From Acidobacteria bacterium OLB17 (GTDB lineage Bacteria; Acidobacteriota; Blastocatellia; Pyrinomonadales; Pyrinomonadaceae), in NCBI GenBank assembly GCA_001567505.1, contig LLEU01000059.1, forward strand, positions 35,274 through 99,273: a stretch of 64,000 nt of DNA. Reading direction: 5' to 3'. Position 1 is the first letter of the stretch, and each line of letters opens with the position of its first letter. The position numbers and the translations under genes are program-made. Shown one piece after another: positions 1-64,000 of this stretch. The notes beneath the pieces were generated by a model, which was given only the letters and a program-made list of their open reading frames with translations, did no database searches and was not told the origin of the DNA.

Positions 1-261
1 ACCGATAAATCGAACGGCGTTCTGCTCGCGTCGGGCTATATTGCGGGCGGCGCGATCGCCGGTATTTTGATCGCGGTCTTTGCCGTCGTCCCGTCGCTGA
101 AACATTTCCAGCAGGGAATGGAAGAATGGTCGCATGGCGGAAATCCGTTCTTTACGGGTGCATTCTCCGACATTCTCGGCATCTTGCCGTTCCTGGTCCT
201 TGCGGTTGTGCTCTATATGGTCGGCCGTGAGCTCTGGCTCAAGGGTAAAACACTCGATTAA
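1..261 (+). CDS. C-terminal fragment of an integral membrane transporter (OPT oligopeptide-transporter-like); the 5' end is outside the window
   Basis: The frame is open from nt 1 (TDKSNGVLLASGYIAGGAIAGILIAVFAVVPSL...) to TAA 259-261. It has two hydrophobic helices and a Gly/Ala-rich segment reminiscent of OPT C-termini. Hairpins follow at 247-271 and 283-317. Confidence 0.5.
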   Translation, partial: TDKSNGVLLASGYIAGGAIAGILIAVFAVVPSLKHFQQGMEEWSHGGNPFFTGAFSDILGILPFLVLAVVLYMVGRELWLKGKTLD

Positions 262-367
262 AAAGTGTTTTACTTAGTTTAGGCGACACGCTATACTGTC
301 GAGGTAAAGCGTGTCGCTTTGCTTTATTGGCTCCCAAGGCCCCCTGGAAGCGTCAACTCGTACCCGA

Positions 368-1283
368 ATGTCCGTTAAGTTTAGCAAAATTCGAATTTTT
401 CGCTTTACGAAGTGCGCTTGCACGACACTGATCTTTGGCAGTTTTTTGCTCGTTTTTTCCTGTTCTACGGCCGAAACCAAGGGTGCGGCGCCCGATCCTG
501 GGGCTTCAAATGCGGCCACTTCGGCGGAAAAGCCTGCTCAGCCGAAAGGCGCGACCATCGAGATCGAGGCCGGCGGCCCGGCCGACACGGTACGGACGTT
601 CTATAAGCTCCTGCGGGAGAAAAAAGTTCCGCGATGCCTTGTTCCTAACGAACCTGCGTCCGGCGATCGAAAGCCTGAACGAGATGGAACTCAAGGATTT
701 TGCCCTTGATTTCGAGGCGGTCGCGGGTTCGATCCCGACCGAGATCGAGATCAACGGCGAGATCGTCTCCGGCGACAACGCGACCGTAACGGCCAATCTT
801 CCAGATCCGGACGATGACCGGCAGTACAAACTTCAGAAGATCGAACTCAAACGGGTTGACGGCGTTTGGATCATCCAGACTGCCGACGCGCAGGCCGAAG
901 AGCGGATCCGGAAAGAAGGCAAGAATTATTTCTACAACCTCCGGATCGAGACCCACGAAGAAGAAGCAAAGATAATGCTCGAACGGATCGCAAAGGCGCA
1001 GGTCGCCTACGCGATCCAGCATGACAACACCGTCGCCGACCTTAACGGACTTATTACCGCCGGATTGCTTCCGCCCGATATTACGTCGAGCGCCTCGACC
1101 GGCTATAACTACGCACTTAACATTGCTGAGAATAAGAAGCGATACACCGCGACCGCCACACCCGCCGAATACGGGCGGTCGGGCAAGCGTTCCTTCATTC
1201 TCGAGATCGACAAAGCAGGACTTCCCCACGTCAGAGGCCGCGACAACAAAGGGAAGCCGCTTGAGCCTGAGCCGGTCAAATAG
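368..1283 (+). CDS. Putative lipoprotein, frameshifted as sequenced at A6 run 620-625
   Basis: ATG 368 opens a lipoprotein signal peptide (LIFGSFLLVFSCSTA) in the frame of ORF 311-709. The sensible sequence ...TVRTFYKLLREKK continues as FRDALFLTNLRPAIESL... in the frame of ORF 435-1283. Deleting one A joins the two frames. Confidence 0.55.
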
Positions 1284-1316
1284 CGACCGGGTTCATTTGC
1301 GGAGTGTTTTAACAGA

Positions 1317-1784
1317 ATGATTCGCAAGATCATCAACAAGTTCAGCCGCTCGCTCTCGGAAAGATTAGTTGCTCCGCGCCGTGCCCATGCGGCGCCGATG
1401 CGTGTGTGGTTCGAACCGGCCGTCGATGATCCTCGACAACGCGAACTCTCGCGCAACGCCGCCGTTGCGGGCGAGACCGTCGATCTTAGCCGAACCGGCA
1501 TCGCGTTCCTTACACCCGCGATACGTATCCAGGAAAAATATTTCGTCGGCCACGAGCGGACTCTAAATATCGAGATCGACCTGCCTTCCGGCCGCGTCGA
1601 GATGAAGGTAATGGGCTGCCGATATGAGAAGGTCGGCATTCATCTCTCGGTAGATCGATATCTGATCGGCGCAAGGATCCTTTCGATGAGCGACGGCGAC
1701 CGGGAAGCCTACGAGAATTTCGTTCGCTACGGCAGCCGGCGAAAATCCCCGCAAGCGCGTGCCGTCAAGGCGAATACCGACTAA
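1317..1784 (+). CDS. PilZ domain protein (putative c-di-GMP binding)
   Basis: The 155-aa ORF carries an RxxxR-like PRRAHAAPMR motif and a DxSxxG motif (VDLSRTGIAF), the two PilZ signatures. Confidence 0.6.
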   Translation: MIRKIINKFSRSLSERLVAPRRAHAAPMRVWFEPAVDDPRQRELSRNAAVAGETVDLSRTGIAFLTPAIRIQEKYFVGHERTLNIEIDLPSGRVEMKVMGCRYEKVGIHLSVDRYLIGARILSMSDGDREAYENFVRYGSRRKSPQARAVKANTD

Positions 1785-1811
1785 GTCCTTTTCTACAGAG
1801 TTTCGAAGTAT

Positions 1812-1840
1812 GCCCGCAGCTTCTTGGCGGGCTTTTTGTT
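1812..1840 (+). terminator. Rho-independent terminator after the PilZ gene
   Basis: Stem gcccgc (1812-1817) pairs with gcgggc (1827-1832) and is followed by tttttgtttt. Confidence 0.55.
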
Positions 1841-1874
1841 TTGTCCCGCACCTTTTTGTTTTAATTGAAGCTGT

Positions 1875-2958
1875 ATGAACAAAAAAGGTCGGGATCGGAT
1901 TCATCGGGACTGGTTTTGCGCGCACAACTCAGATCCCTGCTTTCCAAATGGTCGAGAACGCATCGATCGTGTCGATAGCGAGCGGTTCGCCGGAGAACGC
2001 CAGGGCCGCCGCCGAAGCAAGCGGTGCCGCGCATTCCACCGGCGATTGGCGCGAGACGGTGTCGCATCCTGATGTCGATCTCGTCTGCATCACGACGCCG
2101 CCGCTGCATCATCGCGAGATGACGCTTGCCGCACTTGCCGCCGGCAAACACGTACTTTGCGAAAAGCCGATGGCAATGAATGTTGCCGAGGCCGAGGAAA
2201 TGTGTGCGGCGGCACGGTCTGCCGACGTGCTCGCATTGATCGATCACGAACTGCGTTTTCAAGACGGCCGGCAGAAAGCATACGCGATGCTTCGCGAAGG
2301 CCGGATCGGAAAGATCCGTCACGTAAAGGCGTTCTTCCGTGCGCCGCATCGCGGCGACCCGAACATCGCGTGGAATTGGTGGTCGGACCTTGCGTCCGGC
2401 GGCGGTGCGCTTGGCGCGATCGGGACGCACGTCATCGATTCGTTCAACTGGCTCTTGGGCACGTCGATCTCGCGTGTCTTCTGCCAGCTCGAAGCTCAGG
2501 TCAAGACGCGGCGTGACAAGGACGGCGTCGACCGCGCCGTAACGTCCGACGACGAAGCGAATCTCATACTTCGATTCGCCGACTCGGAGCTCACGTCCGC
2601 GACGACCGGCGTCGTCTCGCTCTCGATGACGGAGGGCCCGAGCTACAAGAACATCCTCGAACTGCACGGCACGCTCGGCTCAATGAAGATCGATGCGAAT
2701 GGCGGTGTCTCCATCGCTCCGCGCGGCGAGAAGCGTTGGCAAATGGTCGATACCGACCTCGGCCATGCGGTCGAAGGCGTCGCGGACACGGGCTTTTCAC
2801 GTGGATTCGTGAACTTCGCACCAAAGATCGTCGAGGCGATCAGCGAAAGCAGGCGGTCGATCGAATATGCGGCGGCGTTCGAGGATGGCCTCGCCGTGCA
2901 GCGTGTCATAGATGCCGCACACGAATCGAACGATACCGGAAAGGCTGTCGAGCTCTAA
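1875..2958 (+). CDS. Gfo/Idh/MocA family NAD(P)-dependent oxidoreductase, frameshifted as sequenced at A6 run 1881-1886
   Basis: ORF 1948-2958 has family-typical sequence (LCEKPMAMNVAEAEEM, HELRF). The Rossmann N-terminus KKVGIGFIGTGFARTTQIPAF is in that frame but has no start codon. ATG 1875 (MNKK) is one frame off, and removing one A gives MNKKVGIGFIGTGF... Confidence 0.8.
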
Positions 2959-4260
2959 AGCCCTCTCGCTCGGGCGGCGGCTTTTTTTGAGGATCCGAAG
3001 CGTTGATCTGTCGGTCGAGAAGACCGAGTTCAGGCCCTGCTCTTCCATCGGCGGATCGCCCGTGTAGTCATCGCCCGCTTTCCAGATGTGGTCGGCGTTC
3101 GCGGCCCTCGCAATACCTGCGACCGCCCAGAAATTCACACCGGCGACGGTTCCGCGTTCCGTCGTGCCAAGGTTCGACAGAATCAGTTCGAAGTAGCGGT
3201 CGCGTAGGCGCGTCGTCGAATTCGTGTCAAAACTTCGGCCGTCGCGCGGAAAGCCGAATTCCTCGATCACCAACGGCTTGTTCAACGTTCCCGCGACCGC
3301 GAGATCTTCGGCGATATACTTTCGCGTCTCGTTCTCGGCGTTCGCAAGCGCTTTCTCAAGATCGGGATCGGCGAGCCAGCCCCAATTCTTCGGCCAGATG
3401 TGGATCGTGACATAGTCGATGTTCGGGTCCGAATGCGCCCGCTCGAACAGCTCGACACTCTCGGTGCCGATATGGCCTTCGTGTCCCGTCGTGATCAAAT
3501 GCTGCGGGTCGAGCTTTCGGACGAGCTTTGCCGTCGCCTGCAGAAAATCGAGGTACGCATCGTTCGAAGCGGGACGCATAGGCCGCGGCTCGTTCGCGAT
3601 CTCCCAAGCCATAATGGTCGGGTCGTCAATGTAGGCGATTCGGCTGAGCGTATTTCGTCTGGAGACGATCTTGGCCGCCTGGGTCTGGTAGGCCGCGATG
3701 CAGGGACGGCAGGTGTAGAACTGAGCGACCGTGTCACGCAGCTCGTCCCAGCTCGGCTTTCGCGTCGCGAGGGATGCATCAACGCGGCCTTCCCAAAGGA
3801 GATATTGCTGAAAGCCGCCGCTCCATTCCCAATTGTTGCTGAGGTAAACGACGGCGCGCATATTGCGTTTGCGCATCTCGAACAGGAGCAGATCGAGGCC
3901 CTTCAAAGCATCCTCGTCGAAGCTCCCTTTCTCTGGCTGAAGCGGCGGGCCGACGCGCGTGATGCCGTTCAACAGGCCGCTGCCCTCGGCTCCGGCGAGC
4001 ACGCGCAAGTTCGTAATGCCGAGGCCGCGAAGCATATCAAGCTCTTTGCGGAGGCGGCGGATGCCGCGTGCCTTGTCCTTTTCGCGGCCAAGGAGCGCAC
4101 CGTACCAATAGTTCGCTCCGACGAAGAAATACGGAGCATTCCCGACAACGAACTTCCCGTTTCGCACCTGGACGAAATTCGGCTTCGCGATGCCGATGCT
4201 CGCCGCAAGAAGCACGACAATAACGACGCTAAGCAGTTTTGCGATCTTCATTTTTTGCAA
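2797..4260 (-). CDS. Secreted glycoside hydrolase family 5 (beta-mannanase-like); the C-terminus is probably over-extended by a homopolymer error
   Basis: It has a signal peptide (MKIAKLLSVVIVVLLAASIGIA, ATG at 4251) and GH5-like blocks (VVYLSNNWEWSGG, WEIANEPR, VIEEFG). As sequenced it runs 162 nt antisense into the converging oxidoreductase. Removing one T from T7 2982-2988 gives a stop at 2955-2957. Confidence 0.75.
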   Translation of the reverse strand: MQKMKIAKLLSVVIVVLLAASIGIAKPNFVQVRNGKFVVGNAPYFFVGANYWYGALLGREKDKARGIRRLRKELDMLRGLGITNLRVLAGAEGSGLLNGITRVGPPLQPEKGSFDEDALKGLDLLLFEMRKRNMRAVVYLSNNWEWSGGFQQYLLWEGRVDASLATRKPSWDELRDTVAQFYTCRPCIAAYQTQAAKIVSRRNTLSRIAYIDDPTIMAWEIANEPRPMRPASNDAYLDFLQATAKLVRKLDPQHLITTGHEGHIGTESVELFERAHSDPNIDYVTIHIWPKNWGWLADPDLEKALANAENETRKYIAEDLAVAGTLNKPLVIEEFGFPRDGRSFDTNSTTRLRDRYFELILSNLGTTERGTVAGVNFWAVAGIARAANADHIWKAGDDYTGDPPMEEQGLNSVFSTDRSTLRILKKSRRPSERALELDSLSGIVRFVCGIYDTLHGEAILERRRIFDRPPAFADRLDDLWCEVHEST

Positions 4261-5287
4261 TTCCCTTATTGGCCAAACGCACCGCGAGCACGAACAAAGC
4301 GATCACGATCGCGGGCGACAAGAGGACGAAGGCGTGCTCGCGGAGTTGATTGAGGTCGTTCGCCGCCGCGAGCATATTCCCGAGACTCGGCTCCGGTTCC
4401 TGAAGGCCGACGCCCAGATAGGAAAGCGTCGCCTCTGCAAGCAGAAAGGCAGGCAGGATAAGGGTCGCCTGCGTAAGCAGCGGCCGTGCGATGTTCGGCA
4501 GGATGTGGCGGATCAGGATCCTTCCGCCGCTTAAACCGGAAATGCGGGCGGCGGTCACATAATCGAGCGTCCGCGTGCGTTTTACAAGTCCGCGAGTAAG
4601 CCGCGTCATTTCGGCCCAGCCCGTGAGCGTGAAGATGCCGATGAGCAGTGCTGCGGCCGTAAGCGGCGGGAGCTCGAGCGGAAATGCGACACGGGCAGCA
4701 AGGATGACGATCATCGCGGGCAGCGAGATGACCGCGTCCGCGACGCCCGCGATCGCCGTATCAACTATCTTGCCCGAATATCCGCCGATCAGTCCGATCG
4801 CGATCCCGAGAAGGCTTGCGAGGACGGCACCGATCGTGCAAACGATCAGCGAAAAACGGATCGCTGCGAGCAGACGCGAAAAGCGGTCGCGCCCGAGCGC
4901 GTCCGTTCCCAAGAGATGAATGCGGATCTCGTCGCTGTTCGTCGCGAAAAGGTGGCGTTCGAGCGGGACGACGCCCAGCAGGTGATAGCGATAGCCTTTT
5001 GGAAAAAAAGTGACGGATGCCGAGCGTGACAGATCTGCTTCGTAGGCCTGCTTCAATGCGTCGATCATCTTCGCCTCGAAGATCCGAGGCAGCAGCGAGA
5101 AGCTGCCCTCGTCGTTCGAAAAACTGAACGTAGAGATCGGTGCATTCGGCAAATGCCTCGACTGCTCGGAACTGTCGTATGGAGCGAGGAAGTCCGCGAA
5201 GACGGCGACAAAACCAAAACACATGAGTAGCCCGACGCCCGCTTTTGCAGCGATCGAAAGGCCGCCTTTTTGGGTGTTCTTGCTCAT
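4229..5287 (-). CDS. ABC transporter permease (DppC/OppC-like)
   Basis: Start MSKNTQKGG at 5287 overlaps the upstream permease stop as ATGA. It carries the LLGTDALGRDRFSRLL motif and multiple TM segments. The longer ORF reaching 5695 is N-terminal read-through in arginine-rich junk. Confidence 0.8.
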   Translation of the reverse strand: MSKNTQKGGLSIAAKAGVGLLMCFGFVAVFADFLAPYDSSEQSRHLPNAPISTFSFSNDEGSFSLLPRIFEAKMIDALKQAYEADLSRSASVTFFPKGYRYHLLGVVPLERHLFATNSDEIRIHLLGTDALGRDRFSRLLAAIRFSLIVCTIGAVLASLLGIAIGLIGGYSGKIVDTAIAGVADAVISLPAMIVILAARVAFPLELPPLTAAALLIGIFTLTGWAEMTRLTRGLVKRTRTLDYVTAARISGLSGGRILIRHILPNIARPLLTQATLILPAFLLAEATLSYLGVGLQEPEPSLGNMLAAANDLNQLREHAFVLLSPAIVIALFVLAVRLANKGIAKNEDRKTA

Positions 5288-6189
5288 TCGGCCTCCGCGG
5301 AACGGATCCGTTTGTCGTTTACGAACTGCAGCACTTCGGCAAGCGTATTTCCTGCCCAAACAGCAATGCTGACGACGATCATCACGCCCATCAGAAGCGG
5401 TATGTCGCGATTCCTGACGGCGGAGACCGTCAACGAACCAATGCCCGGACGGCCGATCACCGTTTCGACGATCACTGAACCACCGAGCAACGCGCCGAGC
5501 GAAAGTCCAAAGAGCGTCAATGCGGGATTTATCGCGGCTCGAAACGCGTGTCGCAGGATGATCGTCGTCTCGCTCAGGCCTTTCGCACGTGCGGTCCGAA
5601 TGAAATCTTCGCTCATTGCGTCGTGCAGGCTCTGGTTGAATTGCGCGAGAAGGATCGCGATCAGCGGCACCGCAAGTGAGATCGCGGACAGCCAAAAAAC
5701 GGACGTGATCGCGCCGTAAACCAAAATGGCGAGGGCAAAAAGCGAGATGACGATCCTTGGCGTCGATGCAAAAATGAGAATGACCGCATCGGTGATCGCT
5801 GAGAGAGTTCGGCTCTGCGAACGGACGTTCACGAATGCGAGCCCGACGGCGATCAATGCTGCGATGCCGATGGCCGCAAATGCGAGCAGGGCAGTTGATC
5901 CGAACCTTGCGAGCACGAGTTCCGTGACGGGAACGCGATAGTAGAACGATTCGCCGAGGTCCGCGCGCACCGCAGAGGCGAGCCAGCGTCCATAGCGTTC
6001 GACGACCGGTCGATCAAGGCCGTAGGACGCGCGCAGTTTCTCGATCGTTGCCGGCGAGATCTGCGGATCCTCACGCAGGGATGTGAACGCGTCGCTTCCC
6101 GCCGAAGAAAGCAGGAAGAACGCGGCCGCCGAAGTTATCAGCAGAAGCAAAACTCCCTGAACCGCCTTGCGTATAAAAAAATGAAGCAC
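5284..6189 (-). CDS. ABC transporter permease (DppB/OppB-like)
   Basis: A GTG start at 6189 gives MLHFFIRKAVQGVLLLLI, the typical N-terminus of this family. The EAA-like region is FIRTARAKGLSE. Confidence 0.8.
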   Translation of the reverse strand: MLHFFIRKAVQGVLLLLITSAAAFFLLSSAGSDAFTSLREDPQISPATIEKLRASYGLDRPVVERYGRWLASAVRADLGESFYYRVPVTELVLARFGSTALLAFAAIGIAALIAVGLAFVNVRSQSRTLSAITDAVILIFASTPRIVISLFALAILVYGAITSVFWLSAISLAVPLIAILLAQFNQSLHDAMSEDFIRTARAKGLSETTIILRHAFRAAINPALTLFGLSLGALLGGSVIVETVIGRPGIGSLTVSAVRNRDIPLLMGVMIVVSIAVWAGNTLAEVLQFVNDKRIRSAEAE

Positions 6190-6317
6190 CGGTAAAAATG
6201 AAGGTTCGAACACCGCAACCGCGGCACGCCGATATTCTCAACTATTAACGCACGTTTTTCAACGCATCGGGTATAATGAAGGCGAAGATCTCTCCGGCCG
6301 TTGACGAACAAGGAATA

Positions 6318-8054
6318 ATGAAAATTAAACTGCTCATCCTCTGTTTGACCATCGTCTCCCTCTTTTCTGCCTGCGGTGCCCCGGCCGCAAATACTACGCC
6401 GACCGTCGCGAATGCCACCCGCGGAGGCCAGCTCACCTATCGGCTGAGCACGGCGCCGACGACCTTCAATTACCTGATGGCAAAGGATGAGGCAACCATA
6501 GACACGGCGTTCTATATGCTTACGAGCCGGCTCGTCGATCTCGACCATTCGACGCAAAAATACGTGCCTGCTCTCGCCGAATCGTGGAAGCGCGAGGACG
6601 ACGGCGTCACCGTTGATGTGAAACTTCGCGACGGGCTGAAATTCTCCGACGGTTCGGAGATCACGGCCGACGATGTCGCTTTCACGATGGCGGCCATCTA
6701 CGACGAGAAGACGAATTCGCCCGCTTGGAAAGGCGCGATGACGATCGGCGACGGAAAGCAGATCGGCGTAAAGGTCGTCAGCAAGCAGGAACTGAAGCTC
6801 GTCTTCCCGCAGAAGGTCGCGGCCGTCGAGAACTATATGATCAACATCGGCGTGCTGCCGGCAAAGGTGCTGAAGCCTTCGCTTGACGCAGGCACGCTTT
6901 CCGAAGCGTGGCCGCTTACGTCCGACCCGAAGACGATCGTTTCGAGCGGCCCATTCGTTGTCGAATCCGCCGCTGTCGGCGAACGGCTGACGTTCGCCCG
7001 CAACCCGAATTACTGGAAGAAGGACGCCAGCGGCACACAACTTCCGTATCTTGATAAGATCGTGTTCGAAGTGATCTCCGACCCGAACGCCGCCCTCGCC
7101 AAGCTCGAACAAGGCGAGGTCGATATCGTCGATCGGATCCGTCCGTCGGATTTTGCATCGCTCGGAAAACCGGGTTCGCCGATCAAAGCGATCGACGTCG
7201 GCCCCGGAATGGGTACCGACCATATGTTCTTTAATCTGAACAAAACGGACGCGGCGGGCAAGGACCTGACCGCGCTTCCAAGATACGCGTGGTTCTCGGA
7301 CGTGCGGTTCCGGAAGGCCGTCTCAAAGGCGATCGACAAGAAGACCATCGCCGAGACAACGCTTCGCGGCCTCGCCACGCCGATGGGCAGCTTCGTTTCG
7401 CCGGGGAACAAAGCTTGGCTCAACAAGGACATCTCGGCCGACACGTACGACCTCGCCGGTGCGGAAAAACTGCTTGCGGAAGCGGGCTTTATAAAAAAAG
7501 GCACCGAGCAGTCTCCCGAACTTTACGACGCAAAAGGCACGCGCGTGGAATTTACGCTTCTTGTTGCGGTAGAGAATCAGCCGCGCAATCTTACGGCCGC
7601 GGTCATTCAGGAAGACCTCGCAAAACTCGGCATCAAGATGCAGGTCGCGCCGATAGAATCAAAAGATCTCACGGCGCGTTGGAGCAAGAGCCACGATTAC
7701 GACGCGATCCTGCACGGCCTTTCCGTAAGCGATATGGAACCGTCCACGATGGCGGCGTTCATCGAGAGCAGCGGTGCGATCCATCAATGGGCGCCGATGC
7801 AGAAGTCGCCGGCTACGGAATGGGAAGCTCGGCTCGACAAGCTTTTCGATGAGCAGGCGGCAGAGACCGACGCGGCGAAACGCAAAGCCCTTTTTGATGA
7901 GATCCAGAAGATCATCGCTGACGAGATGCCCGTGATCCCGCTTGTCACACGACACGTCGCGTCGGCCGCGAACATCCGCGTTGGCAATATCTCGCCGAGC
8001 CCGATGCTGCCGTATGCGTTGTGGAACGTGGACGAACTTTTCGTTGCGAAGTAG
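6318..8054 (+). CDS. ABC transporter substrate-binding lipoprotein, family 5 (DppA/OppA-like)
   Basis: ATG 6318 follows an aaggaa SD. The lipobox is LFSACG. The gene is family-5 SBP length and lies divergent from the permease genes. Confidence 0.8.
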   Translation: MKIKLLILCLTIVSLFSACGAPAANTTPTVANATRGGQLTYRLSTAPTTFNYLMAKDEATIDTAFYMLTSRLVDLDHSTQKYVPALAESWKREDDGVTVDVKLRDGLKFSDGSEITADDVAFTMAAIYDEKTNSPAWKGAMTIGDGKQIGVKVVSKQELKLVFPQKVAAVENYMINIGVLPAKVLKPSLDAGTLSEAWPLTSDPKTIVSSGPFVVESAAVGERLTFARNPNYWKKDASGTQLPYLDKIVFEVISDPNAALAKLEQGEVDIVDRIRPSDFASLGKPGSPIKAIDVGPGMGTDHMFFNLNKTDAAGKDLTALPRYAWFSDVRFRKAVSKAIDKKTIAETTLRGLATPMGSFVSPGNKAWLNKDISADTYDLAGAEKLLAEAGFIKKGTEQSPELYDAKGTRVEFTLLVAVENQPRNLTAAVIQEDLAKLGIKMQVAPIESKDLTARWSKSHDYDAILHGLSVSDMEPSTMAAFIESSGAIHQWAPMQKSPATEWEARLDKLFDEQAAETDAAKRKALFDEIQKIIADEMPVIPLVTRHVASAANIRVGNISPSPMLPYALWNVDELFVAK

Positions 8055-8070
8055 GGAAAGAAGCGCGCGT

Positions 8071-9783
8071 CTATCGTGCAGAAGCAACGAAGTCCAGGTG
8101 AGACTCGGCATCATTTAACGTGATGACGCGAACCGGCGATGCGAACTCGAAACTTTTCGAGCGGATCGAGACGGTATAGGTCTCGCCGGCCGCGAGCCCA
8201 CGGAAGCTAAAATATCCGAACGGATTTGCGAGGGCGTAACGGATACGTCCATCGCTGCCGATCGCCGTCAGGAACGCGTTCGGGATAGCTCGGCCCTCGG
8301 CGGTCAAGACGCGGCCTGTGACGATCGCTTCTGCCGACGAGGGGGCGACCGGAAAGCCGATCGACCAAAGCGAGAATGTCGAAACGCCCGTTGCCGTTGC
8401 GATATTCGAGGCGGCATTGATGCAGCCTGCTCCCGTGCAGACGACAGAGGGAGCTGAATTTCCCTCCCGTTTGACGAGAGAATAATTCGCTTCGTTCGCG
8501 GGCGACGTGACGTCCGCATCGCGATAGTTGAACGACAAGTTCGCCGTAAGATCGCCATCCTCGATGACATTCCAAAAGCGGGAGACGGAGTTTGCCGCTT
8601 CCACGCCCGGGCCCGCTCCTTCGAACGCCGCGACGGTCAACCGCGAAGGATTTGCCGCAAGCGACGTGACATTCGCGGAAAAGGGCGAGTAGCCGGTAGT
8701 TGTCCCGACCGGAAATGAGAACGCGCCTGTCGCGCAGAATTCCTTCGCAAGATAGCCTTCCACAAAGCGGCCTTCGCCGGCGTTCGCGATCGTCCCGGCA
8801 CAGCCAAGCAGCAGAGTGCTTTCGTCCGTGTTGATACTGCCGGCAGAGAATGTCAGCGTCTTATCGACCGAGACGTCCCGATCGAGCGCGACGCCTACCG
8901 CATTACTGACCGTCAGCTGCTCGAACGCGATCGGGTTCGTCCCCGCGATATGCTGAGTCGAGTTGCCGTTGAAATTTACGGTGAAATTCCCCGTGCTGTC
9001 CCCGTCGTCCTGCTGGAACACGCCGTTATTCGTGAGGCTGCCGCCGACGTTCAACACCGTCGAACCACTGCTATTCGTTCCCCGAAGCGTACCAGTCCCC
9101 GATGTAAGGACATCGCCGGCGACATTGATCGTCGTCGTCCCGGACGAGCCGTTCAAAACGAATACACCGCGCGTTATATTCAAGGAGCCGAAGTTGTAGG
9201 TGGCATTCGGTCGCAAACGCAGCTCGCGACTATTCGAAAGGTAGATGGTCAAGTTGCCGTTGACGGTCAGGCTAGTGTAAACCGATCCATTACTGCCCGT
9301 ACCACTTATGACGAGATTCCCGTACGTCGGATGCGGGACATCATCGGTGATGCTGGAGTTTACTCCCTGATAGATATAAGTGCTGTTTAATGCAAGCTGT
9401 ATCGACGATGCGGTGATCGCCGGGTAGGAGCGACTCCCCGCTTGGCGCACCTCGCTCCCGTCAAGTGCGATGAGTGTTCCCGCAGAAGCTTCATTGTCGC
9501 GCATATCAAAGATTGCGCCGTCCTCGACAGTGATCGTGCCCGTGCCATTTGCATCTGCCGAAAGCGAGACCGTCGTCCCGCTCGCTATCACAACGTTGTC
9601 ATTACCCGACGGTACGACGCCGTTCTGCCAGGTCGAAGCCGTATGCCAGTTCCCTGACTGCACACTCGTGCGCGTCGCGGCCGCCGCGTTCCCGTTTTGA
9701 CTATATGATGTGATCGAATTCGTGAGGAAAAGCAGAAGAAACAAACAGGCCGCAACAAAAGCCGCACGAGGGAGAAGCTGCAT
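8071..9783 (-). CDS. Secreted repeat-rich protein with a C-terminal carboxypeptidase-regulatory-like domain
   Basis: It has a signal peptide (AACLFLLLFLTNSITSYSQ) and a G/T/N/S-rich, beta-helix-like middle region. The C-terminus VTGRVLTAEGRAIPNAFLTA...GYFSFRGLAAGETYTVSI is typical of CarboxypepD_reg. Confidence 0.6.
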   Translation of the reverse strand: MQLLPRAAFVAACLFLLLFLTNSITSYSQNGNAAAATRTSVQSGNWHTASTWQNGVVPSGNDNVVIASGTTVSLSADANGTGTITVEDGAIFDMRDNEASAGTLIALDGSEVRQAGSRSYPAITASSIQLALNSTYIYQGVNSSITDDVPHPTYGNLVISGTGSNGSVYTSLTVNGNLTIYLSNSRELRLRPNATYNFGSLNITRGVFVLNGSSGTTTINVAGDVLTSGTGTLRGTNSSGSTVLNVGGSLTNNGVFQQDDGDSTGNFTVNFNGNSTQHIAGTNPIAFEQLTVSNAVGVALDRDVSVDKTLTFSAGSINTDESTLLLGCAGTIANAGEGRFVEGYLAKEFCATGAFSFPVGTTTGYSPFSANVTSLAANPSRLTVAAFEGAGPGVEAANSVSRFWNVIEDGDLTANLSFNYRDADVTSPANEANYSLVKREGNSAPSVVCTGAGCINAASNIATATGVSTFSLWSIGFPVAPSSAEAIVTGRVLTAEGRAIPNAFLTAIGSDGRIRYALANPFGYFSFRGLAAGETYTVSIRSKSFEFASPVRVITLNDAESHLDFVASAR

Positions 9784-9841
9784 CGTCGAATCACCGATCT
9801 CGCGTAACCAAACGCGACAAACCTAGTCTAAAATCTGCCCA

Positions 9842-9871
9842 ATTATCAAAGGAAAGCCCCCAAATTGTCAA
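9842..9871 (-). promoter_or_regulatory. Putative sigma70-type promoter for the 8071-9783 gene
   Basis: On the minus strand, TTGACA (9866-9871), an 18-nt spacer and GATAAT (9842-9847) lie about 60 nt upstream of the start codon. Confidence 0.35.
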
Positions 9872-10728
9872 GCCCACAAAGCAAAAAGACCTCGGAAAAT
9901 GAGAAAAGACCGTTAAGACTTACTGACTTAGTTTAGGTGGAGTGCTTCGGACCGAGGAGACACTACGACTTAAACGGCGAGTGTAGAATGGCATTTCTGC
10001 GCGTTTTTGAGAAGCTTATTCAGAAAAACTACTCGCCGCGAGGTTAGACCCAAAATATAGAAACCTAAACGTGATCTCGTCGCCAGAATGGCCAGGTTCT
10101 TGGCGGAGAAACTGCCTCGTTCATAATGTGAGCGTTTTCGTAAGTCGATAATTGGAAGTACGCGTTAGGTTATTCGGCTATGCAACTTGCGACGCCGGAG
10201 TAACCTTCTTGCTGAAATGCCTGAACCCGCGTATCATTCTCGGGGCTCGACGCAAGGTGTCGAGCTTCTCTTTTTCGAGCGGGTCAGGGCCGAAGGGCAT
10301 AACCTCGTTTCGGATCGTATTTACGGCTTTGATCTCCAAGGCCGTCGTTTCGATGTCGATCGGCGATGTTGTCAAAACCCTGAGTGAAGTAAAATCAAGC
10401 TTGCCGCTTGGCGGGTATCGAACTTGTTCCAATCACTCAAACAATGCCCAATGCTACTTCAAACCTACCGACTGCCAAGCTCTCAATGCAACATATATGC
10501 GATATGGCCGTCGCCTAGTGGATTTTGCATTTACCTCAATCGGACATGAGAAGAGCCAAATCGCGAACCTTGAGGCGGCTGATTGCACGCCGGGGCGTCG
10601 CCTAATTGCAAGTTGAGGAACGGCTGATTGAACAATCCAAGGACGGTTCCCTGGGTTGCTAGGCTACTATTGAGAGACTCACCATATATGTAGCTGTCGC
10701 GCTACAATGGCGTGCACCTAAAGGTCCA

Positions 10729-12900
10729 ATGAAAGTCCCGGACTTGGAACAGGCGAGCGAGATACTTAAACATCGCTTCGGATACGATTCTTTTCGAATG
10801 AATCAGGAGGCGGTGATCTCGTGTGTCTTGTCGGGGCGAGATTGCGTTGTGCTGATGCCGACGGGCGGCGGGAAGTCTCTCTGCTATCAGATCCCGGCAT
10901 TGATACTCGATGGATTGACAGTTGTGATCTCGCCGTTGATCGCATTGATGAAGGATCAAGTTGACGCATTACGCTCGAACGGAGTCGAAGCGGCTTTCTT
11001 GAATTCAACACAGACTGCGGCAGAGCAGGTCGAGATTTTCAGATCGATACGCAGCGGCAGCTTGAAGTTGCTGTATGTCGCCCCTGAACGGCTGCTGCAG
11101 AGCGAAGACAAGTTCATAGAATTTCTTCGCGGAATTAACGTCTCCCTATTCGCGGTGGACGAGGCACATTGCATATCGAGTTGGGGTCACGACTTTCGTC
11201 CGGAATACATTCAGCTCGGGCGGCTAAAGACGAACTTCCCTCAGATACCCGTCATCGCGTTGACGGCGACTGCGGACAAACTCGTTCGTAAAGACATCGT
11301 CGAGCGCCTTGAGATCCGTTATGCGGAAGTCTTCCGCTCCAGCTTTAATCGTCCGAACATCTTCTACGCGATCGAGCCGAAACAGAACTCCTACAACAAG
11401 CTTCTTGATTTTCTCGAAGAACGAAAAGGCGAAAGCGGCATCGTTTACTGCCTGAGTCGCGCATCGGTCGATTCGCTTGCGGATGATCTTCAAGCAGAAG
11501 GCTACGCGGCCCTGCCGTATCACGCCGGTCTTGATAAAGCGGTTCGCGATCGCCATCAGACCGCGTTCCTCAATGACGATGCAAAGATCATCGTTGCGAC
11601 GATCGCATTTGGAATGGGGATCGACAAATCAAATGTGCGCTTCGTCGTGCATATGGATCTGCCAAAGAACATCGAGAGTTATTACCAGGAAACAGGTCGT
11701 GCCGGGCGTGATGGCCTCCAGAGCAATTCGCTTCTGTTCTTCTCGTGGGGCGACGTGCAGAAACTTCGGAGCTTCGCGGCGGTCGATGGTAATCCGCAGC
11801 AGACGGAGATCATGCTGCGAAAGCTGGACCAGATGGCTACGTACGGCGACCTCAAAACTTGTCGCCGCAAGTTTTTACTCGAATACTTCAGCGAAGATTT
11901 CGCAGGACGCTGCGGACATTGCGACAACTGCACAACCAAGTTCGAATACTTCGACGGTACGGTGGTTGCGCAAAAGGCGTTGAGCGCTGTGTATCGGACA
12001 GGCCAGCGATTCGGGATGAAGTACATCATCGATTTCCTCCGCGGCTCCCAGGCAAAGTCCATCCGCGAAGAGCACAAGCAGCTAAAGACATACGGTATCG
12101 GAGGTGACATCCCGCGCGACGATTGGTTCGATCATATTAAGGAACTGATCGATCTCGGGCTTTTGAAGAAGTCAGACGGTGAGTATCCCGTATTGCAATT
12201 GACTGACGCCAGCATGGACATCCTTCGAGGAAACGGCAAGGTTGAACTGGTAAGGAGCAAGGTCACCGAAACGAAGACCGGTCTGGTCGAACGCGAATCA
12301 CCGCCGTACATTCAGGAACTTTTTGAGATCCTTCGTCGTCTCCGTGCGAATCTCGCCAAGAGCGGCAACACGCCTCCCTACGTCGTATTCGCTGATACAT
12401 CGCTGATAGAAATGGCAACGTATCTGCCGCAGAACGAAACCGAAATCAAACGTGTGTCCGGTGTTGGCGATCTCAAATTTGAGAAGTACGGACGAGCATT
12501 TCTTGTGGAAGTTCAGCGATACTGTGCGTCACATTCTCTCAATTCGCGAATACATCTGAAACGCCGAACTCGAAGCAAGAGCCCTGAGAAGCGTGGCAAG
12601 TCTAAAGTTTCTACGCATCATACATCATTCAGTATGTTCCGCAATGGAATGTCGATAAGCGACATCGCCGCCGAACGTAACCTCGGCGTATCAACCATCG
12701 AAGGCCACCTTGCACGCTTCGTCGAGTCCGGCGAGATACATCTAGACGAACTCGTACCTGTAGAGAAGATCACCGCCATCCAACAGGCCATCCAGGAATG
12801 CGACAACCCCGAAGGCTGGCTTTCCCCAATTAAAGAAATGCTCGGCGAAGACTACACCTACGGCGAGATCCGCGCCGTCCTCGCGGCGAAGAACAGCTGA
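10729..12900 (+). CDS. recQ: ATP-dependent DNA helicase RecQ (long form with a C-terminal HTH extension)
   Basis: Motifs seen: MPTGGGKSLCYQ, VDEAHCISSWGHDFRPEY, Zn cluster CRRKFLLEYF...CGHCDNC, and an HRDC-like block (PPYVVFADTSLIEMATYLP). An extra C-terminal HTH-like domain is present (ISDIAAERNLGVSTIEGHLARFV). Confidence 0.9.
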   Translation: MKVPDLEQASEILKHRFGYDSFRMNQEAVISCVLSGRDCVVLMPTGGGKSLCYQIPALILDGLTVVISPLIALMKDQVDALRSNGVEAAFLNSTQTAAEQVEIFRSIRSGSLKLLYVAPERLLQSEDKFIEFLRGINVSLFAVDEAHCISSWGHDFRPEYIQLGRLKTNFPQIPVIALTATADKLVRKDIVERLEIRYAEVFRSSFNRPNIFYAIEPKQNSYNKLLDFLEERKGESGIVYCLSRASVDSLADDLQAEGYAALPYHAGLDKAVRDRHQTAFLNDDAKIIVATIAFGMGIDKSNVRFVVHMDLPKNIESYYQETGRAGRDGLQSNSLLFFSWGDVQKLRSFAAVDGNPQQTEIMLRKLDQMATYGDLKTCRRKFLLEYFSEDFAGRCGHCDNCTTKFEYFDGTVVAQKALSAVYRTGQRFGMKYIIDFLRGSQAKSIREEHKQLKTYGIGGDIPRDDWFDHIKELIDLGLLKKSDGEYPVLQLTDASMDILRGNGKVELVRSKVTETKTGLVERESPPYIQELFEILRRLRANLAKSGNTPPYVVFADTSLIEMATYLPQNETEIKRVSGVGDLKFEKYGRAFLVEVQRYCASHSLNSRIHLKRRTRSKSPEKRGKSKVSTHHTSFSMFRNGMSISDIAAERNLGVSTIEGHLARFVESGEIHLDELVPVEKITAIQQAIQECDNPEGWLSPIKEMLGEDYTYGEIRAVLAAKNS

Positions 12901-13029
12901 TTCTGCGACAACTTTCTCCAACAAAGTATCATCTCGAAACAACGCATAGGCATGATTTCTCTTCAAGTTACCTAAGCAAAGGACCTGTGCACTAGACGAG
13001 ATTCCCTTCTACCGTTGGAACTTTCGGTC

Positions 13030-13035
13030 TATAAT
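13030..13035 (+). promoter_or_regulatory. Possible -10 element (TATAAT) for the SNF2-led operon
   Basis: A perfect TATAAT lies about 140 nt upstream of ATG 13177. Only a weak -35 (TTCTAC) is present 17 nt upstream. Confidence 0.25.
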
Positions 13036-13176
13036 TAGTGACCTTAGGACTGAATTCTGGTCCTGCTGAACCCTGATTTCTTTTCGAGGCAGATATTCTT
13101 GGTTCTCGGTCTAAAGATCTGAGTTCGAAGATCTGATGTCTAGATAATCGGTTTCACCAGTTGGTATCGAGACTGC

Positions 13177-16100
13177 ATGCAAGTTATCGACAATCTTAGT
13201 CACTTTTTCGGGGACAACCTTCGCCAATCTCTTGCTGAGGGCTCACGGTTGCGGATCGCAGCCGCGACCTTCTCGATCTACGCATTTGAGGCGCTCCGAA
13301 CTGAGCTGGAGGCGGTTGAGGGTTTCGACTTCATTTTTACGTCTCCGACGTTTGTTCCACAACAGGCGACAGACGGCTTCCGCAAAGAGAGACGAGAGTA
13401 TGTGATTCCGCGCGTCGAGCGCGAACGCGGTATATACGGAACTGAGTTCGAGATTCAGCTGAAGAACAAACTCACCCAGCGCGCGATCGCGAAGGAATGT
13501 GCCGAGTGGATCGCCAAGAAGGCGACGTTCCGATCGAATAAAACTAAGGCCCCGATGCAACAATTCGCTTGCATCGAAGATGGATCTGAAAATGTCGCAT
13601 ACATGCCTTTACAGGGCTTCACAGCGGTCGATCTTGGATACCAAAAGGGCGATGCGGTATCAAACTTTATTACCAAGTTCGACGAGCCGGCAATGACCAA
13701 GACGTACTTGGATCTCTTCGAGCAGATATGGGCCGATCCATCGAAACTCGAAGATGTCACGCAGCGAATCTGCGACCACATTGCGTCGGTTTATAAGGAG
13801 AACTCATCTGAACGGATCTACTTCCTAATGCTCTTTAACATCTTCAATGAGTTCCTCGAGGACATCAACGACGATGTATTGCCAAACGACCTCACGGGCT
13901 ACAAGAACAGCCTCGTTTGGAAAAAACTATACAATTTCCAGCGCGATGCAGTAACGGGCATCATCAATAAGTTGGAAACACACAACGGCTGCATTCTCGC
14001 GGATAGCGTCGGTCTTGGTAAGACCTTCTCCGCGCTCGCAGTTATTAAATACTATGAGCTTCGCAACCGGGCGGTACTTGTGCTCTGCCCGAAAAAGCTC
14101 GCAGAAAACTGGACGAACTATAATCGAAACCTAACGACGAACATTTTCGCAAAGGACAGGTTCAACTACGACGTACTTTGCCATACAGACCTGCAGCGGA
14201 CACGCGGCGAATCTTTGGGTATCCCACTCAACAAAGTCAATTGGAGCAACTACGATCTTGTCGTCATTGACGAATCGCACAACTTCAGAAATAACGATCA
14301 GTTTCACGAGCGCGAAACCCGGTATCAGAAGCTGATGAACACCGTCATCAAGCAAGGTGTAAAGACCAAGGTTTTGATGCTGTCTGCGACACCGGTGAAT
14401 AATCGCTTCGCCGACCTGCGAAACCAACTCGCACTTGCGTACGAGGGCGACTCGGAGAACCTTAGCCGCAACCTGAAAACTGAAAGGAGCGTCGAGGAAA
14501 TATTCCGCAGGGCTCAGCTTGCATTCAACGAATGGTCAAAACTCCCGCCTGAAGAAAGAACCCCGGAAGCGATCATGAGGTCGCTCGATTTTGATTTCTT
14601 CGAACTGCTCGACAGCGTCACGATCGCCCGCTCGCGAAAACACATTGAGAAGTATTACGACACAACCGACATCGGAACCTTTCCCGAACGTCGAAAGCCT
14701 ATCTCGAACCACTGTCCCTTGACCCAACGCTCGGACGTGATCGGCTTTAACGATATTTTTGCGCAGCTTACCCTGCTAAAACTCGCGGTCTACGCTCCGG
14801 TCAGTTACATCCTCGACAGCCGAGTTGCTACGTACGAGGAGATGTATGATACGGAGGTTCATGAGGGCAAGGGCAAGTTCAAGCAGGTTGACCGCGAAAC
14901 AAGCCTCCAGCGGTTGATGACCATCAACCTCCTAAAGCGACTTGAAAGTTCGGTGGAGGCGTTTCGGATCACCCTCCGAAAGCTGCGGGACAAGAATCTT
15001 CGAACGCTCGGCCAGATAGAGGCTTTTCAGCAAACGGGCATCGATGCAGACATTGCAGATGTATCGAGCGCGGTCGAGTCGATCGAACCGGACGAAGATG
15101 ATTTCTCCGATCCGGAAGACATGCAGCTTGGCGGAAAGATCCAGATCAAACTCTCCGATCTGGACTTGCCGCGATTCGAACACGATCTCAAAGCCGACCT
15201 TGAAAAGATCAATTACTTGCTAGAAGAGATGGAGAAGGTCTCGCCGGTGGATGATACAAAACTCCAGCATTTGAGAGTTCTGCTTGAAAGTAAGGTCACA
15301 TCGCCGATCAACCCTGGTAATAAGAAGGTTCTGATCTTCACCGCGTTCGCCGATACGGCGGATTACCTCTACGAACACATCTCGGGCTCGATGCTCGAGA
15401 AGTACGGACTCCACACGGCGAAAGTGACAGGGAAAGACTCGCCCAAATCGACGCTCAATAAGCATTATGATTTCCAGTCGATCTTGACGCTGTTCTCGCC
15501 AAGGTCGAAGGATAAAGATCTGCTGATGCCGGAGGAATCGCGAACGATCGAATTCCTGATAGGGACAGACTGCATTTCGGAAGGTCAGAATCTCCAGGAC
15601 TGCGACTACCTTGTCAACTACGACATCCATTGGAACCCAGTTCGCATAATTCAGCGGTTCGGACGCATCGACCGCATCGGCTCAACCAATGAATCGATCC
15701 AGCTAGTAAACTACTGGCCCGATATCTCGCTCGACGAATACATCAACCTCAAAGACCGCGTCGAGAGCCGAATGGTGATTGCCGACGTGACCGCTACCGG
15801 TGACGACAATCCCTTGAGCGCAAAGGCCAACGATCTTTCATACCGCAAAGAGCAGCTTCGACGGCTGCAGGACGAGGTTATCGACATGGAGGATCTCAAG
15901 ACCGGTGTTGCGATCACCGACCTTGGCTTGAACGATTTCCGAATGGATCTCGTCAACTATATGAAAGGCCGCGATGATGTCGCTACGCTCCCGAGCGGTC
16001 TTCATGCAGTTGTCGCTCCGCGGCCTGAGATCGGGCTTGTCCCCGGTGCGATCTTTGCGCTTCGGAACCGAAATGAAGGCGTGTCGATCACGCAGCACAA

Positions 16101-16449
16101 TCGGCTTCATCCTTACTATCTTGTTTATGTGGATAGTGGCGGCAAGGTTGTGATCGATCATACGCAGGTCAAGAAGCTGCTCGACCTTATTCGCACTGCT
16201 TGCGCGGGCCGAAGCGTCGCGGATGCCGAACCTTGTCGGCTCTTCAATGAGGCAACGAATGACGGCCGTGATATGGAGGTCTATTCGGAACTGCTGAATC
16301 GAGCCATACAGTCTATAATTGAGGTTAAGGACGAGAGCGATCTCGACAGCCTTTTCCGCGTTGGAAAGACGACCGCGTTGGTGGGCGATATTTCGGGCCT
16401 TAATGATTTTGAGCTGATCGCGTTCATTGTTGTTCAGGAAATGATGTAG
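13177..16449 (+). CDS. SNF2-family helicase/translocase with an approximately 240-aa non-helicase (PLD-like, HKD-less) N-terminal domain
   Basis: The protein is 1090 aa. Walker A is ADSVGLGKT (14011-14025), motif II is DESH (14269-14280), then SAT (MLSATPVNN), and motif VI is QRFGRIDRIGS (about 15650-15685). N-terminus: MQVIDNLSHFFGDNLRQSLAEGSRLRIAAATFSIYAF... Confidence 0.85.
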   Translation: MQVIDNLSHFFGDNLRQSLAEGSRLRIAAATFSIYAFEALRTELEAVEGFDFIFTSPTFVPQQATDGFRKERREYVIPRVERERGIYGTEFEIQLKNKLTQRAIAKECAEWIAKKATFRSNKTKAPMQQFACIEDGSENVAYMPLQGFTAVDLGYQKGDAVSNFITKFDEPAMTKTYLDLFEQIWADPSKLEDVTQRICDHIASVYKENSSERIYFLMLFNIFNEFLEDINDDVLPNDLTGYKNSLVWKKLYNFQRDAVTGIINKLETHNGCILADSVGLGKTFSALAVIKYYELRNRAVLVLCPKKLAENWTNYNRNLTTNIFAKDRFNYDVLCHTDLQRTRGESLGIPLNKVNWSNYDLVVIDESHNFRNNDQFHERETRYQKLMNTVIKQGVKTKVLMLSATPVNNRFADLRNQLALAYEGDSENLSRNLKTERSVEEIFRRAQLAFNEWSKLPPEERTPEAIMRSLDFDFFELLDSVTIARSRKHIEKYYDTTDIGTFPERRKPISNHCPLTQRSDVIGFNDIFAQLTLLKLAVYAPVSYILDSRVATYEEMYDTEVHEGKGKFKQVDRETSLQRLMTINLLKRLESSVEAFRITLRKLRDKNLRTLGQIEAFQQTGIDADIADVSSAVESIEPDEDDFSDPEDMQLGGKIQIKLSDLDLPRFEHDLKADLEKINYLLEEMEKVSPVDDTKLQHLRVLLESKVTSPINPGNKKVLIFTAFADTADYLYEHISGSMLEKYGLHTAKVTGKDSPKSTLNKHYDFQSILTLFSPRSKDKDLLMPEESRTIEFLIGTDCISEGQNLQDCDYLVNYDIHWNPVRIIQRFGRIDRIGSTNESIQLVNYWPDISLDEYINLKDRVESRMVIADVTATGDDNPLSAKANDLSYRKEQLRRLQDEVIDMEDLKTGVAITDLGLNDFRMDLVNYMKGRDDVATLPSGLHAVVAPRPEIGLVPGAIFALRNRNEGVSITQHNRLHPYYLVYVDSGGKVVIDHTQVKKLLDLIRTACAGRSVADAEPCRLFNEATNDGRDMEVYSELLNRAIQSIIEVKDESDLDSLFRVGKTTALVGDISGLNDFELIAFIVVQEMM

Positions 16450-16455
16450 GAGAAA

Positions 16456-17121
16456 GTGGTGCTGTTTTCTTATCCCCCACATGCCCGCGTCGGCAAGAAT
16501 CTACCAAAGAGCAAGATCTACCAACACGCGCGAGTTTCAGCATCTCTTCGGCGCAAGATCATCGACCAGATCGCCCGTATAACCTGGGCATACAAGCTCT
16601 CGCCGGAGACGGTAAATCTTCCCGGTTCGCCGACAGTACCTGAGGTCGAGATATTCGTGGTCGAACTGAAAGGTAATGAGCTCGCGGCGGATGTTGTCCG
16701 CTCGATCGACAACGCGATACCGTTTCTGGCCGTTTACGAAGTGGTTTCCGGAAACCGGACGCGGGTCGTTGCGGCGTACAAGCGGCCGAGCGAAGCGGAT
16801 TCGTCAAAATGGGTGACCGAGACATATTTCGAAACTGACTGGTTTCCAAATTCCGCCGAAAGGATCCCGCTGTTCTCGTCAATAGATCTCGGAAAGCTTT
16901 ACGAACAGATGCTGACGGCCATGATGCCGATCGGACGGCGGCGTGACGAGGCGTTTCCTGTAACGGTTGCGAGGGCCGGTGAGATCCGCCGGCTTGAGCG
17001 CGAGGCCGAGAAGCTAAACGCAAAACTTCGTAAAGAAAAACAGTTCAACCGACAGGTTGAGATCAATGCCAAACTCCGCGATATTAAAGGCCAGATCGAA
17101 GCGTTGAGTGCCAATAAATAG
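16456..17121 (+). CDS. DUF4391-like protein of unknown function
   Basis: The protein is 221 aa, with a GTG start 6 nt after the SNF2 stop. The blocks KSKIYQHARVSASLRRKIIDQIARITWAYKLSPETVNL and IDNAIPFLAVYEV match my recollection of DUF4391. The C-terminus is a K/E/R-rich coiled coil. Confidence 0.65.
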   Translation: MVLFSYPPHARVGKNLPKSKIYQHARVSASLRRKIIDQIARITWAYKLSPETVNLPGSPTVPEVEIFVVELKGNELAADVVRSIDNAIPFLAVYEVVSGNRTRVVAAYKRPSEADSSKWVTETYFETDWFPNSAERIPLFSSIDLGKLYEQMLTAMMPIGRRRDEAFPVTVARAGEIRRLEREAEKLNAKLRKEKQFNRQVEINAKLRDIKGQIEALSANK

Positions 17122-17150
17122 TCTTATTAGTGTAAATGTCGTGTTAATTC

Positions 17151-19157
17151 GTGGCTAAAACTCTTATGGAAAAACTGAAGATGCATACTCCCGACTTTAC
17201 GAACGAGAATATTGCTCGTATTGCCGAGCTGTTCCCGAATTGCGTGACGGAATCGCGGGATGAAAAGGGCGAGGTAAAGCGGGCGATCGATTTCGATCAG
17301 CTCAGGCAGGAATTGTCGGGCAGCATCGTCGAAGGGCCGCAGGAGCGGTATCAGTTAAACTGGCCGGGCAAGCGTGAGGCTTTGCTCACGGCGAACGCAC
17401 CGATCGCCAAGACCCTGCGTCCGTGCCGCGAGGAATCGGTCGATTTCGACACGACCAAAAACCTCTTTATCGAAGGCGACAACCTCGACGCCCTCAAACT
17501 GCTCCAGGAAACCTACCTCGGCAAGGTCAAGATGATCTACATCGACCCGCCGTACAACACGGGGAACGACATTCTTTATAAGAATGACTACTCGTCCGCT
17601 CAGAGGGAATACGAGGTTGACGCAGGATTGAGAACCGATGACGGACTTCGTGCCGTGACGAATACTGAATCGAACGGTCGGTATCACAGCGATTGGCTGT
17701 CAATGATGTATGCCCGAATCCGGCTCGCAAGGAACTTTCTTAAAGAAGACGGAATATTTGTCATCACGATCGACCATTATGAGATTTACAATCTCGGAGA
17801 GGTTTGCGACGAGGTCTTTGGTTACGAGAACCGCCTCGGATTGGTGACGGTATACATAAATCCGAAAGGGCGAAACCAAGAGAAGTTCTTTTCCCCCTGC
17901 ACGGAATACATGCTCGTCTACGCCAGAGACATCAAATCAGCCTACTTCCGTGAGGTCGTTATTGATGACGAAAAGGCGGAAGAATTTATTTATGAGGATG
18001 AAAAGGGAAAGTTCCGCTACGACGGGTTCATGCGGGCTCGCACCAGTGCGAGTCGTGAGGCTAAGCCATCAATGTGGTACCCGCTTTACGTAAGCGAGGA
18101 CTTAAAGACTATCACCACGAAGAAGACGGCCAACTTTCACGAGGTCTACCCTGAAACGCCGAACGGACAGTTCAGCTGGAAGACAACTCCCGAGACCTTC
18201 GACGACCGAAATCAAAACGAATATTTCAAGGCCGAGTTAGTCAATGGGTCAGTGTTTATCTTCAATAAATATTACGAGAATCAGATTTTCAAGAATATCT
18301 GGACCGACAAGAAATACTTCCCGGAGTTTAATGGCACTCAGGTCATCAAGAAACTGTTCGACGGCAAGAGCTATTTTGATTTCCCAAAGTCCATCTACGC
18401 CGTGAAGGACATCGTAAAAATCATTACTGAAAATGACGACCTAGTCATGGATTTCTTCGCGGGTTCGGGAACGACAGCCCACTCTGTAATGGAGCTTAAC
18501 TCTGAAGATGGTGGAAGACGAAATTATGTTTTAGTACAGATTCCTGCCGCTGTTGATGCTAAGAGTGAGGCGGGGAAGGACGGTTATTCCGAGATTTCCG
18601 CGGTAACTATGGAACGTATTAGACGCGCAGGGAAAACGATCAAAGACGAAGCCGGGCTGAACGGCGTCAATCTCGACATCGGCTTTCGCGTGCTGAAGAT
18701 CGATTCGTCCAATATGAAGGACGTTTACTACTCGCCCGACGAACAGGCACAGGCAAATCTGCTCGACCAGGTCACCAACATCAAAGAAGACCGCACCGCC
18801 GAGGATCTCCTCTTCCAGGTCCTCCTCGACTGGGGCGTGGATCTTTCTCTTCCTATCGTCCGCGAAAGAATTTCTACTACAGAGAACACTGAGAGCACAG
18901 AGGCATCAAATAAAAGCTCCGTGAACTCTGTGTCCTCTGTGGTGAATAAAGGGTTTGAGGTCTTCTTTGTCGATGAGAACGCCCTCGCCGCCTGCTTTGA
19001 CGACGGCGTCTCAGAAGACCTCATCAAGGAACTCGCCAAACGCCAACCGCTCCGCGTCGTCTTCCGCGACTCCGGCTTCGCCTCCGACGACGCCAAGATC
19101 AACGCCGAACAGATATTCAACCAAATGTCACCCGGAACGGAGGTGCGGAGTATTTAG
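17151..19157 (+). CDS. mod: Site-specific DNA methyltransferase, beta-class N6-adenine/N4-cytosine (type III Mod-like)
   Basis: The protein is 668 aa. Motif IV DPPYNTG (17544-17555) precedes motif I FFAGSGTT (18453-18476). The N-terminal region ERYQLNWPGKREAL is typical of Mod-like enzymes. Confidence 0.85.
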   Translation: MAKTLMEKLKMHTPDFTNENIARIAELFPNCVTESRDEKGEVKRAIDFDQLRQELSGSIVEGPQERYQLNWPGKREALLTANAPIAKTLRPCREESVDFDTTKNLFIEGDNLDALKLLQETYLGKVKMIYIDPPYNTGNDILYKNDYSSAQREYEVDAGLRTDDGLRAVTNTESNGRYHSDWLSMMYARIRLARNFLKEDGIFVITIDHYEIYNLGEVCDEVFGYENRLGLVTVYINPKGRNQEKFFSPCTEYMLVYARDIKSAYFREVVIDDEKAEEFIYEDEKGKFRYDGFMRARTSASREAKPSMWYPLYVSEDLKTITTKKTANFHEVYPETPNGQFSWKTTPETFDDRNQNEYFKAELVNGSVFIFNKYYENQIFKNIWTDKKYFPEFNGTQVIKKLFDGKSYFDFPKSIYAVKDIVKIITENDDLVMDFFAGSGTTAHSVMELNSEDGGRRNYVLVQIPAAVDAKSEAGKDGYSEISAVTMERIRRAGKTIKDEAGLNGVNLDIGFRVLKIDSSNMKDVYYSPDEQAQANLLDQVTNIKEDRTAEDLLFQVLLDWGVDLSLPIVRERISTTENTESTEASNKSSVNSVSSVVNKGFEVFFVDENALAACFDDGVSEDLIKELAKRQPLRVVFRDSGFASDDAKINAEQIFNQMSPGTEVRSI

Positions 19158-19226
19158 CGAGGGGAAGACTCCCCGAAAAGTATTTCGGCGAGTTGTGGTA
19201 AATATAAGAAACTAAAGGCCCATCAC

Positions 19227-19862
19227 ATGAGCAAAGACCTGACAAATTCGGCAATAGATCGCCAGAATGTCCTTAATAATCCTTACGCCCTGCAAGAAAT
19301 AGAAAAGGCCGCTGGAATAAAGGCGATCCCCTTTGAAGGCAAGACTGTCGTGCTCAAAGAACAAATAGCGGCATTCTTTGAAGTAACTCCACGCACCATT
19401 GACAACTATATTGAGAAAAATGGAGATGAATTACGGAAAAACGGCTATGAGGTGCTTCGCGGGAAACGCTTGAAAGACTTGAAGTTAGCAGTAACTGATG
19501 TTTTTGGTAACGAAACAGATTTCATTACCAAAACAACTGTGCTTGGAATATTCGATTTCAAGGCTTTTTTGAACCTCGCAATGTTAATGTCCGAGAGCGA
19601 GCGTGCAGCCCTGCTTAGACAGGCCATTCTGGACATCGTGATCGATACGATCAATGCAAAGACAGGCGGAAAGACCAAATATATCAACCAACGCGACGAG
19701 CAATTTATTCACTCTGCCTTCGCGGAGGAGAATTATCGCCGAAAGTTTACCGATGCCCTACGGGACTGTGTGGACATGGGGAATTTCAAATATGCACTCT
19801 ACACAGAGGATTTCGACAATGAGGAATTGAAACTCAAGTACCTCCAGGCGATCGTTGTCTAG
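19227..19862 (+). CDS. RhuM/ORF6N-like putative DNA-binding protein embedded between mod and res
   Basis: The protein is 211 aa. The pattern IPFEGKTVVLKEQIAAFFEVTPRTIDNYIEKNGDEL...GYEVLRGKRLKDLK resembles ORF6N/RhuM N-terminal HTH regions. It ends 3 nt before the res ATG. Confidence 0.4.
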   Translation: MSKDLTNSAIDRQNVLNNPYALQEIEKAAGIKAIPFEGKTVVLKEQIAAFFEVTPRTIDNYIEKNGDELRKNGYEVLRGKRLKDLKLAVTDVFGNETDFITKTTVLGIFDFKAFLNLAMLMSESERAALLRQAILDIVIDTINAKTGGKTKYINQRDEQFIHSAFAEENYRRKFTDALRDCVDMGNFKYALYTEDFDNEELKLKYLQAIVV

Positions 19863-19865
19863 TTT

Positions 19866-22800
19866 ATGAAGCTCAAATTCAAGATCCAAGAATACCAAAC
19901 CGACGCCGTCAATGCGGTCGTGGACTGCTTTGCGGGCCAACCAAAAACCGAAGGCGTAAGGTATCGCGTCGATCCCGGCCGTTCGATGGAAGCACACACT
20001 CTTCTTGCCGCACTGCCCGAGGAAGAGATAGCCGGTTTTGCAAACGAGGACCTTCGCATAAGTCCGTATCGTGTCCTCCAGAATGTGCAGGAGATTCAAC
20101 GCCGACAGAATCTTCCTGTTTCGACCAATCTCGTTAATGACACTAAAACCGGATGTGCCTTCAACCTCGACATCGAGATGGAAACCGGCACCGGGAAGAC
20201 GTATTGCTACATCAAGACGATGTTCGAGCTAAACCGTCAGTACGGCTGGAGCAAATTCATTGTCGTCGTGCCAAGCATCGCGATCCGCGAAGGTGTGCAC
20301 AAATCCTTCGAGGTGATGAAAGAGCACTTCCTCGAAGAGTACGGCAAGCAAGCCCGGTTCTTTATCTACAATTCAAAACAACTTCACAACCTCGAAAGTT
20401 TCTCGTCTGACGCCGGGATCAATGTGATGATAATCAACGTACAGGCGTTCAACGCAACCGGCAAGGACGCCCGTCGGATATACGAAGAACTCGACGATTT
20501 CCAATCACGAAGGCCGATAGATGTCATCAAAGCAAACCGACCGATCCTTATCCTTGACGAACCGCAGAAAATGAGCGGTGACGCGACAATGAAGTCGCTG
20601 AAGGAGTTCAAGGCCCTGGCGATGCTGCGTTACTCCGCCACGCACAATCAGACCTACAACAAGATATATCGTCTCGATGCACTCGATGCGTACAATCAGA
20701 AGCTTGTAAAGAAGATCGCCGTACGCGGTATCTCAGTCAAAGGCCTACGGGGCACGAAGGCGTATTTGTACCTCGCCGGGATCGATATCTCCGCAAGCAA
20801 GCCTCCGGTCGCGAGGCTAGAGTTTGAGGTCAAACAGAAAAGCGGCAACATAAAAACGCCAAACGGCAAAGGTTGCCAAGGGCTATGACCTTCATCAGCA
20901 TTCGGGCCTTGATCAATACGATGGATTTGTTGTTTCCGAGATTGACGCCCGGACCAACACCGTGTCGTTCACAAACGGTAAGGAAGTCTCGGTTGGCGAG
21001 ATCGCGAATGACCAAAGCGAAGCATCGCTCAGGCGCATACAGATCCGCGAAGCGATCCGAGCTCATTTTGAGAAGGAGCAAGCACTGTTCCCGCAAGGCA
21101 TCAAGGTCCTTTCGCTCTTCTTCATCGACACCGTCGCGAAATACCGCCTTTACGATGAGAATGGCGAGGTTGGCGGCGAGTATGCGAAGGTGTTCGAAGA
21201 GGAATACGCCGCGATCAGCGCCGAGTTTCGAACGCTGCTCGACGACCGATATACCAAATACATTGATGAGATACCGCCCGGCAAGACGCACAACGGTTAT
21301 TTCTCGATCGACAAGAAAAGCAAGCGAATGGTCGACCCCACGGTCGCTGGACGCGGCGAGACAAAAGGCGAGACAGACGACGTTGACGCCTACGATCTCA
21401 TCCTCAAGGACAAAGAACGTCTCCTTTCGTTCGAAGAACCGACCAGGTTTATCTTTTCTCACTCAGCGCTTCGCGAAGGCTGGGACAACCCTAACGTATT
21501 CGTCATCGGAACCTTAAAGCACAGCGACAATACGATCTCGCGACGACAAGAGGTCGGGCGGGGAATGCGCCTCGCGGTAAACCAGAATGGCGAACGCATC
21601 GATGATCCCACGATCGTCCACGATGTGAATGTCTTGACAGTGGTCGCCAGCGAAAGCTATCACGATTTCGTCGAAGGCCTACAGAGGGACATCCGCGAAT
21701 CGCTTTCCGAGAGACCAAAGGTTGCCGACAAAGCCTACTTCAAGAACAAGATTCTCCGCACCGCAGCTGGCGATGTTGTAATGACCGATGCGATGGCCGG
21801 CCACCTCGAGTTCTACCTGATCCAGAACGGGTACGTGGATGTTGATCGAAAGATCACGGAGGAATATCACCATGCGAGGGAGTCCGATACCCTCGCCGAG
21901 CTCCCCTCACAACTTGCGGAATACAAGGAGCAAGTTATCAAGCTGGTCGACAGCGTATTCTCAGAGTCACAGATGCCGTCGATCGAGAACGATCTCACAT
22001 TAAAGGTGAATCCGCTCAACGCGAACTTTGAGAAAAAGGAGTTCAAGGAGCTTTGGAGCCGGATAAACAGGAAAGCGGCTTACACGGTCGATTTTGATTC
22101 GGCCGAGCTTGTGGATAAGGCGGTCAAATGCCTTGACCGTGAACTTCGGGTCATGCAGCTTCAGTATGTAGTACAACGCGGGCAGCAAGGGAATTCGACT
22201 ACGATCGAAGACCTCCGATCGGGCGACGGTTTTGAGCTCCAGGAAACCGCCATACTGTCCGAGAAGGTCTCCGTTCATTCCGATGTTAAATACGATCTAA
22301 TCGGCAAGGTTACGACCGGTACGCAGTTGACGAGGAAAACTGTAGCGGCCATCCTCACCGGCATCAATAACGCGACATTTAGCCAGTTCAGAGTAAATCC
22401 GGAGGACTTTATTTCGGGCGCGATCAAGCTTATTAACGAGCAGAAAGCGACCGTGATCGTAGAACACCTGGCTTACAACCCTTTGAACGATGAGCATGGC
22501 GTGGAGATATTTACGCAGGACAAGGCCAAGCACGATCTCAGTAGGGCGGGCGATCCGCTGAAACGACATGTTTACGATTACGTCTTCACCGACTCAACGG
22601 TCGAACGCGAATTCGTTAAAGAACTCGACACTAGCGAGGAGGTGGTCGTTTACGCGAAACTGCCTAAAGGGTTCTCGATCCCAACACCGGTCGGCAACTA
22701 CAACCCTGATTGGGCGATCTCATTCAAGGAAGGGGCCGTAAAGCACATTTATTTCGTTGCTGAGACCAAAGGCTCGCTATCATCTATGCAACTCCGCGAG

Positions 22801-22914
22801 ATCGAAAGATCGAAGATCGAATGCGCGAGAAAGTTTTTTGCGAAGATCACCTCCGACCAGGTCAAGTACGATGTGATCGATAACTATAGCCAGCTGATGC
22901 AGGTGGTGAAATAG
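19866..22914 (+). CDS. res: Type III restriction enzyme Res-like helicase-nuclease, split as sequenced by a +1 frameshift at A5 run 20852-20856
   Basis: ORFs 19866-20888 and 20962-22914 are two halves of one protein. Motif I is ETGTGKT (20187-20201) and motif II is DEPQ (20556-20567). The C-terminal PD...ExK is NPDWAI...VAETKG (22705-22770). The reading continues ...GNIK|[17 protein letters not shown]... if one A is removed. Confidence 0.85.
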
Positions 22915-23242
22915 TTGAGATTGGAAAGAGCGGTATGACTGGCAAGCAAAGGCAAGAGATCACGGTTATCAGGAACCGTGAGTTGGTTGACCGCGACTCC
23001 ACGATCATTGGGTCCGACCAGGCTCTGAAGCTAAAGAAGGATAACGCTACCAAGAGTACTGAGGCTAAAGCGAACCAGGGTCTTCGGCTGTGGAGCAAAG
23101 AACCAGAACTTATTTACTCGTCAGGAAAAGGGCCCATGCGTCGGTTCACACAAAGCGTTGAATTTCGGCGAAACCTGACTTGATGACAGATTCATAGCTT
23201 GATGAGACTCAATAGAAGGTACGTCACATTCTACGTCACAAT

Positions 23243-23268
23243 ACAAAAACGGGCACCGATCGGTGCCC
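23243..23268 (-). terminator. Rho-independent terminator downstream of tRNA-Asn
   Basis: A perfect palindrome gggcaccgatcggtgccc (23251-23268) is followed on the minus strand by gtttttgt. Confidence 0.6.
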
Positions 23269-23283
23269 GCCTTTGCTTAGAAT

Positions 23284-23358
<75 letters not shown>

Positions 23359-23368
23359 ATGACTGTTG

Positions 23369-23462
23369 TGCCTCAATAGGAGGCTAAAATCGTTCGCCTT
23401 CGTGAGGCTGGAACTTATTTCAAAAGCAGCTTACAAACTGCATTTGCCTCAATGAGGCTAAA
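23369..23462. repeat. Three copies of a short GCCTC-N3-5-GAGGC hairpin motif upstream of tRNA-Asn
   Basis: The copies are tgcctcaataggaggctaaa (23369-23388), cgccttcgtgaggctgga (23395-23413) and tgcctcaatgaggctaaac (23444-23462). Confidence 0.45.
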
Positions 23463-23660
23463 CTTGCTTGCCCACGCTAGGTGTCAACTGCTTGCGTTAA
23501 GGGATAAAGCTGAACGCAGCAGGCCCTGTTGAGGGCGAACCTCAAGATTAGGAATTTCGCGAAAAGTTGTCAAGCTTTGGCGGGCCTTTGGGACCCGTGA
23601 AGCAAATTTTGCAAGCCGACGGGAAAGATATAGAATCCTGCGCTCGAGAGGGCCGATACA

Positions 23661-24089
23661 ATGGCGAAAATCGAGCTTAAGACAAAGAAAATAGAGGCGA
23701 GCGTTCCGGCCTTCATTGCGTCGATCGAGAATGCCGACCGGCGCGCTGACGGAAAGCGACTGGTCGAGCTGTACGAACGTGCGACCGGCGAGGAGCCGAA
23801 AATGTGGGGTCCGGCGATCGTCGGTTTTGGCGACCTTCGATACAAATACCCTGACGGCCGGGAGATCGACTGGATGATCACGGGTTTTTCGCCGCGAAAA
23901 CAGAACCTCTCGCTTTATGTTGTCTGCGGTTCGCCAAAGCAGCCGAAACTGCTTGCGAAGCTCGGCAAACATTCGACGAGCGTCAGCTGCCTTTACATCA
24001 AGCGTCTTGCGGATGTGGATGAAAAGGTGCTTGAGGCCGTGATCGCGGATGCGTACAAGCACATAAAGAAAGTCGGCAGCTGCTTTTAG
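23661..24089 (+). CDS. DUF1801 (YdhG-like) domain protein
   Basis: The protein is 142 aa, with the blocks VPAFIASIENADRRADGKRLVELYERATGEEPKMWGPAIVGFG and LSLYV...CLYIKRLADVD typical of DUF1801. Confidence 0.6.
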   Translation: MAKIELKTKKIEASVPAFIASIENADRRADGKRLVELYERATGEEPKMWGPAIVGFGDLRYKYPDGREIDWMITGFSPRKQNLSLYVVCGSPKQPKLLAKLGKHSTSVSCLYIKRLADVDEKVLEAVIADAYKHIKKVGSCF

Positions 24090-24179
24090 ACGGCCTCCGA
24101 TACGGCGACGGCCGGCCGATTTCCAATGCGATGATCGCTCACGTATAATCGCTTCTTTATTTTAGAAGAGGCCGGTCCA

Positions 24180-25726
24180 TTGCAGCACGAACTGATCACA
24201 ATCCTTGATTTCGGCTCTCAATACACACAGCTGATCGCGCGGCGAATTCGCGAGCTCGGTGTATATTGCGAGATCCTTCCGTTTCACACACCTGTCGAAA
24301 AGATCCTCGAGCGGCGGCCGAAGGGCGTGATCCTTTCGGGCGGGCCGTCGAGCGTGACCGAAGATGACGCGCCGCGTGTTGAGGGCAAATTTTTACGATG
24401 CGATCGACGCTCCGATACTCGGGATCTGTTACGGGATGCAGCTCATCGCCGTGGATCTCGGCGGAAAAAGCGAACCTGCCGCACGCCGCGAGTACGGGCA
24501 TGCGAAACTCAAGGTGCTGAGCGATTCGACGCCGCTTTTTGCAGGATTGCCAAGCGAATTGGACGTTTTGGATGAGCCACGGCGATCACGTTACGCAGAT
24601 GCCGCAAGGGTTCGTTTCGACGGCAACTACGGGCGACGTGATCACGGCGATCGAGAACGAGGATCGCCGAATGTTCGCCGTGCAGTTCCACCCTGAGGTC
24701 GCGCACACGCCGGCGGGAAGCGAGATCCTGCGAAATTTTGTCTTCAACATTTGCGGCTGCAAGGGCGATTGGACGGCGTCGAGTTTCATCGCGGATGAGA
24801 TCGCGAAGATCCGCGAGACGGTCGGCGATAAGGACACGGTCATCTGCGGGCTTTCGGGCGGCGTGGATTCGACCGTTGCGGCGATGCTCGTACACGAGGC
24901 GATCGGCGAAAGGCAGCGCTGCATCTTCGTGAACAACGGACTCTTGCGTGCGAATGAATTTGAGGACACGCTTCGGCTTTATCGCGACACAATGAAGCTG
25001 AATGTGACCGGCGTCGATGCTTCTGCTGAATTTTACGCGGACCTCGCTGGCGTGAGTGATCCGGAAAAGAAGCGAAAGGCGATCGGGGCTCGGTTTATCA
25101 GGGTCTTTGAGGATGCCGCCAAGACGGGTGAAAAGGCGAAATGGCTCGTGCAGGGAACGCTTTATCCCGACGTGATCGAGTCCGTCAGCCTTCGCGGTGC
25201 ATCCGTTACGATCAAGACGCACCACAACGTCGGCGGCCTGCCCGAGAAGATGGACCTGAAGCTCATCGAGCCGCTCCGCGAGCTTTTTAAGGACGAGGTT
25301 CGCCTCATTGGACGCGACCTGAAAGTGCCCGACGAGATCCTTCGGCGGCATCCATTCCCCGGCCCGGGACTTGCCGTGCGGATACTCGGCGAAGTTACGC
25401 CCGAGAAGGTTGCGATCCTACAAAAGGCCGACCGCATTTTCATCGAAGAGCTGAAAGACTCGGGCCTTTATGACGAAGTGTGGCAGGCGTTCGCCGTGTT
25501 GCTGCCCGTGCAGTCGGTCGGCGTAATGGGCGATTTCCGCACGTATGAGCAAGCCGCCGCCCTTCGGGCCGTTACGAGCACCGACGGAATGACCGCCGAT
25601 TGGGCACGCCTTCCGCACGATTTCCTCGCCCGCGTTTCCTCTCGAATTACGAGCGAAGTACGCGGCATCAACCGCATTGTTTACGACATTTCGTCAAAAC
25701 CGCCCGGAACGATCGAGTGGGAGTAG
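24180..25726 (+). CDS. guaA: GMP synthase (glutamine-hydrolysing), with two +1 frameshifts as sequenced (T5 24390-24394 and T4 24566-24569)
   Basis: Three consecutive frames carry [18 protein letters not shown], then [11 protein letters not shown], then [12 protein letters not shown]...SGGVDSTV...IEWE. Removing one T at each site restores [19 protein letters not shown] and ELDVWMSHGDH. Confidence 0.9.
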
Positions 25727-25750
25727 CGTTCTTCTTTCGAGTTTTTGCGG

Positions 25751-26578
25751 CTATTTCGCACGAGTGACCGAGAACGACTTGCCGTCGGCTCGATAGAACG
25801 TTCCCGAGCTGAACGTTTCGTCGTCGAAAGAAAAGCTGTTGACGCCGCCGTCCTTTGTGTCAGCATTGAAGGCGAGAGCGTCGAGCGTCGGTTTGAAGAT
25901 CTCGACGCCGCTGCCTTTTGCCCAGCGCACCTCGTAATTCGCCCCGACCTTCTTCACCGTGCAGCTCGTTGTTCCGACTTGGTATTTTCCGGCAAAGCCG
26001 CTCTCGGCCGTGTCCGGTTTTGAGGCATAGGTCTCTTTGAGCCAGCCCATTAGGCTGCCGCTCTGGCCGTAGACAATGTTGTCGATCTTCCAGGATTCGG
26101 GCCCGGCCGACATTTCGAACTTGATCGACTTCGGCTCACCGAAGTTCGTGAAGGAGACCGTGACGGTCGCTTTTTTGCCGTCGATGTCGCCCTTCCCGAT
26201 CTTGAGGTCCTTGATCTCAAGATCCTGCCCGTCGTAGAGCGGATCACCGTCGATCGCGCCGACATCGCTCGTGTGTGTGGTCGCGTCCTTCCAGATAAGG
26301 TCGGCGAGCGGCTTGCTGAAGAATTTATCTACCAAGGCGCGGTCCTTTGACTGAAAGAACGGGCTCTTCTGCGCGTCGTGCGCCTTGTAGAGGGCCTGAA
26401 TGACGGTTTCAGGAGCCGGAATATCGACCTTCCCGACGCCGGCCATAGGGGTTCCGGTCGGTTCGGCACTCACCGCGTTCGCAGCGGCGGTGGTGTTGAC
26501 ATTCACGGGTTTGCCGGTAATACATCCGGCGGCCGAGAGGATCAGGGTGATGATGGCAGTTGCGAATATCGTCTTCAT
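25751..26578 (-). CDS. Lipoprotein, DUF3828-like
   Basis: The start MKTIFATAIITLILSAAGC at 26578 carries a lipobox. The block ALYKAHDAQKSPFFQSKDRALVDKFFSKPLADLIWKD resembles DUF3828. Confidence 0.5.
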   Translation of the reverse strand: MKTIFATAIITLILSAAGCITGKPVNVNTTAAANAVSAEPTGTPMAGVGKVDIPAPETVIQALYKAHDAQKSPFFQSKDRALVDKFFSKPLADLIWKDATTHTSDVGAIDGDPLYDGQDLEIKDLKIGKGDIDGKKATVTVSFTNFGEPKSIKFEMSAGPESWKIDNIVYGQSGSLMGWLKETYASKPDTAESGFAGKYQVGTTSCTVKKVGANYEVRWAKGSGVEIFKPTLDALAFNADTKDGGVNSFSFDDETFSSGTFYRADGKSFSVTRAK

Positions 26579-26711
26579 AAAGCTCAATCGTATCGGGCAA
26601 AAATGCGGCGCCGATCGTCTCACTAGAACGGACGCAGCGTCGACAATTTGCAATAATTGAAACATATCTCTGCTGAAATGAGTAAAAGACAGAAAATAAT
26701 GAGGTGAAATT

Positions 26712-28484
26712 ATGCTTAAAAGCAGGGTTCGACTTATCGTCCCCTTACTATTCGTTCTGCTTTCGTCCGCTGCCTACGGCCAAAAGGGACTGAAGCTCGA
26801 TTACACGGTCACTCTCTCTGATCCGGCAACTCGGGAATTCCACATCACGACGGACATCGCGAACATCAACCAGCCGGAACTCCGCCTAAGTCTCCCGACA
26901 TGGACGCCCGGTTGGTACACGGTCGAGAATTACTACAAGAACGTCCTGCGTTTTCGGATCACGGATGCGAACGGCCGCGTCCTGCCGATGCGTATGGTCA
27001 AAAAACAGACCTGGTCGATCAACACGAAAGGCATTAAGCAGATCCGTGTTGATTACGATTATCGTGCGACGGTGCTTGCCCTGAACCAGGCGAAGATCGC
27101 GGATGACTTTGCGTTCTTTACGGGGATCGAACTTTTCCTCGAAGCCGAAGGCCATCGCAACACGCCTGCGAATGTTCATTTCAAGATCCCGGCCGGCTGG
27201 AACCTAATTTCTGCGTTGCGTGAGACGTCCGACCCGATGACCTTCGTCGCGGACAATTATGATGTTCTGGTTGACGCGCCGACCGAAATGGGCAAATTCG
27301 ACCTTGTGAAATATGAGGTCGAGGGCAAGCCGCATTATTTTGTTGCGACGCCCGCCGGGACGTTCAGCCAGGAAAAGGCACAGAAGTTCACCGAAATGCT
27401 CTCGAAGGTCGCGCAAGCAGACAGTAAGATGTTCGGAGGCCTGCCGTACGAGAAATACATTTCGTTCTATTTCTTTATGCCGCCGGAATCCAATGCAAGC
27501 GGTGCTCTCGAACATTTGAACTCGTTCGTCGCATTCGCACCTGCCGGGAACGTGGCAACGCCCGAGATGATCATCGGAACTGCGGCCCACGAGTATTTCC
27601 ATCTCTGGAACGTAAAGCGGATCCGTCCCGCGGAGATGTGGCCTTACAACTACGCGGTCGAGAACGAGACGCCGCTTCTATGGGTGTCGGAGGGTTTCAC
27701 GAACTATTACGGTGTCGTGTCGCGATATCGGGGCGGGCTTTCGACGGTCGAGAGTTTCCTGAATTCTGCAGCGTCTGCCGCGGCCGGTGTTGAGAGCAAT
27801 GAGGTTCGCAAGTACGTCTCGCCGGCGAATGCTTCGGTCTCGACTTGGGCAGGTTATGACACGCCGGTCGCCTTCGGCATCTCGTATTACACGCAGGGGC
27901 AGAATCTCGGCGCGCTTCTCGATCTTTCGATCCGTAACGATTCGGACGGACGTTACAGCCTCGACGATGTGATGCGGACCCTCTTTAACGATTTCTACAA
28001 GAAAGGCCGCGGATTTACGACCGAGGATATGATCTCGATCGTCAACAAACTTACAAAGAAGGACTATCATCCCTTCTACGAAAAGTACGTTTGGGGAACC
28101 GATGTGCCGAATTATGACGAGATCTTCGGTTACGCGGGCTATCGGCTTAACAAAACGATGGAGAAAGTGGCCGATCTTGGCTTCGGCGGCAGATTTCGCA
28201 ACGGCGGCCTTTTGATCAGCACGCTTGCAGAGGGAAGTGCGGCAAAGGCTGCGGGTTTTGCAAAGGGAGATATCGTCGAAAAGATCAACGGACAGCCGAT
28301 CTCGTTCGGTTCGCTTCGGGACCTTGCGGGCAAGGAGACCGAATTCACCGTCAAGCGCGACGGCGCGGAACAGACGATCAAGATGGTCGTCGGGACCCGC
28401 GACCAGGAGCGTTACGAACTTGTTAGCCTTCCGACGCTGACGGCCAAGCAGCAGAAGATCCGCGACGGCTGGCTCGCAAGGTAG
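26712..28484 (+). CDS. M61 family glycyl aminopeptidase with a C-terminal PDZ domain
   Basis: It has a signal peptide, the zinc motif HEYFHLWNVKR, and a PDZ-like C-terminus (GSAAKAAGFAKGDIVEKINGQPI). Confidence 0.75.
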   Translation: MLKSRVRLIVPLLFVLLSSAAYGQKGLKLDYTVTLSDPATREFHITTDIANINQPELRLSLPTWTPGWYTVENYYKNVLRFRITDANGRVLPMRMVKKQTWSINTKGIKQIRVDYDYRATVLALNQAKIADDFAFFTGIELFLEAEGHRNTPANVHFKIPAGWNLISALRETSDPMTFVADNYDVLVDAPTEMGKFDLVKYEVEGKPHYFVATPAGTFSQEKAQKFTEMLSKVAQADSKMFGGLPYEKYISFYFFMPPESNASGALEHLNSFVAFAPAGNVATPEMIIGTAAHEYFHLWNVKRIRPAEMWPYNYAVENETPLLWVSEGFTNYYGVVSRYRGGLSTVESFLNSAASAAAGVESNEVRKYVSPANASVSTWAGYDTPVAFGISYYTQGQNLGALLDLSIRNDSDGRYSLDDVMRTLFNDFYKKGRGFTTEDMISIVNKLTKKDYHPFYEKYVWGTDVPNYDEIFGYAGYRLNKTMEKVADLGFGGRFRNGGLLISTLAEGSAAKAAGFAKGDIVEKINGQPISFGSLRDLAGKETEFTVKRDGAEQTIKMVVGTRDQERYELVSLPTLTAKQQKIRDGWLAR

Positions 28485-28508
28485 CACTTCCCGGTATCTT
28501 TGCGTTTG

Positions 28509-28552
28509 ATGCCCTCTCAAGCGGCAGTTTCTGCCCTTGAGAGGGCATTTTT
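28509..28552 (+). terminator. Rho-independent terminator after the M61 peptidase gene
   Basis: Stem gccctctcaag (28511-28521) pairs with cttgagagggc (28536-28546) and is followed by atttttc. Confidence 0.65.
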
Positions 28553-28707
28553 CTCGTCCAATGGGGCCAGGCCCTCTGTAACCACCAAAAGACGGGCAAA
28601 GAGCGCGGCTTGTTTCCTTGACCCTTAAATTAGGCGCGTGTTAGTCTTAAACCTTTTGAGTACACGGCGCTTTTCTGCTGTTTGCAGGCCGTGGGAAACA
28701 CGCTTAT

Positions 28708-29148
28708 ATGCACCTGATCGCCGCTATCCAACTTTTTCCCGACGGGACGATGTTCGTACATATCGCGCTCATCCTCGTCATGATCTGGATACTCAATAAA
28801 ACCCTGTTCAAGCCAATAAATGAAGTGCTTTCGGCCCGCGAAAAGGCCAAAAGCCACGAAGGCGGCGAGGCCGGGGCGATCCTCGAGGATGTCGCTAGAA
28901 AAGAAGCGGCTTATTCGAGCGAGATCCGCGATGCTCGGAATGAGGGTTATCAGATCATCGAGGAGCGGCACAATGCGGCCGTTGCTCAGAGGAATGAGAA
29001 GCTCGGGAAGGTCAAGGAAGAGGTCGCTGCGACTCTAGACAGCGGCCGGGCCGACATCGAGCGGCAGGCGGCCGACGCCCGCCGCGAACTACAGGCAGGT
29101 GTCGAGAAGATGGCCGATCACATTACGGCAACTATTTTGAAAGGTTAG
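28708..29148 (+). CDS. atpF: F0F1 ATP synthase subunit b' (b-like)
   Basis: The protein is 146 aa, with one N-terminal TM (MFVHIALILVMIWILNKTLFKPINEVL) followed by a long charged helix. It is the first gene of the atp block. Confidence 0.7.
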   Translation: MHLIAAIQLFPDGTMFVHIALILVMIWILNKTLFKPINEVLSAREKAKSHEGGEAGAILEDVARKEAAYSSEIRDARNEGYQIIEERHNAAVAQRNEKLGKVKEEVAATLDSGRADIERQAADARRELQAGVEKMADHITATILKG

Positions 29149-29154
29149 TGGAAT

Positions 29155-29724
29155 ATGATCATCGCCGTAGTTAACAGCCTTTTACTTTCAGCCGCATCGA
29201 GCGGTGCGCAGAGCGGATTTTCGAAGTTCTATAACGAATGGATGAATATTCCGGGCTTCGAGGCTTGGAAATTCGTCAACCTTGCGATCTTTGTCGTGGC
29301 TATGTATTTCGTGCTTCGAAAGCCGCTGGGCAATGCCTTCAAGCAGAAGCGCGAAGTGATCCGCGAAGAGCTTATTCGGGCTGAGAACGCAAAACAGGCC
29401 GCCCTTGAGCGCCTGACCGAGATCGAAGGAAAACTTGCACAAAAAGACACGGAAAAGGCCGATATTCTCGCAAGGGCAAAGGCCGAGGCCGAAGCGGATG
29501 AAAAGGAACTCTCGGAAATGACCGCATCCGACACCGCACGCCTAAAAGCGCAGGCAGAGGCCGAGCTCGATCGCCTTGCCAATCAGTCAAAAAGTGCCCT
29601 TCGCCGATTTTCTGCCGAGGAGAGCGTTCGTCTTGCCGAAGAGCGTCTTCGCAGCCAGATCGACGGTGCCGTCGATGCTCGCCTTATCAAGACCGGCATT
29701 GCCGAGATCGGAGGTTTGAACTAA
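29155..29724 (+). CDS. atpF: F0F1 ATP synthase subunit b
   Basis: The protein is 189 aa, with an N-terminal TM (FVNLAIFVVAMYFVLRKPLGNAF) and an A/E/K-rich coiled helix. Confidence 0.7.
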   Translation: MIIAVVNSLLLSAASSGAQSGFSKFYNEWMNIPGFEAWKFVNLAIFVVAMYFVLRKPLGNAFKQKREVIREELIRAENAKQAALERLTEIEGKLAQKDTEKADILARAKAEAEADEKELSEMTASDTARLKAQAEAELDRLANQSKSALRRFSAEESVRLAEERLRSQIDGAVDARLIKTGIAEIGGLN

Positions 29725-30266
29725 TGAGCACCGAAACGATCGCACGGCGGTACGCCATCGCCCTGGCCGACGTTGTTACGAAGAACGGCGAGGCCGCCGG
29801 CGTAAAGGGCGAACTTAACGCTTGGAATGAGATGGTCGCATCGAGCCCTGACCTTCAGTCCGTTTTCGCAAACCCATCTATTCAGCATTCAGCAAAGGAA
29901 AAGTTGCTCGAAACGCTCATCGCAAAGGCCGGGCCATCAAAGACAACGGCGAATTTTCTTCGCGTTCTTGTGAAGAATGACCGCATCGGCGATCTGCCGC
30001 AGATACAGGAACGCTTCGAAGAGGAGCTGGCCGAGCGAAGCGGCGTGGTCGTGGCCTCGGTAGTTTCGGCCCGCGACCTGCCGGAGAGCGAGAAAGGCGT
30101 TTTCCAGGCAAATCTCGAAAAGCTTACCGGCCGAAAGGTCGAGATCGAGTACGGCGTCGATCCCGAGATCATCGGCGGCGTCGTAACACGCATCGGATCG
30201 ACCGTATATGATTCGTCCGTGCGGACAAAACTCGACAATCTTCGCGAGGAGTTGGCAGCGGCGTAA
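29724..30266 (+). CDS. atpH: F0F1 ATP synthase subunit delta (OSCP)
   Basis: The protein is 180 aa, with ARRYAIALADV at the N-terminus and GGVVTRIGSTVYDSSVRTKL at the C-terminus. Its position between b and alpha fits. Confidence 0.85.
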   Translation: MSTETIARRYAIALADVVTKNGEAAGVKGELNAWNEMVASSPDLQSVFANPSIQHSAKEKLLETLIAKAGPSKTTANFLRVLVKNDRIGDLPQIQERFEEELAERSGVVVASVVSARDLPESEKGVFQANLEKLTGRKVEIEYGVDPEIIGGVVTRIGSTVYDSSVRTKLDNLREELAAA

Positions 30267-30347
30267 ACGAACGGGACAGTTTATCTTTAGGATCATTTAG
30301 AACTCGAATTTTTAATTGCCGGCTCGACCGGCGACAGCGAAAAAACA

Positions 30348-31895
30348 ATGGAAAGCATTAAAGCTAACGAGATCAACGAGATCATTCGTGCACAGATCGA
30401 GAATTTTGACGCGTCAATGACGGTCGCCGAGGTCGGCACGGTCATTAAGGTCGGCGACGGTATCGCCGAGATCTACGGCCTTGAAAAGGTCATGGCCGGA
30501 GAGCTTCTCGAATTCCCGCACGCGGTCCGCGGCCTTGCTCTGAACCTTGAAGAAGACAAGGTCGGATGCGTTCTCTTCGGCGATTTTCAGAAGATCAAAG
30601 AGGGCGACGAAGCAAAACGCACGCGCCGGATCATGAGCGTGCCCGTTGGCGACGCACTCATCGGCCGCGTTGTCGATGCCCTCGGAAACCCGATCGACGG
30701 CAAAGGCGAGATCGTGACCGATACTTACTACCCGGTCGAGCGGATCGCTCCGGGTATCATCGATCGCCAGCCCGTGAAGGAACCGCTCCAGACCGGTATC
30801 AAGGCGATCGACTCGATGGTGCCGATCGGCCGCGGACAGCGTGAGTTGATCATCGGCGACCGCCAGACCGGAAAGACCGCAGTCGCGATCGACACGATCA
30901 TCAACCAGAAAGGCAAGGACGTCATCTGCGTTTATGTCGCGATCGGACAGAAGGCCTCGACCGTTGCACAGGTCCGACAGAAGCTTGAAGAGTACGGTGC
31001 GATGGATTACACGATCATCGTGAACGCCTCGGCCTCGGATCCGGCAGCGATGCAGTTCCTTGCTCCGTATTCCGGATGCGCAATGGGCGAATATTTCCGC
31101 GACAACGGACGTCATGCGTTGACCGTTTACGACGATCTTTCCAAGCAGGCGGCCGCTTACCGCGAGATCTCGCTCCTTCTCCGCCGCCCGCCGGGCCGCG
31201 AAGCTTATCCGGGCGACGTTTTCTATCTACACTCACGCCTTCTCGAACGTGCGGCTAAGATGTCGGATGCACGCGGCGGCGGAAGCCTGACGAGCCTTCC
31301 GATCATCGAAACACAGGCAGGCGACATTTCGGCCTACATTCCGACGAACGTGATCTCGATCACGGACGGACAGATATTCCTTGAGTCCGACCTCTTTAAC
31401 TCGGGCGTTCGCCCCGCGATCAACGTCGGAAACTCGGTCTCCCGCGTTGGTGGTTCGGCACAGATCAAGGCGATGAAATCCGTTGCTGGTACGCTTCGTA
31501 TCGACCTTGCACAGTTCCGCGAGCTCGTCGCATTCGCGCAGTTCGGTTCGGATCTTGATAAATCGACGCAGGCACAGCTCGAACGTGGCCGCCGCCTTAC
31601 CGAGATCCTAAAGCAGGGACAGTACGTTCCGATGGCCGTCGAGGATCAGGTCCTGATCATTTGGACGGTCACAAAGGGACGCGCCGACGATATCGCGGTA
31701 GAGGACCTCAGACGGTTTGAGAGCGAGCTTCTATCATTCATCAAGGCATCGCATCCGGCCGCTCTTTCATCGCTCCGCGACAAGAAGAAACTCGACGACG
31801 AGATCGAGGCCGCACTTGCCGAGGCCGTTGAGGATTTCAAGGCAAAACGCTGGAATAGCGGCTCGTCCGAGACATCGGCTGCCGCCGGAAAGTAG
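30348..31895 (+). CDS. atpA: F0F1 ATP synthase subunit alpha
   Basis: The protein is 515 aa, with Walker A GDRQTGKT and the blocks [27 protein letters not shown] and ITDGQIFL. Confidence 0.95.
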
Positions 31896-31970
31896 GCAAG
31901 TTTTCGCCGGTCTCCGACTCGGAGAATGCCGCGGTTCCCGAAGGTGTAATATGTTGCTGGGGGGTTGGCT

Positions 31971-32258
31971 ATGACAACGGCACAAGTGGAACTAACTGAA
32001 TCGCAGCTTGGGATACTCCATTTGCTTTCCCTTAAAACCGGGAAGACAGAAAGCGAGCTGGTAAAGGAGGCAGTGAACAGATTTATCGACGAGTTTGAAC
32101 TGCGAGAGATCTCTGAGTCCGAACGTCGCGATGCAATAGAGGCAGCGGCAGGCATCTGGAAGGATCGCGACGACCTCTCTGACGAGTTCTTTGAGGCGTT
32201 GAGAAGGGAATCAAGTCGTTCCGGGAATTGGTCCGAGACGGAAAGCAATGGCGAATGA
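31971..32258 (+). CDS. vapB: Ribbon-helix-helix antitoxin (VapB-like)
   Basis: The RHH-like N-terminus is VELTESQLGILHLLSLKTGKTESELVKEAVNRFI and the C-terminal tail is acidic. It overlaps the downstream PIN gene by 11 nt. An alternative TTG start lies at 31965. Confidence 0.65.
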   Translation: MTTAQVELTESQLGILHLLSLKTGKTESELVKEAVNRFIDEFELREISESERRDAIEAAAGIWKDRDDLSDEFFEALRRESSRSGNWSETESNGE

Positions 32259-32625
32259 GCTCCTTGATACGAATATCCTGATCGATGTACTTAGGAATAG
32301 ACGGGAGGCTGTGGAATATTTCACCGAGCTGTCGTTCCCCTCGGTTTCGGCCATTACGGTCGCCGAGTTGTTCGCTGGTGTTAGAAGCGATGAAGAGGCG
32401 ATCGTTAGGAATTTTTTGAGGACCCTTGATGTGATCGAGATAAGCGGTGAGATCGCAGAAAAAGGCGGATTTTATCGGCGTGATTTTGGTCCGTCACACG
32501 GGGTGGATCTCAACGATGCGATCATTGCAGCAACTGCTGAGGTCGAGGCAAAGTCCCTGGTCACTTTAAATAGAAAGCATTTTCCGATGCTCAAGAATAT
32601 CTTAGTTCCTTATCAGAGAACTTGA
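32248..32625 (+). CDS. vapC: PIN-domain toxin VapC
   Basis: The protein is 125 aa. The PIN acidic residues fall in LLDTNILID, ITVAELF and LNDAIIAATA, with a TLNRKHF tail. Confidence 0.8.
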   Translation: MANELLDTNILIDVLRNRREAVEYFTELSFPSVSAITVAELFAGVRSDEEAIVRNFLRTLDVIEISGEIAEKGGFYRRDFGPSHGVDLNDAIIAATAEVEAKSLVTLNRKHFPMLKNILVPYQRT

Positions 32626-32628
32626 TTT

Positions 32629-33504
32629 ATGGCTAGTTTGTTAGATATGCGCCGACGCATTAAGTCGGTGAAGAACACACAGCAGATCACGAAGGCCCTG
32701 AAGATGGTCGCGGCGGCAAAGCTCAAGCGCTCACAGGACAAGGTCGTGGCTGCGCGTCCCTACGCCGAGCAGATGTCGGATGTCCTTGGCGGCATCAGTG
32801 CTAAGGTCGCGGACGAATTTTCGCATCCGCTGCTTGATGAGCGAGGCGATGAAAAATACCTCATCGTGCTTATCAGCGGCGACAAGGGCCTCGCCGGTGC
32901 CGTGAACACGAACGTAATAAAGGCGACGCAGAACTTCCTGAACGAGAACAGCGGGAAGGAATCTTCCCTTGTTGCGGTCGGCAGAAAAGGGCGTGATTTC
33001 TTCAAACGGCGCAAGGTCGAGATGCGCGAAGAATACATCGGAATCATGGGCGGTCAGGTAAAGCATTCAGACGCCGCCGATGTTGCCGCCCGCTTGATCG
33101 CCGATTTTACCGAGGACACGTCGATCGACAAGGTCTTCGTCGTCTTTACCGAATTCAAGAGCGTTCTTTCGCAGAGTCCCGTGATCCGGCAGCTTTTGCC
33201 GATACCGCGTGTCACCGCTGAGGAAGAAGGAGCCGAAACGGGGCCGAACGCGGAATATATCTACGAACAGCCGGCAGCCGAGATCTTCGGCCGCCTGCTG
33301 CCCAAACAGGTCGAGACCCAGCTTTATCGGGGAATGCTTGAATCTTCGGCTTCGTTCTTCGGTTCGCAGATGACCGCAATGGATTCAGCCTCGAAGAACG
33401 CGGGCGAACTGATCGACACTTTGACGCTGAATATGAACCGCATACGTCAGGCCGCGATCACCAAAGAGATCATCGAGGTCGTCTCCGGTGCTGCCGCAGC
33501 GTAA
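32629..33504 (+). CDS. atpG: F0F1 ATP synthase subunit gamma
   Basis: The protein is 291 aa, with MASLLDMRRRIKSVKNTQQITKALKMVAAAKLKR at the N-terminus and LNMNRIRQAAITKEIIEVVSGA at the C-terminus. Confidence 0.95.
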   Translation: MASLLDMRRRIKSVKNTQQITKALKMVAAAKLKRSQDKVVAARPYAEQMSDVLGGISAKVADEFSHPLLDERGDEKYLIVLISGDKGLAGAVNTNVIKATQNFLNENSGKESSLVAVGRKGRDFFKRRKVEMREEYIGIMGGQVKHSDAADVAARLIADFTEDTSIDKVFVVFTEFKSVLSQSPVIRQLLPIPRVTAEEEGAETGPNAEYIYEQPAAEIFGRLLPKQVETQLYRGMLESSASFFGSQMTAMDSASKNAGELIDTLTLNMNRIRQAAITKEIIEVVSGAAAA

Positions 33505-33529
33505 GGCACGCAGCTCTGCAGATCTAAAG

Positions 33530-33587
33530 GCAAGCAAGGCAATAGTTGAGTTTCATCCGAAATTAAACTATTCTTTGCTTGCTTTTC
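33530..33587 (+). terminator. Strong rho-independent terminator after atpG
   Basis: A 17-bp stem with one bulge pairs gcaagcaaggcaatagtt (33530-33547) with aactattctttgcttgc (33566-33582), followed by ttttc. Confidence 0.7.
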
Positions 33588-33626
33588 AGCCTTTCGGGGC
33601 AGATCAATCTAAAGGAGAATAACCGT

Positions 33627-33881
33627 ATGCTGTCAATGGTGGGTTCATTGTTGGTCCTGGTCGGCGCGATCTGGCTGATCGTTACTGCGATCCAGACCGG
33701 AAGGTCAACGGGTGAGAAGGCCCTTTGGGCCCTCGCGAATTCCTTTTGCCAGCCGATCGCCGGGATCGTCTTTTATTTCGTTCAAAAGCAGGGGCTTGTT
33801 CCTTTGCTTTTGGTCATTGCCGGTTATGTTCTGATTTTCTTCGGCGGTGGCTTGGCCGTATTTTCGGCCTTGGGGCGTTAG
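33627..33881 (+). CDS. Small membrane protein (three predicted TM segments), unknown function
   Basis: ATG 33627 follows an aaggag SD. The hydrophobic sequence is MLSMVGSLLVLVGAIWLIVTAI... Confidence 0.5.
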   Translation: MLSMVGSLLVLVGAIWLIVTAIQTGRSTGEKALWALANSFCQPIAGIVFYFVQKQGLVPLLLVIAGYVLIFFGGGLAVFSALGR

Positions 33882-33899
33882 AGTTGTAGTTTCGATTGA

Positions 33900-34364
33900 A
33901 TGTTCGACCTCCTTTTGCGGCGCGGAACGGTTTTGCCGTACGTGCCGCTTATTATTTGGGTTGGCGTGGTGCTTGCTCTCGGCACCGGCCTTGGCGCGAT
34001 GGATGAGACGTCACGCTTCATCGGCCCGTTCCTGAAGTGGCTGCTGCCGAATTCTCCTCCCGAGACGATCAGGTTCATCCACGCTCTGATCCGCAAATTC
34101 GCACACTTTGCCGAATACTTCGTTCTTGTGCTGCTTGCCTGGAATGCCTTCAGGATATTTCGCCGCCCGATCTTACTTTCCTTTCTGCTAGCGGCCGCGG
34201 TCGCCGTTCTCGATGAGCTCGACCAGAGCCTTAACGCGGCCCGCACCTCGTCCATTTACGACGTATTGCTCGACTGCGCGGGTGCCTTCGCCGCCTGCGT
34301 CATTATCTGGGGAATTTCACGGTATCTTCGCGACGGGCTCAGCGAGCCCGAGCAAAGGCCTTAG
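33900..34364 (+). CDS. VanZ family membrane protein
   Basis: The protein is 154 aa with four TM segments and the KFAHFAEYFVLVLL motif typical of VanZ-like proteins. Confidence 0.6.
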   Translation: MFDLLLRRGTVLPYVPLIIWVGVVLALGTGLGAMDETSRFIGPFLKWLLPNSPPETIRFIHALIRKFAHFAEYFVLVLLAWNAFRIFRRPILLSFLLAAAVAVLDELDQSLNAARTSSIYDVLLDCAGAFAACVIIWGISRYLRDGLSEPEQRP

Positions 34365-34494
34365 CAGCTCATTGTTTTACGCCGATGCGGTCGAGGATGC
34401 TCTGGAACCGCGGATCACCCTGAAATTGGGCGAACATCGGCTCGACGCGCAGCCAGAGCATATCGGCGGATCGATCCCGTAATCCTCTCTCGAG

Positions 34495-37035
34495 CTATGC
34501 GAGGGCCTGTTCTTTATCGTCGAGGCCTGCATAGGCGACGGCGATCGAGTACGAGCTAACATACCTTTGCTCAGCTATTCTGCGGAGTTCGGCGAGAGTC
34601 TCGAGGGCCTTGCTGCGGTCGCCGGATCTTGCGAATGCGTGAGCGAGCGACGCGAGGATCTTCGGGTCTTGTCCCGTCTTTGCGGCGCCGGTTTCGTAAG
34701 CTTTTATGGCTTCGGCATAGGCTCCTTTCTGCTCGTAGGCCTCGCCGAGGAATACGTATGCCGGTGCGAAGTGTTCGTCGAGTTCGATGGCCTGCTTTAC
34801 GGGCACGATCGCCAGGTCGGGTTCCTTTCGCAAGTAGTAGGTCGTACCGAGCATCCATTGATAAAGCGGAGATAGCGGATCGGTCGCGACGGCTTTTTGT
34901 CTTACCGAAAGAGCCTCGTCGAACCTTCCGAGAGCTTCAAGTCGGCTGCCCTCGACTGTAAGCGCCGCCGCATCATTGGGGTCGATCGCCAAGGCCTGTC
35001 TGACGTGTCTTTCAGCGCCCTCGATGTCCCAATCGTAGTAGAGCAGTATCGCACCCATTACATCGTGTGCCTCGGCTAGCGAATCGTCGATCGCAAGGGC
35101 CTTTTCCGCATATTCACGAGCCTTCGGCAGGGCTTTTTGCGGCGGAATGTAGTTGTTGCCGAGGACGCCGTAGGATTTTGACAAACCCGTGTAAGCGAGC
35201 GCGTAGTTCCGATCTTTTTCAAGTGCCTGACTGTAATATTCGATCGCCTTGTTGATCGACGCCTCGGAGTGTTTATTCCATTCGTAATCGCCTTTTAGGA
35301 ATAGGCGATAGGCCTCGGCATTCTCCGGGTAGTTCTTGGTGAGTTTTTTTTCGTCATCGCCGGACAGCCTTGCTTCAAGGGTCTTCAGGACGTCACGCGC
35401 CACCGCTTCCTGCAGCGTCAGGATCTCCGACAGCTGGTTATCGTAGGTTTTGCTCCAGAGGACGCTCTCGGTTGCGGCATCGACGATCTCGGCATAGAGG
35501 GTCAGGTTCGCTCCCCGCACTGTTACGCTGCCGTTCACGATGGCCTGTACGTTCAACTCTTTTGCAGTTTCGCGCACAGGCATATTCTTACCCTTGTATG
35601 CGAAGACGGAAGAGCGCGACTTGACGCTGAGTCCCGGCAGTCGGGAGAGCGTGCTGATGAGCGTTTCGGTCATCCCATCCGATAAATATTCGGTGTCAGT
35701 GCTGCCGCTCTGATTAGCAAAAGGCATTACGGCGATGGATCCGACCTTCTTTTGTGGTGCGACCCGGTTCGATGAGTTCCAGTAGGCGAAGACGGCCACA
35801 AAGGCCGCAAGCACCGCCGCAACACCTGCGATAACGACCGTACGCCGGCGGTGTATGACGCCTGTAACGGGAGCTTTCCCGGCGGACGTCCTCTCGCCGC
35901 CCGAACCTGTAATTGTTGCCTCGCGAGGAAGCGTGCCTACTTTGTCCGGATCCGTTCCGGTCGGTTCAAAGCCGTATTTGCGACTGTGTTCACGTTGGAG
36001 ATCTTCGAGACCGTTGAGCAATTCGCTCGCAGTCTGACAGCGTTCCTCGCGGTCTTTCTTAATTGCCTTTTCGACAATGCTGTCGAGTTCGGCAGGAAGT
36101 TCCGGAGCAAGTTGAGAAAGCGGTGTCGGTTCCTTATGGAGGATGCAGCTGATCACATCGATCGGATTCTCACCATCGAACGCCTTTCTGCCCGCGAGCA
36201 TTTCGTACAGAACAAGCCCAAGGCTGAAAATATCGCTGCGAGCATCGACCGCCTTGCCGCGTGCCTGCTCGGGAGACATATAGTTCGCTGTCCCGATTAT
36301 CGTGCCCTGCGTTGTACTCTCATCCTCGGCAAAGCTGTGCTGCAAGAGCTTTGCGATCCCGAAATCCAGCAGTTTGACAACGCCGTCCGGTCGGATCATC
36401 ACATTATCGGGCTTGACGTCGCGATGGATGATGCCGGCATCGTGCCCTGCTTTTAAGGCCTTGCCGACCTGTATGGCGATGTCCAAGGCCTGTCCGACGG
36501 GAAGACGGCCGCGTTTTAGGCGGCGGCGGAGCGTATCTCCTTCAACGAACTCGGATGCGATGAATGGCACGTCATCGACGACGCCGTTCTCGTAGATCGT
36601 AAGGATATTCGGATGGTTAAGGGCCGATGCTGCCTTCGCCTCGCGGACGAAGCGGCGGATCCTTCCGGCATCGGGGGAAAATGCCGACGGCAGGAGCTTT
36701 AACGCGACCTTCCGTTCAAGGCGAGTATCTTCGGCGAGATAGACCTCGCCCATTCCGCCGCGGCCAAGGAGTTTGACGATCTTGTAGTAGCTGAATTCCC
36801 GGCCGGCGTCGAGCTTACCGCTTGCGCCGCGGACCTCTTCGGCGACCTCACCGATCGCGGGTTCCTGCAGAAAATTGCCAGCCGCAAGGGAGGACGCGAG
36901 CATCAATTCGACCTCACGGCGAAGTTCGGCGTCGTCGCCGCACGAGTCGTCGAGGAATTGAGAGCGGCCATCCGGAGCGCGTTGAATGGCGGCGTAAAAT
37001 ATCTCTTTGACTTCTTGCCACCTTTGGGAGTCCAT
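34495..37035 (-). CDS. Ser/Thr protein kinase with one TM segment and a C-terminal TPR-repeat sensor region
   Basis: Kinase motifs: GRGGMGEVYLA, VALKLL, HRDVKPDNVMI, DFGIAK, SPEQARG. A TM segment (VVIAGVAAVLAAFVAVFAYW) is followed by multiple TPR-like repeats (AEAYRLFLKGDYEW...). Confidence 0.9.
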   Translation of the reverse strand: MDSQRWQEVKEIFYAAIQRAPDGRSQFLDDSCGDDAELRREVELMLASSLAAGNFLQEPAIGEVAEEVRGASGKLDAGREFSYYKIVKLLGRGGMGEVYLAEDTRLERKVALKLLPSAFSPDAGRIRRFVREAKAASALNHPNILTIYENGVVDDVPFIASEFVEGDTLRRRLKRGRLPVGQALDIAIQVGKALKAGHDAGIIHRDVKPDNVMIRPDGVVKLLDFGIAKLLQHSFAEDESTTQGTIIGTANYMSPEQARGKAVDARSDIFSLGLVLYEMLAGRKAFDGENPIDVISCILHKEPTPLSQLAPELPAELDSIVEKAIKKDREERCQTASELLNGLEDLQREHSRKYGFEPTGTDPDKVGTLPREATITGSGGERTSAGKAPVTGVIHRRRTVVIAGVAAVLAAFVAVFAYWNSSNRVAPQKKVGSIAVMPFANQSGSTDTEYLSDGMTETLISTLSRLPGLSVKSRSSVFAYKGKNMPVRETAKELNVQAIVNGSVTVRGANLTLYAEIVDAATESVLWSKTYDNQLSEILTLQEAVARDVLKTLEARLSGDDEKKLTKNYPENAEAYRLFLKGDYEWNKHSEASINKAIEYYSQALEKDRNYALAYTGLSKSYGVLGNNYIPPQKALPKAREYAEKALAIDDSLAEAHDVMGAILLYYDWDIEGAERHVRQALAIDPNDAAALTVEGSRLEALGRFDEALSVRQKAVATDPLSPLYQWMLGTTYYLRKEPDLAIVPVKQAIELDEHFAPAYVFLGEAYEQKGAYAEAIKAYETGAAKTGQDPKILASLAHAFARSGDRSKALETLAELRRIAEQRYVSSYSIAVAYAGLDDKEQALA

Positions 37036-37042
37036 TAGAGCA

Positions 37043-37618
37043 CTATCTGGTGAGCTCGTGATGCAGCCATGCGCGGGCGGCCTCCCAGTCCCTGGCGACC
37101 GTTGCGCGTGAGATCTGCAGAATGTCCGCGGTCTCGTCCAAACTCAAACCGCTAAAATACCGAAGTTCGACGACGCGAGCCTGCTGCGGATCGAAAGCAG
37201 AGAGTCTATTCAGAGCCTCGTCAAGAGCGATCAGATCGACGCCGTTCTCCCTTATCGCAAGATCTTCGGCCTCTTCAAGCGAAAGGCGAATATTGTCGCC
37301 GCCACGCTTTGCGCGGTGTTTGGTGCGAGCGTGATCGACCAGGATGCGCCTCATTGCCTGAGCCGCTGCCGCAAAGAAATGCGAGCGGTTTTCCCACTTC
37401 ACGTCCTGCCGGTCGATCAGCCGAATATACGCTTCATTTATCAGAGCGGTAGTTTGCAGCGTGTGGCCCGGCCGCTCTTTTCGCAGAAAGCGCTCCGCCT
37501 GCCGATGGAGTTCGGCGTAAACGACGGGTAGAAGCTCGTCCAGGGCGGATCGATCACCCTCGCTCCAATCGCGGAGCATCTGGGTGATCTGGGGGTGATC
37601 CCTCGCCTTCTCGTCCAC
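37043..37618 (-). CDS. ECF-type sigma factor (Sigma70_ECF family, kinase-associated group)
   Basis: The protein is 191 aa, with TQMLRDWSEGDRSALDELLPVVYAELHRQAERFLRKERPGHTLQTTALINEAYIRLID and VVELRYFSGLSLDETADILQISRATVARDW. Its stop lies 7 nt upstream of the kinase start. Confidence 0.85.
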   Translation of the reverse strand: MDEKARDHPQITQMLRDWSEGDRSALDELLPVVYAELHRQAERFLRKERPGHTLQTTALINEAYIRLIDRQDVKWENRSHFFAAAAQAMRRILVDHARTKHRAKRGGDNIRLSLEEAEDLAIRENGVDLIALDEALNRLSAFDPQQARVVELRYFSGLSLDETADILQISRATVARDWEAARAWLHHELTR

Positions 37619-37742
37619 GTTCTGGAGTATATCACCAAATTTTGCACAGCTTTGTGCTTTTTTGAGACTATCGGCCGCCGCCTGTCGCTTTAGTAGATAG
37701 AGTCAAGAAAACTCAAATCCGAAACAAAAGAGGTAGAAGAAA

Positions 37743-38249
37743 ATGAACGCAAGAAATTCAATAAAGATCATCGCAGCCGCATTTGTGCTGGTTTTCGCAT
37801 CGACGGCTTTCGCTCAGGGCTCCAAGGACCTTGACCTGTTCGGCCCGTCGCTCGTGGGCGTTTGGGAGCAGGTGAACGTGCCGTTGGAATACGACTGCGC
37901 GACCGGCGAACCGCTGCCCGGAACGCCGACCATCCGAATAATGCAGACATTCAATTCAGGCGGGACCGGCTGGGTCGAGGACACGGCCCCGGTCGAAGGG
38001 CCATATCGCTCGACGGGAGCGACCGTCTGGAAACGTACTTCGCTTCGCGGCTACACCTATACGAACCGGCACTATTCATTTATGCCGGACAACACATTCA
38101 TCTATTTGGTCAAGCAGAGATCGAATCTGAGGCTAAGCCACGACGGCAACTCCTTCACGGAGAACGGACAGTTCGAACTTTTCGCTCCCGACGGCAGCCT
38201 CGTCTATACGGGCTGCTTCCAAGGGACGTCTCAGCGGCTCGGCCTCTAA
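37743..38249 (+). CDS. Secreted hypothetical protein
   Basis: The protein is 168 aa with a signal peptide (IIAAAFVLVFASTAFAQG). I recognise no family. Confidence 0.5.
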   Translation: MNARNSIKIIAAAFVLVFASTAFAQGSKDLDLFGPSLVGVWEQVNVPLEYDCATGEPLPGTPTIRIMQTFNSGGTGWVEDTAPVEGPYRSTGATVWKRTSLRGYTYTNRHYSFMPDNTFIYLVKQRSNLRLSHDGNSFTENGQFELFAPDGSLVYTGCFQGTSQRLGL

Positions 38250-38283
38250 ACACCGGCTTGGCAAAAAAGGGATGGAGACGTTC

Positions 38284-38320
38284 GGTGCCGCGGCGGAAAT
38301 TGCTGCGGCACCTTTTTTTT
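38284..38320 (+). terminator. Rho-independent terminator
   Basis: Stem ggtgccgc...gcggcacc (38284-38312) is followed by T8 (38313-38320). Confidence 0.7.
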
Positions 38321-38477
38321 GACCCCGAGACGCCGTTCTATCGCCTCTACGGATGTCTGCAAATGGAAGCCTTACGCCCCGACCGGGATCGTCGTCGCGA
38401 GACGCCGTGCTTTCAATTGGCCGAACTTTGTGGCATATTCTTCGTAAATATCGACGGGTTGAGGAGACGCCATCATT

Positions 38478-39650
38478 ATGAGTATTTTCGACAAAGTAAA
38501 ACAAGAGGCACTAAATCAGTTCATCGAGGTCATTGAGTGGCTTGATGATTCGGGCGATACGCTTGTCTATCGATTTCCGGTCGCCGGGCAGGAGATAAAG
38601 AACGGGGCTCAGCTCATCGTTCGCGAATCTCAGGCTGCGGTCTTCGTACACGAAGGCCAGGTCGCCGACGTGTTTACGGCCGGAAAATACGAGATCGACG
38701 GCGGCAACACGCCGATCTTGACCAAGCTCGGAGCCTGGAAATACGGCTTTAACTCGCCGTTCAAGTCCGAGGTTTACTTCGTCAACGTAAAGCAGTTCTC
38801 GGATATGAAATGGGGCACGTCGAACCCGATAATGCTCCGCGATGCGGATTTCGGCATCGTCCGGCTGCGGGCATTCGGCGGCTACAGCCTGCGTGTGTCG
38901 GATCCGGCGGCGTTCATCCGCGAGATCGCCGGAACGAACGCGAAATTCCAGACCGAGGACATCGAGGGCCAGCTGAAACGCTCCGTCGTTACCGAGTTTT
39001 CGGACGCCCTCGGCGAACTCAAGATCCCGGCCCTTGACCTTGCCTCGCAATACAAAGAGCTTGGCGACCGCATCCGCGGCGTCATCAACGAGGATTTCTC
39101 GTCCTGGGGCCTTGAGGTAACGAAATTCTACGTCGAGAACATCTCGCTGCCCGAAGAGGTCGAGGCCGCGATGGACAAGCGTGCTTCAATGGGAGCGCTC
39201 GGCGATGCACAGCGGTATATGCAGTTCCAGGCGGCTGATGCCCTTCGCGATGCCGCTCAGAACGAAGGCGGCGGTGCGGGCCTCGGTGCAGGCCTCGGGG
39301 CCGGATTTGCGGTCGGCGGCCAAATGGCGAACGCATTCGGAATGGGCACTCCGGGAGGTGCAGCTGCACCCGGCGGAGCAGCTCCTCCGGCGGCTGCGAC
39401 GGTCGCCTGTCCGGATTGCGGCAAGCCGAATGCGGCCGCGGCAAAATTCTGTGCCGAATGCGGCTCGAAGATCGAGGTCGTAAAGGTGCCGTGCATCAAA
39501 TGCGGCGCCCAGCTTCGCGAAGGTGCAAAATTCTGCTCGGAGTGCGGCTCTTCGCAAGAGAAGCAGAAGTGCACGGGCTGCCAGCAGGAATTGGCTCCGG
39601 GAGCAAAATTCTGCCCGGAATGCGGCACGAAGGTCGAAGCCACGGCCTGA
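38478..39650 (+). CDS. SPFH/band-7 domain protein (YdjI-like) with a Gly/Ala linker and three tandem C-terminal zinc ribbons
   Basis: The N-terminus is [34 protein letters not shown]...[19 protein letters not shown]. The C-terminus has CPDCG..FCAECG, CIKCG..FCSECG and CTGCQ..FCPECG. Confidence 0.7.
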
Positions 39651-39677
39651 TAAACCGCTTCCTTTTTCGAATTGGCC

Positions 39678-39717
39678 AAACCCCGGCGAACGGTCTCGAT
39701 CGTCGGGGTTTCTCTTT
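39678..39717 (+). terminator. Rho-independent terminator after the SPFH gene
   Basis: Stem aaaccccggcga (39678-39689) pairs with tcgtcggggttt (39700-39711) with one G-U pair, followed by a T-rich tail. Confidence 0.5.
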
Positions 39718-39771
39718 GCGGCAGCCTTCGCGGACTTGCGGCAGGGGCACGGGCGCAATTATTTTGTAGAT

Positions 39772-39945
39772 ATGGCTGTAAGTCCCGAATTGATAGAGAT
39801 CCTGCGTTGCCCGAAATGTAAGGCGAAGGTCGAGCTTCGCGGCGATGACGAGCTAAAGTGCGTAAACCCCGAATGTTCGCTCGTCTATCCCGTCCGTGAT
39901 GACATTCCCGTGATGCTCGTCGAAGAGGCCACTGCCGAGAAGTAA
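39772..39945 (+). CDS. Trm112 family zinc-ribbon protein
   Basis: The protein is 57 aa: [47 protein letters not shown]. Confidence 0.8.
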
Positions 39946-39961
39946 GCGAGATCATTCCAAC

Positions 39962-41020
39962 TTGCGAAAGAACGACAAGATCGATTGGGGACGGGTTCGC
40001 CGCGTGCTCGTGATACGCCTGCGGTCGATCGGCGACACGGTGCTCGCGACGCCCGTATTGACGACGCTTCGCCGCGAGCTGCCGAATGCCGAGGTCGACA
40101 TCCTGCTTGAGGATCGAATATCGCCGCTCCTTGAGGGTTTTGAGGGCGTCGGGGTGCAGGGTATCGGAGCAGGTGCGCGGACGCGTTTACAGGCAGCCGG
40201 CAGGCTCAGAACCGCCAAGTACGATGCGGTCATAAACCTGCACGGCGGCTCGACAAGCTCGACGCTCGCCGCGGCCACGCTCGCAAGATACCGCCTCGGC
40301 TTTTCTCATTACCGCTTCCCGCGCACATACACGCATCTTTACGGCTCGCCGGCCGACCTTTGGGGTACGGATCAACTGCATTCCGTCGAGCAGCAGCTTG
40401 CGATCCTCGGGCTTGCCGGGATGAATGTCGATCGCTCGGAGCCGACAAGCCTGCCTGCCGATCCGCAGGCGGATGCGGCGATCGGCGAGGCCCTCGGCGA
40501 TTATGGGCCGTTGGCGCTGATGCATCCTGCAGCGGCTTATGACACGAAGACGTGGCCCGCCGCGAACTTTGCAAAGGCCGCCGAACACCTTGCCGCAAAA
40601 GGGTTTACGGTCGCCTCGGTCGCCGCTCCGAACGAAAGGCCGGTGATCGAGGCGGTCGAAAGGGCCGCGAACTGCGAGATCCTCAGCCTTGTCGGCCTTC
40701 CTTTGCCCCAAATTACGGCAGTTGCCCGCCGCGCAGGCATTTTCATCGGGAACGATTCGGGGATCGCTCACATTGCGGCCGCCGTCGGAACGCCGTCCGT
40801 GGTCATTTTCGGGTCGTCGAACCGCGTCCACTGGCGCCCGTGGACGACGGCTCCAAGCGAGATCGTCTTCAATGAATTCCCGTGCCAGCCTTGCCCCGGC
40901 GACATCTGCCGCGCCTTCGACGAACCCCGCTGCATCCTCTCGATCAACCCCGAACCCGTCATCCACGCCATCGACCGCGTCCTCGCTAAGGCGTCCGCAC
41001 TTACGGGCCAAGGTCGATAA
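39962..41020 (+). CDS. Glycosyltransferase family 9 (heptosyltransferase-like)
   Basis: The N-terminus VLVIRLRSIGDTVLATPVL, together with FIGNDSGIAHIAAAVGTPSVVIFG, is typical of GT9. Confidence 0.8.
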   Translation: MRKNDKIDWGRVRRVLVIRLRSIGDTVLATPVLTTLRRELPNAEVDILLEDRISPLLEGFEGVGVQGIGAGARTRLQAAGRLRTAKYDAVINLHGGSTSSTLAAATLARYRLGFSHYRFPRTYTHLYGSPADLWGTDQLHSVEQQLAILGLAGMNVDRSEPTSLPADPQADAAIGEALGDYGPLALMHPAAAYDTKTWPAANFAKAAEHLAAKGFTVASVAAPNERPVIEAVERAANCEILSLVGLPLPQITAVARRAGIFIGNDSGIAHIAAAVGTPSVVIFGSSNRVHWRPWTTAPSEIVFNEFPCQPCPGDICRAFDEPRCILSINPEPVIHAIDRVLAKASALTGQGR

Positions 41021-41145
41021 GAACGCCTTTTCCGCTCGCAACCGTTTATTTCAAATGGTCACGGAGTTGAAACGCTTCCCGCAACATCGACGGCCGTACT
41101 ATGTGCTCGGTCGGGGCTGTTTGCGGGTGGATTTGGTTCAAAAGT

Positions 41146-41174
41146 TTGACAGTTTGGGGCGGAAACACTACTAT
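41146..41174 (+). promoter_or_regulatory. Putative sigma70 promoter for ffh
   Basis: TTGACA (41146-41151), a 17-nt spacer and TACTAT (41169-41174) lie about 37 nt upstream of ATG 41211. Confidence 0.4.
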
Positions 41175-41210
41175 TTATAGTTTCGACTCTTGCAGCCGAA
41201 GTGTGTCTAA

Positions 41211-42701
41211 ATGTTCGAATCGCTGTCGGATAAACTCAAGAATACGCTGAAAAATCTGCGTGGTGCGGGCAAATTGACGCCTGAGCATGTGGATGCCGCG
41301 CTTCGCGAGATCCGAATGGCGTTGCTCGAAGCGGACGTAAACTACAAGGTCGCGAAAGATTTTGTCGAGTCCGTCCGGGCAAAGGCCGAGGGCGAAGAGG
41401 TCTGGAACGGGCTAAAACCGCACGAACAGGTCGTAAAGATCGTCTATGACGAACTTTCGGCTCTGATGGGCGGCACGTCTTCGCGGCTCGTCTTTACGAA
41501 GCAGTCGCCGAATGTCGTGATGATCGTCGGGCTGCAAGGTTCGGGTAAGACGACATCGACGGGCAAGATCTCGCGTTGGCTCCGCGATAATCAAGAGCGA
41601 AAGCCGCTGCTTGTCTCGGTGGACGTTTATCGGCCCGCGGCGCGCGCGCAGTTGAAGGTCGTCGGCGATGCCGTCGGCATTCCGGTCTTTGAAGCAAAGG
41701 AAACGGACGATCCGCTAACGCTTGTCCGCGGTGCGGTCAAGCACGCGAACGAACTCGGTTTTGACACGCTCTTGATCGACACGGCCGGCCGTCTTCATAT
41801 CGATGACGAGCTGATGGCCGAACTCGAAGCGATCAAGGCCGAGACGAAGCCGATCGAAGTGCTTTTCGTCGCCGATGCGATGACCGGCCAGGACGCTGTC
41901 CGCTCGGCCGAAGTGTTCCACGAACGCGTCGGTATCACGGGCGTCGTTCTGACGAAGATGGACGGCGATGCTCGCGGCGGCGCGGCGCTTTCTATACGCC
42001 AGGTCACGGGCCAGCCCGTGAAATTCGTCGGCGTCGGTGAAAAATACGACGCGATCGAGCCGTTCTATCCCGACAGGATCGCACAGCGCATCCTCGGGAT
42101 GGGCGATGTCCTTTCACTCATCGAAGAGGTAAAGGGCAAGATCGATGAAGAAGAAGCTCAGGCGCAGCTTCTGAAAATGACCAAGAACCAGTTCACGCTG
42201 GAGGATTTTCAGAAGCAGCTCGGCCAGTTCAAAAAGCTCGGGTCGATGTCGAAATTGATGAAGATGCTGCCCGATCAGATGACGGGCGGCCTCGAGATCA
42301 CGGACGAGCAGTCCGAGATGGTGGAGCATCAAATGAAACGCACGGAGGCGATCATCGGTTCGATGACCCGTGCGGAAAAGAACGATCATCGTATCATCGA
42401 TGCGAGCCGCAAAACCCGCATTGCGGGCGGTTCGGGTTCGTCGATCAGCGAGGTCAACCAGCTTCTGCGGCAGTATGAGCAGATGCGCAAGATGATGGCC
42501 CAGATGAATCGCGGCGGCCTCTTCAGCGGAATGGCAAAGAAGATGGCCGGCGGGCTCGCGGGCGGTTTGGGCGGAATGCTCGGAGGCGGCCTGGCCGGAA
42601 TGCTCGGCAGCGGTTCGGCAATAGACTATTCGGACGACGACGCACAGGAAGCGCCGTCAAGAAGTATCAGGAAGAAGAAACGACACAAGAAGCGACGTTG
42701 A
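41211..42701 (+). CDS. ffh: Signal recognition particle protein Ffh
   Basis: Motifs: GLQGSGKTT, DTAGRL, TKMDGDARGGAALS. A Met/Gly-rich M domain and a basic tail are present. Confidence 0.95.
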   Translation: MFESLSDKLKNTLKNLRGAGKLTPEHVDAALREIRMALLEADVNYKVAKDFVESVRAKAEGEEVWNGLKPHEQVVKIVYDELSALMGGTSSRLVFTKQSPNVVMIVGLQGSGKTTSTGKISRWLRDNQERKPLLVSVDVYRPAARAQLKVVGDAVGIPVFEAKETDDPLTLVRGAVKHANELGFDTLLIDTAGRLHIDDELMAELEAIKAETKPIEVLFVADAMTGQDAVRSAEVFHERVGITGVVLTKMDGDARGGAALSIRQVTGQPVKFVGVGEKYDAIEPFYPDRIAQRILGMGDVLSLIEEVKGKIDEEEAQAQLLKMTKNQFTLEDFQKQLGQFKKLGSMSKLMKMLPDQMTGGLEITDEQSEMVEHQMKRTEAIIGSMTRAEKNDHRIIDASRKTRIAGGSGSSISEVNQLLRQYEQMRKMMAQMNRGGLFSGMAKKMAGGLAGGLGGMLGGGLAGMLGSGSAIDYSDDDAQEAPSRSIRKKKRHKKRR

Positions 42702-42744
42702 GGCTTTCAGGAAAAAGAGAGATCAACCTCTCGACTTATAAATT

Positions 42745-43269
42745 ATGCTAGCAATCAGTCTGATGAGAATTGGCGCGAAGAAACATCCTTTCTATCGCGT
42801 CGTGGTAAAGGAAAAGCGTTCGAAACGCGACGGTAAATATCTCGAGAATCTCGGCACCTACGATCCGATGCAGGATCCGGCCGATGTGAAGCTGAATCAC
42901 GACCGCATCCAGTACTGGATCGGCGTTGGTGCTCAGCCGACCGAGACCGTCAAGAGCCTTATCAAGCACAATCCGGTGATGACCGAAGAAGAGCGTGCTG
43001 CGGCCGATGCCGCGCGTGCAGCGAAACGTGCGGCCGCCGAGAAGGCAAAGGCCGATGCACGTGCCGAGGCCGACCGCATCGCCGCTCGAAAAGGCCGAGG
43101 CCGAAAGGCCGCCGCCGAGGCCGAGAAGGCTGCTGCCGAACAGGCCGCCGCCGAAGAAGCTGCCGCGGCTGAGGCTCCTGCTGAAGCGGAAGCGCCTGCA
43201 GAGGCGGAAGCTCCGGCTGCCGAAGCTGAAGCTGCTCCGGCCGGTGAGGAAGCTGCTGCGGCCGAATAA
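42745..43269 (+). CDS. rpsP: 30S ribosomal protein S16 with an Ala/Glu/Pro-rich C-terminal extension
   Basis: The S16 core is MLAISLMRIGAKKHPFYRVVVKEKRSKRDGKYLENLGTYDP. An approximately 90-aa low-complexity tail follows (APAEAEAPAEAEAPAAEAEA). Confidence 0.9.
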   Translation: MLAISLMRIGAKKHPFYRVVVKEKRSKRDGKYLENLGTYDPMQDPADVKLNHDRIQYWIGVGAQPTETVKSLIKHNPVMTEEERAAADAARAAKRAAAEKAKADARAEADRIAARKGRGRKAAAEAEKAAAEQAAAEEAAAAEAPAEAEAPAEAEAPAAEAEAAPAGEEAAAAE

Positions 43270-43301
43270 CCGGAATTTGCTCGAAAGGTTTTGGAGATCA
43301 G

Positions 43302-43535
43302 ATGAAAGAGGCAGTTGAAAGGATCATTACGGCCCTCGTCGGTGAGCCCGGCGCGGTCGAGATCGCCGAGGTCGTGGACGGCAAGACCGTCCGGCTCGAG
43401 GTTCGGGTCGCGCCCCACGATATGGGACGCATCATCGGACGCGAAGGCCGCACCGTAAAGGCGATACGCAACATCCTTTTTGCGGCCGGCCAAAAGCACG
43501 GAAAACGCTTTCATCTCGACCTTATCGAGGATTGA
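43302..43535 (+). CDS. KH domain RNA-binding protein (YlqC/UPF0109)
   Basis: The protein is 77 aa with the GRIIGREGRTVKAIRNIL motif. It occupies the conserved position between rpsP and rimM. Confidence 0.85.
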   Translation: MKEAVERIITALVGEPGAVEIAEVVDGKTVRLEVRVAPHDMGRIIGREGRTVKAIRNILFAAGQKHGKRFHLDLIED

Positions 43536-43536
43536 A

Positions 43537-44058
43537 GTGGCCGGGAGCGATGAGCTTGTCGCGATCGCACGCATTGCGCGGCCTCGCGGCTTGAAAGGCG
43601 AGGTCATCGCCGACCTCTCGACCGACTTTCCCGAACGTTTCGACGGGCTCGAAGACGTTACGCTCGTTCTTGAGACGGGCGAGACTCGGGCCGCAAAGAT
43701 CGAGGATCATTGGCCGCAGAACGAGCGCATCGTGCTGAAATTCGCCGGCGTTGATTCGGCGAATGACGCCGAGCAGCTTCGAAACGCCGAGGTTTGCGTC
43801 GCGGAATCCGAAGCGGTCGAGCTCGAGGCCGATGACTTCTACGATTGGCAGCTTGCAGGCTGCAGGGTCGAGACGATCCACGGCGAGACCCTTGGCGAAG
43901 TGACGGAGGTGATGCGTACCGGCGGATGCGAGATCCTCGTGGTCACGGGAAATGGAAGGGATTATCTGATCCCGTTCGCGGCCTCGATCTGCGTAGAGGT
44001 GCTGCCGGAAAGCCGCTACATTCGGGTCGATCCGCCTGAAGGGTTGTTGGAGTTCTAG
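43537..44058 (+). CDS. rimM: 16S rRNA processing protein RimM
   Basis: A GTG start lies just after the KH gene stop. Blocks seen: VAIARIARPRGLKGEV and YDWQLAGCRVET...EILVV. Confidence 0.85.
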   Translation: MAGSDELVAIARIARPRGLKGEVIADLSTDFPERFDGLEDVTLVLETGETRAAKIEDHWPQNERIVLKFAGVDSANDAEQLRNAEVCVAESEAVELEADDFYDWQLAGCRVETIHGETLGEVTEVMRTGGCEILVVTGNGRDYLIPFAASICVEVLPESRYIRVDPPEGLLEF

Positions 44059-44766
44059 GTGAAAATTGATGTCCTGACAATTTTCCCCGAGTATTTTGGT
44101 TCGATCTTTGAATTCGGCATCATACGCCGAGCAAAATTGGCAGGGATCGTCGAGATCCGCGTCCACGACATTCGCGAATATGCGGCCGACAAGCACCGAA
44201 TGGTCGATGACAGGCCTTTCGGCGGCGGCGACGGGATGGTGCTTAAGCCTGAACCGCTCTTTGCCGCGATCGAGGCACTGACCGGCCGCAAAGGCCGAGA
44301 AGACCGGCGGGAAGGCGTCAAGGTCGTGCTTCTGACGCCGCAAGGAGAGCCTTTTAAGCAGGCCTCGGCCGTGAGACTTGCGGCCGAAGCATCGCACCTC
44401 GTGCTTATCTGCGGGCGTTACGAAGGCGTGGATGAACGCGTTGCGGAACAGCTTGTCGATGAAGAGATCTCGATCGGCGATTACGTGTTGTCAGGCGGCG
44501 AACCCGCTGCCTCGGTCGTCGTAGATGCGATCGTAAGGCTGCTTCCCGGCGCATTGGGAAGCGAGACCTCTGCCGAGAATGATTCGTTCTCTGACGGGCT
44601 GCTTGATTGCCCGCAGTACACAAGACCTGCAGAATTTCGCGGAATGAAAGTTCCGGATGTCCTGCTGAACGGCCATCATGCCGAAATTGAGAAATGGCGC
44701 CGACAAAAGGCGCTCGAAAAAACAAAAAAAGGTCCGAATGGACCTAATTATGGGAGAGAATGGTGA
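44059..44766 (+). CDS. trmD: tRNA (guanine37-N1)-methyltransferase TrmD; the C-terminus is probably altered by a homopolymer insertion (A6 44717-44722 or A7 44724-44730)
   Basis: Blocks seen: [39 protein letters not shown]. After the A runs the as-sequenced tail is [13 protein letters not shown]. Removing one A gives [16 protein letters not shown] with a stop at 44774-44776, closer to the conserved RRPDLL-type TrmD tail. Confidence 0.85.
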
Positions 44767-44861
44767 AAGTGAATAAGTAGTTGGCCGAGTTTATAAGCTC
44801 GGATGCTCCGGAACTCGAACGGTTCCCGAAACTACGGATTGACCTCTGGCCGAATAATGAG

Positions 44862-45224
44862 ATGAACAGACTTGATATAGTCGAAAAGACCCAGATCAAA
44901 GAGAATATTCCCGCGTTCCAGCCCGGCGACACGCTTCGCGTGCACGTTCGGATCAAGGAAGGCAACAAGGAGCGCCTGCAGGCGTTCGAGGGCGTTTGCA
45001 TCGCACGCAAACACGGCGGCGTCCGCGAGACGGTGACGGTCAGAAAGGTGAGCTTCGGCGTCGGCGTCGAGCGCATCTTCCCACTGCACGCAACCGTCGT
45101 CGATCACATCGACGTTGTCCGCCGAGGCAAGGTCCGACGTGCGAAACTCTATTACCTTCGCGATCTTCGCGGCAAAGCGGCCAGGATCAAAGAACGCGAT
45201 ACGCGCGCAAAGAAGAACGCATAG
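44862..45224 (+). CDS. rplS: 50S ribosomal protein L19
   Basis: The sequence is [50 protein letters not shown]... Confidence 0.9.
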
Positions 45225-45348
45225 CAGAACACAAGTGAAAAGGACGGACGCGAGAGATCGAAGGCAGGGAATCAATGCCTCGCCGGATCCTCGCGTCTCG
45301 TCGTTCGATGATGCCTTTGTTTGTGAGCTTGGCTCGGATTTCGAGCAG

Positions 45349-45924
45349 ATGGCGCGCAGCGAAGGTTTTCTTTTTGTCGCGGGCGTCGATGAGGTCGGCC
45401 GCGGCTGCCTTGCCGGTCCCGTCGTTGCCGGAGCCTGCATTCTCGACCTTTCAAAACCCTTGCCAAAAGGCCTGAACGACTCAAAGAAAGTTTCGCCCGA
45501 AAAGCGTGAAGCGATCGCGGAGGAGCTGAAGGCGACTGCCGCCGCGTTTGCGATCGGCCGTGTCGAGGCAGATGAGATCGACCGCATCAACATCCTGGAA
45601 GCCACCAAAAAAGCAATGCGGGCGGCGATCGAAGCGCTTTCGCCCGCAGCTGACTATCTGCTCATCGACGCTCTCGAACTAAAGGGAATTCGTCTGCCGC
45701 AGAAGGCGATCATAAAGGGCGACGCGGTCTCGGTGTCGATCGCCGCGGCGTCGATACTTGCAAAGACCTATCGCGACGCCGTTATGCGCGAATATCACAA
45801 AGAATATCCGCAGTACGGCTTTGACGGGCACAAAGGTTACGGCTGCGCGTCGCATTTTGCCGCGATCCGAGAACACGGCCCGTGCCCTCTGCACCGAATG
45901 ACCTTCCGCGGCGTTCTCGCCTAA
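45349..45924 (+). CDS. rnhB: Ribonuclease HII
   Basis: The motif VAGVDEVGRGCLAGPVVAGA is present, along with DSKK. The start is uncertain; ATG 45349 is the first in-frame ATG before the catalytic motif. Confidence 0.8.
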   Translation: MARSEGFLFVAGVDEVGRGCLAGPVVAGACILDLSKPLPKGLNDSKKVSPEKREAIAEELKATAAAFAIGRVEADEIDRINILEATKKAMRAAIEALSPAADYLLIDALELKGIRLPQKAIIKGDAVSVSIAAASILAKTYRDAVMREYHKEYPQYGFDGHKGYGCASHFAAIREHGPCPLHRMTFRGVLA

Positions 45925-45936
45925 ACGCCGATCCGA

Positions 45937-46764
45937 TCAACGCTTGCGAAATAATGCCCAGAAAAGATCTTCCGCAGGGTACGGGATCTTGATCCAGGAC
46001 GGGATGAGGTCGAGTATCTTACGTTCGCCGAGGCGATATTTTAGGAGCGAGCGGGCGTGTCCGCCGCTGATCCATTTCGACGGGCGGCCGCCGGCGATCC
46101 TCTCGAAACCGTTATGCGAGAGGAAATCCGTGAGGCCCTTAGGCGTGAACCAATGGACCACGCTCGGCGGCGAGTACTCGTGCCAGTGCTTGCCCAGGAT
46201 TCGGGCCGAGAAGGATGCGCGATCCCACGTCTCGATCAGGAGAAGTCCATTTTCAGCGAGAAGGCCGCGGGCCCGAGCGAAGGCCGCGGCCGGATCGTAG
46301 AAATGCGCGGCGACCTGGATCATTGAGACGAGATCGAACTTTCCATCGATCTCTGTCTCCTCGAGGGTTCCCGTGCGAACGGCAACGCCCACGTCGTCGG
46401 CCGCGAATGCCGCCATCGACGCATTCGGCTCAAGGCCGATGCCCTCCCAGCCTTCATCAACGAAGCCTTTCAAAATGTAGCCGCATGCGGCCCCGACATC
46501 CAGGATCCTGCCCGGCGACGTGAAACGCTCAAGCTTTCGTGCGTACATCCGGCCGCGTTCGACGAGCAGCTGCCGGTCGGCCCGATAATCCGAGTATCCC
46601 GCACCCCCACCGTCAAAATAGGCGTCGTTGTAGATCTCGGCAGGGGCGAACGGCGTGGCATTCACGTTGTAGAAGCGATGGCCGCAGTCGGTGCAGTCCA
46701 GGATCGGAATGCCTTTTGCGACGAGGGCTTCTTTTGCGGCGGAAGAGCAGAGTGGACAGGACAT
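45937..46764 (-). CDS. Class I SAM-dependent methyltransferase with an N-terminal Cys4 zinc ribbon
   Basis: The zinc ribbon is CPLCSS...CTDCGH. SAM motif I is ILDVGAACGYILKGF. Confidence 0.7.
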   Translation of the reverse strand: MSCPLCSSAAKEALVAKGIPILDCTDCGHRFYNVNATPFAPAEIYNDAYFDGGGAGYSDYRADRQLLVERGRMYARKLERFTSPGRILDVGAACGYILKGFVDEGWEGIGLEPNASMAAFAADDVGVAVRTGTLEETEIDGKFDLVSMIQVAAHFYDPAAAFARARGLLAENGLLLIETWDRASFSARILGKHWHEYSPPSVVHWFTPKGLTDFLSHNGFERIAGGRPSKWISGGHARSLLKYRLGERKILDLIPSWIKIPYPAEDLFWALFRKR

Positions 46765-46846
46765 ACTGATATTCGTTTTGAAGGCTTACTTTAGGATATT
46801 TTTAGAGACGAGTAATCGCGGCGACATTCCAGTCCGATGCGAAGCC

Positions 46847-46874
46847 AATAAAAAGAGGGCCGTCGAGAGCCCTC
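46847..46874 (-). terminator. Rho-independent terminator after the TonB-dependent receptor gene
   Basis: Stem gagggc (46855-46860) pairs with gccctc (46869-46874). The minus strand reads ...gagggctctcgacggccctctttttatt. Confidence 0.6.
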
Positions 46875-46908
46875 TTTTCGCAAGGTGTGAATGCGGCCGT
46901 TTTGCGCG

Positions 46909-49089
46909 TCAAAAATAGCGGACCGTATAGCTGAATTTTATCCCGCGTCCGATCTCAGGTGAGATGTCCTTGATGAAAGAAACGTGGTTGAAATATAGCT
47001 TGTTGTTGAGATTAAAGGCACTTACGCCGAAGAGATGCGCGAGGTGCTTCTGAACCACAACGTAGCTTGCCGTTAGGTTTACGACGCCGTAGCCAGCGGT
47101 CGGGGCTTCGCCGGTGAAGGTGCGCGCCTGCTTTGCGACCGCTACGAACTCAGGCTTAATGCTGAAGGAATTGTAGTGAATATCGAGGCCGATGCGTCCC
47201 CGAAGCGGCGGGATCCGCGGGAGCGGCCTTCCGTCGAAAAGCGTCGCCCGAACACTATCGGCGCCCAAGAGCAGATCTACGAACTTCGAGAGCTTAGCCT
47301 GTCCTTGCAATTCGAAACCCCAGAATCGGCTTGTGCCCTGCAGATATTGCGCGATCGGGAATCCGCTGTCGGCATCGTACGCGCCCGTCGGTGCAAGAAA
47401 GACGTAATCGCGGAGCCGGTAGTAGTAGAATGACGCTTCGCCCCGGAAACGTTCCGTGTTCTGCGAGAACGAGAGATCGACTCCGTCGCCGATCTCCGGG
47501 CGAAGAGCGGTGTTACCGATCTCGAAAGCGAGGGTCCCGTCATGTGGGCCGTGATTGTAAAGCTCATCGAGCGCCGGCGGCCGATACGAATGTTTGTAGC
47601 TTGCGACGAATCTCCCGCCTTTCCATGCGTCGAACTTAGCGCTTGCGGCGCCGGAAACCCCCGAGAATTCCCGGTCCGGAAGCATCGAATTCCGCGGCCC
47701 GTAATGTCGATGCTCCAAACGGCCCGCGAACTCGAACGCGAACCTTTCGAACTTCACCTGCTCGAACGCAAAGCCCGAATATGCGTGCTCTTTTACGGGG
47801 CCGTCGATGAGCATTTCTTCGCCGACGGTCGAGAAATCGCGGGCGGAGAATTCGAAGCCGAACTTTCCGCTCAGCCTGCCGTACGGCTTCTGTTCGAAAA
47901 TGCCGCGAACGGCCGATGTGTCGTTCCGGAATGTCGTCCCGACAACGCTGTCCGCGATCTCCTGATGCCGATAACGCGAGAGATCGACCGTGATGCGTAT
48001 CTTCGAGAACGGGAGAGCGCCGTCGTTGTATCCGAAGCTAAAGCGCGTGTCGTTCCGGTGCATCCTGATCGAGCGGGATTCCGGCGCATCCTCGCGGATG
48101 TCGAGCGGGATCCCGTAGCGGTTTTGCACATACGCGAAAGACGCATTGAAGAATGCCTTTTCGCCGTAGTATCCGAGCCCGACCGTTCCGCCGGCCGAGC
48201 GCGTGAATGTATTCAGCACCTTGCCGCGATCGCCGCCGGCCGAATACGCGTTCGAGCGTTGGCCGTTCGCATTCGCCCAGACGAGCCAGTTCTTACGGCC
48301 ATACTGAAATCCGCCCGCAGCGGTAGCGGATGCTCCCGGAAAGCCGCCAGAGGTCGAAAGATAGCCGCGCAAGCCGGGATGAGCTTCTTCCTCACGGCCC
48401 GAGACAGCGTTCACCACGCCGCCGATCGCTCCGCTCGAATAGAGCAGAGTCTCCGGCCCTTTGATCACTTCGATGCGCTCGACGGAGAGAGTATCGACGG
48501 GTTCGGCGTGGTCGCCCGATTGTGCCCCGAGCGAACCGACGCCAACGCCGTCCGTCGTGACCTTGACGCGGTCGCCATCGAACCCGCGTATCACCGGCCG
48601 TGAAGCTCCGGGGCCGGCCGAACGCTTTGCAACGCCCGCTTCGTCCGCGAGCACGTCGCCGAGGCCCGTGGTCGGCTTTGCCGTTATCTGAACGGAATCA
48701 AGCGTCGCAACGTTCGAGAACGTCACCTGCTGAGACGCCTCATCGCCGGACACGCTCACTTCTGCGGAAACGCCAGCGAGCTGGATCTCGATCTCGACCG
48801 TTGTCGAGCCGCCAGCGTTCACGACGGCCGTCTTCGCTGCGTCTTTAAAGCCCTCGATGTGGGTCGAGAGATGGTAAGTGCCGGGCTTTAGGCCCGTGAA
48901 TTGGAACGCGCCGACGTTGTCCGTGGCGGTGACGCAGTCGAGTTCCTTGATCTTTACGGAGACGTTGTGGACGACCGCTCTATCCGGGCCGTAAACCACG
49001 GTGCCGGAGATCGAACCGGCCGTTTGCTGGGCAGTCGATGCGCCGACGAATATCAGCATCGCGGCCAATGGGAAAAATATTCTCTTCAT
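46909..49089 (-). CDS. TonB-dependent outer-membrane receptor with an N-terminal CarboxypepD_reg-like domain
   Basis: It has a signal peptide, then SISGTVVYGP...VSVKIKEL, a plug region (IEVIKGPETLLYSSGAIGGVVN), and a barrel ending in a terminal aromatic residue (...KFSYTVRYF). Confidence 0.85.
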   Translation of the reverse strand: MKRIFFPLAAMLIFVGASTAQQTAGSISGTVVYGPDRAVVHNVSVKIKELDCVTATDNVGAFQFTGLKPGTYHLSTHIEGFKDAAKTAVVNAGGSTTVEIEIQLAGVSAEVSVSGDEASQQVTFSNVATLDSVQITAKPTTGLGDVLADEAGVAKRSAGPGASRPVIRGFDGDRVKVTTDGVGVGSLGAQSGDHAEPVDTLSVERIEVIKGPETLLYSSGAIGGVVNAVSGREEEAHPGLRGYLSTSGGFPGASATAAGGFQYGRKNWLVWANANGQRSNAYSAGGDRGKVLNTFTRSAGGTVGLGYYGEKAFFNASFAYVQNRYGIPLDIREDAPESRSIRMHRNDTRFSFGYNDGALPFSKIRITVDLSRYRHQEIADSVVGTTFRNDTSAVRGIFEQKPYGRLSGKFGFEFSARDFSTVGEEMLIDGPVKEHAYSGFAFEQVKFERFAFEFAGRLEHRHYGPRNSMLPDREFSGVSGAASAKFDAWKGGRFVASYKHSYRPPALDELYNHGPHDGTLAFEIGNTALRPEIGDGVDLSFSQNTERFRGEASFYYYRLRDYVFLAPTGAYDADSGFPIAQYLQGTSRFWGFELQGQAKLSKFVDLLLGADSVRATLFDGRPLPRIPPLRGRIGLDIHYNSFSIKPEFVAVAKQARTFTGEAPTAGYGVVNLTASYVVVQKHLAHLFGVSAFNLNNKLYFNHVSFIKDISPEIGRGIKFSYTVRYF

Positions 49090-49304
49090 TTCTAAACCTT
49101 CCTGATCTCAATCGGTTGAGGACGCGGCCAGAATGCGAAGGGCATTGATGCGTGACAATGTTCGATCTACGCCGGATACGTCCTGTGGCAAGGCCTTGCG
49201 GCCCTTCGAGAACGCGGCCCGCGCAGGACGCCCGAAGGCAGATCAGCGTAGTACCGCGCCCGGAAAAGGCGGTTCAAAGGCCAAAAGGTGCGAAATTCGC
49301 AGGG

Positions 49305-49685
49305 TCAGGAAAGTTTTGGTGGGCGAAATTGGGGGTCCGGCGGCCTGAACAGCGGCTTTGAGTCGGCGTACGCGAATGAAGCCGCGGCCCGGCCGAGATC
49401 CGCGTCGGACGGCAGTAGGAAGCCGCCGATGAGGCCATTGTGCTGAACTTTATCGTGTGCGAAAGAAGCGGTTTGGCGTTCCTTTTCGCGGTTATTCGAA
49501 CAAAGGACGAGAGTTTGGCAAGGATCTTCGCTGTCGTGCTGCGAAGCGGTCATCTCGTCGGCAGTATGGTGGACGACCACGGCGCAGATCGCGCCGTGCG
49601 ATGCGAATTCCGCAACGAGGACAACAAAGAACAGCCCTGAAATGAGCCGAATCCATTTTTTGTTCTTCGCAAAGGTCCGCATCAT
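49305..49685 (-). CDS. Small membrane-anchored hypothetical protein upstream of the TonB receptor
   Basis: The protein is 126 aa, with an N-terminal TM (LISGLFFVVLVAEFASHGAICAVVV) and His/Cys-containing segments. The family is not recognised with confidence. Confidence 0.4.
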   Translation of the reverse strand: MMRTFAKNKKWIRLISGLFFVVLVAEFASHGAICAVVVHHTADEMTASQHDSEDPCQTLVLCSNNREKERQTASFAHDKVQHNGLIGGFLLPSDADLGRAAASFAYADSKPLFRPPDPQFRPPKLS

Positions 49686-49890
49686 CCTAAGTATAACGAA
49701 GTATCAGATGAAATATACGCCGCACCGAGCCGAAAGGTTTCGTGGCCTGAGCGCGGCCTCCGTCTGGATTGCCTGCGAATTGCCGTGCGGATAGAATTGT
49801 GTTTTCAAGGAAGAATGGGTCCTGAGAGTTCACAAAGAATTAACACGCGGATGTTAGCGTTGAGCTTAAAGGGGATGCATTCTTGACCTT

Positions 49891-50577
49891 ATGCACCAGC
49901 ACATTCTTGTCGTTGAAGACGACGCCGACATCGCCGAGAGCCTCGAATATAACCTTCGCCGTGCGGGTTTTCGGCCAATTGTGGCCGAATCGGGAGAAAA
50001 GGGCCTGCATCTTGCTCTCGATAAACGTGCCCGCCCAAAACTGATCATTCTCGACCTGATGCTGCCGGGCATGAGCGGCACGGAATTGTGCCGAAGGATC
50101 AGACGCGAGCCCGCAGCGGCCGATACGCCGATAATAATGCTGACGGCGAGGTCGTCCGAGGCGGACCGCATCGCGGGCCTCGACATCGGCGCGGATGACT
50201 ACATAGTTAAACCGTTCTCGGTAAAGGAATTGATCGCCCGCGTGAACGCCGTCCTTCGCCGAAGCGAAAAGGAAGAGGGCCGTATCTATCGCGACAAACG
50301 GCTTCTCGTCGATCGCGAGGCCGTACGTGTCGAATGCGAAGGGAAGCCGGTTAAACTTACGCGGAAGGAATTCTCGCTGCTCGAACATTTGATCGACAAC
50401 ATCGGCCGAGTCGCACCGCGGCAGCAGCTTCTTGACAGCGTTTGGGGATACAGCTATTTCGGCGATTCGCGGACGCTCGACGTGCATATCAGGCGGCTGC
50501 GGCAGAAGCTCGGAAGCTGCGGCGGGTCGGTCGAAACCGTTATCGGCGTCGGATACAGATTCGTGGGGTGCAAGTAG
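49891..50577 (+). CDS. OmpR/PhoB-family response regulator
   Basis: The receiver domain (ILVVEDDADIAE...LIILDLMLPGMSG) is followed by a winged-helix domain (LTRKEFSLLEHL...RTLDVHIRRLRQKL). Confidence 0.9.
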   Translation: MHQHILVVEDDADIAESLEYNLRRAGFRPIVAESGEKGLHLALDKRARPKLIILDLMLPGMSGTELCRRIRREPAAADTPIIMLTARSSEADRIAGLDIGADDYIVKPFSVKELIARVNAVLRRSEKEEGRIYRDKRLLVDREAVRVECEGKPVKLTRKEFSLLEHLIDNIGRVAPRQQLLDSVWGYSYFGDSRTLDVHIRRLRQKLGSCGGSVETVIGVGYRFVGCK

Positions 50578-50582
50578 CGTCG

Positions 50583-51617
50583 ATGGAAGAGACCGAGCGG
50601 CGCAAGATCCTGTCAGCGATACTCGATACCACGCGCGAGTGCGTACTCGTTGCCGATGAGAGTTTCCGTATTTCGGGATGGAATGAGGCCGCACGAAAGG
50701 CCTTCTCACCGAACACATCGCCGGAAGGGCGAAGGATCAGCGAGATCATCCGCGACCTCGACCTTCACGAAGCATTTCGCCGGGCTCTCGTTTCCGGGAT
50801 CGAATCCGAGATCAGGCTCGAGACGGCGGGCGGAGACCGGAAGTTCGATGTTCACGTCTCGCCGCTGCTCCTTTCGCCGAGCCGCGAAGCCATCGCATTC
50901 TTTTACGAAACAACGCGGCTTGACCGACTCGAGGTCGTAAGGCAGGAGTTCCTCTCGAATATTTCGCACGAGCTGCGTACGCCGCTTACCTCGATACTCG
51001 CCTTCGTCGAAACGCTTGAGGACGGCGGCATCGAGGACGAAGGGAATAATCGCCGATTCCTAGGCGTGATCCGTCGGAACGCCGAACGAATGAACAGCCT
51101 CATCGCGGACATTCTCGAACTTTCGCAGATCGAGGCCGGCCGCGTTGCCGTCGAGCCCGTGGCGGTCGATCTCCACGGCCTCGTGAGCGAGATATTTACG
51201 GCACTCGGTGCGAAGGCCCGTTCGCGTGAGGTCAGCTTGGAGTCAGCCGTCGATCCGGCGGTGCGGGTCTTTGCGGACACGCGCAGGCTCGAGCAGATGC
51301 TCGTAAATCTCATTGACAACGCTATCAAATTCGATCGTACAGGCGGCCTGGTGACCGTCTCTCACGAGAGACGGGACGGCCTCGACCTCATCAGCGTCTC
51401 GGATACGGGCGAAGGCATCCTGCCTGAGCATCTCGTGCGTATCTTCGAACGGTTCTATCGGGTCGATCGCGCCCGTTCGCGTGAAATGGGCGGCACGGGC
51501 CTTGGGCTTGCGATCGTCAAGCATCTCGCGCGCCTGCACAACGGGGACGCGTCGGTCGAATCAACGCTCGGAAAGGGTTCGACCTTTCGGATCGAGCTTC
51601 CCGCCTTTGAAAAATAG
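50583..51617 (+). CDS. Cytoplasmic PAS-domain sensor histidine kinase (PhoR-like)
   Basis: ATG 50583 lies 6 nt after the regulator stop. The PAS-like N-terminus is followed by H-box SHELRTPLTSI, N box NLIDNAIKF, and G boxes DTGEGI and GTGLGLAIV. No TM segment is seen. Confidence 0.85.
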   Translation: MEETERRKILSAILDTTRECVLVADESFRISGWNEAARKAFSPNTSPEGRRISEIIRDLDLHEAFRRALVSGIESEIRLETAGGDRKFDVHVSPLLLSPSREAIAFFYETTRLDRLEVVRQEFLSNISHELRTPLTSILAFVETLEDGGIEDEGNNRRFLGVIRRNAERMNSLIADILELSQIEAGRVAVEPVAVDLHGLVSEIFTALGAKARSREVSLESAVDPAVRVFADTRRLEQMLVNLIDNAIKFDRTGGLVTVSHERRDGLDLISVSDTGEGILPEHLVRIFERFYRVDRARSREMGGTGLGLAIVKHLARLHNGDASVESTLGKGSTFRIELPAFEK

Positions 51618-51758
51618 GTTCGCAAATCCTCGCGGCCTGTGCTATACTGCCTTTACTTTCTAAATTTATCGTTTGCCCGCCGAACCTTGTAAATGCAAGG
51701 TTTGACAGCATTTTGTCACACGTTGCTCAGCGTTTGAGGCACGTGGATCGAAGCGGCA

Positions 51759-52292
51759 ATGAAGCTCGAAGTCGGAAAAAAGGTTTGTTACCCCGGACAA
51801 GGTGTTTGTTCGGTGGAATCTCGAACTGAACGCCGGATCGGCGATACCCAGGTAAAGGGTTTTTATCTTCGCGTAGTTAGCGACCGGTCTTCCATCTTCG
51901 TCCCGGAGGCAAATGTCGATTCGGTCGGCCTTCGGCCCGTCATTAGCGACTCGCAGTGCAAGAGGTTGATCACTCGGCTTGCAGAGGATTTCGAATCTGC
52001 ATCGTCGGATTGGAAATCGAGGTCGCGCGAGTTTATGCAAAAGCTCCAATCGGGCGACATCTTCGCCGCGGCCGACGTCCTGAAGAAACTTACATACCTG
52101 AGCAGGGAAAAGCGGCTCTCATTCCGCGAGCAGACGCTGCTTGAGAAGGCAAAATTCCTGATCGTTTCCGAGATCACGAACTCATCCTCAAAAGACCCCG
52201 AAGCGACCGCGATACAGGTCGCGGCACGCGTCGAGCGCGCGTGCGCCAAACATCTGGCTTCGAGCTCTAATGCCGCTGCCGCCGGTTCCTGA
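51759..52292 (+). CDS. carD: CarD/CdnL family transcriptional regulator
   Basis: The sequence is [40 protein letters not shown]...[16 protein letters not shown]. Confidence 0.8.
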
Positions 52293-52293
52293 T

Positions 52294-52714
52294 TCAGGCC
52301 TTTTTTGTAGCTTGCCTTTACGACCGTCTTTATGTTGCCGCGAACGTTGAAATCGCCCTCGATCTCGAGCGCGAGCGGGTCGCAGGCGGCAATGAAATCG
52401 TCGCGTATGAGATTAATGACGTGCTCGTGGAAGATCTTCACCTCGCGGAACGAGTTGATATAGAGCTTCAGGCTCTTTAGCTCTACACAGAGCTTATTCG
52501 GCACATATCGCAGCCTGATCGTCGCAAAATCGGGAAAATCCGAAAAGGGGCAGATGGCCGTAAATTCCGGTATCTCGAACTCGACCCAAATTTCCTTTCC
52601 GGCGTATTCGTACGGGAAAGAATCAAGCGGCGTGAGGTTCATTTCCTCTCGCGGTGTCGGGCGTATATCAAGCCCTTGTTTATTGCTGCCCTCAGGCTGC
52701 CTTTCGTCTAGCAT
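52294..52714 (-). CDS. queF: NADPH-dependent 7-cyano-7-deazaguanine reductase QueF (type I); as sequenced the ORF reads through to 51863 because of an extra T in run 52301-52306
   Basis: Blocks seen: [38 protein letters not shown] and HEH. As sequenced the frame runs about 430 nt antisense through carD. Removing one base gives ...KASYKKA with a stop at 52294-52296, 2 nt from the carD stop. Confidence 0.8.
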
Positions 52715-53522
52715 ATTTTCTTCGTCTTGAAGCAAGGCCGTGCACCGTCGCAAGATCGGTGACGCCTTCGCCCCTCAACTGATCCAATAGATTGATGAAC
52801 ACGTAAGCCGTCGCATAGGCGTCGGCCCCGGCACGATGATGATTTGAAAGATCGATCGAGTAATGGTCCGCTACGGTCTTGAGCTTATGATTCTCGATAT
52901 CAGGAAGCAGCCGCCGCGAAAGCTGCACCGTGCAGAGGCATTGATTCGCAAGGCGGTACTCCGGAAAGACGAGGCCGATCTCGTGATTGAGAAAGCGCAT
53001 ATCGAACGCGGAATTGTGCGCAACGAGGACGGCATCGCCGATGAATTCAAGGAGGTCGCCCGCGATCTCCGCAAACCGCGGCGCATTCGCGACCATCTCG
53101 TCGCTGATGCCGGTCAACGCGGTTATGAACGGCGGAATGCTCGTCTCAGGATTTACGAGCGTCTGGAATGTATCCTGAACCTCAAGGCCGCGGACGCGAT
53201 ACGCCCCGATCTCCGTGACGCGATGCGGTTCTTTTGCTCCCGTGGTCTCGAGGTCAAAGACGACGAACTCGGTATCCGCGATATCGCCGTCGAGGCCGTC
53301 ATCCGCGACAAGTACGACCGTTTCTTCGCAAAGTTCGAGCCGCGGGTCGCGTTCGATCAGGTCGGCGACGAGCAGTTTTGCCATCAGCGGATCGGGACGC
53401 CGGATCTTCATCACGAAATCCACGACACTGACCGCCGAAGCTCGGCCGTTAAAGGAGCGCAGCAGCGAGATCGTCTCGTTTATTAGCAAAGAGTTGGAAA
53501 TTAGGTTAGGATACCGTTTCAC
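52692..53522 (-). CDS. DnaQ-like 3'-5' exonuclease domain protein (DNA polymerase III epsilon family)
   Basis: Exo I is [10 protein letters not shown], Exo II is [13 protein letters not shown], and Exo III is [15 protein letters not shown]. An approximately 90-aa N-terminal region has no recognised family. Confidence 0.75.
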
Positions 53523-53575
53523 TTTTACCTGATTTTAGCAGACTTTTGGGTGCTTGCTTCAATCACGCGAAATTT

Positions 53576-54157
53576 ATGGATGCGGAAAACCGAATTCTCG
53601 AAATGTTCCGCGAGCGCGGTGCGTTGCTCGAAGGGCATTTCATCCTTTCGAGTGGCCGGCACAGCCGCGAGTATCTCCAATGTGCAAAAGCACTAGAGTT
53701 CCCTGCGGATGCGAACGCCTTGGGCCGAAAGATCGCCGAGCTTTTCGCCGATCTTGATATCGAGACGGTCGCTTCGCCCGCGATCGGCGGCCTTGTGATC
53801 GGTTATGCGGTCGCGTCGGCGATGAATGTCCGCTTCCTTTGGACGGAAAGACAGAATGGCGAAATGACGCTTCGGCGGGGATTTGAGCTGCGGCCGAAGG
53901 AGCGGATCCTCGTCGTCGAGGACGTGATCACGACCGGCGGTTCGACTCGCGAATGCATCGCCGAACTCGAACGCCGCGGCGGGAATGTTGTTGCGGCAGC
54001 CTCGATCATCGACCGCTCGAACGGCAAGGCCGATGTCGGCATCGGCCGTAAGGCACTTGTAAAGATGGATGTCGAGAGTTTTTCGGCCGAAGAATGTCCG
54101 ATGTGTGCCGAGGGTGTGCCGGCAATAAAACCGGGGAGCAGGGCAAACAACGCGTGA
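53576..54157 (+). CDS. pyrE: Orotate phosphoribosyltransferase
   Basis: Blocks seen: GHFILSSGRHSREYLQC and the PRPP loop ILVVEDVITTGGST. Confidence 0.9.
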   Translation: MDAENRILEMFRERGALLEGHFILSSGRHSREYLQCAKALEFPADANALGRKIAELFADLDIETVASPAIGGLVIGYAVASAMNVRFLWTERQNGEMTLRRGFELRPKERILVVEDVITTGGSTRECIAELERRGGNVVAAASIIDRSNGKADVGIGRKALVKMDVESFSAEECPMCAEGVPAIKPGSRANNA

Positions 54158-54999
54158 AGGCCGTCTGCTTCCTTTCGATGGACGATCTTACGGGCTACGT
54201 CTCGGACGACGAGCTTGCTGTCGCTCCGCTTGCGGAGTTGGACATACGCGTCGAGACGGTCCCGTGGCGGCAGCGCATGCGCGAATGGAGCGAGTTCGAT
54301 GCGGTCGTCATCAGGACGACGTGGGACTATCAGCGCTCGCCTGTGGAATTCCTTGACGTTCTTGCCGAGATCGAAGCTGCGACACGGCTCCTTAATTCGC
54401 GAAAGGTCGTCGAGTGGAATTTCGACAAGATCTATCTCCGCGAGCTCCGGGACAGCGGCGTCGATATCGTTTCGACGCTCTTTGAGACGCAGTATTCGCA
54501 GGCGAATTTTGCCCGCTGGCTCGATGAACTCGACGCTCCGGAACTGATCGTCAAACCGCGTGTGAGCGCAACGGCCGAGCACACTTTTCGGCTACGCGAA
54601 TTCGATGCTTCGCTGGAGAGCATTTTTGCCGAGCGGCCGTTCCTCGTTCAGCCGTTCTTGGATGAGATCGTAAGGACAGGCGAATATTCGCTCTTCTATT
54701 TTGACGGCGAATTCAGCCACGCGATCCTAAAAGAGCCGAAAACCCACGATTTTCGGGTCCAGGAGGAACACGGCGGCATCATCTCGGCCGTCGAAGCGAC
54801 TGATGCAATGAGAAATGCCGCGGCGAAGGCCCTCTCGGTGATACCGGAAAAGCTGTTGTACGCACGCGTCGATCTCGTACCGAGCGCCTCGAGCGGTTTT
54901 CAGTTGATGGAGCTCGAGTTGATCGAACCTGCGCTCTATTTTCGAATGGAAGAGCATGCCGCGAAAAGATTTGCGGAGGCCGTTGCTCGTTCTATCTAA
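54154..54999 (+). CDS. ATP-grasp fold protein (RimK/glutathione-synthetase-like), function unknown
   Basis: A GTG start overlaps the pyrE stop as GTGA. ATP-grasp-like blocks are LIVKPRVSATAEHTF, EYSLFYFDGEFSHAI and ARVDLV...LMELELIEP. Confidence 0.5.
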   Translation: MKAVCFLSMDDLTGYVSDDELAVAPLAELDIRVETVPWRQRMREWSEFDAVVIRTTWDYQRSPVEFLDVLAEIEAATRLLNSRKVVEWNFDKIYLRELRDSGVDIVSTLFETQYSQANFARWLDELDAPELIVKPRVSATAEHTFRLREFDASLESIFAERPFLVQPFLDEIVRTGEYSLFYFDGEFSHAILKEPKTHDFRVQEEHGGIISAVEATDAMRNAAAKALSVIPEKLLYARVDLVPSASSGFQLMELELIEPALYFRMEEHAAKRFAEAVARSI

Positions 55000-55023
55000 C
55001 ACGCCGCAACCGAGTTTTTGCCA

Positions 55024-55779
55024 ATGACGAATTACAAACTTCTGATCCAATACGACGGGACCGATTTTCACGGCTGGCAGGTGCAGGAGAACTCGCGCAC
55101 GATCCAGGGCGAGCTCGAACGCGTCTGTCGGATGCTCGAGGATGCGGACGTGAAGGTCGTGGGCTCCGGACGTACCGACGCGGGCGTACACGCGGAAGGC
55201 CAGGTCGCGAATATCGTGATGCACAAGCCCTTTACGCCGGACACGCTGCGAGCCGCGATAAACGGCAACCTTTGGCGCGACATTCGCATTATGTCGGCCG
55301 AAAAGGCACCTGACGATTTTCACGCTCGGTTCTCCGCCAAACAAAAGACCTACGTTTACCGCATCATTAACGCACCCGTGATGTCGCCGCTCTGGCGGCG
55401 CTTTGCGCATCACGAAGCAAAGCCGCTTGACGTTGTGAAGATGACCGAGGCCGGACGGCTTTTCCTTGGCGAACACGATTGGTCAGCGTTCGCCTCCGCG
55501 GGCACGGAGACGGATAACAAGGTTCGGCTTATTACGGACGTAAGCCTAAAGACGGTCTGGGATCCGCGTGCAAGAGCGTCGCTCATCGAATTTCGGATCA
55601 CCGCGACGGGCTTTCTGCGGTATATGGTGCGCTCGATCGTAGGCACTTTGCTCGATGTCGGACACGGCACGAAGAACGGTGATACAATTCAGACTGCGAT
55701 CGTGACGGGAGATCGGACGCTGTGCGGAAAGACCGCGCCTGCACAAGGCCTGACGCTCGAGAGCGTCGAATACGACTAG
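55024..55779 (+). CDS. truA: tRNA pseudouridine(38-40) synthase TruA
   Basis: Blocks seen: YKLLIQYDGTDFHGWQVQ, GSGRTDAGVHAEGQV and FLRYMVRSIVG. Confidence 0.9.
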   Translation: MTNYKLLIQYDGTDFHGWQVQENSRTIQGELERVCRMLEDADVKVVGSGRTDAGVHAEGQVANIVMHKPFTPDTLRAAINGNLWRDIRIMSAEKAPDDFHARFSAKQKTYVYRIINAPVMSPLWRRFAHHEAKPLDVVKMTEAGRLFLGEHDWSAFASAGTETDNKVRLITDVSLKTVWDPRARASLIEFRITATGFLRYMVRSIVGTLLDVGHGTKNGDTIQTAIVTGDRTLCGKTAPAQGLTLESVEYD

Positions 55780-55800
55780 CGGAGGCGCTTGACCGAATAA

Positions 55801-56097
55801 ATGCTCATTTACCATATCGTCGAAAAAGAGGTATGGGACGGTATGTGTTCTGAGATGTACGCTCCGGCGGGCCTCGAGCGGGAAGGCTTTATTCACTGCA
55901 GTTTTTCGGAGCAGCTTGAAGGCGTGATCGAGCGATATTATGAGAAAGGCTCAGAGCTTGCTGTGCTCGAGATCGACCCCGAATACCTGATGTCGCGCGT
56001 GGTCAACGAACCGTCAACCAACGAAGAGATCTATCCGCACATCTACGGGCCGATCAATCTCGCGGCGGTCGTTTCCGTCCAATACCGTAAAGCATGA
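55801..56097 (+). CDS. DUF952 domain protein
   Basis: The protein is 98 aa: MLIYHIVEKEVW...EGFIHCSFSEQLEGVIERYY...LEID...YPHIYGPINLAAV. Confidence 0.7.
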   Translation: MLIYHIVEKEVWDGMCSEMYAPAGLEREGFIHCSFSEQLEGVIERYYEKGSELAVLEIDPEYLMSRVVNEPSTNEEIYPHIYGPINLAAVVSVQYRKA

Positions 56098-56870
56098 TCG
56101 AAGCTGCTTTTGACGGCATCGTCAAACGAAATTCAACCGAAGGCAAACTACTCGCCGAGATCGACCCGTCGCGGATGCCGCGGCACATCGCCGTCATTAT
56201 GGACGGGAACGGCCGCTGGGCGAAAATGCGCGGCCGCCCGCGTATTTTCGGGCATCGTGAAGGCGCGGAATCCGTACGTTCGCTCCTCGACACCTCGGCG
56301 CGTCTCGGGATCGAAGCGATAACGTTGTTCGCCTTCTCCACAGAGAACTGGAAACGCCCGAAAGCTGAGGTTTCTGCGCTTATGTCGATGCTCAAACGCG
56401 TCCTAAAACGTGAGCTTCGCGAGGTGCACGGGAATAATATACGCTTCCGCACTATCGGCGACGTCGCCGCGTTGAGCGAAGATGTAAGGGAACAGCTTGC
56501 TGCTGCTGAAGAGTTGACGGCCGGGAACACGGGCACCGTGATGAACGTGGCCTTGAATTACGGATCGCGTGCGGAGATCGTGCGGGCGGCTGCCCTTGCG
56601 GCGAAAAAGGGCGAGATCACGGAAGAGAGCATCGAAGCGAATCTTTACACGAGCGGCCTTCCGCCGGTCGATCTGCTCATCAGAACGAGCGGCGAATTTC
56701 GCATCTCGAACTTTCTTCTCTGGCAGATCGCGTACAGCGAGATCTATGTGACGCCGACGCTTTTCCCGGATTTTCGCCGACGGCAGCTCTTTGAGGCGAT
56801 AATCGATTTTCAGAAACGCGACCGCCGATACGGCGGCTTGAGCTCGAGTTCGCCGCCGAAGGAGAAATGA
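56094..56870 (+). CDS. uppS: Isoprenyl transferase (undecaprenyl diphosphate synthase)
   Basis: Blocks seen: HIAVIMDGNGRWA, FAFSTENWKRP and IRTSGEFRISNFLLWQIAYSE. The start overlaps the DUF952 stop as ATGA. Confidence 0.9.
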   Translation: MIEAAFDGIVKRNSTEGKLLAEIDPSRMPRHIAVIMDGNGRWAKMRGRPRIFGHREGAESVRSLLDTSARLGIEAITLFAFSTENWKRPKAEVSALMSMLKRVLKRELREVHGNNIRFRTIGDVAALSEDVREQLAAAEELTAGNTGTVMNVALNYGSRAEIVRAAALAAKKGEITEESIEANLYTSGLPPVDLLIRTSGEFRISNFLLWQIAYSEIYVTPTLFPDFRRRQLFEAIIDFQKRDRRYGGLSSSSPPKEK

Positions 56871-56877
56871 CCGACCT

Positions 56878-57715
56878 ATGAAAACGCGTCTTTTGACGGC
56901 TGCCGTCGCCCTTCCGATCCTGGTTGCGGCCATCATTCTGCCGATCTGGCTGCCGTGGGCATTCTGGTTTTTCGTTGCGATCGCGGTCTTCGGGCTCGGT
57001 GCGGGACTTTTTTGAATTCTACCTGCTCACAAAAAAGCTTGAGTTGAAGGCCGACGCCGGCATCGCGTATCTCGGGGCGGCGGCACTTACGGTTTCATTC
57101 ATCTTTGATGCTCCGGCAAAAGCTCCGGATCTGCTGCTGTGCGTCATTTCGGCGTTCGTCATCACGGCATTTGCGACTCAGGCATTCCGCTTTCGGCAGG
57201 ACTTTTCAAAGCTTCTCGGCGGCCTCGGCGTGACGATCGCAGGCGTTTTCTATCTCGCGTTCCTGGGCGGATTCCTGATCGCCGTTCGCGTGGGTTTTGA
57301 TGCCGTGCTTTCGTCAAAACTGCTCTTGTTCTTCTTTTTTGTTGTCTTCGGGTCCGATGCCGGAGCTTATTTCGCCGGGCGTGCGCTCGGCAAACACAAG
57401 CTTGCACCCGCGATCTCGCCGGGCAAGACCGTAGAGGGACTGATCGGCGGCCTGCTCGCGGCGGCCGGTTTTGCGGCTCTTGCGATCGTGCTTTTCTTTC
57501 ACGAAATGGCGTATTTGCCGGGGATCGCGGCCGCGATCGTCATTGCCGCTCTCGGCGTGCTCGGCGACTTGGCCGAAAGTGCGATAAAACGAGGCTCGGG
57601 AGCGAAGGATGCCGCGTCGATCCTGCCGGGCCACGGCGGTTTTCTCGATCGTCTTGATAGTTTGCTCTTCGGTGCGCCGGTGCTGTATTATTTTGCAAGG
57701 TTTTATTTCGGATGA
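56878..57715 (+). CDS. cdsA: Phosphatidate cytidylyltransferase CdsA, frameshifted as sequenced at T6 run 57008-57013
   Basis: ATG 56878 gives MKTRLLTAAVALPILVAAIILPIW...FGLGAGLF and then a stop. The next frame continues EFYLLTKKLELK...SDAGAYFAGRALGKHKLAPAISPGKTVEGLIGG...GHGGFLDRLDS. Removing one T joins them. Confidence 0.85.
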
Positions 57716-57877
57716 ACGCCGTTCGGTTCAATGACAATAATACGTAAGGCCCGGCGCGTCAGGCATTGATCTTCGCGTTGCGGCCCTTCGTTTGTCATAA
57801 ACTCGAAGGCGTTCTTTGTTGAATGGGCCTGTCTTGCGAACGTGCAAAAGGAACGAATTTCGCGAGCGAGAAAATTT

Positions 57878-59759
57878 ATGTTGGATGTTTTAGGTAGTTT
57901 GGAACGCACGCACACCTGCGGCGAGCTGCGGACGGTAGACGTCGGCAAGAGCGTTGTTTTGATGGGCTGGGTCGCAAAAAAAACGCGATTTTGGCCCGCT
58001 CACGTTCATCGACCTTCGCGACCGCGACGGCGTTACGCAGGTCGTCCTCAATGAAGAAACGGCGCCGGACGCCCACGCGAAAGCGAAGGATATCCGCGGC
58101 GAGTTCGTCATCGGCATAAAGGGCAGCGTTGTCGAGCGGGAAGGCACACATAACGCAAAACTTGCGACCGGGGATATCGAAGTTCACGCAGAAGAAATGC
58201 TGATCTTCAATACGGCGAAAGTTCCGCCTTTCGAGCTCGAAAAGACGGGCTCGCAGAACCTTGCATCCGAGGACCTGCGGCTTAAGTATCGGTATCTCGA
58301 CCTGCGAAGGCCGCAGCTCCAGCAAAACATCAGGATGCGTGCGAAGGCCGTCGCCGCGATACGCGAATATTTTGACGGCCGCGGCTTCATCGAGATCGAA
58401 ACGCCGATCCTGCTCAAATCGACGCCGGAAGGCGCAAGGGATTTTATCGTTCCTTCGCGGATACACACGGGCAAGTTCTTTGCGTTGCCGCAAAGCCCGC
58501 AGATCCTGAAGCAGATCACGATGATCGCCGGTTTCGATAAGTATTTTCAGATCGCTCGCTGCTTTCGCGATGAGGACCTGCGCGCCGACCGTCAGCCGGA
58601 ATTCACGCAGCTTGATATGGAAATGTCGTTCGTCAATCGCGAACAGGTCTATCGCGAGATGGAAGGGATGTTCAACCATGTGATGAAGCTGATCGGCGTG
58701 GAATTTCCCTCGGAATGGCCGCGAATGACGCATGCCGAGGCAATGCGGCGATACGGTTCGGACAAGCCCGACCTAAGATTTGAGATGGAGCTTTGCGATC
58801 TTTCGGAGGAATTGAAAGACACCGACTTCGCCCCATTTCGCGACACCATCGCGAATGGCGGCGAGGTGAAATGCATTGTCGTAAAAGGCCGGTCGGATTA
58901 TTCCAGAAAGCAGACGGACGAGCTTCAGGAATATGCGAAACGCTACGGCGCAGGCGCACTTGCGTGGATCAAGATCCCTGTCAGAACCGCGAGCGATAGC
59001 GACCGGGCTCCTGACGCCGGCAGAGAGAAGAACCCGATCGCCGTCGCTCCCGGTTCTGACATAACGTCGTCACTTCTCAAGGTTCTTGGTGAAGCAAAGA
59101 TCGCGGAACTTGCCTCGGTCGCTGGTGCTGAACCTGGCGATGCCGTGCTCATCGTCGCCGGCAAAAGATCGGTAGTCGCCGCGTCGCTTGGAGCTTTGCG
59201 GCTTGAGGTCGCTCGGCGGGAGGATCTGATAGATCGTTCGTCCTATAAGCCGCTGATCGTGACGGAGTTCCCGATGTTCGAGTACGACGAAGAGACGGAC
59301 ACATACGTTGCGGCCCATCATCCGTTCACGTCGCCCATGGATGAGGATGTCGAGCTTTTCAAGACTGCCGTCAATGATCCGGCGCAGCATCATCTTCTTG
59401 GGCGCGTGCGTGCGAAGGCGTATGATGCCGTTATAAACGGCTATGAATGCGCGGGCGGCTCGATACGTATCCATCAAAAGGAGATACAAGACCTGAATTT
59501 CAAGGCCCTTGGAATGACGCCCGAAAAGGCGCGCGAGCGTTTCGGATTCTTCCTCGATGCCCTCGAATACGGCACGCCGCCCCACGGAGGATTTGCCGCC
59601 GGCATCGAGCGGACGTGTATGATACTTTGCGGGACTGAGAATATCCGCGACGTGATGGCGTTTCCGAAAACGGCATCGGCACAGGACCTGATGATGGACT
59701 CACCCGGCGTGGTCGATCCGGGCCAGCTGGACGAACTTGGGATCGAGGTCGCTGAATGA
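57878..59759 (+). CDS. aspS: Aspartate--tRNA ligase, frameshifted as sequenced at A8 run 57976-57983
   Basis: MLDVLGSLERTHTCGELRTVDVGKSVVLMGWVAKK is followed out of frame by RDFGPLTFIDLRDRDGVTQVV...FRDEDLRADRQPEFTQLDMEMSF...GGSIRIH...PPHGGFAAGIER. Removing one A restores a single roughly 626-aa ORF. Confidence 0.9.
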
Positions 59760-59811
59760 TCCGCTAGAAAATTCGAACTGTTTCAGCAAGAATATCGTTT
59801 TATATCGTGTA

Positions 59812-60441
59812 ATGTCGGCAAAATACGACACAAATCCACTCGATCCGGACTTTCCCGAGAAGGCGAAGGCGGCTTCAGCCGCAGGACAGACCCGGCCGAC
59901 GCCCGAGGGTGAGACGCGGCCGTTCGCGAGCGTCGAGGATCGTGAACAGGAGACGCGTGAGTTCGGGCCGCAGGATTTCGGTGCATATCAGGCGCCGCAG
60001 GAAAGCTACGCACCTGCATATTACGCGGCGGCAAGTCCCGCTGCGGTCGAGGACCCGAAAAAGCGGCGCGTCGATAAGGTCGGCCTTCCGGAGAATGTTG
60101 TTACTGCACTTCCGTACATTCCGTGGTATTTTGGCCTGGTCGCGGGCCTCATTCTGCTTATCTTGCTGCCAAAAAGCGAGGCGAGGTCGCGATTCCATGC
60201 GGCGCAAGGCGTGGCCGCTCATCTAGGGATCTTTGCGATCTCATTCCTGCTTGGGATCGTAACGTCCATCGCGAATTTTGCACGGCCCGCGAATGGCATC
60301 TTTATGGCCGTGACGACCGTGATGCTTTTCATCTTCGTTGTAAAAGCATGGCGAGGCAGGCCGATCCATCTCGAGATCATCGAGGGCCTGACCGATTGGT
60401 TCGAGGAAAAAGTGACACCCGATCTTTTTAGCAAAAAATAA
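59812..60441 (+). CDS. Membrane protein with a disordered N-terminus and three or four TM segments (DUF4870-like)
   Basis: Starts MSAKYDTNPLD at 59812. Hydrophobic blocks are ALPYIPWYFGLVAGLILLILLP and HLGIFAISFLLGIV. Confidence 0.5.
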   Translation: MSAKYDTNPLDPDFPEKAKAASAAGQTRPTPEGETRPFASVEDREQETREFGPQDFGAYQAPQESYAPAYYAAASPAAVEDPKKRRVDKVGLPENVVTALPYIPWYFGLVAGLILLILLPKSEARSRFHAAQGVAAHLGIFAISFLLGIVTSIANFARPANGIFMAVTTVMLFIFVVKAWRGRPIHLEIIEGLTDWFEEKVTPDLFSKK

Positions 60442-60905
60442 TGTCAGATCTCTCAGTTCAACAAGAATATTCACCAAAGAGCATTTGTTTCGGCTGCGGA
60501 CCTGCGAACGACAAAGGCCTGCGGATAAACAGTTTTCCGGACGGGGACGAGCTCGTCGCGGAGTTCCACGCAAAGCCCGAACATCAGGCATTCCCTGGAA
60601 TGCTGAACGGCGGGATCATCGGCACGCTCCTCGACTGCCACTCGAACTGGACCGCGGCGTATTTTATGATGAAGCGCGACGGCAAAGACCGGCCCGACTG
60701 CACCGTCACTGCCGATTTTCACGTCAAACTCCTACGCCCGACGCCGTTCGACGCAACTATCTACCTGCGCGCCCGCGTTGTTGAATCAAAAGAGGACCGT
60801 GCGACGATCGAGGCCGAACTGACCGCAAACAATAAGGTCTGTGCAACCTGCCGCGGCACGTTCGTCGCCGTCAAGGAAGGCCACCCCGCATACCATCGCT
60901 GGTAA
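60441..60905 (+). CDS. PaaI-family hotdog-fold thioesterase
   Basis: The protein is 154 aa, with CFGCGPANDKGLRI and MLNGGIIGTLLDCH typical of PaaI-like thioesterases. The start overlaps the upstream stop as TAATG. Confidence 0.65.
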   Translation: MSDLSVQQEYSPKSICFGCGPANDKGLRINSFPDGDELVAEFHAKPEHQAFPGMLNGGIIGTLLDCHSNWTAAYFMMKRDGKDRPDCTVTADFHVKLLRPTPFDATIYLRARVVESKEDRATIEAELTANNKVCATCRGTFVAVKEGHPAYHRW

Positions 60906-60910
60906 AGGAG

Positions 60911-62164
60911 CTAAAAGGCAAGAACATTCGACACTGCGCCGTTTGAGCCGCGAACCTGGACACTTGAGTTGCCGACGCTTCCGATCTTCCCAGCCGGAAG
61001 CGTCGCCTGCAGCTGATCGGCGCTGACGAGGACCGTCTGTGCACCGACTCCGTTCACAAATACCTGAGAGCTTGTGTCAAAACCCGTTCCGCTGATACGG
61101 ATCCGATAATACTTTGTCGAAATGCCGACGGGCGGCCGGCCGACAGGCTGAGCCGCTCGCAGAAACTGGATCGAACTGAGATTCAGAGGCGACACGGTGT
61201 TCGAGAACAAATACTGCCAAACCGGCGTAAAGACGGGGACGCCATTCTCTATAACGAGGCCGGAATCGACAGCGACGCAGCCGTGGAAAGTAGGGCACTC
61301 GATGTTGCTTGTTAGCGAATGGGTGTTGCCGTAAGGCGGATTTTCGCCGTCAACGTTTACGACAGGACCGAATTGGGGCATACCGTATGCGGGCCAGATC
61401 ACCGAGGTCAGCCTCGTAAAGTTGATCGCTTCGTCCCGGGTATGTGAGAATCCCCAGAATTTATCCGGCGAGGATGCATTCGGTGTCGTTTCGGGCCGGG
61501 CAATCCAGTTGGCCGGGGTTTGCGTCCGTCCGTTGAAATCCATTGCCGCGAACATCACGACGCGGGCGACCGAATGGTATCGGCCGATAATACCTGCGTG
61601 CCCTCCGCCCTGAGAATGCCCTGAAACAATGATCTTCGACCAATTGATCGTCGAATCATCAATGAGAAATTGGCCCCAATTGTCGGCCGGGTACTGGTTG
61701 CGAAGGTAGATGAGCAACTTAATGATCCTGTTCTCGGCCGAATTCGCACGATCGACGTTCACGAGCGGCGTGCGATCGGTGCCGTCGATAATCTCGAGCC
61801 TCACATTGGCGTAGCAATCTAGGTCAGTATTGGTTCCTCCGCAGAGCTGATTTACCGGCTCGTCGTTCGGATAGGTCAGATTTATCGCGTGAAAACCCAT
61901 CTCGGCAACGGTGTTGTTGAGTATTTCATAGTTCGCAGCAATACCATGTGTGCCCGGGAAAAAGACGAAAAGCTGATTCTTCGGAGCAACGCTGCGGTCT
62001 ATCGAGACGTAATGACCGTTCAGGTTGGTCGTGATCGTGGGATCGGTCGCCTGCGGGGCGACAAAAAAACTTTGCCTCTGTGCGTTTGCCGTAAGGGTGA
62101 AGGTGACGACCAGGAGGATCGTCAATACGGACCCGTATCTGTGAACTTGGTCTAACCTCATCAC
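60911..62164 (-). CDS. Secreted alpha/beta hydrolase (esterase/depolymerase-like) with a C-terminal IPT/TIG-like domain
   Basis: It has a signal peptide (LTILLVVTFTLTANAQ), the nucleophile elbow VSGHSQGGG, and a beta-rich C-terminal domain (RIRISGTGFDTSSQVFVNG...). Confidence 0.6.
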   Translation of the reverse strand: MMRLDQVHRYGSVLTILLVVTFTLTANAQRQSFFVAPQATDPTITTNLNGHYVSIDRSVAPKNQLFVFFPGTHGIAANYEILNNTVAEMGFHAINLTYPNDEPVNQLCGGTNTDLDCYANVRLEIIDGTDRTPLVNVDRANSAENRIIKLLIYLRNQYPADNWGQFLIDDSTINWSKIIVSGHSQGGGHAGIIGRYHSVARVVMFAAMDFNGRTQTPANWIARPETTPNASSPDKFWGFSHTRDEAINFTRLTSVIWPAYGMPQFGPVVNVDGENPPYGNTHSLTSNIECPTFHGCVAVDSGLVIENGVPVFTPVWQYLFSNTVSPLNLSSIQFLRAAQPVGRPPVGISTKYYRIRISGTGFDTSSQVFVNGVGAQTVLVSADQLQATLPAGKIGSVGNSSVQVRGSNGAVSNVLAF

Positions 62165-62201
62165 CGTTTAGATGATCCAGCAGGCCGAAAAGCCGAGAAG
62201 A

Positions 62202-62774
62202 TCATCGTATCTCTCCGAGCTTTTCCCGATAGTCATCAAGTAGGCCGAGTTTTTCGAGCCACGCGATCTGTTCTTTCATCAGACGCGGCAGATGGACGAC
62301 GTCCGAGAGAGCGTAATCCACGAGCTCGTCCGTCCACACGCCGTCCCAGCGCGCATTGAATTTCTTCCTCTGCGATTTATCGAGATCGACAGCAAAATAA
62401 CGGTAGAGTGTGTCGGCGAGCGACGCGGATTGATGGGCGCCGCGCGTCAGGACCTTTTCTGCGATCATTGTGTCAAAGACGTTCTCGGTCAAAATCCCCG
62501 CGGCGTTAAGAAAGTCGAGATCGAAACGTGCGTTGTGAAAGATCTTTGTGATCTTCGGGTCGGAGAGCAGGCCTGCTAACGGCCCGAGCCGCACGCCTTC
62601 GCTTATCGGAAGCAGGACCGAAAGGCTGCCGTCCGAGAACTGTATGGAGAAGAGCTTTCCGGTTTGAGAATTCAGGCCCGAGGTCTCGGTGTCGCAGCCG
62701 AGACAAGGTGCATTTACGAGACGCGCGAAGGCTTGCTCGATCTCATCGTCGGTTCGCAGGATTAGTATTTCCAT
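62202..62774 (-). CDS. 3'-5' exonuclease domain protein (RNase D / Pol I exonuclease-like)
   Basis: Starts MEILILRTDD at 62774. Blocks seen: LGCDTETSGL, KIFHNARFDLDFL and YALSDVVHL. Confidence 0.7.
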   Translation of the reverse strand: MEILILRTDDEIEQAFARLVNAPCLGCDTETSGLNSQTGKLFSIQFSDGSLSVLLPISEGVRLGPLAGLLSDPKITKIFHNARFDLDFLNAAGILTENVFDTMIAEKVLTRGAHQSASLADTLYRYFAVDLDKSQRKKFNARWDGVWTDELVDYALSDVVHLPRLMKEQIAWLEKLGLLDDYREKLGEIR

Positions 62775-62810
62775 CCGAATAGATTGTAAATTAGGAAATG
62801 CTAAAGTCAC

Positions 62811-63461
62811 ATGGCCGAAACATTCAGTGAAATAGAAGCGAGGGTCGTCGGTGCCCTTGTCGAAAAACAATTAACGACGCCGGAATATTATCCGCTCACT
62901 TTGAATGCCCTTGTATCGGCCTGCAATCAAAAGAACAACCGCGAACCCGTAATGACGCTCGATGCCGAAGCTGTCTCTAAGGCGATCGACGACCTACGCG
63001 ACCGCAATCTAGTGTACGTGTTCTACGGGAGCACGAGCCGCGTGCCGAAATACAAGCATATGCTGCCGAGCTATTTCTCGCTCGAGCCGGACGAGACCGC
63101 ACTGCTCGCCGTTCTACTGCTTCGCGGAGCACAGACGCTTGGCGAACTTCGCGAACGAACGGGCAGAATGTACACCTTCGACGATCTCGGACAGGTTCAG
63201 GAAGCTCTTGACCGCCTTTGCAGGCGTCCCGAGCCGCTCGTCGCCAAGCTCGAACGCCTGCCCGGCCGCAAGGAGGCACGCTTTGCGCATCTTCTTTCAG
63301 GCGAGGTTACGCAAGAGTCGGTCGCTGACGCGCTTTCTTCGTCCGGTTCGCGGCCTTCCGCGAACGGCATCGGCGAACTGCGCGATGAGATCGCAGCTTT
63401 GCGGGAGGAAGTTGCGGCGCTGAAGGCGGAGTTTGCGGAATTTCGTAAGCAGTTCGAATAG
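62811..63461 (+). CDS. YceH family protein (DUF480/UPF0502)
   Basis: EARVVGALVEKQLTTPEYYPLTLNALVSACNQKNNREPVM is the hallmark N-terminus. The C-terminus is a coiled coil. Confidence 0.8.
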   Translation: MAETFSEIEARVVGALVEKQLTTPEYYPLTLNALVSACNQKNNREPVMTLDAEAVSKAIDDLRDRNLVYVFYGSTSRVPKYKHMLPSYFSLEPDETALLAVLLLRGAQTLGELRERTGRMYTFDDLGQVQEALDRLCRRPEPLVAKLERLPGRKEARFAHLLSGEVTQESVADALSSSGSRPSANGIGELRDEIAALREEVAALKAEFAEFRKQFE

Positions 63462-63481
63462 GATGATGGTATGGAGGCACT

Positions 63482-63748
63482 ATGACCGCCCAAGAGATTC
63501 GTCGGTTCCTCGGTTTTTGCACGCTCCTTAATTATGCGATCCTGATCGTTTGGTTCGCCCTTTTCACACTCGGACACTCTTTCATTTATCGCCTGCATAC
63601 GACTTGGTTCCCGATGTCGGAAGAGGCATACAGCCAGGTTAATTAACTGGCAATGGCGATCTATGAGAGCCTTATATTTGTCTTCAACGTCATACCGTAC
63701 ATCGCATTGAGGTTCGGTTTGCGTCCGGCAGCGGCAAATAAAGAATGA
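63482..63748 (+). CDS. Small two-TM membrane protein interrupted by an in-frame TAA (63644-63646), or two adjacent mini-ORFs of 54 and 31 codons
   Basis: The sequence is MTAQEIRRFLGFCTLLNYAILIVWFALFTLGHSF...SEEAYSQVN-stop-LAMAIYESLIFVFNVIPYIALRFGL. Both parts are in the same frame and a terminator follows immediately. Confidence 0.35.
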
Positions 63749-63777
63749 GCTGACGGAAAGTGCCGTCAGCTCATTTT
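63747..63777. terminator. Bidirectional rho-independent terminator
   Basis: A perfect 10-bp stem pairs gagctgacgg (63747-63756) with ccgtcagctc (63763-63772), followed by atttt. It lies between converging genes. Confidence 0.7.
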
Positions 63778-63832
63778 CATATCGGCGCTTCGCGGCGGTG
63801 CCTGCAGGTATCGCGCGAAGTACGCGATAGGA

Positions 63833-64000
63833 TCAAAACTCGTCCCGAAGGAAGTTCTTGCCGATGCCGATACGCATTTTGACGAGATCCTCGATCGTGA
63901 CATTCGGGTCTTTCGCGCGTTCTTTGCGGACGAAGTCGGCATCGATATTGAAGATGCGGCATTTTACGATGTCCTCTGCCGATATGTTCGTAAGTCCGGC
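63833..64000 (-). CDS. C-terminal fragment of an unidentified protein; the 5' part is outside the window
   Basis: The minus-strand frame is open from the window edge: ...GLTNISAEDIVKCRIFNIDADFVRKERAKDPNVTIEDLVKMRIGIGKNFLRDEF, with a stop at 63833-63835. Confidence 0.4.
   Translation of the reverse strand, partial: AGLTNISAEDIVKCRIFNIDADFVRKERAKDPNVTIEDLVKMRIGIGKNFLRDEF

Follow-up and report, generated by a model that had tools for sequence, protein, structure and literature searches.

A four-gene cassette encoding an SNF2-family ATPase, a DUF4391 protein, and the Mod and Res proteins of a type III restriction-modification (R-M) system was found in the analyzed stretch of DNA (64,000 nucleotides, hereafter the window). 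The cassette is widespread and so far undescribed: no paper on it was found, neither PADLOC nor NCBIfam has a model matching DUF4391, and it does not correspond to a named system, as had been supposed when only the letters had been read (hereafter the sequence-only reading). The locus is probably a type III-derived R-M system with four conserved components, which pass on as a unit and presumably also function as one.

The genes for the SNF2 protein (13177..16449, 1090 aa), DUF4391 (16456..17121, 221 aa), Mod (17151..19157, 668 aa), and Res (19866..22914) are all on the + strand, with a RhuM-like ORF (19227..19862, +, 211 aa) between the last two, and the successive gene gaps are 6, 29, 69, and 3 nt. 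These ORFs and spacers, as well as the motifs of SNF2, Mod, and Res given below, were located where the sequence-only reading had placed them. The low-GC island beside a tRNA was also recovered: GC is 0.48–0.53 over about 9–24 kb of the window vs 0.55–0.61 in the flanks, and a tRNA-Asn gene (23284..23358, − strand) flanks the cassette as context. Neither an integrase nor an att-like repeat was found in this setting. Of 55 related loci, 12 have a tRNA at a distance of ≤10 kb, in several of them directly adjoining the cassette. DNA homology to the relatives runs from the SNF2 start codon (13177) to the Res stop codon. The sequence of the upstream intergenic region (12901..13176, +, 276 nt), the presumed promoter region, is not shared with the relatives, and a promoter scan there gave a chance-level result.

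By sequence comparison, Mod and Res are clear EcoP15I homologues. In Mod, DPPY (17544–17555, motif IV) precedes FAGSGTT (18456–18476, motif I), which is the beta-class order, and the protein matched N6_N4_Mtase (PF01555), PADLOC MTase_III (3e-201), and EcoP15I Mod (4zcf_A, 4.2e-54). Its central target-recognition region (~17590–18611) is non-homologous to that of the closest relative, and DNA homology to locus L001 is interrupted between 17589 and 18612, inside the gene. Mod is identified by this homology as a beta-class N6-adenine methyltransferase with an exchangeable target-recognition region. Res carries the motifs GTGKT (20187–20201), DEPQ (20556–20567), PD (22705–22710), and ETK (22762–22770), and it matched ResIII and RE_endonuc (PF19778) in Pfam; both of its halves matched PADLOC REase_III, and EcoP15I Res (4zcf_C) was matched at 1.6e-72 when the intact L001 orthologue was used as the query. 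Homology identifies it as an SF2 ATPase with a C-terminal PD-(D/E)xK endonuclease (22705–22770). As in the type III systems EcoP15I and EcoP1I (PDB 4ZCF), mod is followed by res in the same orientation, and the motif order, the central target-recognition region, and the SF2 plus PD-(D/E)xK layout are shared. Unlike in those systems, genes for a PLD-fold SNF2 protein and DUF4391 are conserved ahead of mod, being present upstream in every DUF4391 locus examined, which departs from a two-gene system. The C-terminal half of the cassette Res also belongs to another subfamily (RE_endonuc, PF19778), EcoP1/P15-type Res aligning only over residues ~48–612 (tblastn), and the operon contains internal cargo hot spots.

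Res is present in the window as two ORFs in different frames (19866–20888 and 20962–22914). Alignment to loci L001 and L002 placed the apparent frameshift at one extra A in a homopolymer (20852..20856, +), exactly where it had been predicted. A dead remnant, in which Res is a pseudogene and just Mod (as an orphan methylase) and perhaps SNF2 are still functional, would agree with the broken Res and with the truncated cargo gene beside it, but is very improbable. The run is A5 in the window and A4 in the relatives and in all three other assemblies of the same sequence (GCA_026931425.1, Logan SRR15900771, and ERR15459716). Res is intact at 1015 aa in the relative L001 and, among these assemblies, in L123 and L124, where the contig spans the gene; in L125 a contig end cuts it. 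A comparison of the window with GCA_026931425.1 over 10.6 kb showed 0 mismatches, the only differences being three +1 indels in homopolymers. The frameshift is most probably a homopolymer sequencing or assembly artifact, one that calls for no biological explanation, and the system is therefore probably intact in the organism.

The RhuM-like ORF does not belong to the core, and the proposed five-gene operon is thus reduced to four genes. The ORF was found in only 2 of 80 genome loci and is 3′-truncated in the window. Its former description as RhuM/ORF6N-like is only weakly supported by Pfam (ORF6N E 0.0095, below the cut-off); a strong match was obtained with the PADLOC candidate PDC-M59A (2.6e-58, profile positions 2–189 of 338). 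Full-length relatives (338–358 aa), with a 143-aa downstream partner, occur in L004 and L007 only. PDC-M59 comprises full-length M59A together with the partner gene; the window has the 211-aa form, and the 143-aa gene is missing from it. The three other assemblies contain this same truncated ORF. The ORF is a decayed cargo gene, occupying one of two intra-operon hot spots, which are the DUF4391|Mod and Mod|Res junctions; other junctions hold no cargo. In other loci, these hot spots contain SIR2-HerA, SoFic, and further defense genes. Translational coupling of the two operon halves is therefore not obligatory, as the DUF4391|Mod junction can take up other defense genes.

A survey of DUF4391 across genomes, which the sequence-only reading had called for, showed the four genes to co-occur as a conserved cassette. 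The order SNF2-DUF4391-Mod-Res and the shared strand are kept in ~115 DUF4391 loci wherever the sequence is long enough, at DUF4391 identities to the window of 84% down to about 21%; the sole exception is L061, a decayed remnant. All 80 genome loci found via DUF4391 have the same four genes in the same order and strand as far as the contig reaches (Acidobacteriota, alpha-, beta-, and gamma-proteobacteria, Planctomycetota, Myxococcota, Chlorobi, Bdellovibrionales, and Collinsella), and the same arrangement was seen in 26 IMG/VR loci, on plasmids of E. coli, Acinetobacter, Shewanella, Vibrio, Listeria, and B. cereus, and on an archaeal plasmid (Methanomethylovorans), with DUF4391 identities in this plasmid set reaching down to about 21%. 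The SNF2-DUF4391 gap is 3–51 nt in 76 of the 80 loci. In 52 complete loci, pairwise distances correlated at 0.87 for SNF2-DUF4391, 0.77 for SNF2-Res, and 0.77 for DUF4391-Res, values reached in 0 of 500 permutations; such correlations may partly mirror shared transfer history rather than physical interaction. By comparative genomics, the core cassette is SNF2, DUF4391, Mod, and Res, and the four proteins are shown to co-vary. With order and strand constant in every locus examined and the proteins co-varying, the linkage of SNF2-DUF4391 to Mod and Res is not coincidental.

In canonical type III systems, Mod and Res suffice; these systems hemimethylate an asymmetric site, and their cleavage requires ATP and two unmodified sites in inverse orientation. 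The cassette encodes both proteins as complete EcoP15I-type enzymes. It is conceivable, if doubtful, that two systems lie side by side: a self-sufficient type III pair and an independent SNF2-DUF4391 defense or maintenance module sharing the operon. SNF2 and DUF4391 co-vary more tightly with each other than either does with Res, so a two-module arrangement would also fit. The DUF4391|Mod boundary is itself a cargo hot spot, and the Lactococcus plasmid pJM2E has this clade's Mod and Res by themselves, behind an IS element. Plasmid records with full-length Res matches numbered 149 vs 108 with full-length SNF2 matches, the 149 also taking in canonical type III enzymes (about 28% identity). A precedent is lactococcal AbiR, in which AbiRc combines a restriction-endonuclease-like N-terminal domain with an SNF2-like C-terminal domain, relies on the methylase of an adjacent R-M system, and is toxic without it (PMC13064643); by analogy, SNF2-DUF4391 might use the methylation mark for self-protection. 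The likeness to AbiR, drawn from its description, is that of an SNF2-like protein dependent on a neighboring R-M methylase; unlike in the cassette, it works with sigma-70-like and ParB-like proteins in place of DUF4391, and the associated methylase is type II (PMC13064643). Against two independent systems, every SNF2-DUF4391 pair in ~115 loci, bar the decayed L061, was accompanied by Mod (and by Res, if the contig extends far enough). The gene order and strand are constant from bacteria to archaea, and both SNF2 and DUF4391 co-vary with Res. An independent SNF2-DUF4391 module would also be left without an evident effector, as the PLD-fold domain of SNF2 lacks catalytic residues.

That domain is the ~240-aa N-terminal extension noticed earlier (~aa 1–240, nt 13177–13900), which is followed by the SNF2 core and an uncharacterised C-terminal region of ~220 aa. 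The core has GLGKT (Walker A, 14011–14025), DESH (14269–14280), and QRFGRIDRIG (motif VI, 15652–15681), ATPase motifs that are invariant among homologues, and the protein matched SNF2-rel_dom and Helicase_C in Pfam. Its top PADLOC match was C3a139 'HKD+Snf2' (4.6e-132, full length). An AF2 model of the N-terminal domain had moderate confidence (pLDDT 74.8), and in a Foldseek search with it the best 24 matches all belonged to the PLD superfamily (best E 1.9e-4), the leading PDB matches being SauUSI, PssA, NgoAVII, and PPK1. The homologue P0395 scored 29.6 bits with PLDc_2, above the cut-off of 27. Model and profile together assign the domain a phospholipase D fold. The catalytic motif HxK(x)4D(x)6GSxN was absent from alignments of the window clade and a divergent clade: in the former, H and K are replaced and the positions read F-A-C...PLQG, and in the latter, K, D, and N are replaced and just H and GS are kept. 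The earlier remark that no catalytic HKD motif is present is borne out by these replacements, and the domain is predicted to be catalytically inactive.

The second protein is a DUF4391 member, as first suggested (PF14335, 1.7e-55), of a family of 2861 clusters at 50% identity. In its AF2 model, of very high confidence (pLDDT 96.9), an alpha/beta domain leads into a long helical hairpin, and the best-conserved motif, EKQFNRKVE.N, is at the hairpin tip. A search of the fold against PDB and BFVD gave zero matches. DUF4391 probably serves SNF2 as a partner or adaptor.

Under the preferred reading of a four-part R-M system, Mod is taken, by homology, to mark host DNA and give sequence recognition, and Res to cut unmodified DNA. 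SNF2 and DUF4391 would be a second module, motor plus adaptor, that works on the unmodified DNA targeted by Mod-Res. SNF2 appears to be laid out like an ATP-dependent restriction enzyme, with a nuclease-fold domain, a motor, and a C-terminal domain, as in SauUSI, the best structural match of its N-terminal domain (type IV, ATP-dependent; PDB 7CLG; E 1.9e-4). SauUSI differs in having an active HKD nuclease, working alone, and targeting modified DNA, whereas the cassette motor is SNF2-type and its nuclease residues are absent. Having lost its own nuclease, SNF2 may depend on Res for cutting. The role favored for it is that of an auxiliary translocase or remodeller, which would bring Res to invader DNA or activate it there, or would clear obstacles and inhibitors, and DUF4391 may bridge SNF2 to Mod-Res via the conserved hairpin tip.

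The same two proteins could instead be a control or establishment module, limiting self-restriction when the highly transferable cassette arrives in an unmethylated host or recycling Res-Mod complexes that have stalled on the chromosome, in the way RapA does for RNA polymerase; this is unlikely. Weak RapA matches and the position of SNF2 and DUF4391 first in the transcription order favor such a role, as do the predicted lack of nuclease activity of their own and the frequent transfer implied by SNF2 identities of 65–93% among cassettes spread over phyla. Establishment in other R-M systems is, however, handled by small C proteins, and a small HTH gene lies upstream of the cassette in a divergent clade. 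A 1090-aa motor under strong purifying selection also seems costly for mere regulation.

The cassette was further compared with named multi-gene systems. Class 1 DISARM combines a BrxHII/RapA-like SNF2 protein with a PglX-like methyltransferase (PMC12458937), and the cassette resembles it in that a single operon encodes an SNF2 ATPase, an adenine methyltransferase, and a PLD-fold element. A DISARM variant, in which SNF2 would take the part of DrmD, Mod that of DrmMI, and the PLD-like domain that of DrmC, with Res in place of DrmA/DrmB, would draw on the PLD-fold domain, on the partial DrmD matches, and on the B. cereus plasmids, in which drmA and a DUF1998 gene (drmB) lie 33 nt upstream of SNF2-DUF4391-Mod-Res in a six-gene array. 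It is nevertheless highly unlikely. SNF2 scored 152 bits in a partial match to NCBIfam DISARM_DrmD (cut-off 610). The cassette methyltransferase belongs to the beta-class type III Mod enzymes (PF01555) and is neither the PglX-like DrmMI of class 1 (PMC12458937) nor the C5 enzyme DrmMII. The sole PLD-fold element is fused to SNF2, lacks the HKD residues of the DrmC nuclease, and is predicted inactive. No above-cut-off match to DrmA or DUF1998 was obtained on nine ORFs of the window (PADLOC, Pfam, and NCBIfam), the weak partial DrmA matches being to RecQ and SNF2 only, and when B. cereus DrmA and DrmB were compared by tblastn with the full window and every locus, only the B. cereus plasmid itself was returned. 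The absence of DrmA/DrmB from the window and every other locus examined (>100) implies that any activity of the cassette does not require a YprA/DUF1998 helicase. Of the label DISARM-analogous, a loose analogy and the B. cereus adjacency stand; the counterparts of DrmA, DrmB, and DrmC, the methyltransferase class, and the DrmD assignment do not. BREX was likewise unsupported, and the view that the locus is neither DISARM nor BREX is upheld by the window ORFs: PglZ, BrxC, and PglX had zero PADLOC matches among the cassette ORFs and neighbors (8 to 23 kb), and BrxHI/BrxHII helicase matches were weak and confined to SNF2 and RecQ.

The BREX-related BR type 2/Hma couples an HKD-SNF2 helicase with a DUF1156 methyltransferase and a DUF499 ATPase, its HKD domain being predicted active and taken as the effector (PMC12839542, PMC11232893). 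An SNF2 helicase with an N-terminal HKD/PLD domain, an adenine methyltransferase, and defense genes inserted within the operon are common to both, and SNF2 gave a partial PADLOC match to HmaA (3.9e-27). Unlike in BR, the cassette SNF2 is without HKD residues and a separate Res nuclease is present instead; DUF4391 and type III Mod/Res are missing from BR systems, and the cassette has no DUF499, DUF1156, or DUF3780.

As the type III pair constantly travels with SNF2 and DUF4391, many loci now classed as simple type III systems probably encode machines of four parts.

The window holds four plus-strand genes, hereafter the cassette: an SNF2-type ATPase gene (13177-16449), a DUF4391 gene (16456-17121), and the genes for the type III methyltransferase Mod (17151-19157) and restriction subunit Res (19866-22914). 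The cassette is a real, widespread, conserved and uncharacterised four-gene elaboration of type III restriction-modification (R-M). In an earlier sequence-only reading, the same stretch (13177-22914) had been described as a co-directional five-gene operon, with a 211-aa RhuM/ORF6N-like open reading frame (ORF; 19227-19862) between mod and res. The sizes given there for the first four ORFs (1090, 221, 668 and 211 aa) and the spacers of 6, 29, 69 and 3 nt were borne out, and all listed motifs were found where they had been placed; Res is split into 340 + 650 aa. In profile searches (Pfam, PADLOC, NCBIfam), the first protein was assigned an SNF2-related domain and Helicase_C, with C3a139 'HKD+Snf2' as the top PADLOC model (4.6e-132, full length), and the second was assigned to PF14335 (DUF4391; 1.7e-55). 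Mod and Res are type III enzymes: Mod matched PADLOC MTase_III (3e-201), both halves of Res matched REase_III, and Pfam ResIII and RE_endonuc were found in Res. Compared with the subunits of the classical type III enzyme EcoP15I (PDB 4ZCF), Mod gave 4.2e-54 and an intact Res orthologue 1.6e-72.

The GC content is ~0.50 over the cassette and ~0.57 in the flanks, and a tRNA-Asn gene (23284-23358) lies beside it, matching the low-GC setting next to a tRNA noted earlier. The promoter and terminator scan performed no better than on shuffled sequence. A G+C-rich hairpin (23250-23269; 8-bp stem, 7 GC pairs) between the Res stop codon and tRNA-Asn may act as a terminator; the T run after it is weak. 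Directly upstream of the cassette, inside a lower-GC stretch (GC ~0.52), is a RecQ helicase gene (10729-12900; TIGR01389, 769 bits, above cut-off; C-terminal HTH_40 domain). Its product scores very high on the PADLOC DpdF and PsyrT models, which probably reflects generic RecQ similarity, and the gene was placed outside the mobile unit because it is missing upstream of the cassette in L001, the closest related locus. The left edge of the lower-GC stretch is occupied by a gene (8071-9783, minus strand) for a 570-aa protein with G8 and CarboxypepD_reg domains, which is unrelated to the cassette.

Conservation was surveyed with DUF4391 as the probe by scanning one genome per species, which gave at least 555 confirmed loci; the best 80 were examined. 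The order SNF2, DUF4391, Mod, Res on one strand was found in 80 of the 80, wherever the contig reaches. The sole complete locus lacking Res (L061), where a truncated Mod stub is followed by opposite-strand genes, reads as a decayed remnant. The 80 loci span Acidobacteriota, alpha-, beta- and gamma-proteobacteria, Planctomycetota, Myxococcota, Chlorobi, Bdellovibrionales and one Collinsella genome. As these are the closest relatives, wider sampling was added. The same four genes were found on annotated plasmids of E. coli, Acinetobacter sp. NEB149, Shewanella baltica, Vibrio vulnificus and the archaeon Methanomethylovorans hollandica, with DUF4391 identities from 47% down to 21%, and are labelled by PGAP as 'helicase-related protein / DUF4391 / site-specific DNA-methyltransferase / DEAD/DEAH box helicase'. 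For a Desulforapulum plasmid, no Res is given in the PLSDB gene table, which leaves out pseudogenes, and on a Listeria innocua plasmid the DUF4391 position is taken by a 185-aa 'hypothetical protein' that is a divergent DUF4391 (25-30% identity to others). The arrangement was also the same in 26 DUF4391 loci on IMG/VR contigs. By profile search, the DUF4391 family comprises 2861 clusters at 50% identity and occurs on ~100 plasmids, including those of Listeria, Enterococcus, Bacillus cereus, Lactococcus and E. coli; of the 108 plasmid records with a full-length SNF2 homologue, many come from Listeria, Enterococcus, Bacillus and Lactococcus. Complete E. coli genomes seldom contain the cassette (10 of 5426), and where they do it is mostly plasmid-borne. 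The linkage of the SNF2-DUF4391 pair to Mod and Res is thus not coincidental, order and strand being the same in the DUF4391 loci surveyed, as far as the sequence of each extends, save the decayed L061.

In several unrelated genomes, the cassette directly adjoins tRNA genes for Thr, Met or Glu (L001 19441-19516; L016 6422-6498; L017 17353-17428; L039 17048-17124; L076 6314-6389). This suggests that it has been inserted repeatedly beside tRNA genes, though no integrase was seen in the window, and neither an integrase nor att-like or direct repeats were found near its tRNA-Asn. In a divergent clade (Desulforapulum, Shewanella, Methanomethylovorans, Vibrio; L083 5530-5727, L084 5337-5573, L085 5191-5427, L089 2362-2598), SNF2 is closely preceded by a small gene (65-78 aa). 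Two of the four are annotated as an HTH protein or transcription factor, and the gene may be a C-protein-like controller; the 276-nt upstream region in the window has no equivalent. On Lactococcus cremoris pJM2E (L086 4279-9217), Mod and Res of the cassette clade follow directly after an IS6 element with neither SNF2 nor DUF4391. This Res and the L001 orthologue of the Res in the window are 45% identical, and the locus represents a naturally occurring 'Mod-Res only' derivative.

The window and its relatives share DNA homology from the SNF2 start codon (13177) to the Res stop codon (22914), and the flanks are dissimilar. Across the 52 loci with all four genes intact, mean pairwise identity was 0.77 for SNF2, 0.71 for Res, 0.58 for DUF4391 and 0.55 for Mod. 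Pairwise-distance correlations in the same loci were 0.87 for SNF2-DUF4391, 0.77 for both SNF2-Res and DUF4391-Res, and ~0.46 for any pair including Mod; the observed values were matched by 0 of 500 permutations. Such correlations of sequence distances indicate co-inheritance and are not proof of physical interaction. Swapping of the target-recognition region was taken to account for the low Mod values. Both ends of mod are 88.6% identical in the window and L001, and 17590-18611 is without DNA homology; the central part is therefore a putative swapped target-recognition region, and a different methylation specificity is predicted.

Roughly one in four of the 80 loci is compact, with DUF4391-Mod and Mod-Res spacers both <60 nt. 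The remaining ones carry 0.15-6.4 kb inserted at the DUF4391-Mod junction, the Mod-Res junction or both, and the SNF2-DUF4391 spacer is 3-51 nt in 76 of 80. Known or candidate defence genes among the inserts are a SIR2 + HerA pair, SoFic, a DUF1016/YhcG nuclease (PDC-S02), a Bro-N protein (PDC-S13), a Schlafen/AlbA_2 protein, a 900-aa UvrD-like ATPase, DUF2779 (Cas4-like) and DUF2130; examples are at L010 10686-14218, L016 12730-13845, L020 15938-17026, L013 12681-13550, L001 10654-12066 and 14119-15780, L046 10666-13368, and L009 12724-14133. New defence genes could usefully be sought at these hot spots within the operon. The fifth gene of the proposed five-gene operon is cargo at such a hot spot, and the core is reduced to SNF2, DUF4391, Mod and Res. 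As for its RhuM/ORF6N-like nature, an ORF6N match was recovered but was weak and below the Pfam cut-off; the match to the PADLOC candidate PDC-M59A is strong. A PDC-M59A insert (338-358 aa) with a 143-aa downstream gene is present only in L004 and L007 among the 80 loci. The window's 211-aa ORF matches these PDC-M59A proteins over residues 1-193 and then stops, and the partner gene is missing. The identical ORF recurs in three other assemblies of the same sequence (GCA_026931425.1 from NCBI, Logan SRR15900771 and Logan ERR15459716), so the truncation is real, and decay of an accessory gene is the best reading of the ORF.

The window reads CATAAAAACGCC at the Res frameshift versus CAT-CAAACGCC in the close relatives L001 and L002, and Res of L001 is an unbroken 1015-aa ORF. 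In the other assemblies with the 211-aa ORF, Res is also called as 1015 aa wherever the contig covers the whole gene. A 10.6-kb comparison with GCA_026931425.1 showed 0 substitutions and, in the window, exactly three +1 homopolymer indels (20852, 24390, 24566), which indicates homopolymer-length sequencing error; the frameshift is almost certainly an artefact. An NCBI protein attributed to Acidobacteria bacterium OLB17 is 100% identical to the window's SNF2. The 340-aa N-terminal product has no record in public assemblies, which agrees with its being peculiar to the window's assembly. The indels at 24390 (T5 for T4) and 24566 (T4 for T3) fall in the GMP synthase (guaA) region, and guaA seems truncated or split in the window because of them. 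Given systematic homopolymer errors in the source assembly, other apparent frameshifts there deserve distrust.

The ATPase motifs of SNF2 are invariant across homologues, and its N-terminal 240 aa are conserved family-wide, down to 26-30% identity. Searched against PDB by sequence profile, this N-terminal domain gave no match. Its AlphaFold2 model is of moderate confidence (pLDDT 74.8, pTM 0.71), and the best PDB matches of the model all belong to the phospholipase D (PLD) superfamily: SauUSI (E 1.9e-4), phosphatidylserine synthase, the NgoAVII R protein, polyphosphate kinase and Tdp1. In Pfam, one divergent homologue reaches 29.6 bits for PLDc_2, above the gathering score of 27. The fold search and this transitive Pfam match are the two lines on which the domain is provisionally placed in the PLD superfamily. 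At the aligned positions of the catalytic HKD motif, HxK(x)4D(x)6GSxN, the divergent clade retains H and GS only, and the window's clade has F-A-C...PLQG. With the HKD residues replaced, the domain is predicted to be catalytically inactive.

The DUF4391 protein was modelled with very high confidence (pLDDT 96.9, pTM 0.90). In the model, an alpha/beta domain (residues 1-140) leads into a long helical hairpin (145-218), and the family's most conserved motif, EKQFNRKVE.N, sits at the hairpin turn. Foldseek searches of the model against PDB and BFVD gave nothing significant (best E 0.058 and 0.09), and the sequence profile matched no solved structure. A PD-(D/E)xK reading of the conserved E63, D85 and K109 was supported by neither topology nor fold search. 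Fusions gave no functional hint either: the homologue P0265 has no second domain, and P0301 (729 aa), in which the N-terminal half of SNF2 is joined straight to DUF4391, is probably an internal deletion. The DUF4391 proteins of L084 (290 aa, Shewanella) and L089 (327 aa, Vibrio) exceed the usual 220 aa by 70-100 aa. Its faster evolution than that of SNF2, its tight coupling to SNF2 and the conserved tip of its hairpin are in keeping with DUF4391 being an adaptor or sensor.

The locus has the defining sequence features of type III R-M and departs from its two-gene definition. The DISARM-analogous lead of the sequence-only reading was not upheld: DrmA, DrmB and DrmC are absent from the window, SNF2 scores 152 bits against a DrmD cut-off of 610, and the cassette is not DISARM. 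Class 1 DISARM has a PglX-like methyltransferase and a BrxHII-like SNF2 (PMC12458937). DrmA, DrmB and DrmC were also absent from all other loci examined, except for a link on the B. cereus plasmid pMRY14-0105_1 (L090 10633-24366; NZ_AP022916.1 28632-42365), with the array drmA, DUF1998 (drmB), SNF2, DUF4391, Mod and Res. The six genes are tightly spaced (drmB-SNF2 gap 33 nt; downstream genes overlapping), and the array joins the core helicase pair of DISARM to the cassette as a hybrid. At least eight B. cereus plasmids have a listed SNF2 or Res homologue. Neither BREX, Hma nor BR fits the cassette, and the published gene sets of Hma, BR and ARMADA systems differ from it. It is not yet a named system, as had been supposed: PADLOC has no DUF4391 model, and no published name or test of the cassette was found in the searched literature, with most subscription journals outside the search and an earlier mention possible. 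Of the two literature matches to DUF4391, one was a misprint for DUF7941 and the other a row in a table of Pfam enrichments. With no DUF4391 model and with Mod and Res alone named in annotation, these loci enter censuses as ordinary type III R-M; a 2025 lactococcal survey takes a type III system as one R + one M (PMC12418389).

The locus holds a complete type III Mod-Res pair together with an ATPase-competent SNF2 and DUF4391, co-inherited as a unit. By analogy, SNF2 would have the layout of an ATP-dependent restriction enzyme, with a nuclease-fold domain, a motor and a C-terminal domain. The layout is the same in SauUSI, and is shared by the HKD-SNF2 effectors of BREX-related type 2 systems (PMC12839542). 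The nuclease of SNF2 itself appears lost and the operon supplies Res, and a four-part restriction machine is favoured for this reason, as a hypothesis with regard to specific roles. Mod would recognise and mark DNA, Res would cut, and SNF2-DUF4391 would be a second motor-plus-adaptor module acting on unmodified DNA, which might deliver or activate Res, or take away obstacles or inhibitors. The main rival is that SNF2-DUF4391 is an independent module merely sharing the methylation mark. It draws on the Mod and Res carried alone by pJM2E, on the cargo hot spot at the DUF4391-Mod junction, and on the known self-sufficiency of canonical type III enzymes. A bolder form of the four-part reading, possible but on balance doubtful, is that SNF2 and DUF4391 are obligate subunits that turn the type III enzyme into a distinct two-motor, four-component ATP-dependent restriction class of Bacteria and Archaea, with DUF4391 as an adaptor of previously unseen fold and with cleavage rules or inhibitor resistance unlike those of classical type III enzymes. 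If so, the complex may show relaxed site-orientation dependence or resist anti-restriction proteins, and many loci now recorded as plain type III R-M would have to be reclassified.

The cassette is more general than could be seen from one sequence, and it includes a protein family without recognisable fold. If the extra genes matter, they would represent a new restriction-enzyme architecture, a first function for DUF4391, and one more case of SNF2 motors beside methyltransferases (BREX, DISARM, ARMADA, Dpd, Hma), a recurrence that is unexplained.
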